In this document: piece after piece, positions 1 through 64,000 of the stretch
How positions within the stretch are numbered: position 1 is the stretch's first letter
Layout of the letters: every line of letters begins with the position of its first letter
Origin: a virus
Reading direction: 5' to 3' (one strand)
IMG/VR virus record: IMGVR_UViG_3300028008_001363
Location: 35,857 to 99,856 of that record
DNA length: 64,000 nucleotides
Notes under the pieces: model-generated
Told to the model about the DNA's origin: nothing
The model's input: only the letters and a program-made list of their open reading frames with translations
Database searches by the model: none
Position numbers and translations under genes: made by a program

Positions 1-1
1 C

Positions 2-1612
2 GAAGAAGAGTTTGACAGAAAAGTCAAAGAAGTTTTAGAAAGTAGTGCTGACACAGACGAGAAATTAGAATTCATTCATAATGTACTTCAAAACGCAGAT
101 GGTGATGGACACAACGATGAGTTGATGGTAACCAAAGCACAATTCTATGTAGGGCAAATTAAACCTAGAAACGAAGAAGATAAGAAGAAATTATCTTACA
201 TCGCAACAACATTAAGTGCATCGACAGACGAAGATAGTTATTTTGACCAAACGATGGTAGACCAAGCGATGGAATATGTTGAAGATATTATAGAACGCCC
301 AGTGGATGAAAGTGTAAACGAAGCAGATGTTGATTTAAAACCAATAGAAGGAAGTTTTGATTGGGTAAACTCAATGTCAGATGGAACACTTGAAACTCTT
401 AAATCTGCGATGAATAATGATTGGGATATGTTGGATGGTATTAAAGACCTAGCAGACTTTAAAAGAACTATTGATATTTTCTTTACCAACGAAGAAACAC
501 CAGTACCAGAAGATATCGCTAAAATATTTAATAAATTATTAGCAAGGGATGAGAAGGATATTGCTAAATTTAATGAGTTTATACGCCGTGCTTTTATAGA
601 TGCGGGAGAAGAACTTGAAGAACTGGAGACGATGTATGAAACAACTGACCACGAAGTAAGTATGGCTAGAAAAGATGTTAGCAGACTAGCAAAGTATTCT
701 TCAGAGTTAGAACAAATGCTTAGTAATGTTTCTGAAGAAGAAGGCTTACAAGGTTGGGTTCAAGCAAAGATTACTAAAGCGGCTGATTATATCTCAAGTG
801 TAAAACATTACATGGAAGGTGATACTACAGAAGTAAACGAAGCGGTACGAGATAGTTCAGAAGGCTTTGGTGGACAAGCGATAAACTTTATCCATGACTT
901 GTGTATGTTACACGATGGTGTTAAAAGAGACCCAGCAGGATTAAAATATCTTGGAAAATCTGAAATGTGGGATGAAGGCAGTATTCTAAAAGATAAAGGT
1001 AAATTAACTACTCTAATGCTTTGGGTTAAGAAAAACAAAGACGTTGTTGAAAAACGTTTTTCACGTATGTTTGGTACCTATAGCAACAGAGATGAAAATG
1101 GAAAAGTAACAGCATCAGATGGTAATCAAATTCTTAATAACATCATTAAGAAAATCCCCACAGTAAATGAAAACTTCAAAGATGTTACACCTTTTGGTTA
1201 TGGTCCTGATGATTACGATGAGAAAGATGTTGCACCTGAAGACCACGGCGGTGACTTGAAAAAGATGCAAGACACATATAAGCATAATGAAGATAGAAAC
1301 AATCATTCAGAAAACATTCTTATGTTAGCACAAGCATTCGGTGATAGAGGTGAGATTAAAGCAGTTGAAGGTCTTTTAAAGATAATCAAACGTCAAGGTC
1401 ATACGACACCTGAACAATCAGATATGATGTATAAGGCAATTCACAAGAAATATTACAAGCAATTGTTTCCAGAAACAGAAGCAGAAGGTAATGAATTTTC
1501 TGGTGCATTAGCAAAAGCAAAAATTGATGGCAAAAAGACATTTGACGTTGATGGAAAAACTTATAAAGTTAAAGAAGCACTAAGTAAACTAATAGACCAA
1601 CAGAAAATTTAA
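2..1612 (+). CDS. Acidic modular protein, putative internal head (virion core) polyprotein; 5'-truncated by window edge
   Basis: Frame is open from nt 2 to the TAA at 1612, so the gene starts left of the window. Repeated [ILV]xE-type junctions (VDE-S, VNE-A x2, MYE-T, VNE-N, VKE-A) separate short modules and resemble T4 gp21 protease sites. Confidence 0.55.
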   Translation, partial: EEEFDRKVKEVLESSADTDEKLEFIHNVLQNADGDGHNDELMVTKAQFYVGQIKPRNEEDKKKLSYIATTLSASTDEDSYFDQTMVDQAMEYVEDIIERPVDESVNEADVDLKPIEGSFDWVNSMSDGTLETLKSAMNNDWDMLDGIKDLADFKRTIDIFFTNEETPVPEDIAKIFNKLLARDEKDIAKFNEFIRRAFIDAGEELEELETMYETTDHEVSMARKDVSRLAKYSSELEQMLSNVSEEEGLQGWVQAKITKAADYISSVKHYMEGDTTEVNEAVRDSSEGFGGQAINFIHDLCMLHDGVKRDPAGLKYLGKSEMWDEGSILKDKGKLTTLMLWVKKNKDVVEKRFSRMFGTYSNRDENGKVTASDGNQILNNIIKKIPTVNENFKDVTPFGYGPDDYDEKDVAPEDHGGDLKKMQDTYKHNEDRNNHSENILMLAQAFGDRGEIKAVEGLLKIIKRQGHTTPEQSDMMYKAIHKKYYKQLFPETEAEGNEFSGALAKAKIDGKKTFDVDGKTYKVKEALSKLIDQQKI

Positions 1613-1616
1613 TATA

Positions 1617-2483
1617 ATGAACTTATTTGAATTGACACAATCTAAAGCCGCACAATCAGAAGTTATTTCTGAGGGTGGTTCTATGCCAGGTGTCGGTGCT
1701 ATTCATATTGATGAAATCAATCCAACACTTATTCCATTAGAGAAAGAGTTAGGTATCGATTTAAGAAACAATGCATTAGGTAGTGTTGGTAAAAGAGAAT
1801 TCAGTGGCGACATTGATGTTGCATTAAAGATTGATGCAGACAAGATACCAGAATTCGTAGAAAGACTTAAAAAAAGTAGCCAAATAATGGACATTGCAAA
1901 GTCAAGTGTGATTATGACAAAGGTTAAAATCATGGACTTTGATAAGACTAAAGAAGATGGTAGACCAAGAACTGGATATGTTCAAGTAGATTTCATGCCA
2001 GGTGACCCAGATTGGTTAAAGACTTATTATCATTCACCAAATGAAAAAGATAGTCAGTACAAAGGTGTTTATCGTAATCTAATGATTGCCTCAATTGCTG
2101 GTAATTTAGATATAGAAAACAGTGAAGAAACAATTGATGACGGTAGACCACTTCAATCAAAAAGATTTATGTTTAGTCCGAGAGATGGACTAGTAAGAGT
2201 TTTGCGTAGACCAGTTCCAAAAGCATCAGGCAATGGATACACTAAGAAGAACAATAATAAAATTATCGATGGTCCGTGGAAGACAGCAGACTCGATTGCA
2301 AAGAATTTAAAACTAGATAATGGCGAAGACCTATATAGTTATGAGACATTAGTTACTGCAATTAAGAAGAACTTACCACCTGAAGACCAAAAGAATATAT
2401 TCACAGCATTTACTAATAACAATACGATAAAAGACATGGGCATCCCACCAGATATCCAAGAGTATGCAAAGGGTGAATTATAA
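1617..2483 (+). CDS. Nucleotidyltransferase-fold protein (Pol-beta superfamily) with capsid-targeting-like N-terminus
   Basis: LGSVGKREFSGDIDVAL fits the hGS...DxD motif; third acidic strand is VQVDFM; N-terminus MNLFEL...VISE-GG. Confidence 0.7.
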   Translation: MNLFELTQSKAAQSEVISEGGSMPGVGAIHIDEINPTLIPLEKELGIDLRNNALGSVGKREFSGDIDVALKIDADKIPEFVERLKKSSQIMDIAKSSVIMTKVKIMDFDKTKEDGRPRTGYVQVDFMPGDPDWLKTYYHSPNEKDSQYKGVYRNLMIASIAGNLDIENSEETIDDGRPLQSKRFMFSPRDGLVRVLRRPVPKASGNGYTKKNNNKIIDGPWKTADSIAKNLKLDNGEDLYSYETLVTAIKKNLPPEDQKNIFTAFTNNNTIKDMGIPPDIQEYAKGEL

Positions 2484-3694
2484 TGAGACTAGATGAATTA
2501 GATAAGAAAATCACACAGTCTGACTTGGATGCATTAGAAGTATTCGCTGATAGAATATTTGGCAAAGTTGGTATTGATGTAGAATTTACACGTCACTTCT
2601 TAGACAGAGTAAACGATGACCGTAACGGTGAGCAAATTACTGGTAGTGAACTAACACGTCTATTCAAACAAGAATACAAACGTTGGGGTAAGCCAATCGC
2701 ACAGATGGGTCCAGATGCTGAAGCAGTAATGAAAGATTTACAGACAGATATCAATATGCCATTTGCATTAAGATGGGATAGAGATAACAATGAATTAGAT
2801 TTGATTGTTAAAACTGTTATGCGTAAGAAAGACTTTAAAACATCTAACAAAGAATTCCCAGTAGAATCAATAGAAGAAAGTCCTTCAGTAATGTCATCAC
2901 AACAAATGTTGACAAAACTATCAAAAGAAATGCAAGGCACACATACGGGCGCAATGAACCCAAACTCTGATTGGTCAAAGTTTGTTCTATCTCATAAAGG
3001 ATTTACACTTAAAGATGTACAAGTTGACCAGATACCAACAGCCGTTAACAATGACGGAATGAGTCAGGCTAATATTGAAAAATATAAACAAGCAGATTTA
3101 TCAAAATTCCCACCTATGGTAATAGGCAACGACGGATATATATTAGATGGTAATCATAGACTTCAAGCATATAAGGCACAGGGCATTAAAACAGTCAAAG
3201 CCTACATAGGCGAAGAATCTGAGATTTGGCAGTGGAACAAAGAAGACCCTAATAATCCTGAAGTATACATTCAAGGATATGGCAGACTTATGCTTAATCA
3301 AATAGAAGACAGTATAGTTGGCAAACTTAAAGAACTTACTAAGATGGCAGAACGAGGCGACTTTGAACAAATACAAAGTCTATTAGATAGAGATGTTTTA
3401 CAATTAATGATGAAATCAGTCGTTGATACAAAAGCAGAACTACAATCAACTCGTAAAAGAGGTGGACCAAAATCTCGTGGTATTAATAAAGAATCTATAT
3501 TTGATGCATTAGAAGATGATATGGCAGAAAAGTTCGATGCCGTAAAAAAGAGTGTAACAGAGTATGGTGTGGGTAAAGTCGTACCAGGAATTAATACTAC
3601 TGTTGATGTTGGACCTAACGAAATTAAGAAACAAGCCGCTAAGTTCGGTAATAAAGTCAGTAAAGACGGGTTACCTAAGAAAAATTTACGATAA
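2483..3694 (+). CDS. Modular protein with ParB/Srx-like domain; putative processed head protein
   Basis: FPPMVI...YILDGNHRLQA is the ParB/Srx signature; N-terminus MRLDE; junctions PVE-S, IEE-S, IGE-E, VTE-Y. TAATG coupling to the upstream gene. Confidence 0.6.
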   Translation: MRLDELDKKITQSDLDALEVFADRIFGKVGIDVEFTRHFLDRVNDDRNGEQITGSELTRLFKQEYKRWGKPIAQMGPDAEAVMKDLQTDINMPFALRWDRDNNELDLIVKTVMRKKDFKTSNKEFPVESIEESPSVMSSQQMLTKLSKEMQGTHTGAMNPNSDWSKFVLSHKGFTLKDVQVDQIPTAVNNDGMSQANIEKYKQADLSKFPPMVIGNDGYILDGNHRLQAYKAQGIKTVKAYIGEESEIWQWNKEDPNNPEVYIQGYGRLMLNQIEDSIVGKLKELTKMAERGDFEQIQSLLDRDVLQLMMKSVVDTKAELQSTRKRGGPKSRGINKESIFDALEDDMAEKFDAVKKSVTEYGVGKVVPGINTTVDVGPNEIKKQAAKFGNKVSKDGLPKKNLR

Positions 3695-3705
3695 AAGGCT
3701 CACAA

Positions 3706-4935
3706 GTGTATAACAAAGATACCATGTGTTATAAAACTTGGAATGATATTATCATATCGTTACCCAAGAAAACAGTTAGTTGGTGTTGTAAGACAAACTT
3801 AACTGAACAACAAACAAAAGAAACTACATTTGATTTAGATATCTTAAACAATAAAGGTATAGATTTTCTTTTCAATCATCCAATTCTTCAAAAGAGAAAA
3901 AAAGAACTAGCAACTGGTATAAGATGTGCAGATTGTCACGTATGTTGGGAATCAGAAGATAGGTCTGGAGAAAGTCATAGAACATTATATACTAATCATT
4001 CTGTTGAATTTGATTATGATACGCCTGCTACCTTTATTGAACTTGAACTGACAAACAAGTGTAATTTAGCCTGTGTATACTGTGGACCACAACTTAGTTC
4101 GAGGTGGCAAAAAGAATTAAAACAACGACATCCTGATACTGAAGATGAAATATTTCATAAAGTAATGGATTTACTGGCTGAGTATTTCAATACCAAACTA
4201 ACAAATAAACCATATATCAATATCAGTCTATTAGGTGGTGAGCCTTTCTTTACTGACCACATGTATGTATTCCTAGAATACCTTTCAAAATTCCATGTAA
4301 AATCTGAACAAGAAGTAACAGTTACAATCACAACTGGCATGGCTTTTCCTGAAAAGAAATTTACGAAATTTATTGAGTTAATTGAACGTACTCCTAACAT
4401 AATATATATTATGCAGTTATCTGGAGAAGCAATTGATAAGAGAGCAGAACTAATTCGATGGGGTCTAAACTTTGAAACGTGGGACAATAACTTAGATATG
4501 TTCTTAACAGAGTCAGCAAGATTGAAGAATTTAGTTATAGGATTTGGTTGTGCCCATAATGCCTTATCTCTGCCGTATTTCAAAGACTTTCTTGTATACA
4601 TTAATAAAAAACTGGCAAAACATGAATACAAATCTGTTGTGTGGTTTTTAATCAACTATATAGAAGACCCACAGCACTTATCCATATCAATGCTAAATAA
4701 TTATCATGCAGATGCTGTAACAGAGCAGATAGAATATATGGAGAATGAAATGACCAATCTTTATAAGAAAGATGAGTATATTACTATGCTGAGGTCACTC
4801 AGAAATCAAATTTTGAATGCGAATGTCACTACAGAGATGAAGCAAAATGCTTCAGATGAATTTAAAAGATTAGAAAATAGACGAAATATATCATTCAAAT
4901 CTGAATTCCCGCACTTCGATGAACTAGTTAAATGA
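3706..4935 (+). CDS. Radical SAM protein with N-terminal Cys-rich (twitch-like) domain
   Basis: CNLACVYC (CxxxCxxC), LLGGEPF, N-terminal C..WCC..CADCHVC; GTG start. Confidence 0.9.
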   Translation: MYNKDTMCYKTWNDIIISLPKKTVSWCCKTNLTEQQTKETTFDLDILNNKGIDFLFNHPILQKRKKELATGIRCADCHVCWESEDRSGESHRTLYTNHSVEFDYDTPATFIELELTNKCNLACVYCGPQLSSRWQKELKQRHPDTEDEIFHKVMDLLAEYFNTKLTNKPYINISLLGGEPFFTDHMYVFLEYLSKFHVKSEQEVTVTITTGMAFPEKKFTKFIELIERTPNIIYIMQLSGEAIDKRAELIRWGLNFETWDNNLDMFLTESARLKNLVIGFGCAHNALSLPYFKDFLVYINKKLAKHEYKSVVWFLINYIEDPQHLSISMLNNYHADAVTEQIEYMENEMTNLYKKDEYITMLRSLRNQILNANVTTEMKQNASDEFKRLENRRNISFKSEFPHFDELVK

Positions 4936-4942
4936 CAATTTA

Positions 4943-4950
4943 GATAAATA
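4943..4950 (+). promoter_or_regulatory. T4-late-like promoter box GATAAATA
   Basis: Variant of T4 TATAAATA, 5 nt before ATG 4956; the same box recurs before several other genes. Confidence 0.6.
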
Positions 4951-4955
4951 CTATT

Positions 4956-5159
4956 ATGAAAATATATGAAGTTATAGGCGAAACAACAGCAGGTGCAATC
5001 GCAACTGTGGCATCTCCATTAGGTGGCGGTGACCCTTCGGCTAGTGTATATAGTAAAAAGAAAAAGAGCAAGAAAAAGAAGGCTAAGATGGGATATAGTG
5101 CTGATGTAGGCAATTTATCATACAAGCATCCAGTCAAAACTCCAATGATTAAAAGGTAG
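4956..5159 (+). CDS. Small basic protein, putative internal head protein
   Basis: MKIYEVIGE N-terminus resembles the T4 capsid-targeting sequence MKTYQEFIAE; Lys-rich centre; late box upstream. Confidence 0.55.
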   Translation: MKIYEVIGETTAGAIATVASPLGGGDPSASVYSKKKKSKKKKAKMGYSADVGNLSYKHPVKTPMIKR

Positions 5160-5166
5160 AAGACTT

Positions 5167-7488
5167 ATGAAATTGACACAAATGATAGAACAAAAAGAAC
5201 GTCCTTACGTGGTCTTTCACGCTAAAAAAGGCAAATATGAAACTCATGCAGTATCATCTTATGATGCGGCAAAGAATGCGGCTAAACATTGGAAATTAAA
5301 ATCAACTGCTGGTGTTACACCAATGTTAGCGGATGTAGAACACGTTGCTGAAAAGTCAGATAAGAACTGTGGTTGTGGTCAAGACCCATGTGTAACATAC
5401 GGTAATAAGTCACATCAAGCAGAATCTTATGACGACTATCATGGTGATATGTCTAAAGAAGAATATGACAAAACAGTAAAAGGTTCTGAAATGGAATATT
5501 CTGTTTGGGTTGGCGGTACTGAAGTCAGTGATAATTATTTACCATATGACGAAGCAGTCAGATTATACGACAAATATAAAGCACAAGGCTATGATGATGT
5601 TCAGTTAGATGCTCGTATTAAAGAATCTGTAAATGAAGCAGAAAAGCGTTGGAAACAAACTAGTATGTCGCCAGCAGAAGCAGAAAAAGAATACGGTAAA
5701 GAAAACGTAAAAGTTAAAAAAGGTGCATTGCGTAATGGCGATGACATGGTAGAAGTATTTGTTGAATCATATTCTCCAGGTGATGAGTACGCTGATTCAG
5801 AAGGCATGGTAAGTAATTGCTGTGGTGCTCCTATGATGGACTATAACGATGGACATGGTAGATGTGGTGATTGTAAAGAAATGGCAGCCGGTGAATCTGA
5901 AGAAGAATTTTACGAAAGTTATAGTAACGATGGAAAAACAGTTACTATATCAGATTACCAACCTGAAGGCGAAGCAAACGCACATAAGAAATTTAACTTG
6001 AGAAAGCAGATACACAGAGGCGAAGATGGCAAACTAATCAAATCGCCTTATGGTGGATATAAAGTTTCATTTCATGGTAGTGCAGAAGACGTAAAAGCAT
6101 ATGCTGAAAAGAACTTAGGTGAAGCATCTAAGAAACAAAAACCTTTCTATGACAAGCCACTTAAAGAAGAAGATGCAGAAGCAATTGCGGCTAGAGATGA
6201 ATTCTTAAAAGTTATGGATATGAAACCAAAGAGTAGCAATAAAGCAATTGATACAATTAAAAAGATTGTAGCAGACAAACAAAATATGCAAGTCAAATTT
6301 GACGATGGCAAGATGAAAGTAGATTTATATACAGCATCAGCCGTTGTGGCAGTATACAATGCTGTAAACGATGCTAACAAAGAAAAAATTGATAATATGC
6401 TAAGAACTAAAGAAGGCATGCTTAGAATGTCAAACTTTGCATTTAGCAAACTTAAAGAAGGTATTGCAGAAGGCAAACGTATTGATGAGATTTTACCATT
6501 AGTTGGTGCGATAGCAGGCGCTATCGGTAGAAAAGTTGCTGGTGCGGCAGTTAAAAACGTTGCTAAAAAGGCAGCCGGTGCGGCAGCAATGGGTTCAGCA
6601 AATGCGGCTGGTAGTGCTATTGGTAATGCGGCACAAAGTTCAGGTATGAATGCTTCAGCAAAAGCAAAAGGCAAAAAACTTAATGCAGTTAAAGAAGCAG
6701 GCGGATATTATACACAACCAGTATACGACATGATTAAACAACATGGTTATCCAAAAGTAATGCATAGATTACTATCTGCCTTAGATGCAGATGTAATACA
6801 GGATTTTATAAACCGTGAGCCAGACTTAAATGAAACAGTAAATGAAGCCGACATATTAGGCGATAATTATGCGAATGTATATTATGATTACAGTGAAAGT
6901 TTTTATATGATTGATGTATATAAAGATGGCAAAAAGGTAGAAGAATATGATGATTACATTGGCGCAAATGAAGAAGGTGACCCAATCAAAGATAAGTTCT
7001 TAGAACTTGTTAAGAAAGCCGGTTTAGAACCAGAAGGACTTAATCTTATATCAACAGGTGGCGATGAACCTGATGAATACGGTGTATTTAAGAATGGTAA
7101 ATTCAACTGGGATAAGAATGAGGCATTACCTGCAGTAGGAACAGCAGTTGCTGGTGGTCTTAAGAAGGCCGCAGGTGCAGTTGGAAAATTAGCAAACAAG
7201 GCAGATACAGCGGCATTTGGTCTCAAAGCCAAATCAGGCGTTAAGTACAATGCAAATAGTCCACAAGGCAAAATGATTAGAAACATGGCTAAAAATGGCA
7301 AAACTCAAGGTGCTAGAAGCGATGCAAAGAAGGACCTAGTTAAAGGTACAGTTGCTGACTTGAAAAAGAAAGTCGGTGGTATTGGCGGTATTATGAAAAC
7401 TGCGGCAGGTTCATCTGGTTTCTTACCAGCATCCAAACAGTTCGCACAAGACATGATTGAAAAAGCAATCAAGGACGCTGACAAATAA
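5167..7488 (+). CDS. 773-aa modular putative head polyprotein
   Basis: MKLTQMIE N-terminus; more than 12 [ILVF]xE junctions; Cys modules CGCGQDPC and SNCCGAP..CGDC; two Ala/Gly/Lys amphipathic segments. Confidence 0.6.
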   Translation: MKLTQMIEQKERPYVVFHAKKGKYETHAVSSYDAAKNAAKHWKLKSTAGVTPMLADVEHVAEKSDKNCGCGQDPCVTYGNKSHQAESYDDYHGDMSKEEYDKTVKGSEMEYSVWVGGTEVSDNYLPYDEAVRLYDKYKAQGYDDVQLDARIKESVNEAEKRWKQTSMSPAEAEKEYGKENVKVKKGALRNGDDMVEVFVESYSPGDEYADSEGMVSNCCGAPMMDYNDGHGRCGDCKEMAAGESEEEFYESYSNDGKTVTISDYQPEGEANAHKKFNLRKQIHRGEDGKLIKSPYGGYKVSFHGSAEDVKAYAEKNLGEASKKQKPFYDKPLKEEDAEAIAARDEFLKVMDMKPKSSNKAIDTIKKIVADKQNMQVKFDDGKMKVDLYTASAVVAVYNAVNDANKEKIDNMLRTKEGMLRMSNFAFSKLKEGIAEGKRIDEILPLVGAIAGAIGRKVAGAAVKNVAKKAAGAAAMGSANAAGSAIGNAAQSSGMNASAKAKGKKLNAVKEAGGYYTQPVYDMIKQHGYPKVMHRLLSALDADVIQDFINREPDLNETVNEADILGDNYANVYYDYSESFYMIDVYKDGKKVEEYDDYIGANEEGDPIKDKFLELVKKAGLEPEGLNLISTGGDEPDEYGVFKNGKFNWDKNEALPAVGTAVAGGLKKAAGAVGKLANKADTAAFGLKAKSGVKYNANSPQGKMIRNMAKNGKTQGARSDAKKDLVKGTVADLKKKVGGIGGIMKTAAGSSGFLPASKQFAQDMIEKAIKDADK

Positions 7489-7501
7489 TCATAAAAACCT
7501 A

Positions 7502-7530
7502 TTGACTTTGTAAGTCACTTATGTTAATAT
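7502..7530 (+). promoter_or_regulatory. sigma70-type promoter for the DNA polymerase unit
   Basis: TTGACT (7502-7507), 17 nt, TAATAT (7525-7530) with extended TGn. Confidence 0.6.
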
Positions 7531-7532
7531 AT

Positions 7533-7559
7533 AAAGAGTGTGTAAAAGCACTCTTTTTT
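7533..7559 (+). terminator. Putative intrinsic terminator after the head-protein cluster
   Basis: AAAGAGTG / CACTCTTT stem followed by a T run. Confidence 0.55.
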
Positions 7560-7584
7560 ATTGTCCAACTTATAGGAGATTTAT

Positions 7585-7845
7585 ATGTCAATTGACGCAA
7601 TTAACGAAGAAGAAAAAGCAAAACTCATTCAATTAGTGAACGAAGGTTGTTTAGTTCTACAAGAATGTGAAGACCTGAAAGGTGGATTACGTGATACTGT
7701 AAGAGCAATTGCTGAAGAAATCGATGTTAAACCATCAGTATTGAACAAAGCAATATCTGTGGCACACAAAGCCAAATTAGCAGAGACTCGTGCCGACTTT
7801 GAAGATATGGAAACTATCCTAGAAACAGTAGGTCGCACTCTTTGA
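7585..7845 (+). CDS. Small helical DNA-binding protein, T4 DsbA / GapR-like
   Basis: 86 aa, helical pattern (EDLKGGLRDTVRAIAEEIDVKPSVLNKAI); AGGAG RBS; family call by resemblance only. Confidence 0.45.
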   Translation: MSIDAINEEEKAKLIQLVNEGCLVLQECEDLKGGLRDTVRAIAEEIDVKPSVLNKAISVAHKAKLAETRADFEDMETILETVGRTL

Positions 7846-10649
7846 GTTATGTAGATGCTTTCTACAACAAAGACAAAGACATTGTTCAAGTTGTAGAACG
7901 AATTAAAGGTAAACGTGTTTACAGTGATTATCCAGCGTGGCGTACTTTCTATGTGAAAGACCCACGTGGTGACCACACAAGTATTCACGGTGATAAAGTT
8001 CGTCAAATCAAATGTAAACGTCTCAAAGACCTCCATAAAGAACGAAAGATAAACGTAGGCAAAACATTTTACGAAAGTGATATGAAGCCTGAAGTTAAGT
8101 GTTTGAGTGAGAACTACAACGGCGTAGAATCACCAAAACTTAATACTGCTTTCTTCGATATTGAGACTGACTTTGATGCGACTAAAGGCTTCGCTGACCC
8201 TAGTGACCCGTTTATGGCAATCACAGCCATTACGGTTCATTTACAATGGCTTGACTTACTTGTCACACTCGTAATCCCACCAAAGGGTATGCGTGAGGGC
8301 GAAGGCTTAGAAGAGGCACAACGCATTTGTTCACAATTCGAAAACACAGAACTATACCTAAGTGAAGCAGATATGCTCAATGACTTCTTAGATGTGATTG
8401 AAGATGCTGATGTGTTGACTGGTTGGAACTCTGAAGGTTATGATATTCCATATACTGTTAATCGAATTACTAGAGTACTGAGTAAGTCACATACACGCAA
8501 GATGTGTTTGTGGGATTTAGTACCTCAGAAACGTAAGATTGTAAAATATGGTAAAGAACAAGAAACATTTGACTTGTTTGGTAGAATTCACCTCGACTAC
8601 TTAGAACTCTATCGTAAGTATACTTACCACGAAATGCATTCATATGCACTTGATACGATTGGTGAACATGAAGTAGGTGAACAAAAAGTTGCATATGATG
8701 GCACACTCGACCAGTTATATAACAATGACTTCTACAAATTCGTAGCCTATAACAGACAAGACGTTGCACTACTTGATAAGATTGATAAGAAACTAAGATT
8801 TATCGAATTAGCAAATGAGATTGCACACGATAATACAGTGAATATCAAAACAACAATGGGTGCTGTTGCTGTTACTGAACAAGCAATCATTAACGAAGCA
8901 CACAGACGAGGCATGGTTGTTCCTGACAGAAAAAGACGTGAATGGTCAGATGATGATGTTGATTTGAGTGATGAAGAATTACATGACTTAGAAATGCAAA
9001 AGGCCGCAGGTGCTTTCGTGGCAGTTCCTAAGAAAGGTTTACAGAAGTGGGTTGCAGGTATTGATATCAACTCTCTTTATCCATCAGTTATTCGTGCAAT
9101 GAATATGTCGCCAGAAACTATCGCTGGACAACTAAGACCAGATTTGACTGAAAAGATGATTGGTGACCGAATTAAAGAAGGCAGAAAAACTGGTGCTAAA
9201 ACATATGGGTCTTCTCAAGCATGGGATGAAACGTTTAGTTCAGAAGAGTTTCGTGTTCTAAATGAGAAAGACAAAGCAAGTAGAGTTACGTTAGTACTAG
9301 AAGATAGTCCATACGAAGACATGAAAACAACTCAAACAGTATCTGGTGCAGAAGCATATGACTTGATATTCAATAGCGGATTGAACTGGACTGTGACTGC
9401 AAATGGCACTATATTCAAACAAGATGTACAAGGTATTGTCCCTAGTTTGTTAGAACGTTGGTATGCAGAACGACAAGTGATGCAACAAAGCAAAAAGAAG
9501 GCTATTGCAGATGGTGATAAAGAACAAATCGCTTACTGGGATAAACGACAGTTAGTTAAAAAGATTAACTTGAACTCTCTGTATGGTGCGTTGTTGAACC
9601 AAGGTTGTCGTTTCTATGATAAGCGTATTGGTCAGAGTACAACACTTACGGGTCGTTGTATTACTCGACATATGGGTGCGAAAACAAATGAAGTTATCGC
9701 AGGTCATTACGACTATAAAGGTCCAGCAGTTATATATGGTGATACAGACTCCATTTACTATTCAATGTATCCCGTGTACCAGCAAGAGATTGATGATGGT
9801 TCTATAGAGTGGACTAAAGACAAGGTCTTAGAGTTATATGACGAAGTAGCAAATCAAGTGAATGCTAGTTTTCCAGACTTTATGAAAACGTTCTTTAATG
9901 TTCCTAGAAAAGAAGGCGAGATTATCGTTGCTGGTCGTGAGAACTGTGCCACACAAGGTATCTTTATTAAGAAGAAACGATATGCAATGCTTATCTATGA
10001 TGATGATGGCGAACGCCGTGATATAGATGGCAAACCAGGAAAGATTAAAGCGATGGGTCTTGACCTTAAACGTTCTGATACTCCTGGTTATATGCAAGAT
10101 TTTCTCAGTGAAGTTCTACTGAAAGTATTGACTGAAGGAACACGTGAAGAAGTCATTAAAATGGTCAAAGAGTTTAAGAAAGAGTTTAGAGCAAAGCCAG
10201 GTTGGGAAAAAGGTTCTCAATCTCGTGTGAACAATTTGACTTCATATAAGAACCGTGTGAATGCCGCTAAGAAGGCAATGGCTAAAGATATGAATGCGGG
10301 CGGTGATGCATCTAAGAAAGACAAAGTACATCTTCCTGGTCACGTGTCAGCCGCATTGAACTGGAATATGTTACGTGAACTTAACCAAGACAAGTATGCA
10401 GTAGAGATTGTAGATGGTATGAAGTGTATCATTTGTAAACTAAAACCAAATACGTTCAAGTTAAAGAGTGTGGCATATCCAATTGATGCTACAAAGATAC
10501 CACAATGGTTTCAGGATTTGCCATTCGACCACGAGTTAATGGAACAAACGATTGTTGATAAGAAGTTAGACAACTTGATTGGTGTTTTGAATTGGGATAT
10601 GAGTGATGCAAATGCATCCGAAACTTTTGACAACTTGTTTGATTTATAA
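7842..10649 (+). CDS. Family B DNA polymerase (T4 gp43-like) with 3'-5' exonuclease
   Basis: Exo motifs FDIET, GWNSEGYDIPY, YNRQD; pol motifs DINSLYPS, KINLNSLYG, YGDTDS; C-terminal TFDNLFDL clamp-binding-like tail; TTG start. Confidence 0.97.
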   Translation: MSYVDAFYNKDKDIVQVVERIKGKRVYSDYPAWRTFYVKDPRGDHTSIHGDKVRQIKCKRLKDLHKERKINVGKTFYESDMKPEVKCLSENYNGVESPKLNTAFFDIETDFDATKGFADPSDPFMAITAITVHLQWLDLLVTLVIPPKGMREGEGLEEAQRICSQFENTELYLSEADMLNDFLDVIEDADVLTGWNSEGYDIPYTVNRITRVLSKSHTRKMCLWDLVPQKRKIVKYGKEQETFDLFGRIHLDYLELYRKYTYHEMHSYALDTIGEHEVGEQKVAYDGTLDQLYNNDFYKFVAYNRQDVALLDKIDKKLRFIELANEIAHDNTVNIKTTMGAVAVTEQAIINEAHRRGMVVPDRKRREWSDDDVDLSDEELHDLEMQKAAGAFVAVPKKGLQKWVAGIDINSLYPSVIRAMNMSPETIAGQLRPDLTEKMIGDRIKEGRKTGAKTYGSSQAWDETFSSEEFRVLNEKDKASRVTLVLEDSPYEDMKTTQTVSGAEAYDLIFNSGLNWTVTANGTIFKQDVQGIVPSLLERWYAERQVMQQSKKKAIADGDKEQIAYWDKRQLVKKINLNSLYGALLNQGCRFYDKRIGQSTTLTGRCITRHMGAKTNEVIAGHYDYKGPAVIYGDTDSIYYSMYPVYQQEIDDGSIEWTKDKVLELYDEVANQVNASFPDFMKTFFNVPRKEGEIIVAGRENCATQGIFIKKKRYAMLIYDDDGERRDIDGKPGKIKAMGLDLKRSDTPGYMQDFLSEVLLKVLTEGTREEVIKMVKEFKKEFRAKPGWEKGSQSRVNNLTSYKNRVNAAKKAMAKDMNAGGDASKKDKVHLPGHVSAALNWNMLRELNQDKYAVEIVDGMKCIICKLKPNTFKLKSVAYPIDATKIPQWFQDLPFDHELMEQTIVDKKLDNLIGVLNWDMSDANASETFDNLFDL

Positions 10650-11191
10650 TGAGCAATACTTACACAGACTTGATTCAGAGACGGGCGAGAAACAAAGAGT
10701 CAGATGAATGTTATACACCATCTGACCAAGTTCAACCACTTCTGAAATACATCGATAAAGATAAAACTTATTATGAAGCGACTAGTGGAACATCTAATCT
10801 AATCGTAGATGGCTTTAACAACAATGGATATAAGATAGTACCAAGTGAGGGTAAAGACTTTTTCGATTGTGAGCCAGATGATGTGTATGATGGAATTATA
10901 ACTAATCCACCATATAGTATCAAAGATAAGTTTATAGAACACTGCTATGCCCTAGGTAAACCATTCGCATTGTTATTGCCTGTAACGAGTTTTCAAGGTG
11001 GGAAACGAGGTAGAATGTTTATAGAGCATGGTATGTCTACACTTGTATATAATAATCGTGTAGACTTTACAGGAAAGGGTAATCCAACATTTGGTAATGC
11101 TTGGTTTATGCATGGGTTTTTACCCCCTAATACGATTTATTGGGTAGATAACCCTAAACAAAGTAAGAAAACCAAGTCAATTATAGGTTGA
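10649..11191 (+). CDS. Small N6-adenine DNA methyltransferase-like protein
   Basis: SDECYTP and IITNPPYS (motif IV NPPY). Confidence 0.75.
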   Translation: MSNTYTDLIQRRARNKESDECYTPSDQVQPLLKYIDKDKTYYEATSGTSNLIVDGFNNNGYKIVPSEGKDFFDCEPDDVYDGIITNPPYSIKDKFIEHCYALGKPFALLLPVTSFQGGKRGRMFIEHGMSTLVYNNRVDFTGKGNPTFGNAWFMHGFLPPNTIYWVDNPKQSKKTKSIIG

Positions 11192-11217
11192 CAAACGGTA
11201 ATGGAATATGTTATAAT
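11188..11217 (+). promoter_or_regulatory. sigma70-type promoter for the clamp gene
   Basis: TTGACA (11188-11193), 18 nt, TATAAT (11212-11217) with TGn; the TGA is also the MTase stop codon. Confidence 0.7.
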
Positions 11218-11244
11218 TAATGAAATCAATCAGGAGAACTAAAC

Positions 11245-12000
11245 ATGCGTGATATTTTAAAAGATATTGTAAAACATACACACTCACTTGGAATTATCCA
11301 AGCGGCTAAAGTGACAACAGATGCTGAAGGAACTACAATCGATGCAATGGACGATGACCGTACTGTTGTTTTGCGTGGTAAACTACATTCACCTGTTGCT
11401 GAATTCGAAGGTAAGTTTGGTCTAGGTAGACTAGGCGTACTTAACGGACTACTTAGTTATAGCAGTGAAGACAAAGAAGGCAACATGGTACAATCTGAAG
11501 TCAAGGTTGGTACAGAAACACGTAATGGTGAAGATGTAACTACTGAACTAAACTTCTCAATGCCAGGTGGCTTCGATAGTTCGTATCGTGTAATCGTATC
11601 AGAACTAGTAGACGCACAAATCAAAACTGCAAGTTTTCGTGGTGCGGCATGGAATGTAGAGATTATGCCTACACAAAAAGCAATCAAAGACCTACAATAC
11701 TTTGCAGGTATTCTTGGTGCTTTTGACCCGTTACTTACTGCAAGAACAGTTAACGGCAACTTAGTATTCTTTATTGGTGATAGTTCAACAGATAAAGTAG
11801 AACTTCCATTTGCAAGTAACGTAGAGGGTGAACTAAAGACAGGTTGGTCATTCCCATTGTCAACAGTTCTAACTATTCTTAAACTAAGTGACACAAGCAC
11901 AATGAACATGAAGATTTCAGACCAAGGTGCTATGATGATTGCAGTTGATAGTGGGTTGGGTATGTATGAATATATTTTACCAGCAAAAGCAGGTAACTAA
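11245..12000 (+). CDS. DNA polymerase sliding clamp (T4 gp45-like)
   Basis: 251 aa with two-domain alpha/beta pattern, C-terminal YEYILPA, next to the PolB gene. Confidence 0.65.
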   Translation: MRDILKDIVKHTHSLGIIQAAKVTTDAEGTTIDAMDDDRTVVLRGKLHSPVAEFEGKFGLGRLGVLNGLLSYSSEDKEGNMVQSEVKVGTETRNGEDVTTELNFSMPGGFDSSYRVIVSELVDAQIKTASFRGAAWNVEIMPTQKAIKDLQYFAGILGAFDPLLTARTVNGNLVFFIGDSSTDKVELPFASNVEGELKTGWSFPLSTVLTILKLSDTSTMNMKISDQGAMMIAVDSGLGMYEYILPAKAGN

Positions 12001-12002
12001 AT

Positions 12003-12010
12003 TATAAATA
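12003..12010 (+). promoter_or_regulatory. T4 late promoter consensus TATAAATA
   Basis: Exact T4 late consensus upstream of the DUF465-apt-metK unit. Confidence 0.65.
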
Positions 12011-12040
12011 CATCAGAGAGGTCTAATATAGGAGAAGCAA

Positions 12041-12250
12041 ATGACTACACCCGTAAGACCAGACGTTGACGAAAAGAAACGTACACGCCTCATATATTTA
12101 AAGAAACAACACAGAGACCTAGACAACGGTATAACTACTGCATACAATATGCGTACTGAAGACCTAGTAGTTTCTAAACTTAAGTTGAAGAAGTTGCATC
12201 TAAAAGAAGAAATTCTACGGCTAGAAGAAGAGTTAGCAGGAAACTTGTGA
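12041..12250 (+). CDS. DUF465 / YdcH-like coiled-coil protein
   Basis: LKKQHRDLD...LKLKKLHLKEEI matches the HxxLD / LKKxKLxLKDxI pattern. Confidence 0.7.
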   Translation: MTTPVRPDVDEKKRTRLIYLKKQHRDLDNGITTAYNMRTEDLVVSKLKLKKLHLKEEILRLEEELAGNL

Positions 12251-12798
12251 CTATTATAAAACCTACACCAAAAACTATTCAAAATTTGATTAGAGTAATA
12301 CCAGACCATCCTAGGCCTGGTGTTCTCTATCAGGATATGGCTAGTATATTTAATGCACCTCAAGGTCTTCAACATGTAATGACTTTGTTTTCAGACTATA
12401 TTGAAGAAAACAATATTCAATTTAACAAAATCATTGGGCTAGATGCTCGTGGTTTTCCTATGGCAGGTGCATTAAGTTCACAAACTGGTATACCATTTTC
12501 TATGGCTAGAAAGAAAGGTAAACTACCAGGTGAAACTATCTTTACACAATATGAACTAGAATATGGAACTGATGAATTACATCTACAGAAAGGTGCAATA
12601 CAAAGAGGTGACAAAGTTCTGGTCATAGATGATGTTATTGCAACTGGTGGGACACTAGGTGCTGTGATTACATTAACTGATAGATTTGGTGCTGATATTA
12701 GTAGTATACTAAGTATAATGGAACTAGAGTTTTTAGGTGGTGGTGCTAAGTTACGAGACGAAGGCTACGATGTATACTCTATACTCCAAGAACAATAA
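12247..12798 (+). CDS. apt: Adenine phosphoribosyltransferase
   Basis: LDARGF, RKKGKLPG, LEYGTD, PRPP loop VIDDVIATGGT; GTG start. Confidence 0.95.
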   Translation: MTIIKPTPKTIQNLIRVIPDHPRPGVLYQDMASIFNAPQGLQHVMTLFSDYIEENNIQFNKIIGLDARGFPMAGALSSQTGIPFSMARKKGKLPGETIFTQYELEYGTDELHLQKGAIQRGDKVLVIDDVIATGGTLGAVITLTDRFGADISSILSIMELEFLGGGAKLRDEGYDVYSILQEQ

Positions 12799-12813
12799 CA
12801 TAAAAGGGTTTAA

Positions 12814-13896
12814 ATGAACAACTATATTTTTACAAGCGAAAGTGTAAGCGATGGACATCCAGATAAAGTTTCTGACCAGATTAGTGATGCATTAGTTGAT
12901 GCAGGACTAAAGAATGGCGATGAAACTACTCGTGTTGCTATCGAAACACTTGTAACCACTAACCACGTAACGGTAGCGGGTGAAGTAAAGAACTTTAACG
13001 TAGATAATGTAAAAGATATTATACGAGATAAAGTTAAAGAAATTGGCTATGAACAAGAAGGATTTCATTGGGATAATTTAAATATCTATAATGAAATACA
13101 TTCACAATCAGGTGATATTGGATTAGGTACTGATGACTTTGGTGCAGGTGACCAAGGCATTATGTTTGGCTATGCAACTAATGAAAACGATGCAATGCTA
13201 CCAGCACCAATTTACTATTCACATGAAATTCTAAAGAAACTAAAAGAACTTAGATTAGATGGATATGATTTCTTACTTCCAGATGCTAAGTCTCAAGTAA
13301 GTATTCAGTATGTTGGTGGTCGTGTTCAACGAGCAGACCAAATTGTAGTAAGTACACAACATAAACAGGGCTTTATGCATAGTCTTAAAGCACCAGTGAA
13401 AGAAGCAGTCAATAGTGTAATGGGAGATTTAATAGATGACAATACTAAATGGCATATCAATCCTACAGGCAATTTTGTCATTGGTGGTCCTGATGGTGAT
13501 ACAGGACTCACCGGGCGTAAGATTATCGTTGATACTTATGGTGGCTATGCTCCCCATGGTGGTGGTGCTTTTAGTGGAAAAGACCCCACAAAAGTCGACC
13601 GAAGTGCCGCCTATATGGCACGGTGGTTAGCAAAGAATGTTGTAGCAGACAATATGGCAGATTGGTGTCAAATTCAATTGTCATATGCTATTGGTGTAAA
13701 AGAACCAACAAGTATCTATATAGATAGTAATGGACACAACAGAACTATTCAAAAGTTTATCGAAGAAAACATTGACCTAACACCAAAGGGTATCATTGAT
13801 AGATTTGATTTATTCAAGTTTTATGGTTATAGTGAAAACTGTATCTACGGACACTTTGGCAACAAAGATGTACCATGGGAAAAGATTGGATGGTAA
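12814..13896 (+). CDS. metK: S-adenosylmethionine synthetase
   Basis: FTSESVSDGHPDK, GAGDQG, GGGAFSGKDPTKVDRS signatures. Confidence 0.98.
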   Translation: MNNYIFTSESVSDGHPDKVSDQISDALVDAGLKNGDETTRVAIETLVTTNHVTVAGEVKNFNVDNVKDIIRDKVKEIGYEQEGFHWDNLNIYNEIHSQSGDIGLGTDDFGAGDQGIMFGYATNENDAMLPAPIYYSHEILKKLKELRLDGYDFLLPDAKSQVSIQYVGGRVQRADQIVVSTQHKQGFMHSLKAPVKEAVNSVMGDLIDDNTKWHINPTGNFVIGGPDGDTGLTGRKIIVDTYGGYAPHGGGAFSGKDPTKVDRSAAYMARWLAKNVVADNMADWCQIQLSYAIGVKEPTSIYIDSNGHNRTIQKFIEENIDLTPKGIIDRFDLFKFYGYSENCIYGHFGNKDVPWEKIGW

Positions 13897-13917
13897 CAAT
13901 TGAAAAGGAGAAATATT

Positions 13918-14385
13918 ATGGCAAAGACACTTAATCCAAATTCATGGTTTGGCACGCCAGAAGAAAAAGAACGAGCGATTGCTAGGCGCATCACCGATGA
14001 AAAAGAACAAGCAATTGCACTAGAAGAAATCAATTTCAAGTATGGTCATACAGACCAACATACTTACGACAAGAACATGGCTACACATAAAGGTGAACAG
14101 TATGTTCGAGTTATTGGTATGGAATTAGACAAAGATAAACCAGGACAAGGTTTCTTTGAGTTAGATTTCAACGACCAATTCGTAGAATATCTTGCACAGA
14201 ATGGCTATGAAGGTTTAGAACAAGAACAAATCGTTGATAATTGGTTCAATGATTTATGTAAGAACATTGTACTAAATGATTTAGAAGACGAAGAAGGCAT
14301 TAGAAGAAGCGTAATGTCTGATAGCAAAGATGGACTAATCATTAGTAAAGTCAAAACTGACAAGGATACTTCAGAATATTATTAA
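13918..14385 (+). CDS. Hypothetical phage protein
   Basis: ATG 13918 follows an AGGAG RBS (preferred to the track start 13900); no recognised motif. Confidence 0.6.
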   Translation: MAKTLNPNSWFGTPEEKERAIARRITDEKEQAIALEEINFKYGHTDQHTYDKNMATHKGEQYVRVIGMELDKDKPGQGFFELDFNDQFVEYLAQNGYEGLEQEQIVDNWFNDLCKNIVLNDLEDEEGIRRSVMSDSKDGLIISKVKTDKDTSEYY

Positions 14386-14387
14386 AC

Positions 14388-14416
14388 TTGACCATTTTAA
14401 CAAGTTGTGTTATAAT
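14388..14416 (+). promoter_or_regulatory. sigma70-type promoter
   Basis: TTGACC, 17 nt, TATAAT with TGn. Confidence 0.7.
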
Positions 14417-14448
14417 AGTAGTAACTTTAATACAGTAGTGAGGAATAC

Positions 14449-15447
14449 ATGAGTACCTATATCTTAGTTGATTCGTTTAATATGTATCACAGAGCCAAAC
14501 ACGTAGCAATGCGTGGTGCTAATATTGATATGAAAATCGGTATGGCATACCACATTATGCTTAGTAGTGTAAAACTATGTTATAACAAATTCAATGCAGA
14601 CCATGCCGTGTTCTGCCTAGAAGGTCGCAGTTGGCGTAAAGACTTCTATGAGCCATATAAGAAGAATAGAAAAGTTGCTCAAATGGCTAAGAGTGTTAGA
14701 GAGCAAGAAGAAGACCAAATCATGTTCGATGCCTATGCAGACATGGTAGAGTTTTTAGATACAAAAACTAATGTAACTATGTTACGAAATCCAGAAGCAG
14801 AAGCAGACGATATGATTGCTTTGTTTATTGAGGCGCATCCAAATGATAATCATATTATCGTATCAAGCGATAGTGATTACTTTCAACTTATCACTGACAA
14901 TGTAACTATGTATGATGGTGTACAAAATCGTATCATTACTAAAGATGGTTTCTTTAAAGATGATAAGAATATGACCCCTATCAAAGAGAAGAAGACTGGT
15001 GAGATTAAAGAGAAAGTAGACCCGAAGTGGGCATTGTTTGAGAAATGTGTCCGTGGCGATACATCAGATAATATCTTTTCAGCATATCCTGGCTGTCGTA
15101 AGAAAGGTACCAAGAACAAGATTGGTATGTTAGAAGCATTCGCAGATAAAGATGCTGGTGGTTTCAACTGGAATAACTTTATGTTACAACGCTGGACTGA
15201 CCATAATGGTGAAGAACATACTGTCCGTGAAGACTATGAACGCAATGTTAAACTAGTAGACTTAACGGCTCAACCACATGAACTTAAAGTAAAGTTTATT
15301 GAAACTATTGCAGAGAATAGTATTCCTAAGACTAATGCTGGTGTTGGTATGAACTTCTTAAAGTTCTGTGGCATACATGATTTACAAAATCTTGCTAAGT
15401 CACCTGACGAACTTGCTAAAATACTTAACAATCCGTATCCGTCTTAA
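14449..15447 (+). CDS. T4 RNase H-like 5'-3' exonuclease / flap nuclease
   Basis: ILVDSFN, SWRKDFYEPYKKNR, EADDMI, SSDSDYFQL, GDTSDNI. Confidence 0.9.
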   Translation: MSTYILVDSFNMYHRAKHVAMRGANIDMKIGMAYHIMLSSVKLCYNKFNADHAVFCLEGRSWRKDFYEPYKKNRKVAQMAKSVREQEEDQIMFDAYADMVEFLDTKTNVTMLRNPEAEADDMIALFIEAHPNDNHIIVSSDSDYFQLITDNVTMYDGVQNRIITKDGFFKDDKNMTPIKEKKTGEIKEKVDPKWALFEKCVRGDTSDNIFSAYPGCRKKGTKNKIGMLEAFADKDAGGFNWNNFMLQRWTDHNGEEHTVREDYERNVKLVDLTAQPHELKVKFIETIAENSIPKTNAGVGMNFLKFCGIHDLQNLAKSPDELAKILNNPYPS

Positions 15448-16166
15448 TGCATTTTATATTTGACGTAGATGGTACTCTAACACCAAGTAGAGATAGAATA
15501 GATGAAGACTTTAGACTATGGTTCTTAGAGTTCATCAAGTGGAATAATGTTTACTTAGTTACAGGAAGTGATAGAAGTAAAACAGAAGAACAAGTTGGTG
15601 AAGAAGTATTTGAAAAGGTAGAATGTGTATACAATTCTTCTGGCAATACCAAATATAAAAATGGTATATGCGTAATGAATTCAAAAAACTTAGAACTGCC
15701 ACGTGATGCGTATGCTTTCTTATTAAAGAAATCTATTAGTAGTGATTTTGATATCGCCACAGGCAATCATTTTGAAGCAAGACCAGGACTATTAAACTTT
15801 AGTGTTGTTGGTAGAAATGCTAACAGAGTACAACGAAAGAAGTATGTTAAGTTTGATACTACAACTAATGAAAGACAAAAGATTTCTGATGAATTTAACA
15901 AAAAGTTTACTGGTAAGTTTGGTCTAATATCACAGGTTGCAGGTGAAACAGGATTAGATATTATTGAGATGGGTAAAGACAAAGCACAAATATTAAAGGA
16001 TTTTACATTCCAAGATAAGTTGATATTCTTTGGTGACAACATACAATGGGGCGGCAACGATTATGGCATTGCACAAGCAATTGAATATGGTCCATATGCG
16101 TACAGTGAATGTCACAATGTAAAGAATTGGAAAGAAACTTGGAAGATACTAAAAAGATTTAAATGA
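15447..16166 (+). CDS. HAD-IIB phosphatase/mutase, eukaryote-type phosphomannomutase-like
   Basis: FDVDGTLTPSR, VTGSD, NFSVVGRNA, FFGD...GGND. Confidence 0.8.
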   Translation: MHFIFDVDGTLTPSRDRIDEDFRLWFLEFIKWNNVYLVTGSDRSKTEEQVGEEVFEKVECVYNSSGNTKYKNGICVMNSKNLELPRDAYAFLLKKSISSDFDIATGNHFEARPGLLNFSVVGRNANRVQRKKYVKFDTTTNERQKISDEFNKKFTGKFGLISQVAGETGLDIIEMGKDKAQILKDFTFQDKLIFFGDNIQWGGNDYGIAQAIEYGPYAYSECHNVKNWKETWKILKRFK

Positions 16167-16696
16167 TATATACGAAAGAAATAGTTAAAGATAAGTTTTG
16201 GATTGTAGAGAATTCAGGAGTTAAAATAGGAACAATACGTTTCTGTTCGTCTGATGATTTTGAATTGAATTTGAGAGACGATGAACTATCAACTAACGAG
16301 CATATATCATTGTCTGAACTTACCTCACGTTTTGGTGAAAAGATACTAGAAGCAAAAGAAACTACTGTAAAGATTGTTGATGAAAACAAAGTAGGACCTC
16401 GTGGTGGATGGAATACTTCACCAGCAGATATCGATGGCTATCCTTCTAAACATGTAGTATATAATACTGAAACAATTGAACTAAAAGACAAACAAATACC
16501 AACTTATACCAAAAGTGCGACAAGCAAAGTAAGATATGCCGCTGGATACTATGGAGTAAGATTTCCAAGTGACTGGCGATGGTTTTATGGCGGTAAACTA
16601 GAAACACTAAATACATGTGATTTCATAGGACCTTTTAAAACGAAATCAGAAATGCAAACTGAAACATTATTGGCGAACAAACGAGATGGATTATAA
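16163..16696 (+). CDS. Hypothetical phage protein
   Basis: Long ORF coupled by ATGA overlap; no recognised motif. Confidence 0.6.
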   Translation: MIYTKEIVKDKFWIVENSGVKIGTIRFCSSDDFELNLRDDELSTNEHISLSELTSRFGEKILEAKETTVKIVDENKVGPRGGWNTSPADIDGYPSKHVVYNTETIELKDKQIPTYTKSATSKVRYAAGYYGVRFPSDWRWFYGGKLETLNTCDFIGPFKTKSEMQTETLLANKRDGL

Positions 16697-16877
16697 AAGT
16701 TTAAAAGATTTTCTAGCAACAATCAAACGTATAAATCTAAGAGGCGATAACAAGATAGTATTGCCAATGAAAGATGCAATAGATATTCAAAATGATATTG
16801 CTTTACTATTACTAGAACTAAAAGATAAAGACTCAGGAACAACTAAAGTTTTTGATGGTGGAACCTTTGATAAATGA
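16686..16877 (+). CDS. Small hypothetical protein
   Basis: 63 aa, overlaps both neighbours in an operon-like way. Confidence 0.55.
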   Translation: MDYKSLKDFLATIKRINLRGDNKIVLPMKDAIDIQNDIALLLLELKDKDSGTTKVFDGGTFDK

Positions 16878-17602
16878 TTGGTATATTTGGTGATAGTTTT
16901 AGTGATGAAATTGATACTAGTATAGGTGGATATCTAGGAGGCTGGCCATCTGCTTTAGGTAAGTTGTATGATGAAGAAATAGAGAATTTTAGTGAATCAT
17001 CTACATCTATTTCATATAGTTATCAAAAATTCTGTGAGCAAGATTTAAGTAAATATTCAAAGGTTGTCTTTGTTGTTACCTATCCAACTAGACAACTTCT
17101 TATTAATAACGCAGAACACAAATCAATACAGTTTCAAGGTGATGTAACTCGGTCGATTCAACATAACAAAGACTTTAATATAGACTTAACCTTATCAGAC
17201 AAACGTGTATTAGAATACCAAGAAAACATAACTGCATTTTATCCTGACACATGGAACTTCGTTAAAAGAGCAGTAAAAGGTGATGTTTTACACTCGCATA
17301 AGAATGCTCTAGTATTGGACGTAGAATTACTAGGTACTATAACTACTTTAGGATTAAATACTCCTATGGCTCCTTGGTTTACAACACCAAAAGGTGAAGA
17401 ATGGCATACTAAATATATAGAGACTGCCGAACTAGGAAGAGTGTGTCATTTTAGTACGCAACAAAATATAGAGTTAGCAGTTCTTATTAAAGATTACTTT
17501 GATAATGGGATTGATATACATAATGAGATTAAATGGCACACAGATAAATATTTTACTATACCAGAATCAATGGAAGATGCTGGTCTTAAATTGAGAAGGT
17601 AG
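16874..17602 (+). CDS. SGNH/GDSL-like hydrolase (paralog 1)
   Basis: N-terminal IFGDSF (block I), late CHF His; paralogous to the next gene. Confidence 0.6.
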   Translation: MIGIFGDSFSDEIDTSIGGYLGGWPSALGKLYDEEIENFSESSTSISYSYQKFCEQDLSKYSKVVFVVTYPTRQLLINNAEHKSIQFQGDVTRSIQHNKDFNIDLTLSDKRVLEYQENITAFYPDTWNFVKRAVKGDVLHSHKNALVLDVELLGTITTLGLNTPMAPWFTTPKGEEWHTKYIETAELGRVCHFSTQQNIELAVLIKDYFDNGIDIHNEIKWHTDKYFTIPESMEDAGLKLRR

Positions 17603-17606
17603 TCAA

Positions 17607-18299
17607 ATGATTGGAATATTTGGTGATAGTTTTGCATATGAAGGTCATGGCTCACATGTAAATGTAGGATGGCCCACATATCTTTCTGATTTATATAACG
17701 AAGAAAATCAGAACTTTTCAATCTCAGGTTCATCAATTCCTTACAGTTATCAATTACTTTGTGAGAAAGACTTAAGTATATACTCAAAAGTTATATTCAT
17801 TGCTACAGAACCACGTAGACTCCACTTTGTAGATAAAAAAACTAATAAAGAAATGTTATGGAATGGTCGTGATGTACCTGGTTCAATAATATGTAATTCA
17901 GTCGATACTTATTCTTCATATGACACATCTTACGATGGAGTAGCCCTAAGATACCAAGAATACATAACGGCAATGTATCCTGATAGTTGGAAGTGGATGG
18001 CTAAAGCAATGAGAAATGATGTTGTTCGTAAACACGAAAATTTATTATTATTAGATATATTCGAACTATCATTTATAAGTAACTTGGGCGCACCAGATAG
18101 GCCATGGCATATTGATTGGACAGAAGACAATAATATTAGAAGTTGTCATATGACAAAATTACAGAATAGAGAACTTGCAGGATATATTAAAGATTACTTT
18201 GATAATGGATTTGATATACATAATACATTAAAGTCTGATACTGTAAAAGAATACTATACTGAACCTTTGCACCATGAATCGGGATTTGTAAAAAAATGA
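17607..18299 (+). CDS. SGNH/GDSL-like hydrolase (paralog 2)
   Basis: MIGIFGDSF, late CHM; shares YQE.ITA.YPD.W and IKDYFDNG.DIHN with paralog 1. Confidence 0.6.
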   Translation: MIGIFGDSFAYEGHGSHVNVGWPTYLSDLYNEENQNFSISGSSIPYSYQLLCEKDLSIYSKVIFIATEPRRLHFVDKKTNKEMLWNGRDVPGSIICNSVDTYSSYDTSYDGVALRYQEYITAMYPDSWKWMAKAMRNDVVRKHENLLLLDIFELSFISNLGAPDRPWHIDWTEDNNIRSCHMTKLQNRELAGYIKDYFDNGFDIHNTLKSDTVKEYYTEPLHHESGFVKK

Positions 18300-18979
18300 T
18301 TGATACAAAAACATGGGTATTTGGTACTACATCAGAATTAAGTAAAAAGATTATAAGCAATGTAGAAGAGCCTATTCTATTTGGTAGACATAATGTAGAT
18401 TACAGTGACCCAGATAAATTCATAAAAGAACATGTAGTTGATGATAACCCAATTGAAATGATTGTTAATATTCGTCTTCCACATATGTCAGGTTTTGTAC
18501 CTTTAACTAACATCAACGAATTTAATAATCTTTTTGTAGAACAGAATAGTAATATATTCTTCTTTTACAAACTACTTACTGCTACTGCTGATATGAAGAA
18601 ACCAGTGAAGGTTTGCTTTATAACAAGTACTTTTCCTAATACATCTTGTGTGAAAATGAAGAAAGACGTATCATCACAAGACCACATAGAAAGTGTTATT
18701 GGGTTTCAAAATTATTTTACTTATGCTAGTACTAGAGCCATTCAACAGTTTGCATTCTTTTCTAGGACCAATGAATATACAAAGTCTATAGGTGTTAGTC
18801 CGTCAGGTATAAATGAGAGTAACATAGACGAATACGCAAGAAGAATAACAAATATAGTTAAAGAAGACCGAGTAGATAAACAATGGGGTTGTGTATACGA
18901 TTTAAGTAGACCAGAAGGTTGGTCAGAAACATGGCCAGATGCTGATATATGTAACGGTTTTTGGTTTTTCTATAACTAA
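18296..18979 (+). CDS. Degenerate SDR / Rossmann-like protein
   Basis: WVFGTTSELSK N-terminal strand-helix, FITS, YASTR (YxxxK-like), VSPSG. Confidence 0.4.
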   Translation: MIDTKTWVFGTTSELSKKIISNVEEPILFGRHNVDYSDPDKFIKEHVVDDNPIEMIVNIRLPHMSGFVPLTNINEFNNLFVEQNSNIFFFYKLLTATADMKKPVKVCFITSTFPNTSCVKMKKDVSSQDHIESVIGFQNYFTYASTRAIQQFAFFSRTNEYTKSIGVSPSGINESNIDEYARRITNIVKEDRVDKQWGCVYDLSRPEGWSETWPDADICNGFWFFYN

Positions 18980-19015
18980 AATAACCATTATATACGTATG
19001 TTATAGGGGAAATTA

Positions 19016-19023
19016 GATAAATA
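19016..19023 (+). promoter_or_regulatory. T4-late-like box GATAAATA
   Basis: Intergenic, upstream of GAGGA RBS and ATG 19052. Confidence 0.55.
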
Positions 19024-19051
19024 AGAGTATAATCAATACGAGGATACTCAT

Positions 19052-19339
19052 ATGGCTAGACCTAAACCAACGATAATCTTAGAGCATACAGATAATCAAA
19101 CATATCGCAGTGAGCAAGTACTCAAAGCAACCGCTGTTTACTCCGTCTTTTATAAGGGGGTAGCCATTAACTTACGTAGCCTAAATTCATTGGTTAATTT
19201 TCCTGGTCCAAAATACAAGAAAGTATCATTCAGTAATCCTGGACACGCAATCAACTTAGCACAACGATTAAATAAATTGTTTAGATGTGATGATTTCGAG
19301 GTATACATACTTACCAAGGGTGACAAACTAGAGTTGTAA
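19052..19339 (+). CDS. Hypothetical phage protein
   Basis: 95-aa basic ORF with RBS and late box. Confidence 0.65.
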   Translation: MARPKPTIILEHTDNQTYRSEQVLKATAVYSVFYKGVAINLRSLNSLVNFPGPKYKKVSFSNPGHAINLAQRLNKLFRCDDFEVYILTKGDKLEL

Positions 19340-19341
19340 AA

Positions 19342-19731
19342 GTGAATAAGAGAGAGTTAATAAACTATATTAACAAACACACAACTGGAAAAACAGCAGG
19401 CAGAAAAGAAATTACTATTAGTGATATCTTTATCAGCGCCCGTTCTGATGCCGGCTTTAGAGTGTCACCACTAGGCAGAGATATTCTTTCTAAACATTTC
19501 ACCAAATATAACATAGAACTAAAGTTGAATTCAACTACCTTACATAAGCATAGACAAAATGCAATAGGAACAGGCAACCAAATACTTACACTTGATAAGT
19601 ATCTTAAAACACCATATTATCTAAACAGGTCTAAACTAGTTCTATTTGAAGAAGTTGCCGCGGCTGAACTCTCAATGATTGATGGTGACATAGAACTATG
19701 GCTACGAAATAAAACTTTTTATTCTGATTAA
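19342..19731 (+). CDS. Hypothetical phage protein
   Basis: 129-aa ORF, GTG start, 2 nt after the previous stop. Confidence 0.6.
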   Translation: MNKRELINYINKHTTGKTAGRKEITISDIFISARSDAGFRVSPLGRDILSKHFTKYNIELKLNSTTLHKHRQNAIGTGNQILTLDKYLKTPYYLNRSKLVLFEEVAAAELSMIDGDIELWLRNKTFYSD

Positions 19732-19732
19732 G

Positions 19733-19777
19733 AACTTGACAAATCCTCGAATCGATGTATACTATAAGTATAGTTAA
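19733..19777 (+). promoter_or_regulatory. Repeated early-promoter element, copy 1
   Basis: AACTTGACAAAT, TTGACA 19736-41, 16 nt, TATACT 19758-63, then ATAAGTATAGTTAA. Confidence 0.75.
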
Positions 19778-19796
19778 TCATTAAGAGGACAATAAC

Positions 19797-20051
19797 ATGA
19801 CTAATCCGTACAAATTCAAAGTCTTTGTTAAACAATTCAACGAATCAGCAAATCTACAAGAAAATCAAATGCCAGATGGAAACTCTATCAACTGGAATTT
19901 TGTTGATGCAGACATGTGTTTGCGTGGATGGGATGTTGCCTTCGGTCGTGATGAATGGGATTCTATTTTCTGTAAAATGGCAGATGATTTCATCCTTAAT
20001 GATGCGGCCTCGAAATTAGAGGTTCTTAAAAAAGAATATTTGGGTCAATAA
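19797..20051 (+). CDS. Hypothetical phage protein
   Basis: 84 aa with its own promoter and GAGGA RBS. Confidence 0.65.
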   Translation: MTNPYKFKVFVKQFNESANLQENQMPDGNSINWNFVDADMCLRGWDVAFGRDEWDSIFCKMADDFILNDAASKLEVLKKEYLGQ

Positions 20052-20057
20052 GTGAAA

Positions 20058-20088
20058 AACTTGACAAATCCCCGAATCGTGTTACAAT
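20058..20088 (+). promoter_or_regulatory. Repeated early-promoter element, copy 2
   Basis: AACTTGACAAATCCCCGAATCG is nearly identical to copy 1; TTGACA, 16 nt, TACAAT. Confidence 0.75.
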
Positions 20089-20117
20089 AATAGTATATTA
20101 AATAGAGAGGTTAAGTT

Positions 20118-21242
20118 ATGAAAGTATCAACAAACGATTTAGATGTGAGAGTAGTTCGTCCTAGTGATGTACGTGCCGAGATTAATTACGCTATGAACCG
20201 AAAGCGTCCGGTATTCATATGGGGACCTCCTGGTGTTGGTAAATCAGAAATTGTAGATAGCATTACCCAAGAACGTTCTGGGTTTATGATTGACCTTCGT
20301 CTCGCTCTTATGGAGCCCACAGATTTACGAGGTATTCCATACTTCAATGAGAAGAATGGTACTATGGAATGGGCCACACCTTCAGATTTGCCTAGCCAAG
20401 AACTTGCTGACCAATATGAAAGTGTTGTTCTTTTCTTAGATGAAATGAACCAAGCACCACAATCAGTTCAAGCCGCGGCTTATCAGTTAATTCTAAACCG
20501 TCGTTTAGGTTCTTATGTGCTACCAGATAACGTGTTAATCGTTGCGGCTGGTAACCGTGAAAGTGACCGAGGTGTTGCATATCGTATGCCTTCACCACTT
20601 GCTAACCGTTTTGTTCACCTTGAAATGGGTGTTGACTTCGAAGATTGGCAGACTTGGGCATTAGAGAACAAAATCAGTGCCGATGTGGTTGGTTTCTTAA
20701 CGTCTAACAAGATGGACTTATTCAACTTTGACCCACGTCAGGCGAGCCGTGCCTTTGCTACTCCTCGTTCTTGGACTTTTGTTTCTGAAATGTTACCACA
20801 AGAAGGTGAAGAAATTTCACAAAGTCGTTTACATGACTTGATTGCTGGTACAGTTGGTGATGGTGTTGCTACTAAGTTTATGGCTCACAGAGCCTTGTCA
20901 AGTAAGTTGCCTGTTCCTTCTGATATCTTAGATGGTACAGTTACAACTCTTTCATCAGAAGCACGTGAGATTTCAGCGATGTTCTCGTTGACAACTTCAC
21001 TATGTTACGAGTTGAAAGACTTTGTAGACCGTAACGGTAAAGACAAAATGGATGAGTTATATAGCATGGCTAATAACTTCTTTAAGTTTATGATGGAAAA
21101 CTTTGATACTGAAATGACAGTATTAGGTGGTCGTACTGCTCTTAAAGTTTACAAACTTCCATTAGAGCCTCGTAAAGTGCCTTGTATTGAAGATTTCTTC
21201 AAAAAGCATGGTAAACTTATCATCGAGGCCCATAACGCCTAA
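20118..21242 (+). CDS. MoxR-like AAA+ ATPase
   Basis: Walker A GPPGVGKS, Walker B LFLDE, AAGNR, LANRF, TPRSW. Confidence 0.92.
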   Translation: MKVSTNDLDVRVVRPSDVRAEINYAMNRKRPVFIWGPPGVGKSEIVDSITQERSGFMIDLRLALMEPTDLRGIPYFNEKNGTMEWATPSDLPSQELADQYESVVLFLDEMNQAPQSVQAAAYQLILNRRLGSYVLPDNVLIVAAGNRESDRGVAYRMPSPLANRFVHLEMGVDFEDWQTWALENKISADVVGFLTSNKMDLFNFDPRQASRAFATPRSWTFVSEMLPQEGEEISQSRLHDLIAGTVGDGVATKFMAHRALSSKLPVPSDILDGTVTTLSSEAREISAMFSLTTSLCYELKDFVDRNGKDKMDELYSMANNFFKFMMENFDTEMTVLGGRTALKVYKLPLEPRKVPCIEDFFKKHGKLIIEAHNA

Positions 21243-21309
21243 AAGAATAGCCCACTAGGGGGCTGCCGGGATACGTAGGGTATCAGGTAATCCTAGACTA
21301 CAGGAGACG

Positions 21310-21339
21310 GGAGGCTAACAGAAATGTTAGTCTCCTTTA
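21310..21339 (+). terminator. Hairpin with GAAA tetraloop (terminator-like)
   Basis: GGAGGCTAACA-GAAA-TGTTAGTCTCC followed by TTT. Confidence 0.65.
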
Positions 21340-21352
21340 CTGTATGTCCCTA

Positions 21353-21381
21353 TTGACTTTCCTTGATTTTTATGGTATACT
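21353..21381 (+). promoter_or_regulatory. sigma70-type promoter, probably giving a leaderless transcript
   Basis: TTGACT, 17 nt, TATACT with TGn; ATG 21388 lies 7 nt past the -10 box with no RBS. Confidence 0.7.
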
Positions 21382-21387
21382 GGTGTA

Positions 21388-22773
21388 ATGATATTTGAAA
21401 CTATAAAAAACCAATCACAATTACATCGGCATAAAACCGCAGTAATTTGTGGTGACAAAAAATATACCTACACTGAACTTATTGAGAGTGTAGAAAAACT
21501 GGCTGCCGTTATGTCTACTGCATTTCTTCCAGGTGACAGATTATTATTTGCTAGTGGTAAAGAATATCATTATATTAGAATGGTATTAGCATGTGACATT
21601 CTCGGTGTAACATTCATGCCTACATTTCCAAATCTGCCAAAAGATGTAGTAGATGGAATAGTAGAAGCAAGTTCACCAGACCATATTATACTAACTGAGG
21701 CTGATGCTTTAGCCTTAGAACCACATAACAAAGCACTGATATATTCTAAGAAAACCGACCATACATACACAGTATTATTCACAAGTGGTACAACCGGTAA
21801 ACCTAAAGCAGTTGCACATACGAGTGCAGGATGTTTGATGGCATGTTTCAATAGTATTAGTGTGTATCAAATGAGTTCAAATGATGTAATACTATCTCAA
21901 TTACCACCATCAACCGTAGGAGGTTTGTATCTATACGCACTTCCAGGACTAATTAAAGGTTGTACAGTTGTAATCGAACAGTTCAATCCTAGACGATTTG
22001 TAAAGTTATGTGAAGAATATAAACCAACAATAGGCATAATTGTTCCAGCAATGATACTTGCTATGCAGAATTTAAAGACATGGAATGAATTAGATATGTC
22101 TCATTGGAGAGAACTAAGTGTTGGTAGTACAATTATACCAGAAGAAATGTTAGACATTCTATTCAGTAAAGGTGTCCCTGCCATCAGAGATTTATATGGG
22201 TGTACGGAAACTCAAGTTCCAGCATTCACATTCTTAATTGAACCAGATACTGAACACAAATTACAACTTGAATGCAATGACCAATATGAATACAAATTAG
22301 ATAGACATGACCAGTTATGGTTAAAAAGTCCTCTACTAATGAGCAACTATCTGAATGCAGATGCAGAACTAGACAGTGATGGTTTTTGGTGTACAGGTGA
22401 TGTATTTGAACGCAAGTATAATAAACTATTTTACAAGTCTCGCAGAAAAGATTTAATGAAAATCAACAGTCATAATGTATCACCAATTGGTATAGAAAAT
22501 GCTATATTAGTATTAGACGGTGTTGATGAAGTATGTGTAATATCTAAAGAACGAGGTTTAGGTGAAAAATATATCGTAGCAATTATAAGTAGTCAGGACC
22601 CACAGATAAATAAATCGTTAGTGATGAATTCTATAGAAAGCAAACTCATGCCATATGAACTTCCTAAAGATATAATCGTTACTAAAGAAACTCTGCCTAG
22701 AAATCAGATGGGCAAAATACAGAGACATGTTATACAAGGCATCTACGGAGAAGTCAATGAAGACCAAAGTTAA
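21388..22773 (+). CDS. Class I adenylate-forming enzyme (acyl-CoA / acyl-ACP ligase family)
   Basis: FTSGTTGKPK, YGCTET, TGD, LPRNQMGKI motifs. Confidence 0.92.
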   Translation: MIFETIKNQSQLHRHKTAVICGDKKYTYTELIESVEKLAAVMSTAFLPGDRLLFASGKEYHYIRMVLACDILGVTFMPTFPNLPKDVVDGIVEASSPDHIILTEADALALEPHNKALIYSKKTDHTYTVLFTSGTTGKPKAVAHTSAGCLMACFNSISVYQMSSNDVILSQLPPSTVGGLYLYALPGLIKGCTVVIEQFNPRRFVKLCEEYKPTIGIIVPAMILAMQNLKTWNELDMSHWRELSVGSTIIPEEMLDILFSKGVPAIRDLYGCTETQVPAFTFLIEPDTEHKLQLECNDQYEYKLDRHDQLWLKSPLLMSNYLNADAELDSDGFWCTGDVFERKYNKLFYKSRRKDLMKINSHNVSPIGIENAILVLDGVDEVCVISKERGLGEKYIVAIISSQDPQINKSLVMNSIESKLMPYELPKDIIVTKETLPRNQMGKIQRHVIQGIYGEVNEDQS

Positions 22774-24445
22774 AAAGATAGTTGTTGTCGGCGGTGGTGT
22801 AGGCGGTTGGCTATCTGCATCTTGGCTAAAAACAAAACATCCAGAACTAGACATAACCCTTATTGAAAGTGATAAAGTAGGAACTATTGGTATTGGTGAA
22901 AGTGTCTTACCTCGCCTAGGAACTATGTTAAGTGATATAGGGCTAGAAGAACGAGAGTGGATGTCTTATACACATTCAATATACAAACTTGGTAATAAAT
23001 TTATTGGCTGGAATATTCCAGGTAAAAGAGACCATGTTACTAATCACTGGTGGCCTTCTAAGTTTGATGAATCATATTATGGATTTTCTTATGCCTTACC
23101 AGAAGAACACTTAGCATCAAGTTATTATAATCAATTAAAGACTACCGATTTGTTTTACAACTCTAAAGGTAAAGAAGGTGTTAATGATAAATGGAATGAT
23201 TATTGGCTTCAATTAGCACGTGATGGTAGAAAAAACTTATGGGAGATTGCACAAGATACACAAGAGGCAACTTACTTGATGGACTACTGTAAGTCTCCTT
23301 ATGACATGAATGACAATCTGATGTTAGGTTCATGGGAAAGTCTAACATATCATATCGATGCAAATAGATTTCCGAAACTAATTAAAGATAGAGTTGCGAT
23401 ACCAAAGGGTGTTAAGCACATACATGGACACATATCTGAGATTAAAAAAGATGCCGACGGATACATATCATCTGTCGTAACAGACGCAGGCGAAGAATAT
23501 AGTGGTGATTTATTTTTAGATTGCACAGGCTTTCATAGAGTTCTTACAAAAGAAATGGATGTCGAATGGAAACCTTATAATGAAATTACTACGGACAATT
23601 TAATCTTTGCACCAATAAAATACAATGACCCAGTAAAAGAAATGCGTCCATATACTATGAGCAATGCAATGGATGAAGGTTGGTTGTTTATCATTTCATT
23701 ATATAATAGAATGGGTTCAGGTTATATATTTGATGCTAGTGAGATATCTCCAGAAGATGCAATGAAGAAGTATAAAAAGTATTGGGAAGGTCACGAGTTT
23801 ATAAGAGAACCTAGACATATAAAATGGGATGCTGGTAAATACGATACGCAATGGAATAACAATGTAGTATCAATCGGAATGACTGGTGGAATGATTGAAC
23901 CTATGGAAGCAAACGTGTTAGCACTAGCACAGGCTGGTATGAAAATGGTTGAACGAATTATTTCACGTGCAGATGAAAATGATGAAGTGATTGGCAAAGC
24001 ATCAATCAAGGCATATAATAGTAACCTGAATTGGCTGTTCGATAACATAACAAAATTTGTAGACTATCACTATACTTTAAGTGACAGAACTGACACACCT
24101 TTCTGGGCTAAAAAACACCAAAGAGGCATTGATGAAAATCATAAAGAAGAAATATGGAAGCAGTATAGAAATCCTAGATGCACACCAGAATCAGGTGTAC
24201 CAGATTATATGTGGGCACAAGTAGCCGTTTCTATGGACAAGTTTGATGATGATGTTGAACTTCATGTTCGTCCAGACTTATTAGAGAAAGCAAACGAATC
24301 ATTTGAATGGTTAAGAAAATCTAGTAAACGAAATGGAATATATGCACCAAACGCCTATGAATGGAATAAGAAAATGTTATTCGGTGATAGAACTCATAGT
24401 GAAGTACTAGAAGAAAGTTTAAAACCACAAGATGAAGATAGTTAA
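22757..24445 (+). CDS. Flavin-dependent tryptophan-halogenase-family protein
   Basis: VVGGGVGG, IGIGES, SIYKLG (PrnA K79-equivalent Lys), YHIDA, FLDCTGF, DRTDTPFW; start at ATG 22757 after GGAG. Confidence 0.88.
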   Translation: MKTKVKKIVVVGGGVGGWLSASWLKTKHPELDITLIESDKVGTIGIGESVLPRLGTMLSDIGLEEREWMSYTHSIYKLGNKFIGWNIPGKRDHVTNHWWPSKFDESYYGFSYALPEEHLASSYYNQLKTTDLFYNSKGKEGVNDKWNDYWLQLARDGRKNLWEIAQDTQEATYLMDYCKSPYDMNDNLMLGSWESLTYHIDANRFPKLIKDRVAIPKGVKHIHGHISEIKKDADGYISSVVTDAGEEYSGDLFLDCTGFHRVLTKEMDVEWKPYNEITTDNLIFAPIKYNDPVKEMRPYTMSNAMDEGWLFIISLYNRMGSGYIFDASEISPEDAMKKYKKYWEGHEFIREPRHIKWDAGKYDTQWNNNVVSIGMTGGMIEPMEANVLALAQAGMKMVERIISRADENDEVIGKASIKAYNSNLNWLFDNITKFVDYHYTLSDRTDTPFWAKKHQRGIDENHKEEIWKQYRNPRCTPESGVPDYMWAQVAVSMDKFDDDVELHVRPDLLEKANESFEWLRKSSKRNGIYAPNAYEWNKKMLFGDRTHSEVLEESLKPQDEDS

Positions 24446-25043
24446 AACATTTATAGGTAAGAATAGTTTTGAATTTAATCTTGTAGAATATGACCCAAGT
24501 CTACAGAGTGATTTAGAAGATTTCTGTAAGCGATGTGACCGAGAAGGTTACACCAATAACGCAAGTTTTAAAGCATTGAAACTTGGCAAATGGGGTAACT
24601 TAGAAAAGTGGTGGCTTGTTTATCATAAAGATAAGATTATCAGCATGAGTGGTGCCCATTATTTTCCACACTTACATTCTAACTGTTTTATTATATTAAG
24701 TAGAATGGCTACAATGAAGGCATATAATGGAATGGCATCGCCTTCTGTGTCGGCTAGAAAGATGCAACACAACTTTGCATTTGGAGTTTTTATGCCAGTT
24801 CAAATAGATTGGTGTTTAGAAATGGGTGCTACAGATATTATAGGAACTACCAACTCACCAAAAAACGACACAGATAGAAGTGGCACAATGTTTAAAGTCC
24901 ACGAATATGCTGACAAGTTTTTTAAGATAGGTGACAAAGCAACTAGAATACATAAAGACTTTCCAAGTTACAATACACTACAAGATATTTGGAGATTTAA
25001 TGTAAGAGACTTTGCGACAATGGAAAAGATAAAATACAAATGA
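24432..25043 (+). CDS. GNAT-fold acyltransferase-like protein
   Basis: WWLVYHKDKIISMSGAH and IILSRMAT strand pattern; weak. Confidence 0.4.
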   Translation: MKIVKTFIGKNSFEFNLVEYDPSLQSDLEDFCKRCDREGYTNNASFKALKLGKWGNLEKWWLVYHKDKIISMSGAHYFPHLHSNCFIILSRMATMKAYNGMASPSVSARKMQHNFAFGVFMPVQIDWCLEMGATDIIGTTNSPKNDTDRSGTMFKVHEYADKFFKIGDKATRIHKDFPSYNTLQDIWRFNVRDFATMEKIKYK

Positions 25044-26191
25044 CAGTATATATTAACGCAATTAGTGGTCTAACTCCTTTTGGTGACCTAGAAGACACAT
25101 GGAAGGCAATAACAAATGATGAAGTTTGTTACGGTCCTCTTACTAAATTTTCACATGATAAGAGCATCAGGTCTAAGGTTTCAGGTGAGGTTAAGTTTAA
25201 TGCTGAAAACCATCCTATCATAACTGAAAGAGAACAAGATAAAATGCCATCGTATATGCAATGGGCATTATCATCAGCAGATAAATTATTACACAAACAA
25301 GATTTAGAAAAAGACAGAACTGGTGTTCTTGTATCAACTGCCCTTAGTATGTATAACGAACCTCTACGAGCAAGTGAAAATAAGAATGTCAACACTTATA
25401 CATTCACCCCAAATCTTATATCAAACAATATCAATATTAAATATGGTTTTACAGGACCAAGTACAATGTTGTCTAGTGCGTGTTCTACAGGACTGTACAG
25501 TATCATTATGGGTTGTATGATGATTGAAACAGGACAAGCCGATAACATAATTGCTGGTGCATTTGATGATTCGATTTATAAGGATGCATATAAACAGTTC
25601 GGTAAACTAAGAGCATTGTCAACAAAGTACAATGAAACTCCTGAAATAGCAAGTCGTCCATGGGATAAAGATAGAGACGGACTAGTTCTCAGTGAGGGTG
25701 GTGCATTATTTTTATTATCAAAAACTAAGACAAAAGATACAATAGCAGAGATATCTGGATATGCAATGAATAACGATGCATTCCAGGCTGTTGCTCCGCA
25801 TCCAGATGGGACTATGATAGAAAAATGTATGAAAGATGCACTGTTTTATCGCACACCAGACTTAATCAATGCACATGCAACATCTACCCCTAAGGGCGAT
25901 TATATTGAGGTGGATGCAATCAATAGATTAGGACTAGAAGATGTATGGGTAACAGCAAATAAGTCGCAAATTGGTCACTTAATGGGGGCTGCCGGTGCCA
26001 TAGAGACTGCTTTAAGCGTACTTTCACTAGAAAATGACATTATTACTCCATCTTTAAACATAAATGAACTAGAAGATGGTTATAATATAAAATATACACC
26101 AACTACCATATCACATAAAGTTAATTCAGTACTGTGTAATAGTTTTGGATTTGGTGGGACAAATGCATGTATTTTGTTATCAAAAACTTGA
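25040..26191 (+). CDS. fabF: Beta-ketoacyl synthase II (FabF-like ketosynthase)
   Basis: SSACSTG (Cys), NAHATST (His), KSQIGHLMGAAG (His), SRPWDKDRDG, NSFGFGGTN. Confidence 0.92.
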   Translation: MTVYINAISGLTPFGDLEDTWKAITNDEVCYGPLTKFSHDKSIRSKVSGEVKFNAENHPIITEREQDKMPSYMQWALSSADKLLHKQDLEKDRTGVLVSTALSMYNEPLRASENKNVNTYTFTPNLISNNINIKYGFTGPSTMLSSACSTGLYSIIMGCMMIETGQADNIIAGAFDDSIYKDAYKQFGKLRALSTKYNETPEIASRPWDKDRDGLVLSEGGALFLLSKTKTKDTIAEISGYAMNNDAFQAVAPHPDGTMIEKCMKDALFYRTPDLINAHATSTPKGDYIEVDAINRLGLEDVWVTANKSQIGHLMGAAGAIETALSVLSLENDIITPSLNINELEDGYNIKYTPTTISHKVNSVLCNSFGFGGTNACILLSKT

Positions 26192-26215
26192 CAAGATTGC
26201 AAAATGTGTTATACT
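26185..26215 (+). promoter_or_regulatory. Repeated early-promoter element, copy 3
   Basis: AACTTGACA, 16 nt, TATACT; the TGA doubles as the fabF stop. Confidence 0.7.
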
Positions 26216-26246
26216 CTTTATATAAGTTAATAAAGAAGTAGATATT

Positions 26247-27062
26247 ATGATAGACACATCGAACAAACATAGTTACACCCTTGAAAGAGAATCAAAAGTC
26301 GTTGTTTACTTTGGTAAATATGACTTCACCAATGGTGCTGAGATTATACATAATATAAAATCATCGGACAGTCCGTATTCATTTTCTAAAGATGAACTTC
26401 TTACGGCAGCCGTAGTGGCAAATAAATTCAATTCGAAGTATGTTAAAGCCGGTGGGACTTTTGATATAGTTGAAGGTGAATTTGTGAAGACTGCTTTCAG
26501 TAATAAAGACATTCTTGCTTCAATTTTGGTGAGTTATCCACATTTAATACTTGACGAAGACCGACAAAAAGCATCAGACATAATGAGATACTTAGAAGGT
26601 GAGTTTTCTTTTAAGATACTTGCTGATACTTTAACTGAATTTGAAAGTAGTATTGCTACATTCTTAGGTGCAGACAGTGATTCATTAGCACAGATAATAG
26701 GTGTTGCGGCTTATCTTCCTACTTACTATGATAATGCAGTAAAAAATGATGAACTCCGTGAAAGAAGTTTTCATACTGGACATCTCGGTGAAGTTGGTGA
26801 GAAGATAATAACAGAGATTGAAATACTTAGGTCAAAATACTTGGCAGAGACCGCATTTGGTGGCTCAGGTTACATGGTGAGTGCTATTACTACTGACGAC
26901 CATAGAGTTAGTTTCTTTACTACTAATGATGATTTAGCAAACAGTAAAAAGAATGTTAAGGTTTCATGTAAAGTGAAATCACTAGGTACTGCTTGGAAAG
27001 AAGACACGATTAACGAAACTAGAGTTAATTACGTTAGAATTTTAAATGTAGCAGATTTATAG
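26247..27062 (+). CDS. Hypothetical protein, possible C-terminal OB-like beta domain
   Basis: 271 aa; GHLGEVGEKI...ETRVNYV beta-rich tail. Confidence 0.55.
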   Translation: MIDTSNKHSYTLERESKVVVYFGKYDFTNGAEIIHNIKSSDSPYSFSKDELLTAAVVANKFNSKYVKAGGTFDIVEGEFVKTAFSNKDILASILVSYPHLILDEDRQKASDIMRYLEGEFSFKILADTLTEFESSIATFLGADSDSLAQIIGVAAYLPTYYDNAVKNDELRERSFHTGHLGEVGEKIITEIEILRSKYLAETAFGGSGYMVSAITTDDHRVSFFTTNDDLANSKKNVKVSCKVKSLGTAWKEDTINETRVNYVRILNVADL

Positions 27063-27068
27063 AGCCAA

Positions 27069-27099
27069 AACTTGACAAACCACAGAACCATGTTATATT
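27069..27099 (+). promoter_or_regulatory. Repeated early-promoter element, copy 4
   Basis: AACTTGACAAA, 16 nt, TATATT with TGn. Confidence 0.7.
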
Positions 27100-27133
27100 A
27101 TATACATAATCAGAAATAAGAGAGGTCACTTCA

Positions 27134-27295
27134 ATGTTAGAACAGTATGAAAATGAAATTAAAAAGTTAGAAATATTTCTTAAGACTTTTTCTGGTAACA
27201 CTTCATCAGTAAAAATGAAGAAGTATGCTATTGAGAAAAAGATTGCAGTATATAAAGACATTGTTAATGAAATGAAATTAATACTTGCTATATAA
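27134..27295 (+). CDS. Small hypothetical protein (53 aa; not in ORF track)
   Basis: MLEQYENEIKKLEIFLKTFSGNTSSVKMKKYAIEKKIAVYKDIVNEMKLILAI; promoter and GAGAGG RBS upstream. Confidence 0.65.
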   Translation: MLEQYENEIKKLEIFLKTFSGNTSSVKMKKYAIEKKIAVYKDIVNEMKLILAI

Positions 27296-27307
27296 AGGAT
27301 ATAAATT

Positions 27308-27838
27308 ATGAGTGAAATAGATATAAAATCAGTATTCCATTTTGCCAATCTAGCACACAAGGGCCAGAAGCGAAAATACACTGGCGAGGACTATATAGTC
27401 CATCCAATGGCTGTCGCTAGATTAGTAGAGAAGCATGGTGGGTCGTTGGACCAGCAGGCAGCCGCTTTATTACACGATGTAGTAGAAGATACACCACATA
27501 CTTTGGCTGATATCAATGCTTTATTTGGGCATGATATTGCTGAACTAGTTCGGTGGTTAACTGATACATCTAAGCCAGAAGATGGCAATAGGGCTGTTCG
27601 AAAAGGCATAGATAGAGACCGATTAGCACAAGCACCAGCAGAAGCACAGTTCATCAAGTTGGCTGATATGATAGATAACTCTGTTACTATTCAGATATTT
27701 GATAAACCATTTGCTAAGTTGTTTATGGCTGAAATGAAACAGTTAGTAGACTCCATGCATAAAGTTGCTGGTAGTTCATTATGGATAGATGCTAATGATG
27801 TGGTAACTAGATATTACGAGCGTCCACAGTGGGACTAA
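27308..27838 (+). CDS. HD-domain (p)ppGpp hydrolase-like protein (small alarmone hydrolase / Mesh1-like)
   Basis: AHKGQKRKYTGEDYIVHP, AALLHDVVEDT, IKLADMIDN; no synthetase domain. Confidence 0.85.
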   Translation: MSEIDIKSVFHFANLAHKGQKRKYTGEDYIVHPMAVARLVEKHGGSLDQQAAALLHDVVEDTPHTLADINALFGHDIAELVRWLTDTSKPEDGNRAVRKGIDRDRLAQAPAEAQFIKLADMIDNSVTIQIFDKPFAKLFMAEMKQLVDSMHKVAGSSLWIDANDVVTRYYERPQWD

Positions 27839-27849
27839 GTATGCATCAA

Positions 27850-27894
27850 AACTTGACAAATACTCGTTTTGGTGTATACTATAAGTATAGTTAA
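27850..27894 (+). promoter_or_regulatory. Repeated early-promoter element, copy 5
   Basis: AACTTGACAAAT, 16 nt, TATACT, then ATAAGTATAGTTAA, identical to copy 1. Confidence 0.75.
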
Positions 27895-27912
27895 AGATAA
27901 GAGGAATAAGAT

Positions 27913-29232
27913 ATGGGTCAACCACAAAAACAAGTAGCCACAGAAAGCGAATTAGATAGTGCATTAGATGATGTTCTAGCCGCTAATGGTATTGAAGTAG
28001 ATGATACTCTACCAGAACCTGTAGTATTTGATTATACTGACGAAAAAGTCAAAGAAATGATTGTGAGTAGTCGTGTTCGCCTTCTTATTCGTCACCCATT
28101 TTTCGGTACACTTGCTACTCGATTGAAATTAGTCGAGGCAGAATGGTGTCCTACAGCCGCTACTGACGGCAGACATTTTTATTACAACTGTGATTTCTTC
28201 CGAACTATGACATCAGAAGAAATTGATTTCGTTGTTGGTCACGAAGTTCTTCACTGTGTATATGAACACTGTGGTGAGTATGGTCGTTTGATGGACATGG
28301 AAGAAAATTCACGTGACATGAAACTTTGGAATATTGCGGCTGACTATAAAGTCAATCAAGCCCTAGTCGAATCACGTGTTGGTGTTATGCCAAAGATGGC
28401 ATTACATGACCGAAAGTATTACAGGAGTTACACCGAAGAGATTTATGAACACCTTAAAGAAACTGGCGAGGGTGATGATAAAGAAACATTAGACCAGCAC
28501 ATGTTTGGTGACGGTAACGGTGACGGCAAGAATGACCCAACTGGTCGTGGTGCTCCTATCAAAGTTTCTAAGCAAGAAGCCCAAGCGATTAAAGACCAGA
28601 TGAAACAGGCTGTAATACAAGCGGCACAATCAACTGATGCCGGTACTCTTCCTGGTGATGTTAAAAGAATTATAAATGGCATGACTAATCCTAAAATGGA
28701 TTGGCGTGAACTTCTTAACATTTCAATTCAAAGTCTTTTGAAAAGTGATTTCACATTTATGAGACAATCTCGTAAATCACAATCAATGGGTGTTTATCTT
28801 CCTGGTTCAAAAAATGAAGAAAAGATTGATGTTGCAATCGCACTTGATGTTTCTGGTTCTATTTCATCTACTATGATTGAAGAGTTTCTTGGTGAAATGT
28901 CTGGCATTATGCAACAGTTCCAAGACTTCAAAATTCGTGTTTGGACTTTTGATACCGAAGTAAATGGCGAGGGTTATAAAGAGTTTGACCCGTACAATGC
29001 CGATGAACTTAAAGAGTACGAGATTATCGGTGGCGGTGGTACTGACTTTGATATCAACTATCAGTTTATGAAAGATAATGATATTGAGCCTGATAAGTTT
29101 ATTATGTTTACTGATGGCTTACCTTGGGATAGTTGGGGTGACGAAAGTTATTGTGATAGTTTGTTTATCATTCACGGTTCTGAAAGCATTGTCCCACCTT
29201 TCGGTGAACATGCATACTATAGCGAGGGATGA
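27913..29232 (+). CDS. Metallopeptidase-like / vWA protein (DUF2201-type MoxR partner)
   Basis: PTAATDG, HEVLH zinc motif, WNIAADY, DVSGS MIDAS, GGGGTDF, FTDG. Confidence 0.88.
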   Translation: MGQPQKQVATESELDSALDDVLAANGIEVDDTLPEPVVFDYTDEKVKEMIVSSRVRLLIRHPFFGTLATRLKLVEAEWCPTAATDGRHFYYNCDFFRTMTSEEIDFVVGHEVLHCVYEHCGEYGRLMDMEENSRDMKLWNIAADYKVNQALVESRVGVMPKMALHDRKYYRSYTEEIYEHLKETGEGDDKETLDQHMFGDGNGDGKNDPTGRGAPIKVSKQEAQAIKDQMKQAVIQAAQSTDAGTLPGDVKRIINGMTNPKMDWRELLNISIQSLLKSDFTFMRQSRKSQSMGVYLPGSKNEEKIDVAIALDVSGSISSTMIEEFLGEMSGIMQQFQDFKIRVWTFDTEVNGEGYKEFDPYNADELKEYEIIGGGGTDFDINYQFMKDNDIEPDKFIMFTDGLPWDSWGDESYCDSLFIIHGSESIVPPFGEHAYYSEG

Positions 29233-29233
29233 T

Positions 29234-29461
29234 ATGAATGTATGGGTTGGAACATTGTTAACAATACTATTCCTTATTATTGTATTCACACTCTTTGGCT
29301 TTACTGGCTTAACTTTAGTAATCCTGCCTTGGATGCTTTATATGTGGGCAACAGAAAAAGACTATCCAAAAAAGGTATGTCAGGCTTGTATAGAAGAAAT
29401 ACATATAGAAGCAATCAAATGTAAACATTGTGGTGAACCACAACCAACAGGAGAACTATGA
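29234..29461 (+). CDS. Membrane protein with C-terminal zinc ribbon
   Basis: Two hydrophobic stretches, then CQAC...CKHC; start reassigned to ATG 29234. Confidence 0.65.
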   Translation: MNVWVGTLLTILFLIIVFTLFGFTGLTLVILPWMLYMWATEKDYPKKVCQACIEEIHIEAIKCKHCGEPQPTGEL

Positions 29462-29775
29462 AAAAATTTATAATCTTAATCAGTTTAATCTTAACAACCA
29501 GTTCAGCACTTGCTGAATCAGAATTTGGTCCAGAGTTTGACCTTTATTCATCTGGTTATACCGAAGATGGTTGGTGGTTTGCACCTTCTGGTATGACATA
29601 TAAAAATATTGATGAACCTATAGACTATAATATTTGTATTGACTACAAAGTATATGAATGGACTTTATGTAAGGAAATTCTTAAGTCACGTGGATATAGA
29701 TTCCATAATACTCTTAATGATATTGATGTATCAGAAATCTATGAAGATGATTTTGAACTAGCAAAACTTCAATAA
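29458..29775 (+). CDS. Secreted hypothetical protein
   Basis: MKKFIILISLILTTSSALA signal-peptide pattern. Confidence 0.65.
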   Translation: MKKFIILISLILTTSSALAESEFGPEFDLYSSGYTEDGWWFAPSGMTYKNIDEPIDYNICIDYKVYEWTLCKEILKSRGYRFHNTLNDIDVSEIYEDDFELAKLQ

Positions 29776-29800
29776 ACATACCAAAAAATTACGATTATCA

Positions 29801-29826
29801 AGCCCACCTACTACGGTGGGTTTTTT
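29801..29826 (+). terminator. Intrinsic terminator
   Basis: GCCCACC-TACTAC-GGTGGGT stem then T run. Confidence 0.8.
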
Positions 29827-29834
29827 GATAAATA
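29827..29834 (+). promoter_or_regulatory. T4-late-like box GATAAATA
   Basis: Directly after the terminator, 6 nt before ATG 29841. Confidence 0.6.
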
Positions 29835-29840
29835 TTTCTT

Positions 29841-30377
29841 ATGAGAGATACCCTCCTTCTAAATGCAGACGGCAATCCTTTAAGTGTCGCACCCCTTTCA
29901 ACACTAACTTGGCAAGAGAGTGTAAAACTCGTTTGGCTTGACCGTATTAACGTCCTGGAATGGCACGAGGACTGGCAGGTACATAGTCCTACACTTACAA
30001 TGACTGTGCCGAGTGTTATAATGACCAGAGATTTTGTTAGACAACGAACTAATACTTCATTCAGTCGAAGCAATGTTTATCTAAGAGATAATTATATTTG
30101 CCAATACTGTAAACAAATGTTTAGTTATAAAGAATTAACACTCGACCATGTTCTTCCAAAATCTCTTGGCGGTAAATTAACATGGACTAATACTGTGACT
30201 GCGTGTAAAAAATGCAATAATCAAAAAGGTAGTCACACTCACATAAAACCTTATAGAGAACCTAAACAACCAGACTTCTATGAACTGGTAAGTGGTGTCA
30301 GTTTGAAACAAGTTGACCACGAAATATGGCTAAAATACCTAAATACTACAGAAGAGGTCAATATGGTCTACATTTAA
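29841..30377 (+). CDS. HNH endonuclease (McrA-like)
   Basis: RDNYICQYC, TLDHVLPKSLGG, NTVTACKKCNNQK. Confidence 0.92.
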   Translation: MRDTLLLNADGNPLSVAPLSTLTWQESVKLVWLDRINVLEWHEDWQVHSPTLTMTVPSVIMTRDFVRQRTNTSFSRSNVYLRDNYICQYCKQMFSYKELTLDHVLPKSLGGKLTWTNTVTACKKCNNQKGSHTHIKPYREPKQPDFYELVSGVSLKQVDHEIWLKYLNTTEEVNMVYI

Positions 30378-30387
30378 GGAAGTTCTA

Positions 30388-31473
30388 ATGAAAAAGAAAT
30401 CTATTCAACTAGAAGAAATTTCTAATCTAAAAACAATGTCCGAAAAGAACATGGACTACTTGGAAGAGTTTGACTTATTTGAAAAAGGCGGTGCTAATAA
30501 CACTATTCTAGTTGACTGGGTACTAGGAAATACCTGTGATTATACATGTACATATTGTAGTCCAGATAATTATGATGGTAGTGCGCCATGGCCAGACCTC
30601 GAAGTTTTTAAAAACTGTGTTACTGCTGTAACCAATTATTATAATTACCATAACAAAATAGTTAAATGGAATTTATTGGGTGGTGAAGTAACAGTATGGA
30701 AAGATTTTGATAAAGCATTAGAGATAATAAACAACGCTGGTTCATTAAATAACACGGTCAGTATACAAACAAATGGTTCTCGTACTGTAAGATGGTGGGA
30801 AAAGAATGCACACCTGATGTCTGAAGTTCTATTTAGTTATCATCCCGAACAAGCAGATTATAAACATATGACTAAAGTTGTAAATGCTTTATATGATGCG
30901 GGTGTATATGATATTTCTTTGATGATATGTTTTTATCCAAAACTAGAAGAATTATGTTTTGAAGCAGCCGAATATTTCTTAGAAAATCTACGTTGTGGAG
31001 GCAGAGTATCAATGAAGCCTTTACAAAAGAAATTAGGAACGGGTGAAACCTTTGTATACGAAGAGCGTGTTAAAAACAGAATGAATCATCTCGCAAGTAT
31101 AGATTTACCAGGAAGAGTACCAGACGTTTCAGGAGATGTCAAATTAACTCCTTCTATTATGTATTGGACAAACACTACTACAGGAAAAAGAGTGTTAGCA
31201 GATGCAAATGATTTAGCACATGAAAGAAGAAATCATTGGAAGGGTTGGGATTGTAATATAGGTATTGAGAAAATAAATATTACTGATGACGGTTGGTTTA
31301 TCAGTGGAAGTTACTGTGGTCAAGTTAGACGCAATTTTGGTCATATTACAAGGCCCGAGGCTATTAAATTTCCAACTAAAAGTATCACCTGTAAATGGGA
31401 TTGGTGTCCATGTGGGTCTGATATATGCACTACAAAATCTAAGAAACGTATCAGATGGATAAGAAATGAGTGA
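30388..31473 (+). CDS. Radical SAM protein with C-terminal Cys (twitch/SPASM-like) domain
   Basis: WVLGNTCDYTCTYC, LGGEVT, TNGSR, WKGWDCNIG...C...C. Confidence 0.9.
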   Translation: MKKKSIQLEEISNLKTMSEKNMDYLEEFDLFEKGGANNTILVDWVLGNTCDYTCTYCSPDNYDGSAPWPDLEVFKNCVTAVTNYYNYHNKIVKWNLLGGEVTVWKDFDKALEIINNAGSLNNTVSIQTNGSRTVRWWEKNAHLMSEVLFSYHPEQADYKHMTKVVNALYDAGVYDISLMICFYPKLEELCFEAAEYFLENLRCGGRVSMKPLQKKLGTGETFVYEERVKNRMNHLASIDLPGRVPDVSGDVKLTPSIMYWTNTTTGKRVLADANDLAHERRNHWKGWDCNIGIEKINITDDGWFISGSYCGQVRRNFGHITRPEAIKFPTKSITCKWDWCPCGSDICTTKSKKRIRWIRNE

Positions 31474-31921
31474 AGTACACGACACAGAGGTATGTATATA
31501 CGATTTTGAATATGGTATGCAGGAATGTATGGGCAATATTATAAATGTTCCGTATTTTTCTGGGTCATGGACTAAGGGTGGACCTAAATGTACTTATAAC
31601 ATAATCTTACTAAGTAAACCTTTCGATTGTCTCACAAGACAACTAGCAGATATTTCCAATCATTCTAAGACTTCGTTCTTAGAAAACGAACATAAAAATA
31701 TGTGGCATTCGTTAAATGGAAGTGATGCGTTTTATACGCAGATAAATAATTACATAGATACGATTAATAATAAGTTTATTATACATCCTAGAAATTTGTT
31801 ATTTGATTATAATGTTATTTTACCAAGGTTACAATCATTTCTCAACTTACCAGATGGAACTATTCAATTTAATCCAGACGATTATTGGTCATGGTATCAA
31901 AAAAATGTTAACATAGGATAA
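31466..31921 (+). CDS. Hypothetical protein
   Basis: 151-aa ORF overlapping the rSAM stop. Confidence 0.5.
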   Translation: MSEVHDTEVCIYDFEYGMQECMGNIINVPYFSGSWTKGGPKCTYNIILLSKPFDCLTRQLADISNHSKTSFLENEHKNMWHSLNGSDAFYTQINNYIDTINNKFIIHPRNLLFDYNVILPRLQSFLNLPDGTIQFNPDDYWSWYQKNVNIG

Positions 31922-31950
31922 CAAATAATTCAAAAATATACAAAAAATAC

Positions 31951-31979
31951 TTGACTTCGTGGTGTAAACCATGTAGAAT
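31951..31979 (+). promoter_or_regulatory. sigma70-type promoter
   Basis: TTGACT, 17 nt, TAGAAT. Confidence 0.6.
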
Positions 31980-32052
31980 AGAATAGTGAATTGAGTAAAT
32001 TAATTCATATTATATATAATATCAATTAAACAATGACAATAAGGAGCAATTT

Positions 32053-32304
32053 ATGTCAGAACAAGAAACAACAGCGGCACCTGAAGCAACATCACCAAGT
32101 GTTACGGTAAATGATTTGGTCAATATTTACAACATTATTGACTTAGCATCTAAGCGTGGCGCATTTCAGGCTAACGAACTATCGTCAGTCGGTGCAGTGG
32201 CAAATAAAGTCAAAGAATTTGTAGACCACGTTCAAGCGGCACAAGAAGCGGCCGCGGCTGAGCAAGGTGGAGAAAATGCAGATGTGACTGAAGGCGGTGC
32301 ATAA
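32053..32304 (+). CDS. Hypothetical phage protein
   Basis: 83 aa; AAGGAG RBS. Confidence 0.7.
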   Translation: MSEQETTAAPEATSPSVTVNDLVNIYNIIDLASKRGAFQANELSSVGAVANKVKEFVDHVQAAQEAAAAEQGGENADVTEGGA

Positions 32305-32951
32305 TGGCATCGTTTATTAAACATGTAGGCAAGCATAAAGGGACTGGTACTCGTTTGAGTGTCGTCTTTATGCAACTACCTAACGAACCAGAGAGTGCGT
32401 TAGTCGTTTACAGTGATTCTTTGCCAGACAAATATCATCAATCTTTTATGGACGCTATTGAATCTAAAGAAGGTCAATCTTCAAAAGAATTGTATGAAGT
32501 TCTAACTCGCAAAGTATTTCCAAATGGACAAGGCATGTTAGATACTTTACACAAAGAAGGTTATCTAGGAAAAGTAGCGGCTGACCAAATTGTTATGACA
32601 CCTAACTCAGCAACAGTTATACCTTTACCTCAGTTGTTATCAGAAATGTCAAAAATTTCTGGTGCAGATGAAGTTGGTGTACAAGAAGAAAGAGGTCAAT
32701 CTTTTACTGAAAATGTACAAGAACAGATTGACACTGATGCGGCTGGTGATAACAAAAAGATTGCACAGAACTTACTAATTCAAGCAATGCTTTTAGAAAA
32801 AGAAGCAGAAAAGAAACGTTCTGAAGCAGTGAGATTTGACCCGTCTCTAACCGAGAAGGCTGAGAAACCTGCCAAAAAAGGCAGAGGTAGACCAGCAGGA
32901 ACTACTGCGAAAGCAATGGCGGCAAGAGCAAAAGCGGCGGCAACAGAATAA
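32304..32951 (+). CDS. Hypothetical protein with C-terminal AT-hook-like motif
   Basis: KKGRGRPAG near the C-terminus. Confidence 0.65.
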   Translation: MASFIKHVGKHKGTGTRLSVVFMQLPNEPESALVVYSDSLPDKYHQSFMDAIESKEGQSSKELYEVLTRKVFPNGQGMLDTLHKEGYLGKVAADQIVMTPNSATVIPLPQLLSEMSKISGADEVGVQEERGQSFTENVQEQIDTDAAGDNKKIAQNLLIQAMLLEKEAEKKRSEAVRFDPSLTEKAEKPAKKGRGRPAGTTAKAMAARAKAAATE

Positions 32952-32980
32952 GTATACTTAAAACTTAGAGAGGCATCAAA

Positions 32981-33343
32981 ATGATGGACGACCCAGACTT
33001 TGATAAGTTAATGGATGAAATATTTCCAATGAGTATTCCAACGGAATATGTAGAAAGTATACTAGTAACATTAGCAAGTGGACAAGAGATTGAAATGTCA
33101 GGTGATGAACTTTTACATCCTCTGCCACTTGCTGATGATTTAAACTGGGAAAGTCTTGTACATCGATTTGATAAAATTGCTGATGTCCAAGTAAAGATTG
33201 ACGTAGAAAAGATTAAACATGATGTAGCCGTTAATGTAAAAACAATCTTTGATAATCACTTTGATGATGATGACATAGATACTGGAACAATTGATGGTGA
33301 AATTGAAGATGAGAACAAGGACACATTGACAGACAATGATTAA
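32981..33343 (+). CDS. Acidic hypothetical protein
   Basis: 120 aa; GAGG RBS. Confidence 0.6.
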   Translation: MMDDPDFDKLMDEIFPMSIPTEYVESILVTLASGQEIEMSGDELLHPLPLADDLNWESLVHRFDKIADVQVKIDVEKIKHDVAVNVKTIFDNHFDDDDIDTGTIDGEIEDENKDTLTDND

Positions 33344-33905
33344 TATGATATTGGCTGCCGATGAGATTGGCGGTATTGGATTTAAAAACGGACTACCATG
33401 GCCAAAAATCAAAGAAGACTTAAACTGGTTTAGACAACTAACTGAAGAAAATGTAATAGTTATGGGGTCTACCACTTGGAAAAGTCTAGGTATTCATGCA
33501 CCATTAAAGCACAGACATAACTATGTAATCAGTTCAACTCATAGCAAAGATGACTTTCCTGGTTGTTTTGCAGTACGTAATCCAAAGATAGATTCAATAG
33601 AAGTAATACTCAAAGCATTAGATTATTCATATCCAGAACAAGATATATTTGTGATTGGTGGTAAAACTCTCTATGACGAAGCCATACATTATTGCGATGC
33701 TTTGTTTCTTACTAGAGTACACGACTTGTACTACACAGATACAGTGGTGGACCTGGATTTCTACACGAAAGACTTTGTATTGTTAAATCAGATGTACGCA
33801 CAAGGTAATCAAAATACACCAGATATAACATTCGAAACATATTTAAGACAAGAACCATACAATCCACAAGAAGAGTTCGATTGGGATGATGATATACCGT
33901 TCTAA
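33336..33905 (+). CDS. folA: Dihydrofolate reductase with SSB-Ct-like tail
   Basis: IGFKNGLPW, EDLNWF, VMGSTTWKSL, PLKHRHNYVIS, VIGG, LTRV; ends DWDDDIPF. Confidence 0.92.
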   Translation: MINMILAADEIGGIGFKNGLPWPKIKEDLNWFRQLTEENVIVMGSTTWKSLGIHAPLKHRHNYVISSTHSKDDFPGCFAVRNPKIDSIEVILKALDYSYPEQDIFVIGGKTLYDEAIHYCDALFLTRVHDLYYTDTVVDLDFYTKDFVLLNQMYAQGNQNTPDITFETYLRQEPYNPQEEFDWDDDIPF

Positions 33906-33917
33906 CTTTCAAAATAT

Positions 33918-33925
33918 GATAAATA
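33918..33925 (+). promoter_or_regulatory. T4-late-like box GATAAATA
   Basis: Intergenic, upstream of AGGAG RBS and ATG 33974. Confidence 0.55.
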
Positions 33926-33973
33926 AGAGTAGTAATAACTAATATAACTTTATCGATACTTAGGAGTAATAAT

Positions 33974-34294
33974 ATGATAAAAGAGAGCGTAATAATCACA
34001 CCACATACTGATAAAGCATATGATTCAGTGGATGCATTTTATAGTGAAAATGACTATGATAGTTACAGAGACCACTTCAGAACATTCTTGGCTGACAAGG
34101 GCGTTGACATTGATGATGAAGCAGTATATATGACTGCATTAGTTGATGGCGATTCTAAAGTCAAAATAACAATAGCATTCGCAGATGAGGCTCAACTTGA
34201 TGAGTGTAGTGAGAGTGACGATTATTTTGCTATGTTGGCAATGGAACACACAATGCCTGCATCAGAAGATACAACTACTGTACACTTATTCTAA
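33974..34294 (+). CDS. Acidic hypothetical late protein
   Basis: 106 aa, Asp-rich; late box and RBS; converges on the minus-strand block. Confidence 0.65.
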   Translation: MIKESVIITPHTDKAYDSVDAFYSENDYDSYRDHFRTFLADKGVDIDDEAVYMTALVDGDSKVKITIAFADEAQLDECSESDDYFAMLAMEHTMPASEDTTTVHLF

Positions 34295-34295
34295 A

Positions 34296-34916
34296 TCAAA
34301 CAGTATTATGCCTATTCCAGGTATGATATGATTTCTTTGTACTACCGTCTTTGGGCGGTAGACAAAATACCATGTGAAATCTAAGATGCTCACCTGCATT
34401 TAAGGCAGTATGTCTCTTAGTTGTGTCTACCATGTAGGTAGTACTCTCATGTAACTTTTCAGTCTTATCATCTATTATCATAAAACATCCATCATTCGTT
34501 ATCAATGGTAAATGAATTCTAGGTGTTTCATCATAGTGATATGTTAAGCATGATTTCCAGTTCATCATCATATATCTACCACGAACTGCTCCATACTCTT
34601 TAAAAATAGTATTGATTACTTCTTCAGTGTATGTGCCTTTTAAGTAATCACAAACTTCTGAAAAATCTTCTTCTTGTAATATTACATCACGTACTTTAGG
34701 TTTTGAATTAGGGTCAGAGGCATCATGGTAGTCATAATCTACATATAAACTAAGAGTACCTTTTAGTCTTTGTTCTTCTTCTGGCGTACCTGACATAGTT
34801 TGAAGCATCATCTGACCATTATTCTTAATCAAAAATTTCTCAATATTCATATCATTGAATTCTTTTCTAAGTTTATCATAGTCGATATTTAATTCTAATT
34901 CAGTAACATTACTCAT
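34296..34916 (-). CDS. Asp/Asn beta-hydroxylase-like 2OG-Fe(II) cupin
   Basis: HYD...RIHLPLITN...HTALN...RFHMVF. Confidence 0.75.
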   Translation of the reverse strand: MSNVTELELNIDYDKLRKEFNDMNIEKFLIKNNGQMMLQTMSGTPEEEQRLKGTLSLYVDYDYHDASDPNSKPKVRDVILQEEDFSEVCDYLKGTYTEEVINTIFKEYGAVRGRYMMMNWKSCLTYHYDETPRIHLPLITNDGCFMIIDDKTEKLHESTTYMVDTTKRHTALNAGEHLRFHMVFCLPPKDGSTKKSYHTWNRHNTV

Positions 34917-34920
34917 GTCA

Positions 34921-35829
34921 TTATTCCTTATCCAATTCTAATTGTATAGCATTCTGTATTTCATCTGTTATACAAATTTTGTTTCCCTTTTCATCATGGA
35001 CCCACATCCATATTTCTAATGCAGTATATCCTGGATGGTCGTTAACATATTCTTCTTGTATCATCTTTGCTGGTGCAGTTACATATAATGGTCCAAACTT
35101 TGGTAAGATTGCGTTTGCCACAGTTACTGCATTGATATTATAATAGTTATAGTTCATTAGTTTACTTATAGGAATAGTTAAACTTGGTGCTATATCATTA
35201 CCAAACAATATTCCTGCTCTTATTCCACCCAACAGAAAAGACTTACTAAGACTGAATGCTACACAATCTATAACGGGATTCTCAACATTCATAGTTTCTA
35301 AAGACGTTCCATAGAATGCACAGTCCAAGAATATCTTACTATTTGTTCTCTCGCATTGCTTTATTAGTTCAGGAAACCACGTTGAAATACTTCCTGTATG
35401 ATTAGGTTGACTAATGATTATGTAACTGTTTTCTTCTATCGTCTCTAGGTCCGTATGGTGGATACACTCCGCCGTATATGGAGACAATAAAGCAGTATAA
35501 AACATATAGTCATCATTGAAGTAATAAAACTTGTTAACTGTTTTAGATTTGTATGCAACTTGATTAACTATGGCATCATGGATTCCATTACAAAATGCCC
35601 ATTCACTAAACTTATCTACACCAGAAAATCTATATGTCCAATTTAACCAGTTAGCATGATAGTCATCTAGTTCATCAGATGAACCTTTGTTCTTCATATG
35701 CAAACTGTCTAATACTTTTCTGACCTGATTTGGACAAAAACTATGTACTGAACCTTCAGGTGAAAGTGTCGATGCTGGATACTTTCCTCTTTCTAATAAG
35801 TACATTGTGTATGAGTTCGCTAACACCAT
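34921..35829 (-). CDS. PLP-dependent fold-type I enzyme (aminotransferase-like)
   Basis: ISQPN, IFLDCAFYG, FSLSKSF...GIRAG (PLP Lys). Confidence 0.75.
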   Translation of the reverse strand: MVLANSYTMYLLERGKYPASTLSPEGSVHSFCPNQVRKVLDSLHMKNKGSSDELDDYHANWLNWTYRFSGVDKFSEWAFCNGIHDAIVNQVAYKSKTVNKFYYFNDDYMFYTALLSPYTAECIHHTDLETIEENSYIIISQPNHTGSISTWFPELIKQCERTNSKIFLDCAFYGTSLETMNVENPVIDCVAFSLSKSFLLGGIRAGILFGNDIAPSLTIPISKLMNYNYYNINAVTVANAILPKFGPLYVTAPAKMIQEEYVNDHPGYTALEIWMWVHDEKGNKICITDEIQNAIQLELDKE

Positions 35830-36425
35830 ATATTCTCAATAATATGACAGTACATACTCAATCGTTGTTCGTCAGGACCTATACACATATCTGGGTTTCC
35901 ATGTAATTGTGTTTTGTTATTAATCATCATATATCCTGTGTTTTGAATACAATCAAATTGATGTCTAACTTTTGGTATTGGGCCCTCACCATCTTTGTAG
36001 TAGTATTTTTGAAGTGTGTCTTTTTCGTATATTTCACTTTCATCTACATCAAAAAATATAGTCGGAGAACTATCATTATTTGTTAGATAGAGTTGCATAA
36101 CCTTATCAACTTTTGAATTATCGATATGTCTTGTTATGGAAAATCCCTCTAAGTCTAACCAAAACGCCGGCCATATTGATTCTATTTTCATTTGTAGTAC
36201 TTCTTCTAAAATACTTTTTTTAGAATTAATATGTTTTTCTATACGTTCAAAAACACTATGGGGTTCAACTATAATACATCTTCTATTCTTTTGTTCCTGG
36301 GTTTTTTGAGGTTCCCATGGCATATCCATTAGATTTAATTGTGAAAGTTCATGTATTAATTCTTCTGATACTGCATCTTTTATTGCAAACAGATTATTTA
36401 AATCATCTATTGGTCTTATATTCAT
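35820..36425 (-). CDS. 2OG-Fe(II) oxygenase-like protein
   Basis: FWLDLEGFSITRHIDN (HxD), QLYL, LHG, RLS; paralog of 62714-63334. Confidence 0.75.
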   Translation of the reverse strand: MNIRPIDDLNNLFAIKDAVSEELIHELSQLNLMDMPWEPQKTQEQKNRRCIIVEPHSVFERIEKHINSKKSILEEVLQMKIESIWPAFWLDLEGFSITRHIDNSKVDKVMQLYLTNNDSSPTIFFDVDESEIYEKDTLQKYYYKDGEGPIPKVRHQFDCIQNTGYMMINNKTQLHGNPDMCIGPDEQRLSMYCHIIENIWC

Positions 36426-36458
36426 TTGTCTTTCCTTTCATAATGAATAATTTAATAG

Positions 36459-36614
36459 TCACTTCTTAATCTTCTGTTCTGTATATTTACAATGCTTTCG
36501 TATATACGGGTCATACATATTCAACGTCATCTTTTCTGGATGTAGTCTTTTATTTTTATGTCGTGTATAAAAATGTGCTGACTCTGTTGATTGCATTCTT
36601 ATTTTTTCTCGCAT
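36459..36614 (-). CDS. rpmG: 50S ribosomal protein bL33 (51 aa; not in ORF track)
   Basis: Hand translation [51 protein letters not shown] aligns with L33 (REKI..S...HFYT..KNKR..PEK.....DP..R.H..Y.E.KIK); AAGGA RBS. Confidence 0.88.
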
Positions 36615-36623
36615 AGTTTCCTT

Positions 36624-36842
36624 CTATTTTTTACAGTTACACGAACCACTTTTCGCACCTACATAACCAGCAACAATACCAATTATACCAGTGATACTCA
36701 TCTGGAGTAGTTCTATAATATTCGAGTCTAACTCACCGCCATTTTCTCTAGCCATCATAAACTCATCTACAACAATAAGTCCTAGAATACCCATCAAACT
36801 TATTGCCATTACTAGAACAATAATTCCTTTAATATTTTCCAT
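36624..36842 (-). CDS. Small two-TM membrane protein
   Basis: Two hydrophobic helices; start reassigned to MENIKG (36842). Confidence 0.6.
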   Translation of the reverse strand: MENIKGIIVLVMAISLMGILGLIVVDEFMMARENGGELDSNIIELLQMSITGIIGIVAGYVGAKSGSCNCKK

Positions 36843-36843
36843 T

Positions 36844-36963
36844 TTATCTCCTACGAATAGCATCATGGAATTTAACCATCTTTTCCAATGCTTCTACTCG
36901 TTCAGTTAATCGCCCAATTTCCTCTAACAGTTCTTTGACTGTCTTCTCTAATTCATCTGCCAT
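36844..36963 (-). CDS. 39-aa coiled-coil peptide (not in ORF track)
   Basis: MADELEKTVKELLEEIGRLTERVEALEKMVKFHDAIRRR fills the gap exactly between neighbours. Confidence 0.55.
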   Translation of the reverse strand: MADELEKTVKELLEEIGRLTERVEALEKMVKFHDAIRRR

Positions 36964-36966
36964 ATA

Positions 36967-37188
36967 CTATTTTTTAGTTGTTAATTTTTTCTTTACAGTC
37001 TTTGCCTTCTTAGTAGCCTTTGGTTGCACCTCCTTAATAGGCTTCTTAGTAATTGCTTTCTCTGTACTCTTATTTAGTTTCTTTCCTTTACCAGATAGAT
37101 ATGCTGGTGCTTTATTTTCACCTCTGTATGTTGCAGGGTCTACTCCTTTTCCAAAGAATAGTTCTGTCAATGAAGGTAGTTTTAACAT
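36967..37188 (-). CDS. Lys-rich small protein
   Basis: Start MLKLPS (37188) after AGGAG; histone-H1-like K/T/A tail. Confidence 0.6.
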   Translation of the reverse strand: MLKLPSLTELFFGKGVDPATYRGENKAPAYLSGKGKKLNKSTEKAITKKPIKEVQPKATKKAKTVKKKLTTKK

Positions 37189-37189
37189 G

Positions 37190-38368
37190 TTACTTCTCCT
37201 TTTTAAATGATTTATCACCTGGATATATGGGTACCATTGCTCCAGGTTTACGTTTTGGTATCTTACTGTCTGCACTACTTACACAACTTTCACTAATACA
37301 AACTCTTGGTTTATCAAATAGTTTAAAGCCACTCTCTACATACCCTAATGGTTCGTCCGCACAACTGTATGAACGTTTTATACTGCCATCTGGTTCTCTA
37401 ATAATGATACCTTTAAACCCACTTGTACATTCCCAGCCCTTAAACTTATTAAAGTTAAAAGCATTGAAACGTTCTGCTTGGTCCATGTACCATTTCTTTC
37501 CTTTACTGTCTTGGAATTCTACTTGCATTTGGTGTGGCACTGATTTGTCATCACCATTTATCGCATCCATTCTCCACATACTACCTGATTTAGGTTTTGG
37601 TCTTACTACTTTTATGCCAGTTTCTTCTTGTAGTTTAGATGTGAAGTCTCTTTGTGGCATGCCTTTACGCATTGTTTTTAATTGTTCGTCTGTGTAACCA
37701 GATACTACGAAAGATGCAGTTGGGTCACTCTGAGGTTTTAATGTAACATTTATACCACGATTGTGAAAGTATAATGCTCTTTCCCAGTCTCGGTCAAACC
37801 ATTCAGGAACAAGAACCATGTTGATTGTTACGTGTACATCATGTTCCATACAGTACAATAACTTATCAGCAAACTCTTCTTCTTTCGCATACTCACTATG
37901 GAATGATGCTGTGATACTTGCTCGGTGCATTTTTGCAACTGTTTTGCAATAGGTTTCATGCCACTTCATATTACGTGACATGTTAGTTGTCATATGAACA
38001 GAAGTATAATTAGTATTATCCACATCTCCAGCGAGGTGATTGAGGATGTCCAAATAGCCAGGATGAAAAGTAGGTTCACCACCAGATAAAGAAAAGTGAA
38101 AAGAGTTAAATCCATTTTGTCTTGCTTGCCTTTTTATTTCGTCTATCGTTGCTAGACATAGTTCAGTTGGTCTGTGGTCTTTACGGTCACTTCTAGCATA
38201 CGGCCAACAGTACGAACACTTGTAGTTGCAGAAACGTCCTAATAACCAACTTACTGAAAATAAATCTCTATATAAAAGGGTTCGTTGTCCTACACTAACG
38301 AGGTCATCGAATGGTATTTCTGTGAAGTCATATTGTGACCAATATAATTCGTCTGTTTTATCACTCAT
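37190..38368 (-). CDS. Radical SAM protein with C-terminal Cys domain
   Basis: WLLGRFCNYKCSYC, SGGEPT, FKGWECTSG...SC...CISESC. Confidence 0.92.
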   Translation of the reverse strand: MSDKTDELYWSQYDFTEIPFDDLVSVGQRTLLYRDLFSVSWLLGRFCNYKCSYCWPYARSDRKDHRPTELCLATIDEIKRQARQNGFNSFHFSLSGGEPTFHPGYLDILNHLAGDVDNTNYTSVHMTTNMSRNMKWHETYCKTVAKMHRASITASFHSEYAKEEEFADKLLYCMEHDVHVTINMVLVPEWFDRDWERALYFHNRGINVTLKPQSDPTASFVVSGYTDEQLKTMRKGMPQRDFTSKLQEETGIKVVRPKPKSGSMWRMDAINGDDKSVPHQMQVEFQDSKGKKWYMDQAERFNAFNFNKFKGWECTSGFKGIIIREPDGSIKRSYSCADEPLGYVESGFKLFDKPRVCISESCVSSADSKIPKRKPGAMVPIYPGDKSFKKEK

Positions 38369-39344
38369 GTATGAAGTCTCTCCAATTAGTTCCGTGTATT
38401 TTGTCCATTATTTCACTTTGTTCTATCAACTGTTCTCTTAGTAATTTATCTTCCATCGCATCTGGCGACATAAACGCAGGTCGTATAACTGGTGTCGATG
38501 AGAAACAATCAATGTTATTATCATTGCACCAACCTAATATTTCATGCATATGCTTGTGATTAAAAACCATAGGCAAAACTGATACTGTCACATAAGAATT
38601 ACTTGGTTTTAATTTATTGAACTTCACAAGGTTTTCACTCGTTTGTTTCCAACTTGAACCTGGTCGTATATACTCATAGCGTTTGCCTATTGCTTCAATA
38701 CTCACATTTATCTGTATTCTTCTAAACTTCTCAAACAAATGATTCCAGTCTGTCATATCATAACTTCCATTTGTTATCAATTGTACTTCAATATTAGAAG
38801 AAACTCCTTCGTCTATTAGTCTTTGTATAATCTTTTTTACTTGTGGTATCATAAATGGTTCACCACCTGTAAACTTTATAATCTTTGCATCTAACATAAG
38901 ATGACTAAACTCTAATGCTTTTTTTGTCCAACGTGTCTTTGGTTCTTCGTGTCTTGCTTCGTATCCGTACCAATTATATTCTTTATTATCTCTTATGAGA
39001 TTTGCCCATTTACTACTACTTCCTGGATGACACATTCGACAAGCAAAGTTACAAGTATTGTTTATCTTTAAATCCCAATGCTTAATACCAGTTTCACCTT
39101 TGAACTGGTCATTGTATGTTGTTCGTAAACTTCTACCTGTTAGTTCTTCACTTAGTTTACACTCAGCACATCCATCTAGCCATTCTGTCTCACTTTGCTT
39201 ACCCCATTCAGCATGTCTTGTTTGCCAATCATCATCAAAATATAATAGTTCTTCATCGGGTTTTGACAACCATGCACAACAGGGTCTTATAGTAGACGTG
39301 GTATCTATTACTACACCATGTTTAAATATTGCACATTCTGGCAT
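38361..39344 (-). CDS. Radical SAM protein, N-terminal twitch type
   Basis: RPCC, CAEC, CNFACRMC, TGGEPF. Confidence 0.92.
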   Translation of the reverse strand: MPECAIFKHGVVIDTTSTIRPCCAWLSKPDEELLYFDDDWQTRHAEWGKQSETEWLDGCAECKLSEELTGRSLRTTYNDQFKGETGIKHWDLKINNTCNFACRMCHPGSSSKWANLIRDNKEYNWYGYEARHEEPKTRWTKKALEFSHLMLDAKIIKFTGGEPFMIPQVKKIIQRLIDEGVSSNIEVQLITNGSYDMTDWNHLFEKFRRIQINVSIEAIGKRYEYIRPGSSWKQTSENLVKFNKLKPSNSYVTVSVLPMVFNHKHMHEILGWCNDNNIDCFSSTPVIRPAFMSPDAMEDKLLREQLIEQSEIMDKIHGTNWRDFIHE

Positions 39345-39353
39345 TACTGTTTC

Positions 39354-39710
39354 CTACTTATGGCTCATCCCACATGGCTCATCAAATCTAACATTGAAGA
39401 AACGTTGCTTGGTTCTATAAGCCTTCTCAACTATTTCATAATCTATTCCAACTGTATTTAACACAGTTTTAATATCTTCTCTGTCTTCCTCTGCCATTTC
39501 TTCACGTACATTATCTCTAATGTCTTGTTCTACCATATCATATATACTACTAAAACACCACTCACAAAATGTAACTGGCATCACACCAAAGAGTCCTTGA
39601 ATTCCACCACACGATTCATCATATTCATCGTTACAAATAGAACATTTTGGTTTTGGTTTAGATGTTTGCAATTCACGTATGTAGTCATTCGCTGTTCTTT
39701 TTTTCATCAT
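39354..39710 (-). CDS. Zinc-finger hypothetical protein
   Basis: CSIC...FCEWC. Confidence 0.6.
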   Translation of the reverse strand: MMKKRTANDYIRELQTSKPKPKCSICNDEYDESCGGIQGLFGVMPVTFCEWCFSSIYDMVEQDIRDNVREEMAEEDREDIKTVLNTVGIDYEIVEKAYRTKQRFFNVRFDEPCGMSHK

Positions 39711-39843
39711 CCTTCCTATTCTTTAAAACAATATGTATATACCATTTCATTAACCATTCAACTTTCCTAGGGTATTGGTCTGGATTAGGTATCTTATCTT
39801 CTCCAAAGTAATCAATAAATCCTTGTATATCTTCATCACTCAT
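39685..39843 (-). CDS. 52-aa hypothetical protein (not in ORF track)
   Basis: MSDEDIQGFIDYFGEDKIPNPDQYPRKVEWLMKWYIHIVLKNRKDDEKKNSE; ATGA overlap with the upstream stop. Confidence 0.6.
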   Translation of the reverse strand: MSDEDIQGFIDYFGEDKIPNPDQYPRKVEWLMKWYIHIVLKNRKDDEKKNSE

Positions 39844-40163
39844 AATGGAATATCCCTATTCTCTTTAGCACAGTGTGATTGACAAACTTCTAGTTTACTC
39901 ATATTGTTTTCAATCCACTCAAAGATTGGACCTTCTATAATCTCTTCCATAGAATAATGATGTATGTTATGATACTTCTTATCTATACCAGATTCATTCC
40001 AAAGTCCAGTCATTCTTCTTGTAATGCCAAACCAACAACAAGGCAGTACATATCCTTTTGATGTGATATAAAGATTGCCCATTGTTTTATGAAATGTTCC
40101 TTGTCCATTTCCAACAGCCGCTTTACACTTTGGTTGTATCTCAAAAGTTTTGTTCCAAGTCAT
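39840..40163 (-). CDS. Stand-alone SPASM/twitch Fe-S domain
   Basis: PKC...LYITSKGYVLPCCW...VCQSHC; matches the C-terminus of 50998-52101. Confidence 0.8.
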   Translation of the reverse strand: MTWNKTFEIQPKCKAAVGNGQGTFHKTMGNLYITSKGYVLPCCWFGITRRMTGLWNESGIDKKYHNIHHYSMEEIIEGPIFEWIENNMSKLEVCQSHCAKENRDIPL

Positions 40164-40876
40164 ACTAAGCCCTCGATTCCTACATAACCTTCTGGTAATA
40201 CAATCTCATCTATTTCATTTGCAGGGTCTGTGTTTCTAAAAGACTTAATCACCACAAATCTATCAAAGTTCTCATCTTCAGATAGTTTCTTAATGTCACT
40301 TATCTGATGCTGATTCCATTTGAATACAATAAACTGCCACATCGCTTTGCCACCTGAAGAGATATATGCTCTCCAGTTCTTTTGTAAAGTATTCCAATCA
40401 ACATTCTTTCTATAAAGATGATTGGTTTCTTCATCTCCGTCTATTCCGAATACAACTACTAAACGGTTGTTTAATTCTTTAGATAATTCTCCTAACTCAC
40501 TCCAGAAACTTTCATTTCTTGACCCACCATTCACGTGAACCCAAATGTCTTTTTCTTTATTGTCCAGGTGATAGAAATACTTTATGATTTCTATTACATC
40601 TGGATTTATTACTGGTTCATCTAAGTTGCCACACAAGACTACTTCGTCTAAGTGTGACCATCTATCAGGCAGAAATGTCTTCTTTATATCTGCTACTGAT
40701 AGATAGGTATTATTCAGTTCAACATCGTAATCTAAAGTAAACGTATCTCGTTCTTCAGTCTTTTCATTCTGAAGTTTAACAAGATAACTTCGTTCACACT
40801 GTGGACAAAAGGCATTACAATAGTTTGTTATTTCTAACTGTAAACGTCCTATATTGCCTTCGGTTGCCCACAACAT
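40160..40876 (-). CDS. Radical SAM core domain lacking its C-terminal Cys domain
   Basis: EITNYCNAFCPQC, CGNLDEP, FGIDG, WQFIVFKWNQHQ. Confidence 0.88.
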   Translation of the reverse strand: MLWATEGNIGRLQLEITNYCNAFCPQCERSYLVKLQNEKTEERDTFTLDYDVELNNTYLSVADIKKTFLPDRWSHLDEVVLCGNLDEPVINPDVIEIIKYFYHLDNKEKDIWVHVNGGSRNESFWSELGELSKELNNRLVVVFGIDGDEETNHLYRKNVDWNTLQKNWRAYISSGGKAMWQFIVFKWNQHQISDIKKLSEDENFDRFVVIKSFRNTDPANEIDEIVLPEGYVGIEGLV

Positions 40877-40879
40877 TTA

Positions 40880-41683
40880 TCAATCAATGTCCAGTTCTGG
40901 CCAAGTGGCTAATGATTTTTCTGCTGAATAGTTGAATATCTCTGCGGTTGCCCATTCTTTTTCAATACACCACCAACACCCTTTACATTCTTTTGTAAAG
41001 TTCTCTGTCTCTTCAATCCAACCTTCACAAGACCTAGTCAATGCACCAAGAGAAGCAAGTAGTCCATACTTCTTATAGAATGCTAGTACAATTCTTTTGT
41101 CTGAATGAATGAACGGTAGATATTCAGTATGGTAATCGCATCTGCATTCACTTCTTTCATCAATCCACCATTGGCGATTGTCCCAATCTCTACGTTCTGC
41201 TCTACGCTTCCATCTCTTTCTCCAGAGTGGTGCGCCAATTTCTTCAGGTGGGTTAACAGTTACACCATTAAATAATGCAGTAATGTTATGCTTGGCAACC
41301 ATGTCCCATGACAATCTAGTTCCATTATCAATGTAATCTTTTGCTGTAGTCATTCTAACCATATGCTCACCAAACTTTACATTAGGGAAAGCATTCATTA
41401 CAAACTCACGTGCTTTTGCGGCATAGATATGTTGCCATGGCTTTTCTTCGTGGCAACAAGACCATACATAGATTGTAATATCTAGGTCATTCTCATTAAT
41501 ATGGTGTGCTAATAACCACAACAATATTGATGAATCCATGCCACCTGACATTCCAATACCAATATTCTTATGAAAACCCCAATCTTTCGATTCGAAAGGT
41601 AATGTGATTTTGTACTCTTCGGGATGTGCTTCTTCCGCATTGTTTCCCCGTCTGTAAACAATGGCTCTGTCTTCAATAATCAT
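40880..41683 (-). CDS. QueC-like PP-loop ATP pyrophosphatase (paralog 1)
   Basis: MSGGMDSS, PF..SDK, TRSCE, CKGCWWC. Confidence 0.8.
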   Translation of the reverse strand: MIIEDRAIVYRRGNNAEEAHPEEYKITLPFESKDWGFHKNIGIGMSGGMDSSILLWLLAHHINENDLDITIYVWSCCHEEKPWQHIYAAKAREFVMNAFPNVKFGEHMVRMTTAKDYIDNGTRLSWDMVAKHNITALFNGVTVNPPEEIGAPLWRKRWKRRAERRDWDNRQWWIDERSECRCDYHTEYLPFIHSDKRIVLAFYKKYGLLASLGALTRSCEGWIEETENFTKECKGCWWCIEKEWATAEIFNYSAEKSLATWPELDID

Positions 41684-42892
41684 TTAATATATTCCTCGTT
41701 TTGTTAGTTTTACATTTAAGTTGGAGCACCTCGTTGTGCATACCTTTAGTTTTGGATTGTTTTCATCGTCATAACCATTAGAGAAACTTTCCTCTAAATC
41801 TTTTGTAAAGAAGTCATGGCTTATTATATCACGGAATGAATGAGAATGCAAGTTATTCCAGCCCTCATTGTACTTTTTAGTGAATCTTAACCAATTTTCT
41901 CTACCACCAGCATCATATTGTGTCTTGTATTGATAGTTAGAGTTCATCCAACAACATCTCCATACAGAACCATCATGTGAAATCTGGTATCTATTATTCG
42001 TACCCCATAGACAAGTGATACCTGTTTGTTCTCTTGCTATCTCTAGGTTCGCTTCGGCACTAAGTTTAGTATCAACTTTTATATCTTTGATAACACTTCT
42101 TGCTTTCTTCAGATTCTTTTCAACTAAATCATCACTGATATTCATCAAGTCTTCGTCTTCTTCTTTCATCTTATCAAGTTCATTCAACTTCTCACTCAAA
42201 GCAATCTTAACTGCCTTTTGTTCTACACGTTGAATTCTATTTCTTTGAAATTTGTCAAATCCATGTTCTGCCGCCAGCATCTTTGCTGTTTCCACAAGTT
42301 CTTCATTGAAATCGAATGGAATCATTTTCCATACTGCACAACCACCGCCACTGATAAATGCTTCTGCATTTTTAATTATCTTATCAAAGTCAGTGCCAAT
42401 TCTGTACATATTTTGTGTTTCATTATCTGTTCCATCTAAGTCAAACATTACGTGATGTCTTCCTGGTAGATGTTCGTGTAGTATTTCACCTAGTTTCTTC
42501 CAAAAGGCTGGTGACTTGTATGAACCATTTGTTGAAATAGTCATATCATGTAATCCATTAAAATTAGCATGTAAGTTACCATTTCCATCACCAACATAGT
42601 CATCAGTCGGAATATCGCCTTTTGTTGTTTTGGCCGCATACTCTACCAGTTCTAAGAAGTCAGGATGAAAGGGACTATCACCAAAACTTCCATCGTAAGT
42701 TAGATACTTAACTTCATCTTTTATCGAATCAATAAGTTGATGATGAATATCTACTGGCAAGTTCCAGTTCTTTGGTGGTGCTGAAACTTCGTCTGTATCA
42801 GGATTAAATACTTTATGTCTGATACAACCAGGACACTTTGCTTGACAGTTAGAGGTAACCTCTATCGTTATTTCCATATTCCTTCTATTCAT
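41684..42892 (-). CDS. Radical SAM / SPASM protein
   Basis: EVTSNCQAKCPGC, GSFGDS, STNGS, C..VWRCCW..CTTRC; the true start may be MEITIE at 42877. Confidence 0.9.
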   Translation of the reverse strand: MNRRNMEITIEVTSNCQAKCPGCIRHKVFNPDTDEVSAPPKNWNLPVDIHHQLIDSIKDEVKYLTYDGSFGDSPFHPDFLELVEYAAKTTKGDIPTDDYVGDGNGNLHANFNGLHDMTISTNGSYKSPAFWKKLGEILHEHLPGRHHVMFDLDGTDNETQNMYRIGTDFDKIIKNAEAFISGGGCAVWKMIPFDFNEELVETAKMLAAEHGFDKFQRNRIQRVEQKAVKIALSEKLNELDKMKEEDEDLMNISDDLVEKNLKKARSVIKDIKVDTKLSAEANLEIAREQTGITCLWGTNNRYQISHDGSVWRCCWMNSNYQYKTQYDAGGRENWLRFTKKYNEGWNNLHSHSFRDIISHDFFTKDLEESFSNGYDDENNPKLKVCTTRCSNLNVKLTKRGIY

Positions 42893-44054
42893 TTATATAA
42901 TCCCATACTTTAGGTGCTAATGTCTTACATGACACATCATATAATTCATCTTGTAATCGAACCAGTTCTTTAAACTTTGGCTCTTCTAATGTTCTATTGC
43001 CTTTTAATCTTTTGGCAAACTCTGCTGTAAAATCATTTACAACTAATTCTTCTAGTATCTTATCTTTCACATCTTCTTCCAAGTTAACAATGTCCATAGC
43101 CTGTGGCCAATGCACAAATGTAGTTCTTATATTTACTTTTTTTGTAGGTATCAACTTCTTAATGTCTAAGAAGTCGTTATATATTTCATTCATATAGAAC
43201 GCATGGTATGCCGATGTAGTACAAACAAATAAGAAGTTATGAACTAGTGGTGCAACTTCAACAATGTTCTTCAGCACAGTCTGATAGTCGCCATCTGTCC
43301 TAAAGTAGTTAAATAAGTCTCCTGTGCCGTCTAATGATACAGTTACACTAACTCTTTTGAAGTGTGGCCACAATGTTTTAACTGTCCACCCTTTGTACTC
43401 AAGTATACTCATATTACTATTGTAAACAAGAGATATCTTTTTTGTATCAATTCTTGGGTCATCAATCATTCGTTGTAATGTCTTATACATATCTCTAGTA
43501 TAGAATGGTTCACCGCCAGAGAACTCAATATTCTCTACAGTTGGCAATACATTATCAAACAAATCATCCATCACTCTGTCATCTGGAATATCTATTTTAT
43601 TTGTAGGTGGTGATATGTGACTGAAGTTAAAATCTTTCTTTAACTTTAATTCTATTGTAGGATTATCTTTGCCAGTCTGTTCAAACCTAGAGTTCGATGA
43701 CGTGTCACAATGCCTACATTTATAGTTACATGCTCGTGTCATCTTTAACTGCAAGTCTTTTATATGAATAGTATCTGACTCATAATCTGGGTCAGTATGT
43801 ATTGTATTCTCTAGTGACCTAGTTCTGTATGAAGATAGTCCTGACTCCTCTTGTATCTGGCAATCAATACATCCAGCAGGCCACTCATCGTTACGCAACT
43901 GCTGTCTAACTTTAACAAAGTCGGCGTTGTTAATCACTTGTGATGGCAGTTTATCTATATCAGATTCTACAAAATCATTTCTTTTGAATCTGAAACAAGG
44001 AGCAAATCCACCAGACTTCAAATCTAAATGCGACCATGCGTACTTACATTTCAT
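42885..44054 (-). CDS. Radical SAM protein, N-terminal twitch type
   Basis: CKYAW, APC, CIDC, CNYKCRHC, SGGEPF. Confidence 0.92.
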   Translation of the reverse strand: MKCKYAWSHLDLKSGGFAPCFRFKRNDFVESDIDKLPSQVINNADFVKVRQQLRNDEWPAGCIDCQIQEESGLSSYRTRSLENTIHTDPDYESDTIHIKDLQLKMTRACNYKCRHCDTSSNSRFEQTGKDNPTIELKLKKDFNFSHISPPTNKIDIPDDRVMDDLFDNVLPTVENIEFSGGEPFYTRDMYKTLQRMIDDPRIDTKKISLVYNSNMSILEYKGWTVKTLWPHFKRVSVTVSLDGTGDLFNYFRTDGDYQTVLKNIVEVAPLVHNFLFVCTTSAYHAFYMNEIYNDFLDIKKLIPTKKVNIRTTFVHWPQAMDIVNLEEDVKDKILEELVVNDFTAEFAKRLKGNRTLEEPKFKELVRLQDELYDVSCKTLAPKVWDYINE

Positions 44055-45343
44055 CGGAGTTCTCCTGCTTCGTGTCTCTGTTGTATATATTTAAGTGAGA
44101 AACCTGGTTCTTTCATCATCTTATCTACTTCGGCATATCCCTCTAATTCAGTACATAATTTATAAAGAATATCTTTTTCTTTCAATGCTTGTACTAAATC
44201 AGGATTATAATCTCCTATATTAGAATCATAATATTCTGTATCTAATAGATGAGTTTTCTTCAAAAATAGATACCACGCATATTCTTTTTCTTCTGTGGGT
44301 TTTCTATTTCTTTCTAATATCTTCTTTGCTCTATCAATTCTTACTTGAGCGGCTGGTTCACGTTCTTTACTATCCCACTCATCTAATATCCATTGTTCAT
44401 ACCAATCTGGTCCAAAGTGTGGACAATATTCTCCTGTCTCTACCATCTTAAACGAACATGACCACGTAGGATGATTCTTAGCAAAATAGTCCATATCATC
44501 TGCAAAGCCATTTAAGTTTAACGTGCTGTAGGTAGAATGTATGTGACCTCTTTCTATGTTCTTTAATTGTGATAGATATTCTTCATAGATTTCTATTGAT
44601 TCTTCCCAACCTGGCGAACCCCATCGTTGATATTCATTGTAAGCATTACAACCATCTATTGAACCTGTCAGTATGATTTTTCTGAAACGATTAAGTTTCT
44701 CAACCATTACATCATCTAATCTCTTTGTTGTGTTTGTGATTATTTCTAGTAAAACATTTTCTACTTTACATTTCTCAATCAACCAATCAATAAGTTTTGG
44801 AAAGTTTGGTGAGAAGAAAGGTTCTCCACCTAGTATCTTAATCTTCTCCAGATGTTGCCAATCTACGTTTAATTCTTTTAGATACTCAATTCTTTTCTTT
44901 GGTATTTTAGTTGGCTGTCTGCCTCTCATACCTTTTTCGTTTAAAAGAAAGTCATCTCTATAGTATAACTGACTTGAGAATAAAGAGTCACACATTTTAC
45001 ATTGCAGGTTACAAAGATTATCTAAACTCAACTCTATTGAACGTAATCTATCAAAGTCTTCAGTTAGAGTTACATTTTCTAACTTGAAGTGTACGTTGTT
45101 GGCAGCCCATCGCATCGACTCATTGCCTTCTGCGTAACATAAAGAACATTCTTTAGTCTTCACACCATTTAACATATTCTTTCTTAGCCAAAGATACTTG
45201 TCATTAAATGGTTTTGTTGCGTCTTCTTCTATGTGGTCTTCATCGTTTCCTACTGTAAACCTACAACATGGTCGGGCAACATTCTTCATAGAAACTGCCA
45301 TATGATTCCATGCTAACATACATACTACGCCGTTATCTTTCAT
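44051..45343 (-). CDS. Radical SAM protein, N-terminal twitch type
   Basis: CMLAW, RPCC, CSLC, CNLQCKMC, LGGEPF. Confidence 0.92.
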   Translation of the reverse strand: MKDNGVVCMLAWNHMAVSMKNVARPCCRFTVGNDEDHIEEDATKPFNDKYLWLRKNMLNGVKTKECSLCYAEGNESMRWAANNVHFKLENVTLTEDFDRLRSIELSLDNLCNLQCKMCDSLFSSQLYYRDDFLLNEKGMRGRQPTKIPKKRIEYLKELNVDWQHLEKIKILGGEPFFSPNFPKLIDWLIEKCKVENVLLEIITNTTKRLDDVMVEKLNRFRKIILTGSIDGCNAYNEYQRWGSPGWEESIEIYEEYLSQLKNIERGHIHSTYSTLNLNGFADDMDYFAKNHPTWSCSFKMVETGEYCPHFGPDWYEQWILDEWDSKEREPAAQVRIDRAKKILERNRKPTEEKEYAWYLFLKKTHLLDTEYYDSNIGDYNPDLVQALKEKDILYKLCTELEGYAEVDKMMKEPGFSLKYIQQRHEAGELR

Positions 45344-46527
45344 TACATCATCGCCTTAAATCTTGCATCTAAATCTAAAATATTTTCATCTCTGTATCCA
45401 TCATACCTATTTTGAATCTCTATAAATTCTTTACTTCCAGTATACTCTGTAGTTTCAAGTATATTTATAAGAGTGTCAACTGCAACATATACGTTTCTGT
45501 CATCGGACATACCTAAAGCCACAATAGAGTTAGGTTTATAATTATCTATCCAATTTTTAAGAAAATCTATTGATTTTTGTTTTAACTCTGGTGGTATACA
45601 AGAGACTGCCATGCCTTTTGGCCACCAAACTTGGTTAGGGTCAATCCTTACTTTCGCATTAATCAACTCGTCCCACCATTTATCTATTGTTACTAAATTT
45701 ATGGCAGTACATGTCATCTGAATTGATACATCACAACCTTCATGGGCTTCACTTGCTGACCTATATTTTTCTATGTTATTCTTAATCACATTCCATTTGA
45801 TGTTACTTTTTCTTTGAAATTCTTGTGTTTCACCAGTGCCATCTATTGATAATACAATCTGCAAGCCTGCTCCATCACAAAATCTCATTAAAGTATCAAA
45901 CCATTTCTTTGATGCATTAGTGCCATTTGTTGTTACTACACATCTAATTTTTGGATAATTATCAGCAATATGGTTCATAAACTTTCTTACTCCTAAATCA
46001 ATAGAAGGTTCTCCACCTAGAATAGATATCTCTTCGCAGTCACTTAAGTCTAAGTCATAAACATCATTTGTGTCTATGTGTAGTATAAAATCTTTTCCTG
46101 TATGCTTAATAGCCTCTTCTTCAAGCAAGGATGACGATGATGGTCCACACATTCTACACATCATATTACATTTATTACCCGCTCTGTAATCAAGTCTCAC
46201 AATTTTAGTTATTCCATCTGGTGAATTACAATTGGCGTCAGGACAAACTTCTTCTCCACCGCAGTGTGATTGCAAATCGTATTGTTCGTAAAATGTTCTT
46301 CTGGAATCCTTACCTAAACTCTCATTATGTATGCATTCTCTACAAAATATAGATTCCTTATCATCGTACATTCTTTTTTTGAAGTCACGCAGATAGTCAG
46401 ACTTTTCATATTCTTTTACGGTGCCTTCGAAAGTCTCACCTTTCCATTCACAGCATGGTCTACATCCTTGTGTACCTTCATAATATAGACCCAACCAAGG
46501 GGCGTTACAGTAAGGTTTATCTCTCAT
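45343..46527 (-). CDS. Radical SAM protein, N-terminal twitch type
   Basis: YCNAPW, RPCC, CREC, CNMMCRMC, LGGEPS. Confidence 0.92.
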   Translation of the reverse strand: MRDKPYCNAPWLGLYYEGTQGCRPCCEWKGETFEGTVKEYEKSDYLRDFKKRMYDDKESIFCRECIHNESLGKDSRRTFYEQYDLQSHCGGEEVCPDANCNSPDGITKIVRLDYRAGNKCNMMCRMCGPSSSSLLEEEAIKHTGKDFILHIDTNDVYDLDLSDCEEISILGGEPSIDLGVRKFMNHIADNYPKIRCVVTTNGTNASKKWFDTLMRFCDGAGLQIVLSIDGTGETQEFQRKSNIKWNVIKNNIEKYRSASEAHEGCDVSIQMTCTAINLVTIDKWWDELINAKVRIDPNQVWWPKGMAVSCIPPELKQKSIDFLKNWIDNYKPNSIVALGMSDDRNVYVAVDTLINILETTEYTGSKEFIEIQNRYDGYRDENILDLDARFKAMM

Positions 46528-46530
46528 CTA

Positions 46531-47895
46531 TTACTCTTCAAATAGGTCTTTATATTGGGGAACTATATCTAAAATGTTTTGGTCACGAGTTCCATCTAAT
46601 GCTTTTGTCATCTTAACAAAATCAGGTAACCATTTTTCCGAATAATCTTCACTCATCATAAATCTAACTGTTGAATCTAAAACTGTACAAAAGTGCTTCT
46701 TAGTTTTGTCGGGATGGTCACTTGCCATTACCCATTCTTTGTACTCATCATATAGTTCTACCACTTCTTGTTTATTCTTTTCTGGTAGTACTTTGATGTT
46801 ATAATATTTTGGTGAGTGACACATGTGTTGTGTTATTGTTGGACGTGGACAATGCCAAGGATTAAACTTGTCTAGTCCAGACTCTTCTAGTTTCCATTTC
46901 ATAAACTCTGGCATATGATATACATTCATCGGTGTAACGGTAAAGGCAAACCATGCTTTCAAGTTTATACGTTCATTGTCATTTAATGTTTTCATATGTT
47001 TATAGACTGCTGGAAACTTTGCTGGTGTTCTTTGATAATCAAATACATCATTACAACCATCTATACTAACACCAATACGTATCTGCTTAAACTGTTCCCA
47101 TAAATGAACTAATCTATCAGGCACCATTGTTAGATTTGTATTGTATTCTAATTGTATTTCACTTGCATTGCCACTCTCAACAAGTTTTTCTAAACTCTCT
47201 TGGTGTTCTGCAATGATTAGTGGTTCACCGCCAACGATATATAATTTCTTAGCCTTAGTACAATACTTGTCAAACTGTTCCCAATAATGGTCAGCATTCT
47301 TAAACCAATCATATTGGTCAGTACTCCACTTACCTTTGTTGTTCTGTACTAATTGAATTCTATCGTGTGTATCTTTATATGAAGTGGACTTATGTACTTT
47401 TACAAAGTCATCATACCACATGTGCGAGTCTGTAGGTCCACACATACGACATTTTAGATTACAGAAGTTACCATACCTAATATCAAAGAAATCGATATTC
47501 TGTTTTTCAACATCTAATGTTCCATCTTCTTCAGTGTTTTCAAAAATCTCTTCCTTTGTGAGTTTCCAATCTTCGAACTCATACTCTCTTCTTGACCTTA
47601 TACCATTTACTTCTTCTTGTCTACAACGTTCACATTCAGGATGCCATTCACCTTTCATCATGCTCTTACGAACATCTTTTAATATGACTGCATTTCTGGC
47701 TTCATTGAAATCATCACGGCCTGCATTATATGGCGTACCATCTTCTTTCTTCATTATACCACGTTGTGGTGAATAAGAGTTTGTGTTACAACATATCCTT
47801 AAGTCACCATTGTTTCTTAGATTGATTGAGTTCCATGGTAGTGGACAAAAAGTATTACCTTTTGATTTAGGTACGTTTTCAAAATCTTTAGCCAT
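46531..47895 (-). CDS. Radical SAM protein, N-terminal twitch type
   Basis: FCPLPW, RICC, CERC, CNLKCRMC, VGGEPL. Confidence 0.93.
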   Translation of the reverse strand: MAKDFENVPKSKGNTFCPLPWNSINLRNNGDLRICCNTNSYSPQRGIMKKEDGTPYNAGRDDFNEARNAVILKDVRKSMMKGEWHPECERCRQEEVNGIRSRREYEFEDWKLTKEEIFENTEEDGTLDVEKQNIDFFDIRYGNFCNLKCRMCGPTDSHMWYDDFVKVHKSTSYKDTHDRIQLVQNNKGKWSTDQYDWFKNADHYWEQFDKYCTKAKKLYIVGGEPLIIAEHQESLEKLVESGNASEIQLEYNTNLTMVPDRLVHLWEQFKQIRIGVSIDGCNDVFDYQRTPAKFPAVYKHMKTLNDNERINLKAWFAFTVTPMNVYHMPEFMKWKLEESGLDKFNPWHCPRPTITQHMCHSPKYYNIKVLPEKNKQEVVELYDEYKEWVMASDHPDKTKKHFCTVLDSTVRFMMSEDYSEKWLPDFVKMTKALDGTRDQNILDIVPQYKDLFEE

Positions 47896-47904
47896 AATAT
47901 ATCC

Positions 47905-48555
47905 TTATTTAAATCCCCATTCTTTTTCTTTGCACCACCAACATTCGCCGCAATGTCCTAGTCCTGGGTCTTTTATGTTGTTTTTAGTAAAGTAGTCACA
48001 GGTCGGGTCATACTCACAACTTCTAGTAACTTGTAGTAAAGTATCTATTAAGTTTTCTTCTCTATACATCTTTGCTATACCTTGTTTGTTTGTGTTCGCC
48101 CAAGGCATATAAAACTTATCATTGTGATAATACATGACATTATTGCCGTCATCTTTCCTAGAGTAATCAAAGTCAAAAACTGGTACAAACTTACTAGCAA
48201 CTTCATTCGGTGGGTTCATTGTTGTTCCATCATATACTCTATTTAGGTTGCCACTTTCTACATCATTTTTGGGAGCATCACACATTGAACTGTCTGTTGC
48301 CGCTTCATCATAATGTATATGATGCACTACGTTATTGTTTCCTGTTAGTTGAATGCACTTCTCTACAACTACTGGAGCAACAATAGAATTTCTTCTAAAC
48401 TTTAGATTACTTCCTGTTGTATAGATATGAATAGTGTCGGTAGTATTCTTCATTAGATAGTATAATAAAATAGAACTATCTACACCACCACTCACCATTA
48501 TTCCTACGGGACCCTCAACTATCTCAAGTTCAACTCCCGCACAATCAATTAACAC
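47905..48555 (-). CDS. QueC-like PP-loop ATP pyrophosphatase (paralog 2)
   Basis: VSGGVDSS, TRSCE, CGECWWC. Confidence 0.8.
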   Translation of the reverse strand: MLIDCAGVELEIVEGPVGIMVSGGVDSSILLYYLMKNTTDTIHIYTTGSNLKFRRNSIVAPVVVEKCIQLTGNNNVVHHIHYDEAATDSSMCDAPKNDVESGNLNRVYDGTTMNPPNEVASKFVPVFDFDYSRKDDGNNVMYYHNDKFYMPWANTNKQGIAKMYREENLIDTLLQVTRSCEYDPTCDYFTKNNIKDPGLGHCGECWWCKEKEWGFK

Positions 48556-49214
48556 TACACTAAGTCTCCTGCCAATGGAAATATCTCTGCGATAACTTTA
48601 GCACATTCGTGTGCAATTTCCATGTGTTCTTTTTGTGTACCATTTGCGCCACGTAATTCGATGTAATGTACCCAACTACGAATTGAACCATTCATATACA
48701 ATCGTGTCTTAGTATTGCCTTCAGGTAGAACAACCCTTGCTTGTTCTTTAGCAATGCCCGAATCGATAGCCCAGTCATATACTTCTTTGGCTTTATCAAT
48801 CACTTCTTGTTGTTTACTACGCCAAGCAAAATGAATGTCTTCATCACTATCAACTTCTACACTGTTCTGCCTATTCTTTGTATCTTGTAATCTTGCTTCA
48901 CGTAATACAAACTGGTCACCCATTTCTTCTGGGTTAGCATAACGTTGACTGAATTCTTGGAATGAGAAACTACGGTGACGCACAATTTGGTGTGCAATGT
49001 CACGTGTTGTTTCAATCTCTAAACATGCACTAACCATTTCAAGTGGTGACCAATGCTGGTGTTTGATGAGATACTTAATTAGTTTCTCACTTGTTTCTTT
49101 ATTGATTTGATTGTTTGGATTGCTTACTTTGGCACAGTATGCAATTAGTTCCTGTACGTTGTCTAGTTCTGAACCAACTGGTGCTGTACTATGTGATATT
49201 AGTTTTACTGACAT
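48555..49214 (-). CDS. thyX: Flavin-dependent thymidylate synthase
   Basis: HWSPLE, RHRSFSFQEFSQRY, EQARVVLP, TQKEH. Confidence 0.96.
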   Translation of the reverse strand: MSVKLISHSTAPVGSELDNVQELIAYCAKVSNPNNQINKETSEKLIKYLIKHQHWSPLEMVSACLEIETTRDIAHQIVRHRSFSFQEFSQRYANPEEMGDQFVLREARLQDTKNRQNSVEVDSDEDIHFAWRSKQQEVIDKAKEVYDWAIDSGIAKEQARVVLPEGNTKTRLYMNGSIRSWVHYIELRGANGTQKEHMEIAHECAKVIAEIFPLAGDLV

Positions 49215-49215
49215 T

Positions 49216-50751
49216 TTATTCCTTGTCTCTGTCTAATTCTGATGTGTTTACATGAAAGCCGTCGTCTTCTAATTCTCTTAAAAGTCTGTCATCAAACTCT
49301 CCATCCCAGTCATCTCCGTCATCTGGTTTCCAATCTAATAGGGCTGCCATCTCAGGAAATACATCTCTAAAGTTTGTATCTCTGATTGCATCCATCTTTT
49401 CAATATACTCAATAAATTCTGGCATACGTTCACGTGACCAATCTCCACTCTCTGAGAATGATAACATGCCTTGTAATCTTTTCACACCATATGATGCTTC
49501 ACGCCAATCTTCATATGATACATCTGAACCTCGTGTACTTAATTCCCAGTTTGCTTCTAACCATTCGATAAACTTATCGAACTTAGCATGTGTCATCTCT
49601 TTGAACCAGTTCGGTAGAACTTTAACATTAAGATGTGGTGGGTGATAAACAAAGTGATAGTTAATCATACCAGCACCAAACGGCCACATGTTAATCTTCT
49701 TAAACTTCATTTCTAGTTTCCACTTAATGAAGTCTGGAAGATAATATATGTTCAAGGCTTGTACTGCACAAGCAACTGTGACTTCTACATTAGGTCCTGT
49801 TTCGTCTAACAATTCAAACATCTTAACAGTGTGGTCCCATTTACTTGGGAATCGAATGTAGTCGTTCATCTCGCCAATACTATCAACACTGTAATGAAAT
49901 CTTACTCGCTTGAACTTATCCCACAAGTCAAACAAACGCTGTGGCATTTCTACACCATTTGAATTGTATCTTAATTCAATACCGCTGGCGTATCCTGCCT
50001 TGACAACTTCTTCTAGTAATGTATAATGTTCTTCAATGATTGTTGCTTCGCCACCTGCAAAGTACAACTGTTTCATATGTGGTATTTGTTCGTATAACTG
50101 TTCCCAGAAAGCAGTATTCTTTTTGTGCCAGTTATAACTTGCACCATCAATCTTTCCTTTACTGCCCCATTGCATAGTTTCTTTTAGTGATTCGTTTTCG
50201 ATACTTGGATGAAGTTTAATCCAATCGGGAACCCATAACGAACTGTCATGTGGTGAACACATGATACATTTTAGGTTACACTTACTACCTAGACGTAAAT
50301 CTAAGTAACGAATCTTTGGTGGTATCTCTCCTTCAACAGAGGTCTCTTCAATAATTTCTTGTAAGTCTACACGTCTTGCCCAATATTCTGTTTCCCAGAA
50401 ACGTTTAGACATGTGACCCGCATCTTCTTCTGCGTAACATTTCAGACATGACGCTGGTTTCTCACCGTTTAGCATTTGCTTTCTGACATTCTTCATGTAG
50501 TCGTTATTCCAACTACTCATCAAGTCAGTAACATTTAGATTGGCTGGTTTGCCATCTGCTTGTTTAAGAACTCCTACCTCGCCACCATGCTCTTTGTCGT
50601 TTGTTGCTCCAACACTTGATGCGTTAGCAGTACAACATACTCGCATATGTCCATTTGGACGTGTACTTAAATGTACCCATGGTAACAGACAGAATGTGTC
50701 TGTGGGTGCTTTGGTTCTTTTGCGCCATTCTTCAATATTTTTATTAGTCAT
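49216..50751 (-). CDS. Radical SAM protein, N-terminal twitch type
   Basis: FCLLPW, RVCC, CLKC, CNLKCIMC, AGGEA; start taken as MTNKN (50751). Confidence 0.93.
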   Translation of the reverse strand: MTNKNIEEWRKRTKAPTDTFCLLPWVHLSTRPNGHMRVCCTANASSVGATNDKEHGGEVGVLKQADGKPANLNVTDLMSSWNNDYMKNVRKQMLNGEKPASCLKCYAEEDAGHMSKRFWETEYWARRVDLQEIIEETSVEGEIPPKIRYLDLRLGSKCNLKCIMCSPHDSSLWVPDWIKLHPSIENESLKETMQWGSKGKIDGASYNWHKKNTAFWEQLYEQIPHMKQLYFAGGEATIIEEHYTLLEEVVKAGYASGIELRYNSNGVEMPQRLFDLWDKFKRVRFHYSVDSIGEMNDYIRFPSKWDHTVKMFELLDETGPNVEVTVACAVQALNIYYLPDFIKWKLEMKFKKINMWPFGAGMINYHFVYHPPHLNVKVLPNWFKEMTHAKFDKFIEWLEANWELSTRGSDVSYEDWREASYGVKRLQGMLSFSESGDWSRERMPEFIEYIEKMDAIRDTNFRDVFPEMAALLDWKPDDGDDWDGEFDDRLLRELEDDGFHVNTSELDRDKE

Positions 50752-50944
50752 CTTTACCTTGTTCTTCAAAGTCTTTTTTCATCCATACCAGATTATTAAT
50801 ATCGCCTCTTGTTAAGCCAATATCTCTTAAGTCTCTGTTTGATAATCTGTTTAGATGCTTAATAGTGTCCCGATGCATTTGCCATGTCATCAGATATTTC
50901 CAGTATCTATACGGAAGTGTATAGATTCGTTTAAATAGTGTCAT
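50744..50944 (-). CDS. DUF1127 / YjiS-like small protein
   Basis: RDTIKHLNRLSNRDLRDIGLTRGDI fits the R..L..L.D..L.DIG..R.DI pattern; start MTLFKR after AAGGAG. Confidence 0.8.
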   Translation of the reverse strand: MTLFKRIYTLPYRYWKYLMTWQMHRDTIKHLNRLSNRDLRDIGLTRGDINNLVWMKKDFEEQGKDD

Positions 50945-50981
50945 AATATTTTTGTTTCTCCTTCTTATTATCAACAATCAG

Positions 50982-50989
50982 TATTTATC
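50982..50989 (-). promoter_or_regulatory. T4-late-like box GATAAATA (minus strand)
   Basis: TATTTATC on plus; intergenic, upstream of DUF1127 and the rSAM array. Confidence 0.55.
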
Positions 50990-50997
50990 TACTGAGT

Positions 50998-52101
50998 TTA
51001 ATCGAACTGTGCCTTGAAGGCATCAAATTCTTCGCCACATTTCTGGGCACATACCATTGGTTTACCCAAGTGTACATTCGCTTTACTCCACGAGTCAACT
51101 AGTCTGCCCGTGAAATACTCATTATTAAGAACTACTTTTAGTCCATGTTTTTTGGCATCAAATACATCTTTACCACCAGATTGTTGTAATAATTCCCATA
51201 CTTGGTTTTCGCCTGGCTTTTGCCAGAACTTGTACATGCTTCCAGCAACCCAACAACAAGGTAGAATTAATCCTTCAGCACTGAGATACATACTCTTCTC
51301 TGCGGCTACTTTACATTTGATTTTTACATTATCAAAGTATTGCTCAAGTGAGCCGTGTTTCTCTTCTAATTTTATAATGTCTTTAGTAGCCTTATTCTGA
51401 TACTTTACTTCTTTTGGTTTCTGTAGAAGTTGTTGTGCTTCGCCTTTTCGATTGACTGCCTGATGGTCTTCTTTACCTGTCTTCTTCATTGTAGAGAAAA
51501 ATCTACCAGTCTTCTTCTTCATAAACTTTTCAAAGCCTTTTTCTTTTGCAAGTGCTTCTGCTTCTTCTACTTGATGCTCGTTATGTGCGAAGATTATATA
51601 ATCCCAATGGGCTCTGCCACCTGCTTCGATGAATGCCATTGCATTTCTCCAAGCAATATCCCAATTGACACCTTGACGATACAAATGGTTAGTATCACCT
51701 AGTCCATCAAACGAGAATGTAACGTGTCCTTTGTTACCTAGAACTTTTGCTAAGTCTCTCCACCAATCTTCTTTCTTTGCACCAGCATTTGTATTCATGT
51801 TTAACCACATGTTTGAATTCTGTTCTCTTAGATACTTGAATACTTCTAGTGTGTCGTTTGCAATGATAGGGTCACCAAAATTGCCACACATGTAAAGTCT
51901 ATCTAATTGTTTTACGAATTCTGGTGTTAGAATTTTCTGAACATCACTTACTGTTAATTCATGTAACCCTTTCTTGCCACCAAGATTAGGATTATCAACA
52001 CCACCTTTGACGTTTCTGTCACACATTGGACAAGATGCTTGACACTTCTCCGTAATCTCTAAGTGTACTGCTCTTACATCTTCGTGGTTATATAGATTCA
52101 T
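50998..52101 (-). CDS. Radical SAM / SPASM protein
   Basis: EITEKCQASCPMC, CGNFGDP, FSFDG, KC...ILPCCW...CAQKC. Confidence 0.93.
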   Translation of the reverse strand: MNLYNHEDVRAVHLEITEKCQASCPMCDRNVKGGVDNPNLGGKKGLHELTVSDVQKILTPEFVKQLDRLYMCGNFGDPIIANDTLEVFKYLREQNSNMWLNMNTNAGAKKEDWWRDLAKVLGNKGHVTFSFDGLGDTNHLYRQGVNWDIAWRNAMAFIEAGGRAHWDYIIFAHNEHQVEEAEALAKEKGFEKFMKKKTGRFFSTMKKTGKEDHQAVNRKGEAQQLLQKPKEVKYQNKATKDIIKLEEKHGSLEQYFDNVKIKCKVAAEKSMYLSAEGLILPCCWVAGSMYKFWQKPGENQVWELLQQSGGKDVFDAKKHGLKVVLNNEYFTGRLVDSWSKANVHLGKPMVCAQKCGEEFDAFKAQFD

Positions 52102-53493
52102 TTACTTATGTCCTATTAACATGTAACGATTGTACTCTTCTAGTGCTAATTCGCCCTCGTATAAGGTTTCAGATAGATTTAATTTTTCTTTAAATTCTTC
52201 TAAACTATTTACAGTACCTTCTGCGTGTTCATGTGCTTCATCATCATCAAAGTCATTGTTCTGCATTATTACTAGCATGCCATCTGGAATGCCATCCCAC
52301 CATTTATCAAAGTCTTCTATGTGTTCACAACTTGTATTGATTACACAAGTCGCTAGTTCTTCTGGTGACTCTTGTTCTATGGTCGTTGTTTTGAAATCAG
52401 TATTCGTTGAGTACTGGTAGTGAATTGCCTCGAAGTTATCAGAACTATACTTCAATAACTTAATATCTTTTACTATTGCTTTGAATCTACCATTGTCTAT
52501 TGTTTGTTCTTTGTTCAAAGTATCAGCAGGATTATCAGTAGTTGGGTCACTATCAAAACTTAGTATGTTTTGAACATCATTTCTTTCAAATAGTATCGCC
52601 GGTAATACTCCATACCAACCAGCACATACATAAATCATATTACCCAAGTCAATGTCTAGGCTATTAATTGTATCACTAACCCATAGTTTACTTCTTAGTT
52701 GTCCTCTACTAAATGCATCTGTCAAGGCTTGACCTTCAAATCTCTTTAACATTTTGCCCATGTTAGTTGGCAGAGTATACTTTTCTTCAGTCAATCTATG
52801 TGCTAACTTTGGTATATTAGTCTTATACAACGTTGCACTTTTTAATGTACGAATCCATTCATTGTCTGGGTCAATTGCCTGTATTATTTTAAACAGTAAG
52901 AACAAATCTGGTTCAGTCTTTGACGATATGATATTCTTTATCGCACTCAATATGTCTTCACTTTTATCATTTAAATTGATAATCAACCTGAACAATAGTT
53001 CGGTTTGTAACTGAACAAAATTTGAAGAATCACATACATTTTGTAGGGCATTTAATGCCTCGTCTTCACCTGTTATGGCAGTAATAACTCTAAACAATAC
53101 AGGAATGTTTAGTTCAGAAGATTTGCATACATTTTGTAGGGCATTTAATGCTTCATCTTCGCCTGTTATGGCGGTAACAACTCTAAACAATACAGGCACA
53201 TTTATTTCATACGAACTACACAGATTACGCAACGCATGTAATGCCTCATCGTCTTCTCTGATTGCATTGATTACTTTGAATAATACAAATATATTATCCT
53301 CTGGCTTACGTTCATAAACTAGGTTCTTTAATGCACTGATTGTCTCTCTGTGTTCTTTGCCTAAAAGATACGAAGACACCACGATTATACTACTGAGTTC
53401 TTCAGTATTCACTACACGCTCAAGGCTGTTTACAATAGGATGTTTATTTCCATATAGTATTGTAAGTCTATCTGCTATTTCATGCGGTTGCAT
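52102..53493 (-). CDS. Helical-repeat protein with C-terminal class I SAM methyltransferase-like domain
   Basis: YVCAGWYGVL, SFDSD, INTSCEH, QNND; N-terminal 31-aa repeats. Confidence 0.7.
   Translation of the reverse strand: MQPHEIADRLTILYGNKHPIVNSLERVVNTEELSSIIVVSSYLLGKEHRETISALKNLVYERKPEDNIFVLFKVINAIREDDEALHALRNLCSSYEINVPVLFRVVTAITGEDEALNALQNVCKSSELNIPVLFRVITAITGEDEALNALQNVCDSSNFVQLQTELLFRLIINLNDKSEDILSAIKNIISSKTEPDLFLLFKIIQAIDPDNEWIRTLKSATLYKTNIPKLAHRLTEEKYTLPTNMGKMLKRFEGQALTDAFSRGQLRSKLWVSDTINSLDIDLGNMIYVCAGWYGVLPAILFERNDVQNILSFDSDPTTDNPADTLNKEQTIDNGRFKAIVKDIKLLKYSSDNFEAIHYQYSTNTDFKTTTIEQESPEELATCVINTSCEHIEDFDKWWDGIPDGMLVIMQNNDFDDDEAHEHAEGTVNSLEEFKEKLNLSETLYEGELALEEYNRYMLIGHK
53033..53218. 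repeat. In-frame 93-bp tandem duplication (31-aa helical repeat)
   Basis: CATACATTTTGTAGGGCATTTAATGC at 53033 and 53126; protein unit EDEALNALQNVC..IPVLFRV.TAITG; more diverged copies flank it. Confidence 0.9.
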
Positions 53494-54281
53494 TATTTTG
53501 TTCCTATTTTCATAAAATATCTTCTACCGTTCACAGTTAGCATTCCATTATAAAGTTCTAAAGACATTGTATATGCTTTATTAAAAGTGTTCTGGTCTTT
53601 ATATAAATTTTTACTGAATCCTGCCTCACCTACAAGAACCATCTTTACTCCATTTGGTATCATACTATTATACCATTTATCTTCCATATTGTCAAGTTCA
53701 CTTAGATTGGTGTTTACAATAAATCTTGGTTTTTCTTCGAAGCCATCTGACTGTGTTCCGTCTGGCAAATCTAATTGAAATCTGTTTTCCTCATAGTTTA
53801 TATCAAACATATCTTGTCTACTTGCTTTAAATCTCCAGTTAGACAATACTTCCTCTTGCATTAATTGGTCTGCAAGAAACTGGCAAGACTCATCTATATC
53901 AAAACATCTCAAGTTTTCTATTCTTAAATTTGTATCAAGTAACATTGCTGGTAATAATCCTATTCCACCACCTAATACATATGCAGTACCCAAATATTCA
54001 CCACTATAAACACTAAGTATATTTTTAACTATCCAAGAGTATAATACTCCATCATATTTATTAATGTATGTAGCAATGTCTACACTCGGAAAACTATATG
54101 CCAGTCTCTGTAATTTTCTAACTATCCTATCTTCAGAAACATCTGACATTGTAGAGTGTGCAAGAAACTCCATGCAAGTTAAATAATTGGCTATTTGCTG
54201 GCTCTCATTGGGCATAGATAATCTAATTTCTAATGCTTGATGTGGTCCCCAATATTCATCCTGTTGGACAATCGAAGTCAT
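53493..54281 (-). CDS. Methyltransferase-like paralog (degenerate)
   Basis: YVLGGGIGLL, FDIDESC, WRFKAS.QD, VNTN. Confidence 0.6.
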   Translation of the reverse strand: MTSIVQQDEYWGPHQALEIRLSMPNESQQIANYLTCMEFLAHSTMSDVSEDRIVRKLQRLAYSFPSVDIATYINKYDGVLYSWIVKNILSVYSGEYLGTAYVLGGGIGLLPAMLLDTNLRIENLRCFDIDESCQFLADQLMQEEVLSNWRFKASRQDMFDINYEENRFQLDLPDGTQSDGFEEKPRFIVNTNLSELDNMEDKWYNSMIPNGVKMVLVGEAGFSKNLYKDQNTFNKAYTMSLELYNGMLTVNGRRYFMKIGTK

Positions 54282-55228
54282 TACTTTATTCCTATCTTAA
54301 GAAAGTATTGTCTCCCCTCAATAGTTGTAACTCCAGTATATTGTACAAATGTCATTGGAAAAGTATCATTGAATGATTGTGAACTACTGAATGGTCTATG
54401 AATACCACTCTCACCTGCTTCACCAACAAGAACTACTTTTCTAGTATCTGGTAACATAGCATACCAATCTTCCTGTTTCTCTAACAAACTAACATTTGTA
54501 TTGATTACTAAACCAGGAACTTCTTTAAATGCGGTAGATAGTTGACCATCTGGTAACAATATCTCTAATGTGTTCTCTGCATAGTCAACATCAAAAAGGT
54601 CTTGAGTAGATGATTTGAAACGCCAGTTATCAAGCACTTCATCTTTCATCATTTCATCAGCAAGGAACTTACATGTTCCATTTATGTCTAAGTTTCTAAT
54701 GTTCTCAAAACGTAACGATGTATCTAAAAGCATTGCACCCATAATGCCTATACCACCACCTAATACATATGCAGTACCTAAGTATTTTTCACCATATACT
54801 CTTGTCATGCTTTCAATAATCCATGAATAAATTATTGCATGGTGTTTATTAACAAATGAACTTATATCTACGTTAGGATAACTATAGATTAAGTCTTTAA
54901 GTCTTTCAACAATCTTATCGTTATTATTATTTCTAGGTAAAGTTGTGTGAGCCAAGAACTCCATTGCTTGTCGATAGTTACCCAACTGCTGTGCAACATT
55001 TCTTTCAGAATACTTTTCTGCTAGTCTTGTGAAGTCGTACTCTTCTCCCATGAGAGGTCGAAATCTCTTTCTCGCAACAGTCTGTTCTTTTATCTCAGCA
55101 ACATATTCTACTGTTTCTTCTGGAGCATCAAAGACTTCATTTTCCATTGCTATGTAAATGTCATCGTTAGAAGTCACATTGTTTTTATTTCTTCTACGTC
55201 TCTTTTCTCGTATCGTTGATTTAGCCAT
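54281..55228 (-). CDS. Methyltransferase-like paralog (degenerate) with basic N-terminus
   Basis: MEFLAH, YLGTAYVLGGGIG, LDINGTC, INTN; clearly paralogous to 53493-54281; start MAKST. Confidence 0.6.
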   Translation of the reverse strand: MAKSTIREKRRRRNKNNVTSNDDIYIAMENEVFDAPEETVEYVAEIKEQTVARKRFRPLMGEEYDFTRLAEKYSERNVAQQLGNYRQAMEFLAHTTLPRNNNNDKIVERLKDLIYSYPNVDISSFVNKHHAIIYSWIIESMTRVYGEKYLGTAYVLGGGIGIMGAMLLDTSLRFENIRNLDINGTCKFLADEMMKDEVLDNWRFKSSTQDLFDVDYAENTLEILLPDGQLSTAFKEVPGLVINTNVSLLEKQEDWYAMLPDTRKVVLVGEAGESGIHRPFSSSQSFNDTFPMTFVQYTGVTTIEGRQYFLKIGIK

Positions 55229-57986
55229 TAGTATCTTCCTCAAACTTTGCCTTTAACCATTCATAGTCATTAATTTTACTTAATGCATCATCATCACCGG
55301 CATGCGTTGTTCCATATTCTCTTCCTGCATTAGCACCCGCTATTGCATATTCTCCAAACTTTGCATCGTTATTAACAGTACACCATATTTCTAAACGCTC
55401 ATCAGTCTCACCTTGTTTAGACCTGTGAATGACACTTGATGATAGTTTAGTACACTCTCTGAAAGCAGACTTCCAGGTGTCATATGGATTAGTATTAAAT
55501 GCTGTGTAGTTTGCTTCTGATGGCATTGGCTTGAACTTGTCAGATATAGAAGTTGTAAAGTCAACACGCCATTCTTTAGCATCACGTAGCAATTGTGTTG
55601 GAAATAGTTTTAGTCCACCAAAACCATAAACTAATCCGTTAATTGGATTCCTAGATTTCCAAACATGAACTGTATCTTCATCCCATACTGTTGGAAAATA
55701 ATCAAACTTAAAGTCATCAAGTAAAATAGCATCAGCATCAATCACATAAAACATTTTTGTATCTGCTATCTCTGATGCTCTTTGGTGTGCATTAAAGATA
55801 CCTTTCACACCATGAACTCTTTTAGCATGTGGGACTTTCTCTAACAACTTGGCAAAGTTTGCATCTGCTTCTGGTTCCTGATAACTTAACATAACAACAT
55901 CGTAAGGAATATCCTGTGCTTTAATCAATTCAGATTTAACAGGCTTCTTATTCTTAAATGTCATCTTTCTTATCTTATCACTGTTTGGTTTAAGATGAAG
56001 TAATGCTTGTGCTGGAATCAATTTCAGTCCACCATATTGGTGAACAAATCCAGTTGATGGGTTTACTTTCGGCCACACATGAAAATGAGATGCATGGTGT
56101 CTATCAACATAAAGTGTTCGGTCAAAGTCAGTTAGAATATCAACATCATTATCAATTGCCCAGAAATATCCAGTATCAGTTTTCTTTGCGGCTTGAATGT
56201 AAGTTTCTTCTAAAGGTCCAGTTAGTATCGTAACTGTTTCATCATCTTTGTATTTTTCTGTATTAGAGGCATACATCCCCTCATCAAAATAAAACACTGG
56301 GTGACTAGATACCCTTGATGCAACTTCTTCAACTCTAATAATATTCTTAAATCTATCAAAAGAAAAGTCTTCTTTAGATGGTTTAAAACTAGAAAGATGT
56401 GGACGATGAACTAGATATACACCAGCACCTGCTTCGCCCTCAGACTTGAATGCGAATACATTTTCTATTGAGAATATATCTGGATAGAAATCGAATGTGA
56501 ATGTATCTAATAGTTCTACAACAGTATCAACTACCCAATAGAATACTTCTTTCTTTGCTCGTTGATAAGCACTGTATGGGTCACGAGTATCATATCTTTT
56601 GATAGACATTTTATCTGGAATACGTGACGCAATCTCTTCATGGAATATGATATTCTTTGGATGATAATCTATATTACTGTACGCAACACCACCATAACCT
56701 AATTCTGTTTCGCCATCTCGTTTACTAAACTGCCATAAATGTGTAGGTCCAGTTTCATATAAATCTGGATAGAAGTTACTACTGATTGATGCTGTTTCTT
56801 CTAAGTCTGGGTTAATCATCCAGAAACTATAACCAGTTGCTTGTGGTATCGCTTCATCAATAGTTCTTGCTTTAATTACTTGTATCTCATCTATAGTACC
56901 AACAGTCTCCATAATATCTTTCTGTTTATCGACATTAGGATTTACAGTAGGTATAAGACGTACACCATTTCGTACTTCTTTACCATTAGCAAGTCTCACA
57001 TTGAAGTTATGAATAAACTCTCTATCATAACTCATTGGATAATATTCTGGTTTAAAGTTCTTTACATCTTCGTGTACAAGCCAATACATGTCACTGTCTG
57101 TCTTGTGGTCAAATGAATGTAAGTCCTTTGTTCTTATGACTTCGAATTCTATATCAGAACAAATAGATTCTTTTTCGTATATCGCATCTCTTCGAAAATT
57201 AAATATATCATATGCTTTTTCATCAAACAACTTTCCATCTTTTGGAAATAAACCAACGCCATGATACTCACGTGCGTTTTTAGTAATTGGGTTTACTTTT
57301 TGCCAGACTATTATTTTTTGTTTATCTTTTGCAAGACCAAAACCATTTGAGTAATCGAACTCAAAAGAATCATTAACTCTTGTGCCGGGCATAATTAGAT
57401 AATAGAAATCTGTTCTTGCTTCTTTTCTACACTGTTTATGTACTTGTGTGCTAGACTCACCCTCAACTACATGAATGGTATGTTTATCTTCGAGTCTTTT
57501 TAATTCTTCATAACCACAACCTTTGTCCCAAAAGAATATATCATACGCTTCTGTTGTTGGCTTGTATTTTACTTTTTTAGTCTCATGTAATTTGTGTTCA
57601 CCAGTCATGTAATAAGCATCAGTTATAAAACCTGGGTCTTTTACTTTTACATCATTTGTATTGAATAACTTTATGCCCACTAGACTTCGGAATACATTTC
57701 GTTCTTCACAATTCCACATGTGGGTTATCTTATCATTAGACGAGTCTGTTTCATATCCAAAGTCAAAATCAGAATCAACTTTGACTTCTGGGTCAATTAT
57801 CCAGAAATGTTTTGTATTTGATATAGACGCAATTTTAGATACGGCTGCCTCGACTTTAGGGTCCGACCAATCTTCAAGGTTAATCTTGACCATACGAAAA
57901 TTAGGGTATACTTCTCGTATTTCATCAAACCTTTCGTTTGTCTCTTTATCAGTCTTGTATGTTAGATAAAATCCATCGTATGCCAT
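55221..57986 (-). CDS. Multi-repeat glycosyltransferase (GT-A)-like protein
   Basis: Several repeats of YD.F...T..FW[VI][VI]D; the last keeps FYVIDADA (DxD) and GFGGLKLFP. Confidence 0.6.
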   Translation of the reverse strand: MAYDGFYLTYKTDKETNERFDEIREVYPNFRMVKINLEDWSDPKVEAAVSKIASISNTKHFWIIDPEVKVDSDFDFGYETDSSNDKITHMWNCEERNVFRSLVGIKLFNTNDVKVKDPGFITDAYYMTGEHKLHETKKVKYKPTTEAYDIFFWDKGCGYEELKRLEDKHTIHVVEGESSTQVHKQCRKEARTDFYYLIMPGTRVNDSFEFDYSNGFGLAKDKQKIIVWQKVNPITKNAREYHGVGLFPKDGKLFDEKAYDIFNFRRDAIYEKESICSDIEFEVIRTKDLHSFDHKTDSDMYWLVHEDVKNFKPEYYPMSYDREFIHNFNVRLANGKEVRNGVRLIPTVNPNVDKQKDIMETVGTIDEIQVIKARTIDEAIPQATGYSFWMINPDLEETASISSNFYPDLYETGPTHLWQFSKRDGETELGYGGVAYSNIDYHPKNIIFHEEIASRIPDKMSIKRYDTRDPYSAYQRAKKEVFYWVVDTVVELLDTFTFDFYPDIFSIENVFAFKSEGEAGAGVYLVHRPHLSSFKPSKEDFSFDRFKNIIRVEEVASRVSSHPVFYFDEGMYASNTEKYKDDETVTILTGPLEETYIQAAKKTDTGYFWAIDNDVDILTDFDRTLYVDRHHASHFHVWPKVNPSTGFVHQYGGLKLIPAQALLHLKPNSDKIRKMTFKNKKPVKSELIKAQDIPYDVVMLSYQEPEADANFAKLLEKVPHAKRVHGVKGIFNAHQRASEIADTKMFYVIDADAILLDDFKFDYFPTVWDEDTVHVWKSRNPINGLVYGFGGLKLFPTQLLRDAKEWRVDFTTSISDKFKPMPSEANYTAFNTNPYDTWKSAFRECTKLSSSVIHRSKQGETDERLEIWCTVNNDAKFGEYAIAGANAGREYGTTHAGDDDALSKINDYEWLKAKFEEDTNG

Positions 57987-58025
57987 CGATATGTCAGTCC
58001 AAATTTAGTTGTTGTCTATCCTCTT

Positions 58026-58054
58026 ATTATAACAGATTTTTAGTCAGATGTAAA
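58026..58054 (-). promoter_or_regulatory. sigma70-type promoter (minus strand)
   Basis: TTTACA, 17 nt, TATAAT with TGn, reading leftward into the GT-like gene. Confidence 0.6.
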
Positions 58055-59596
58055 GACTTTTACGTTATAATGTTTAGAAAATTCAATAGCGTCATGCTCA
58101 TCATTTACTATTGGTTTCCCTTTTATATTTAGTGAGGTGTTAACTAACATTGGACAGCCAGTTTCTTCTTTGAATCTGGACAGTAGGATATATAAATCTG
58201 GATGTTGTAACTGGTTCACTGTCTGTACTCTACTAGTACCGTCTATGTGAACAATAGCAGGAAAATCTTTTGGATGCTTACATTTCGCAACGAACTGCAT
58301 GTAGGGTGATTGTGTGACGTTCTCTGGCATCTCAAAGTAATCATGTACGTCTTCTTCTAAAATCATTGGTGCAAATGGTCTAAACTTCTGTCTGCGTTTA
58401 ATCTCATTCATCTTATCTTTAATTGATGGACCTCTTGGGTCTGCTGTAAGTGTGCGATTGCCTAATGCTCTAGGACCAAACTCTGCACGTCCGTTAGCAA
58501 TGCCAATAATCTCTCCATCAAGTAATGCTTTCAATGATTTCTCTACAGGATAGTCGCCCTCTATATTATGACCAAGATATGGTGATTGCCAATTTAGATT
58601 CCAACTAGTACTGTTATACTTCTGTGCAACACCTATAGAACTTCCTGCATCACCAGGATTAGGCATAATCCAAATATCTTTGAAACCATACTTACTTGTT
58701 ATCATGCTATTCGCTGTGCAATTCAAAGCACAACCGCCCATCATTACTAAGTTTTCAGTAAATGAAACTCTTTCCTTTGCTAACTTTATTACCCTGTCTA
58801 ACATGACTTCATATATTTCTTGGGTTGCGGCTGCCAAATCAAACATATCTTGCTCTGTATGTAACTCTGGTAAAAGCCAATTACATCCTCTATGTAAGTT
58901 TTTCTTAAATGTATGTAATTTATTCGAGTGCGTTTGTATGCCCAACTCTTTCATTATTGCATTCTTTAGAGTTATGCCATTGTATTTTCTATCAGCATCA
59001 CCATAGGCAGCCATTCCCATAAGAATATACTCATCTTCTTGTGCTTTAAGTCCTAGTCTCTGTGTCATTGCACTATAGAATAGTCCAAAACTATGTGGAT
59101 ATCCTTGAGAATAAACCCTAGACAATTTACCACCAGAACCCTGCCATATTGTCAGAGTTTCCCATTCACCAATGCTATCAATTACCACAACAGCGGCATT
59201 TACATAGCCACTTGTATAATATCCACTTGCGGCATGGGTATAATGATGGTCTTGGTATTCAATTGGTATGCCTTTTAATTCTGGAAACTGTTTTAGATAC
59301 TTTGCTGGCAGTTCATTCATATCAAATGCAGTAGAATATTGACCAGCATATAACTGTCTTACTTTCTTTAAGTATGGATTTTCATACCAAGCAATGACAT
59401 CCGGTTTACCATACCGAAGTGCTTCTTGGAGAAGTTCGCTATTGAGTAATGGGTCGTTCTTAATTTTAGAGTATCGTTCAGAGTGAGAGGCAAATAGAAT
59501 TTCGTCTCCCTTTATAATGCTCACTGAAGCATCATGGTTTAAAGCACCACCGACACCAAGAACTGTCTTATGATTATTTGTATATGAACGGGTCAC
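58040..59596 (-). CDS. Carbamoyltransferase (NodU/CmcH/TobZ family)
   Basis: NHDAS, ERYSKIK, HHYTHA, DSIGE, EYILMGMAAYG, GGCALN, EFGPRALGNR, FRPFAP, NTSLN; start codon uncertain (GTG). Confidence 0.95.
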   Translation of the reverse strand: MTRSYTNNHKTVLGVGGALNHDASVSIIKGDEILFASHSERYSKIKNDPLLNSELLQEALRYGKPDVIAWYENPYLKKVRQLYAGQYSTAFDMNELPAKYLKQFPELKGIPIEYQDHHYTHAASGYYTSGYVNAAVVVIDSIGEWETLTIWQGSGGKLSRVYSQGYPHSFGLFYSAMTQRLGLKAQEDEYILMGMAAYGDADRKYNGITLKNAIMKELGIQTHSNKLHTFKKNLHRGCNWLLPELHTEQDMFDLAAATQEIYEVMLDRVIKLAKERVSFTENLVMMGGCALNCTANSMITSKYGFKDIWIMPNPGDAGSSIGVAQKYNSTSWNLNWQSPYLGHNIEGDYPVEKSLKALLDGEIIGIANGRAEFGPRALGNRTLTADPRGPSIKDKMNEIKRRQKFRPFAPMILEEDVHDYFEMPENVTQSPYMQFVAKCKHPKDFPAIVHIDGTSRVQTVNQLQHPDLYILLSRFKEETGCPMLVNTSLNIKGKPIVNDEHDAIEFSKHYNVKVFTSD

Positions 59597-59777
59597 GTTT
59601 CTTCAGTTCTGCTAGTCTAATTTTTACTGCTTTTCTGTGTTGATACCATGCCCATGGATATGTTACAATTGACCAAATCTTTTTTAATATATTTTTCATA
59701 ATTTTATTTATCTTTCGTTTTAGTCGGAACTTCTTACTGCCATCTAACGGTCCAGGTCCAGGTGTGTAATGATTCAC
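59574..59777 (-). CDS. Small basic protein ending RDPFIYK
   Basis: 67 aa, overlaps the carbamoyltransferase start. Confidence 0.6.
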   Translation of the reverse strand: MNHYTPGPGPLDGSKKFRLKRKINKIMKNILKKIWSIVTYPWAWYQHRKAVKIRLAELKKRDPFIYK

Positions 59778-60509
59778 TTATCCTTTACCCGCACGTGTGT
59801 TTTCAATATCAGCAAATATAATCTCTGCCCAGTCACTGTGTGCTTGTTCGTCTGGATGCATATATCTTTCATCACCTTCTACTGGAAAGAACATTTTCTT
59901 TTCATACATATAGGTAAAGAAAGTCTGGTCTTCATATATACGAGTCATATCTAATTGAGCGAACACATCCTTCATGTCTGCTTGTTCACATAACTCTGTG
60001 AAGTGTGTCGGTTCAAGTAGATTTGGTGTTAGGTTAAGACTATTAAATATAACGTACTCTAGTCCATTATTCACACAAAAATTCTGTAATGTTAATACTT
60101 GAATAAGATAATTGTGAAAATCATAGACTGGTGACCAGAAATGTTTCATATACAATTGATTGAATTTATCTAAGTCTGTATTTGTTTCTTCATTCAATCT
60201 AATATTGCCGTGGTATTCGTGTGATGGTATATTATGAATTAATACATTTTGACTTTCAATGAAGTGTTCTCTGCGATTTGGTGCAGTAAGTCCGATTGCT
60301 ACAAATGGTTTCTTCCCATTTGCAATCAACTCTGAAACATTTGTGATTGTTTGTCTAACAATGTATTGATTACTAATTCCACGTTCTGCGTCAGTTTGAA
60401 CATCTTCCTTATTAATGCCTAACTTCTCTGCAAGTTTAAAAGGCCATGCTGTATCTTTAAGTGCTAGACCTGTGCCGTACGTAAAACTACATCCATTTGC
60501 GTATAACAT
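59778..60509 (-). CDS. SGNH-like hydrolase/acyltransferase
   Basis: MLYANGCSFTYG (block I variant), GISN, C-terminal MHPDEQAH; start reassigned to 60509. Confidence 0.7.
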   Translation of the reverse strand: MLYANGCSFTYGTGLALKDTAWPFKLAEKLGINKEDVQTDAERGISNQYIVRQTITNVSELIANGKKPFVAIGLTAPNRREHFIESQNVLIHNIPSHEYHGNIRLNEETNTDLDKFNQLYMKHFWSPVYDFHNYLIQVLTLQNFCVNNGLEYVIFNSLNLTPNLLEPTHFTELCEQADMKDVFAQLDMTRIYEDQTFFTYMYEKKMFFPVEGDERYMHPDEQAHSDWAEIIFADIENTRAGKG

Positions 60510-60511
60510 TT

Positions 60512-60841
60512 TTAGTCCTTCTTCATAGTGAATGATTCGCCACATCCACAAGTATCACCTGCTAGTGGGTTTTCAAACTGAAAGCCACCATTGATGCCTT
60601 CTTGTTTGTAATCTAATTGAGTACCATCAATCATTATTAATGATTTGGTGTCTACGATAATAGTAACACCTTTGTCTTCAAATACATTATCACCTTCGTC
60701 TATTTGGTCAGCGAATTCAATGCCATATGCGAAGCCTGAACAACCTGTTGTTGTAACCTTTACTCTAATTCCTATGCCTTTACCTCTATTTTCTAAGAAG
60801 TTGTTTACTCTGTTGGCACCCTCTTCGGTTATTGTTAACAT
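60512..60841 (-). CDS. iscA: A-type Fe-S carrier
   Basis: TGCSG and CGCGESF motifs. Confidence 0.95.
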   Translation of the reverse strand: MLTITEEGANRVNNFLENRGKGIGIRVKVTTTGCSGFAYGIEFADQIDEGDNVFEDKGVTIIVDTKSLIMIDGTQLDYKQEGINGGFQFENPLAGDTCGCGESFTMKKD

Positions 60842-60852
60842 CTTATATTCCT

Positions 60853-61176
60853 TTATACTTCATCTGGATAATCTCTATACAGAAAATGTTGAATTGTTTC
60901 TACGTCTACCATGCTATTAAAACTAACATGTTTTGTTTCGATATCGTCATCATTACGAATTACATGTGTCATCGCATCATCTAATTCTTGCATTGTATGA
61001 AATTCCATATCAATGCGAAACTCTGGTAAGTCCATACTGCGAAAGCCAAGTTTCATTCGTGTAATACGATAATCATGCATTGTTGGAAGTGAGTCCAGAA
61101 ATGTTCTCATATTTGTAACGAACTCTACCGGATTTGTGCCTTCTTTTACGTCAGCATATATTGTATAAATGTTCAT
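60853..61176 (-). CDS. Hypothetical protein (ferredoxin-like alpha/beta barrel pattern)
   Basis: 107 aa between iscU and iscA; RITRMKLGF, FLYRDYPD. Confidence 0.6.
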   Translation of the reverse strand: MNIYTIYADVKEGTNPVEFVTNMRTFLDSLPTMHDYRITRMKLGFRSMDLPEFRIDMEFHTMQELDDAMTHVIRNDDDIETKHVSFNSMVDVETIQHFLYRDYPDEV

Positions 61177-61179
61177 TAA

Positions 61180-61557
61180 TTAATCTTGTTTCTTTTGATA
61201 GTCAGCGATTGCCGATTTGATTGCATCTTCGGCTAGAACTGAGCAGTGAATTTTAACAGGCGGTAATGCCAATTCTTCTACAATATCCATATTCTGTATG
61301 GCTTCTGCTTCTTCTAATGTCATTCCTTTTACCCATTCTGTGAGTAAACTACTACTTGCAATTGCCGAACCACAACCATATGTTTTAAACTTTGCATCTG
61401 TAATTATACCTTCTTCAATCATAATTTGAAGTTTCATTACGTCTCCACATGCTGGTGCTCCTACCATACCTGTTCCAACTTTGGGGTCGTTCATATCCAT
61501 TTTACCTACATTTCGTGGGTTTTCATAATGGTCTAACACTTTGTCTGAATAAGCCAT
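61180..61557 (-). CDS. iscU: Fe-S scaffold protein
   Basis: DHYENPRNVG, APACGD, GCGSAIAS, LPPVKIHC. Confidence 0.97.
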   Translation of the reverse strand: MAYSDKVLDHYENPRNVGKMDMNDPKVGTGMVGAPACGDVMKLQIMIEEGIITDAKFKTYGCGSAIASSSLLTEWVKGMTLEEAEAIQNMDIVEELALPPVKIHCSVLAEDAIKSAIADYQKKQD

Positions 61558-61582
61558 TTCCTTTCCTGTAATTTATTAATTA

Positions 61583-61611
61583 ATTATAACACATTTTAGA
61601 ACTAAATTCAA
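61583..61611 (-). promoter_or_regulatory. sigma70-type promoter (minus strand) for the iscU unit
   Basis: TTGAAT, 17 nt, TATAAT with TGn. Confidence 0.65.
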
Positions 61612-61622
61612 CCAAATACTTA

Positions 61623-62627
61623 TTATAAATCAAGTATCATGGCTTTATTTGCTGGTCCTTTATTTGTCATCAATAGACGCCAATTTCTTTTTCTATTTGA
61701 TTGATTAATCATCAAAATTGGTAACTTGAATTTTGCATCAACATCAGAAAAATCAATCTCTGTCATTTCTCCCTCTAAGTCACGTTTACGAATTCTAAAG
61801 AAGAATTGGTCAGCGCCACCTGTCTTTTTAACAAAATCTTCAACTGTATAGAAGTTTCCATTTAAGTTTAGTTTGCCGTCAACTACTTCACCACTTACAT
61901 CTGATGGACCTACATAAATCCAATCAATCGGTCCACCCATCGCTTCGTTACCTTTCATCAATTCGTATACATACTTTTCTGGTATACGAAAGAATAAGTT
62001 TGGTATTGCGCCGTGAGGGATAACATCTTGGTCTTCTAAACCCATATCTATTAGATATTGCTCTACTTTATCGTATGATTTAGTGATTAATTCAGGAAAC
62101 ATACTGTATACACCAGCAGTTCCACCACCACCAATTGTCATTGATGATGAGGCTTTCATAGAAATTCCATGCTCTTTGCCATTAGTATCAGTAATATAGA
62201 TATCAATATAAGGTTCTTTGCCCAGTGAATTCATGCCACCAAGTGAACGAGCCGATTTTACTGTAATACCCATTTCTTCAATAACTACACCAGCATTTGC
62301 ATTTAGAAAATTAACTAATCCATGCTCTTGTCGTTCTGATGTGTCTGCTTTACTACCACCAGTGCCACCAAATTCTGTTGTTTTTTGTAACCTAGACAAA
62401 AGAATTTGTTCGCCATTCATAGTTTCGTACTTAGTTGGAATATTTCTATCTTGTAGTTGCTGTATTAATTCATCAGAAGGCTTCAATACAACAGATGGTT
62501 CAGTCTCGCCCACTTTTGTAAAGGGTGCGTTCTTACTAATCATGTCTATGAACAATTGTAGGTTATCACGTTTACCCAACTCATTTCTGGATAAACCTGC
62601 TTCGTTGAATATCTCAAATGCTCTCAT
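61623..62627 (-). CDS. PD-(D/E)xK nuclease-like protein with capsid-targeting-like N-terminus
   Basis: MRAFEIFNE-A; SERQE...PYIDIYI...GISMK pattern; late box upstream. Confidence 0.55.
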   Translation of the reverse strand: MRAFEIFNEAGLSRNELGKRDNLQLFIDMISKNAPFTKVGETEPSVVLKPSDELIQQLQDRNIPTKYETMNGEQILLSRLQKTTEFGGTGGSKADTSERQEHGLVNFLNANAGVVIEEMGITVKSARSLGGMNSLGKEPYIDIYITDTNGKEHGISMKASSSMTIGGGGTAGVYSMFPELITKSYDKVEQYLIDMGLEDQDVIPHGAIPNLFFRIPEKYVYELMKGNEAMGGPIDWIYVGPSDVSGEVVDGKLNLNGNFYTVEDFVKKTGGADQFFFRIRKRDLEGEMTEIDFSDVDAKFKLPILMINQSNRKRNWRLLMTNKGPANKAMILDL

Positions 62628-62660
62628 GTTTGCTCCTAATTAAAATTAATGCTTCTACTC

Positions 62661-62687
62661 TATTTATCTTATGATTGTACTAAATAC
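62661..62687. promoter_or_regulatory. Back-to-back late-type boxes
   Basis: GATAAATA on minus (62661-68) and CTAAATAC on plus (62680-87) between divergent genes. Confidence 0.5.
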
Positions 62688-62713
62688 TATTAGATAATAG
62701 AGAGGAAGTAACA

Positions 62714-63334
62714 ATGATTATAAATGCAGTTGATGATGCCAATGATTTGTTTGAGGTTAAAAATCCAATATCACAAGAAACTATGGAAGAACTTAATAAA
62801 CTCGATTTGTTATCTCTTCCAACTATAGAAAACCCAGGACAAGAACTATGGGACAGAGTAGCAATCAATAAAGACAGTCATCCAGTTTTTGATAAAATAG
62901 AATTAGAAATGAATACGCATTGTGGTTTAATAAGCAAAGCAGTAGATAGAGAAGTTAAATCATTGTGGGCTGTATTTTGGTTAGATTATGAAGGCTTCAC
63001 TATCGCCCCTCATGTAGATGCATCTGGAGTAGATATAGCATTACAACTTTATTTAAAAGATTTGCCATATGCCGGAACTAGATTTTTCACACCGGATCCT
63101 AATGATATGTACGAAAAGAATGATAATCAAAGATGGCATTGGAGACCAGGTAGTAAAGAATATTCAGACAAAGACCCGATGTTACCAATACGTTCTATAC
63201 CTAGAAAGAAATTTAGATGTATTGCGAATACTGGATATATTATGAAGAACCATCCAGCACAACTTCATAGTGTTCCTGTTGTATTGAAAAAGGGAGAACT
63301 AAGACTGTCTGCTTATTTTCATATGCGTTTTTAA
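62714..63334 (+). CDS. 2OG-Fe(II) oxygenase-like protein
   Basis: FWLDYEGFTIAPHVDA, QLYL, NTGY, LHS, RLSAY; paralog of 35820-36425. Confidence 0.75.
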   Translation: MIINAVDDANDLFEVKNPISQETMEELNKLDLLSLPTIENPGQELWDRVAINKDSHPVFDKIELEMNTHCGLISKAVDREVKSLWAVFWLDYEGFTIAPHVDASGVDIALQLYLKDLPYAGTRFFTPDPNDMYEKNDNQRWHWRPGSKEYSDKDPMLPIRSIPRKKFRCIANTGYIMKNHPAQLHSVPVVLKKGELRLSAYFHMRF

Positions 63335-63562
63335 CTAATATCCTGCTTTTTGGATATTCTTAACAACTTCATCTGATAATTTAATTGACTGAGGTACAGT
63401 TTTATTGTCTGCGTCTCTTTCACGCACTATGTCTCTCACATGCGTAAATGGACTCATTGGTGGTAATGGACTGGGCCTAGAATGGTTTGCTTTACTCTTC
63501 TTCGATAGAGTTAAGTCCCTTATTTTTCCTAGTATCTCTTTAATTTGTTCTTTTGTTGGCAT
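63335..63562 (-). CDS. Small hypothetical protein
   Basis: 75 aa; AATAAATA late-like box at 63620-63627 upstream. Confidence 0.5.
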   Translation of the reverse strand: MPTKEQIKEILGKIRDLTLSKKSKANHSRPSPLPPMSPFTHVRDIVRERDADNKTVPQSIKLSDEVVKNIQKAGY

Positions 63563-63655
63563 TTCTAAACCCAGTTAATTGTTGCGGTATTTTATTCCGC
63601 TGTCTAGTTGTTGTAATTGTATTTATTATTAATTTTAAAACTACTGAGTTAATGA

Positions 63656-64000
63656 TTAGTTTTTATAAGTTTTAAGCAACTCTCTTATGGGACGGGTAAG
63701 TTCTTTAATATTGCTTAATGGCTCTTCGTTTATAATCTCACACAATTTTAAATATTCAGATTCAACATCCATTATAATTTTACTAATATCAATAGTATGA
63801 GCATTGTCTCCATATCTCCACACATTATCTTTAACCCAAGGAAATTGTTTATTGAACCACAATTCTTCCCAATCAGATTTGTCGTTTTCTTCTCTATTTT
63901 GTTGTACGCCCCAAGCCACCCATCTATTTAATATTTCATGTTTTAAGAATAAAGAAGTATTGCTTAATACAGGAACAATAATTGACTTTGGTTGAACTTG
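63656..64000 (-). CDS. Hypothetical protein, 5'-truncated by window edge
   Basis: Frame is open from 64000 to the stop at 63656. Confidence 0.55.
   Translation of the reverse strand, partial: QVQPKSIIVPVLSNTSLFLKHEILNRWVAWGVQQNREENDKSDWEELWFNKQFPWVKDNVWRYGDNAHTIDISKIIMDVESEYLKLCEIINEEPLSNIKELTRPIRELLKTYKN

Follow-up and report, generated by a model that had tools for sequence, protein, structure and literature searches.

A phage-encoded, zinc-free ribosomal protein bL33 from a widespread marine viral clade

Virus-encoded ribosomal proteins bear on the extent to which phages take over the translation machinery of the cell. A 51-residue reading frame in a marine viral genome fragment raises this question in a compact form. 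Is it a real gene for the ribosomal protein bL33, does it belong to the phage, and would its product work in the ribosome of the host? The frame lies in a stretch of 64,000 nucleotides (positions 35,857 to 99,856 of the IMG/VR record IMGVR_UViG_3300028008_001363), here called the window. A first-pass annotation, made from the letters alone, had described it as a hidden, divergent and zinc-free bL33 that would replace the host protein. Here, we describe the gene, the viral clade to which it belongs and the explanations that can be offered for its presence in a phage.

A bL33 gene in a marine phage genome

The reading frame starts with ATG, ends with TGA and lies on the minus strand (Table 1). 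It scores 42.9 bits against the Pfam family Ribosomal_L33 (PF00471; E 6.5e-11), where the cut-off is 25 bits, and the match covers the whole profile (1-47 of 47). The NCBIfam equivalog rpmG_bact (TIGR01023) gives 46.4 bits against a cut-off of 23.95, and the subfamily NF001860 gives 52.1 bits against a cut-off of 50. When PDB sequences were searched with phmmer, only bL33 chains were matched (best E 2.4e-12), with about 51% identity to the proteins of E. coli, Pseudomonas and Acinetobacter; PHROGs holds no family for the phage protein. With both sets of curated cut-offs exceeded and bL33 as the only PDB match, the homology proposed in the first-pass annotation is borne out. The word divergent is too strong for a protein that passes every curated threshold, keeps 17 near-invariant residues and is 51-64% identical to cellular bL33. 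The word hidden holds for the reading-frame track used in that annotation and not beyond it, since JGI already names some members of the protein-database cluster of close relatives (76-100% identity to the phage protein) "large subunit ribosomal protein L33".

No CxxC pair is present in the 51 residues, so the protein falls outside the zinc-binding (C-plus) subtype and into the C-minus subtype. Its sole cysteine, C42, occupies a column that holds valine in 73 of 73 bacterial relatives. The zinc-free character was therefore recognised correctly, though its significance was overstated, because this is the usual condition of gammaproteobacterial bL33. The AlphaFold2 model, built from a 45-sequence alignment, has a pLDDT of 91.3 and four strands (residues 3-9, 15-20, 30-35 and 40-47). 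The top 15 Foldseek matches to this model are all bL33 chains of bacterial ribosomes (TM 0.85-0.94, rmsd 0.6-1.1 Å), and the ribosome-bound proteins of E. coli and Acinetobacter superimpose on it with TM 0.92-0.94 and rmsd 0.7 Å. According to the predicted structure, the phage protein has the four-stranded, zinc-ribbon-derived fold of ribosomal bL33.

The record that carries the gene is a 99,856-base IMG/VR fragment of an uncultured marine phage, for which CheckV estimates a completeness of 26%. It encodes a family B DNA polymerase of the T4 type (phrog_262, E 5e-189), together with a DNA ligase, a Clp-type ATPase, a tail-fibre-like protein and six tRNAs. The polymerase shares 48% identity with its counterpart in the Agrobacterium jumbo phage Atu_ph07 and 42% with the polymerases of CBB, GAP32 and related phages of 350-380 kb, a kinship that fits a genome of several hundred kb. 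The record is a genuine phage genome, from a marine relative of the Atu_ph07- and Rak2-like jumbo phages. Five of its tRNA genes (Leu-TAA, Met, Ser with anticodon ACT, Arg-TCT and Pro-TGG) are clustered at record positions 13179-14010, 22 kb before the start of the window, and a tRNA-Glu gene lies further upstream at 3692-3766.

The bL33 gene sits within a long, co-oriented block on the minus strand. Upstream are three small reading frames and two radical SAM genes on the same strand, in agreement with the neighbourhood first described, and downstream are a 201-residue reading frame, an aminotransferase-like gene and an Asp/Arg-hydroxylase-like gene. An AAGGA sequence, a putative Shine-Dalgarno element, lies 4 nt ahead of the bL33 ATG, in the spacer that begins after the TAG of the preceding 80-residue frame. 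This 80-residue frame has no Pfam or PHROG match; a homologue with 72% identity occupies the same place in the viral contig L003. The small basic frame that follows the radical SAM gene is likewise without a Pfam or PHROG family, and it has homologues (50-92% identity) in contigs L002-L005 and L098. It may also be read as 102 residues from a GTG at 37275, the choice of start being provisional. The radical SAM enzyme nearer to bL33 is 88-99% identical in the syntenic viral contigs. Further downstream the order is more variable: the 201-residue frame is missing from L002 and L004, where the next gene directly follows bL33, and the aminotransferase-like gene is syntenic in L002, L004, L005 and L098.

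Genes for bL28 (PF00830), bS21 and bL31 were not found on the 99.9-kb fragment, so it has no canonical rpmB-rpmG pair, which agrees with the earlier remark that rpmB is missing. IscU and IscA genes are present in the window as had been reported, 24 kb away from bL33. A scan of positions 34000-40500 gave promoter-like and terminator-like sites at the level of chance (for sigma-70 promoters 29 sites, with 29.4 expected; for terminators 2 sites, with 2.2 expected).

Table 1. Features around the bL33 gene and related features in other viral contigs. Positions are those of the window unless a contig is named.
Feature	Position	Strand	Basis or remark
bL33 (rpmG-like) gene, 51 aa, zinc-free (C-minus)	36459..36614	-	ORF, Pfam/NCBIfam, PDB, AF2, dN/dS
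Spacer, 9 nt, with Shine-Dalgarno-like AAGGA	36615..36623	-	Read from the sequence; putative function
80-aa ORF, two hydrophobic stretches, predicted small membrane protein	36624..36866	-	ORF; upstream of bL33
Small basic ORF, Lys-rich tail, directly after radical SAM gene	36967..37188	-	73 aa from internal ATG
Radical SAM enzyme	37190..38368	-	PF04055, 53.5 bits; upstream in co-oriented block
Radical SAM enzyme	38361..39344	-	PF04055, 51.5 bits; upstream in co-oriented block
201-aa ORF downstream of bL33, function unassigned	35820..36425	-	ORF
Aminotransferase-like gene	34921..35829	-	PF00155, weak, 19.9 bits against cut-off 19.7
IscU	61186-61554
IscA	60536-60838
IscA homologue directly before bL33	L101:3665-3991
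IscA and IscU homologues near bL33	L105:1659-2912
Partner ORF (79-aa family)	L098:3760-3999, L103:3749-3991, L104:3757-3996, L107:3786-3992		Also in L097, L099, L006, L007 and L102
Partner ORF in L100	L100:2605-2838		1.2 kb upstream of bL33

One viral clade and its cellular relatives

Close relatives of the gene are carried by 15 IMG/VR contigs from more than 10 samples, and one variant in the protein-database cluster is found on 258 contigs. Four of the viral contigs are syntenic with the window; their bL33 proteins are 98-100% identical to that of the phage, and the neighbouring proteins are 66-96% identical. Between the closest contigs there are 8-12 synonymous differences and 0-1 non-synonymous differences in bL33, which gives an omega of 0-0.02 by the Nei-Gojobori method, and across the whole viral clade omega is 0.03-0.25. 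Thus, the viral bL33 is held under strong purifying selection.

The gene has not stayed in one place. In L103 and L104, it comes about 1.4 kb after the DNA polymerase gene. It directly follows an IscA homologue in L101, is within 2.5 kb of IscA and IscU homologues in L105, follows a carbamoyltransferase-like gene in L100, and is located inside a module of baseplate and prohead-protease genes in L007. Together with the radical SAM block of the window, the viral clade occupies at least five distinct gene neighbourhoods. In a maximum-likelihood tree of 98 sequences, the 17 viral proteins all fall on one side of a single branch (support 100/97, recovered in 100% of bootstrap trees), and the stem of this clade measures 0.79 substitutions per site. 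With an alignment of only 51 columns, the tree gives the viral clade no firm sister group and brings long branches together, and it names no donor. The viral bL33 proteins are one monophyletic clade, which has long been retained under purifying selection despite relocation.

Two further observations concern the DNA at and before the start of the gene. The first 31 bases of the coding sequence (36584-36614, minus strand, compared with the corresponding part of L002-L007) are identical in all close relatives and differ by one base in the lineage whose protein is 76% identical, while synonymous changes build up downstream. This may reflect a constraint on the start of translation, or simply A-rich codons. 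In several members of the clade, a conserved reading frame of 68-80 residues is found near the gene. This family, typified by a 79-residue member, belongs to no known family, has a hydrophobic C-terminal anchor and contains the motifs VGDV, IEFI and VYAAVLWI. In three different gene neighbourhoods, it ends 1-9 nt ahead of the bL33 ATG; in L100 it stands further away (Table 1). It is not found in the record of the window, in L002-L005, or in L101, L105 and L106, and the 80-residue frame upstream of bL33 in the window is unrelated to it. The partner frame and bL33 may form a two-gene cassette.

Among cellular proteins, the 80 best named genomic matches all come from Gammaproteobacteria in the GTDB sense (51-63% identity), including Alcanivorax, Woeseiaceae, Steroidobacteraceae, SAR86, Cellvibrionaceae, Pasteurellaceae and Burkholderiales, in a list that is somewhat biased because gamma-type sequences were the seeds of the underlying pattern scan. 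In 400 evenly sampled Pseudomonadota genomes, which include one unpublished genome (G386) outside the best matches, the highest identity was 62%, and the closest cellular bL33 overall is 64% identical. The nearest cellular homologues are all free of cysteine, and a ten-residue motif of the phage protein is also found in Alcanivorax, Woeseiaceae and some marine MAGs. The proteobacterial flavour noted earlier, here of the gamma/beta style, is supported by these 80 matches and by the polymerase, whose closest cultured phages infect Proteobacteria. From its sequence type, bL33 gives a weak clue to a gammaproteobacterial host.

The likeness to the gammaproteobacterial protein (PDB codes: 4ybb, 7unr, 6v39) extends to the length class, the MREKI-type start, the lack of zinc ligands and the fold (TM 0.92-0.94). 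Common residues are H14, Y16, K20, N21, R23, P26, D35, P36, H41, Y44, E46 and K48-I49-K50. When 73 bacterial bL33 proteins were compared with the 17 viral ones, 17 positions with a conservation of 90% or more among the bacteria proved to be shared, and every one of them is retained in at least 90% of the viral proteins. Seven bacterial positions of the same conservation are replaced throughout the viral clade: L7M, A11E, T12S, G13A, T18 (to R, C or F), K45 (to T or N) and an extra K51. The viral clade differs from the gammaproteobacterial protein in L7M, T18R/C, K45T/N and the additional C-terminal lysine, at an overall identity of 51-64%. The first loop reads ES-A in the phage, whereas bacteria have AGTG; it is one residue shorter in the viral clade, and the G between the replaced residues is lost. 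A loop of this length, of the STES-x-H type, also occurs in Thiomicrorhabdus, the genome G170, a Legionellaceae MAG and Rickettsiella, and so it is not unique to the virus. The substitutions quoted in the first-pass annotation are real, both YTRHKN for YTTTKN and the second, 12-residue string given there. In contrast to gammaproteobacterial rpmG, the gene is phage-encoded and is without an rpmB partner on the fragment.

Function in the host ribosome and other explanations

We favor the view that the phage gene is functional and encodes a ribosomal bL33 of the zinc-free kind seen in Gammaproteobacteria, which probably serves as a component of the ribosome in the host. Cellular bL33 is non-essential, assembles late, is exposed to solvent and can be exchanged between ribosomes. 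The phage protein would be made during infection from the co-oriented operon and would be built into the 50S subunits of the host at the site of bL33, next to the E site, as its retained core residues and the known loose binding and exchangeability of bL33 suggest. Once host gene expression has been shut down, it could top up or replace the host bL33, and the purifying selection on the viral gene makes replacement plausible. The remodelled first loop and the surface formed by R18/H19, T45 and K51 might tune the behaviour of the E site for phage translation.

The same clade-wide replacements and shortened loop could equally reflect a function off the ribosome. The protein would then have kept the bL33 fold and would act as a small basic RNA-binding protein, or as a decoy that titrates a host factor. 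Candidate targets would be factors that normally read the bL33 or E-site surface, among them ABCF or EF-P-type factors, hibernation factors and defence sensors. The concentration of clade-specific changes in the first loop and at positions 18/19, 30, 45 and 51, the long stem of the clade (0.79 substitutions per site) and the recurrent, non-obligatory 79-residue tail-anchored partner in several clade members are consistent with such a role. However, the protein retains the shared invariant residues of bacterial bL33, for which binding to the same rRNA site is the simplest explanation, and the model fits ribosome-bound bL33 at an rmsd of 0.7 Å. We know of no role of bL33 off the ribosome. We therefore regard this explanation as unlikely.

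Function in the ribosome could also be taken further than we propose. The viral loop and the changes at 18/19, 45 and 51 might make phage-specialised ribosomes, in which the release of E-site tRNA or the access of factors to the E site is altered, and in several lineages this might be done jointly with the 79-residue tail-anchored protein as a two-gene cassette. This is a speculative proposal, and we consider it quite unlikely as it stands.

Zur-regulated C-minus paralogues of ribosomal proteins are the back-up proteins of bacteria in zinc starvation. By analogy, a zinc-free bL33 might keep translation going in zinc-poor seawater, or might free zinc from a zinc-binding host bL33. Like these paralogues, the phage protein is zinc-free and belongs to a family that also has zinc-binding versions. 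It lacks CxxC and comes from a marine habitat, and bL31 and bL33, the two classic zinc-switch proteins, are enriched in aquatic viruses (Mizuno et al. 2019, Nat Commun 10:752, PMC6375957). However, the nearest cellular homologues (Gammaproteobacteria, 51-64% identity) are all zinc-free. In contrast to the Zur-regulated paralogues, the closest cellular relatives of the phage protein have the zinc-free form only, with no zinc-binding counterpart in evidence, so the likely type of host has no zinc-binding bL33 to displace. Zinc economy is thus very improbable, and we reject it as the main explanation.

Finally, the gene might be a passenger or an artefact, whether a functionless gene taken recently from a host, a chimera of the assembly or bacterial DNA in the viral bin. 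Small ribosomal genes are at times acquired by chance, and the matches among cultured phages (see below) resemble bacterial sequence in phage-labelled records. However, 15 independent IMG/VR contigs, which come from more than 10 samples, carry the gene, and one variant recurs on 258 contigs. Its synteny with phage genes has been preserved, the most similar cellular sequence reaches just 64% identity and dN/dS is far below 1. This explanation can be set aside with near certainty.

A bL33 inside the host ribosome thus remains our preferred reading. The present case adds a well-delimited and widespread marine clade, with about 15 viral contigs and one variant on 258 metagenome contigs. Its clear clade-specific surface changes make it a good candidate for demonstrating a viral bL33 inside a ribosome.

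Earlier reports and occurrence in marine samples

Virus-borne bL33 in aquatic viruses is already known, and the gene described here is a further case that leaves the picture of 2019 unchanged. Mizuno et al. 2019 (PMC6375957) described 12 contigs of uncultivated viruses, all from aquatic sources, that carry bL33 with a pN/pS of 0.09, and proposed that the viral copies replace exchangeable host ribosomal proteins. As cited there, bL33 is loosely bound, solvent-accessible and exchangeable, contacts the E-site tRNA and is dispensable in E. coli. For two of their bL33 contigs, a k-mer comparison pointed to Alphaproteobacteria as hosts. The two data sets are alike in that Ribosomal_L33 is encoded on uncultivated aquatic viral contigs of the IMG/VR type and is under purifying selection; the pN/pS of 0.09 there compares with an omega of 0-0.25 in the present clade. 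The explanation put forward is shared as well, an exchangeable surface protein that would take the place of the host copy. The sample numbers of the IMG/VR contigs of our clade were not found in the portion of the supplements of that paper available to us (PMC6375957). The kinship of the polymerase to jumbo phages, the single origin across gene neighbourhoods, the shortened loop, the clade-specific substitutions and the recurrent 79-residue partner frame may be additional to that work.

Other large phages also carry bL33. The jumbo cyanophage PhiMa05 has it among six ribosomal proteins that are thought to derive from Vampirovibrio-like hosts (PMC13157829), and L33 has been reported in soil huge phages (PMC11748809). 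In contrast to PhiMa05, bL33 is the only one found on the present fragment. The bL33 of PhiMa05 was not recovered when cultured phages were searched by tblastn with the present bL33 as query, and so represents a separate acquisition. This search returned 8 records with 51-56% identity, which we do not accept as true phage bL33 genes, since they look bacterial (Salmonella WGS contigs and tiny fragments). Phage-labelled records that carry a bacterial-type rpmG at identical scores include the Campylobacter phages A11a and A18a, contigs of about 220 kb named "Acinetobacter phage MD-2021a" and Salmonella WGS contigs, and these are probably bacterial sequence. A megablast search with 15 kb around bL33 gave no match among cultured phages.

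In environmental data, the 6-kb stretch around bL33 is found nearly identical in marine and seawater runs from about 18 studies. The gene is covered by contigs from four marine metatranscriptome libraries, although such contigs can derive from DNA, and one RNA-library contig of 1950 bases spans bL33 and both of its neighbours without a difference. These contigs are compatible with expression of the region, with DNA carry-over also possible, and gaps in their coverage carry no meaning. At 36489, a variant in the population alters a third codon position of bL33 and is synonymous. In four runs from four studies, the RNA-library contigs break at the same two places (38838-38878) and continue into other sequence; these shared breaks lie inside the more distant radical SAM gene and suggest a common population variant or a replaced segment.
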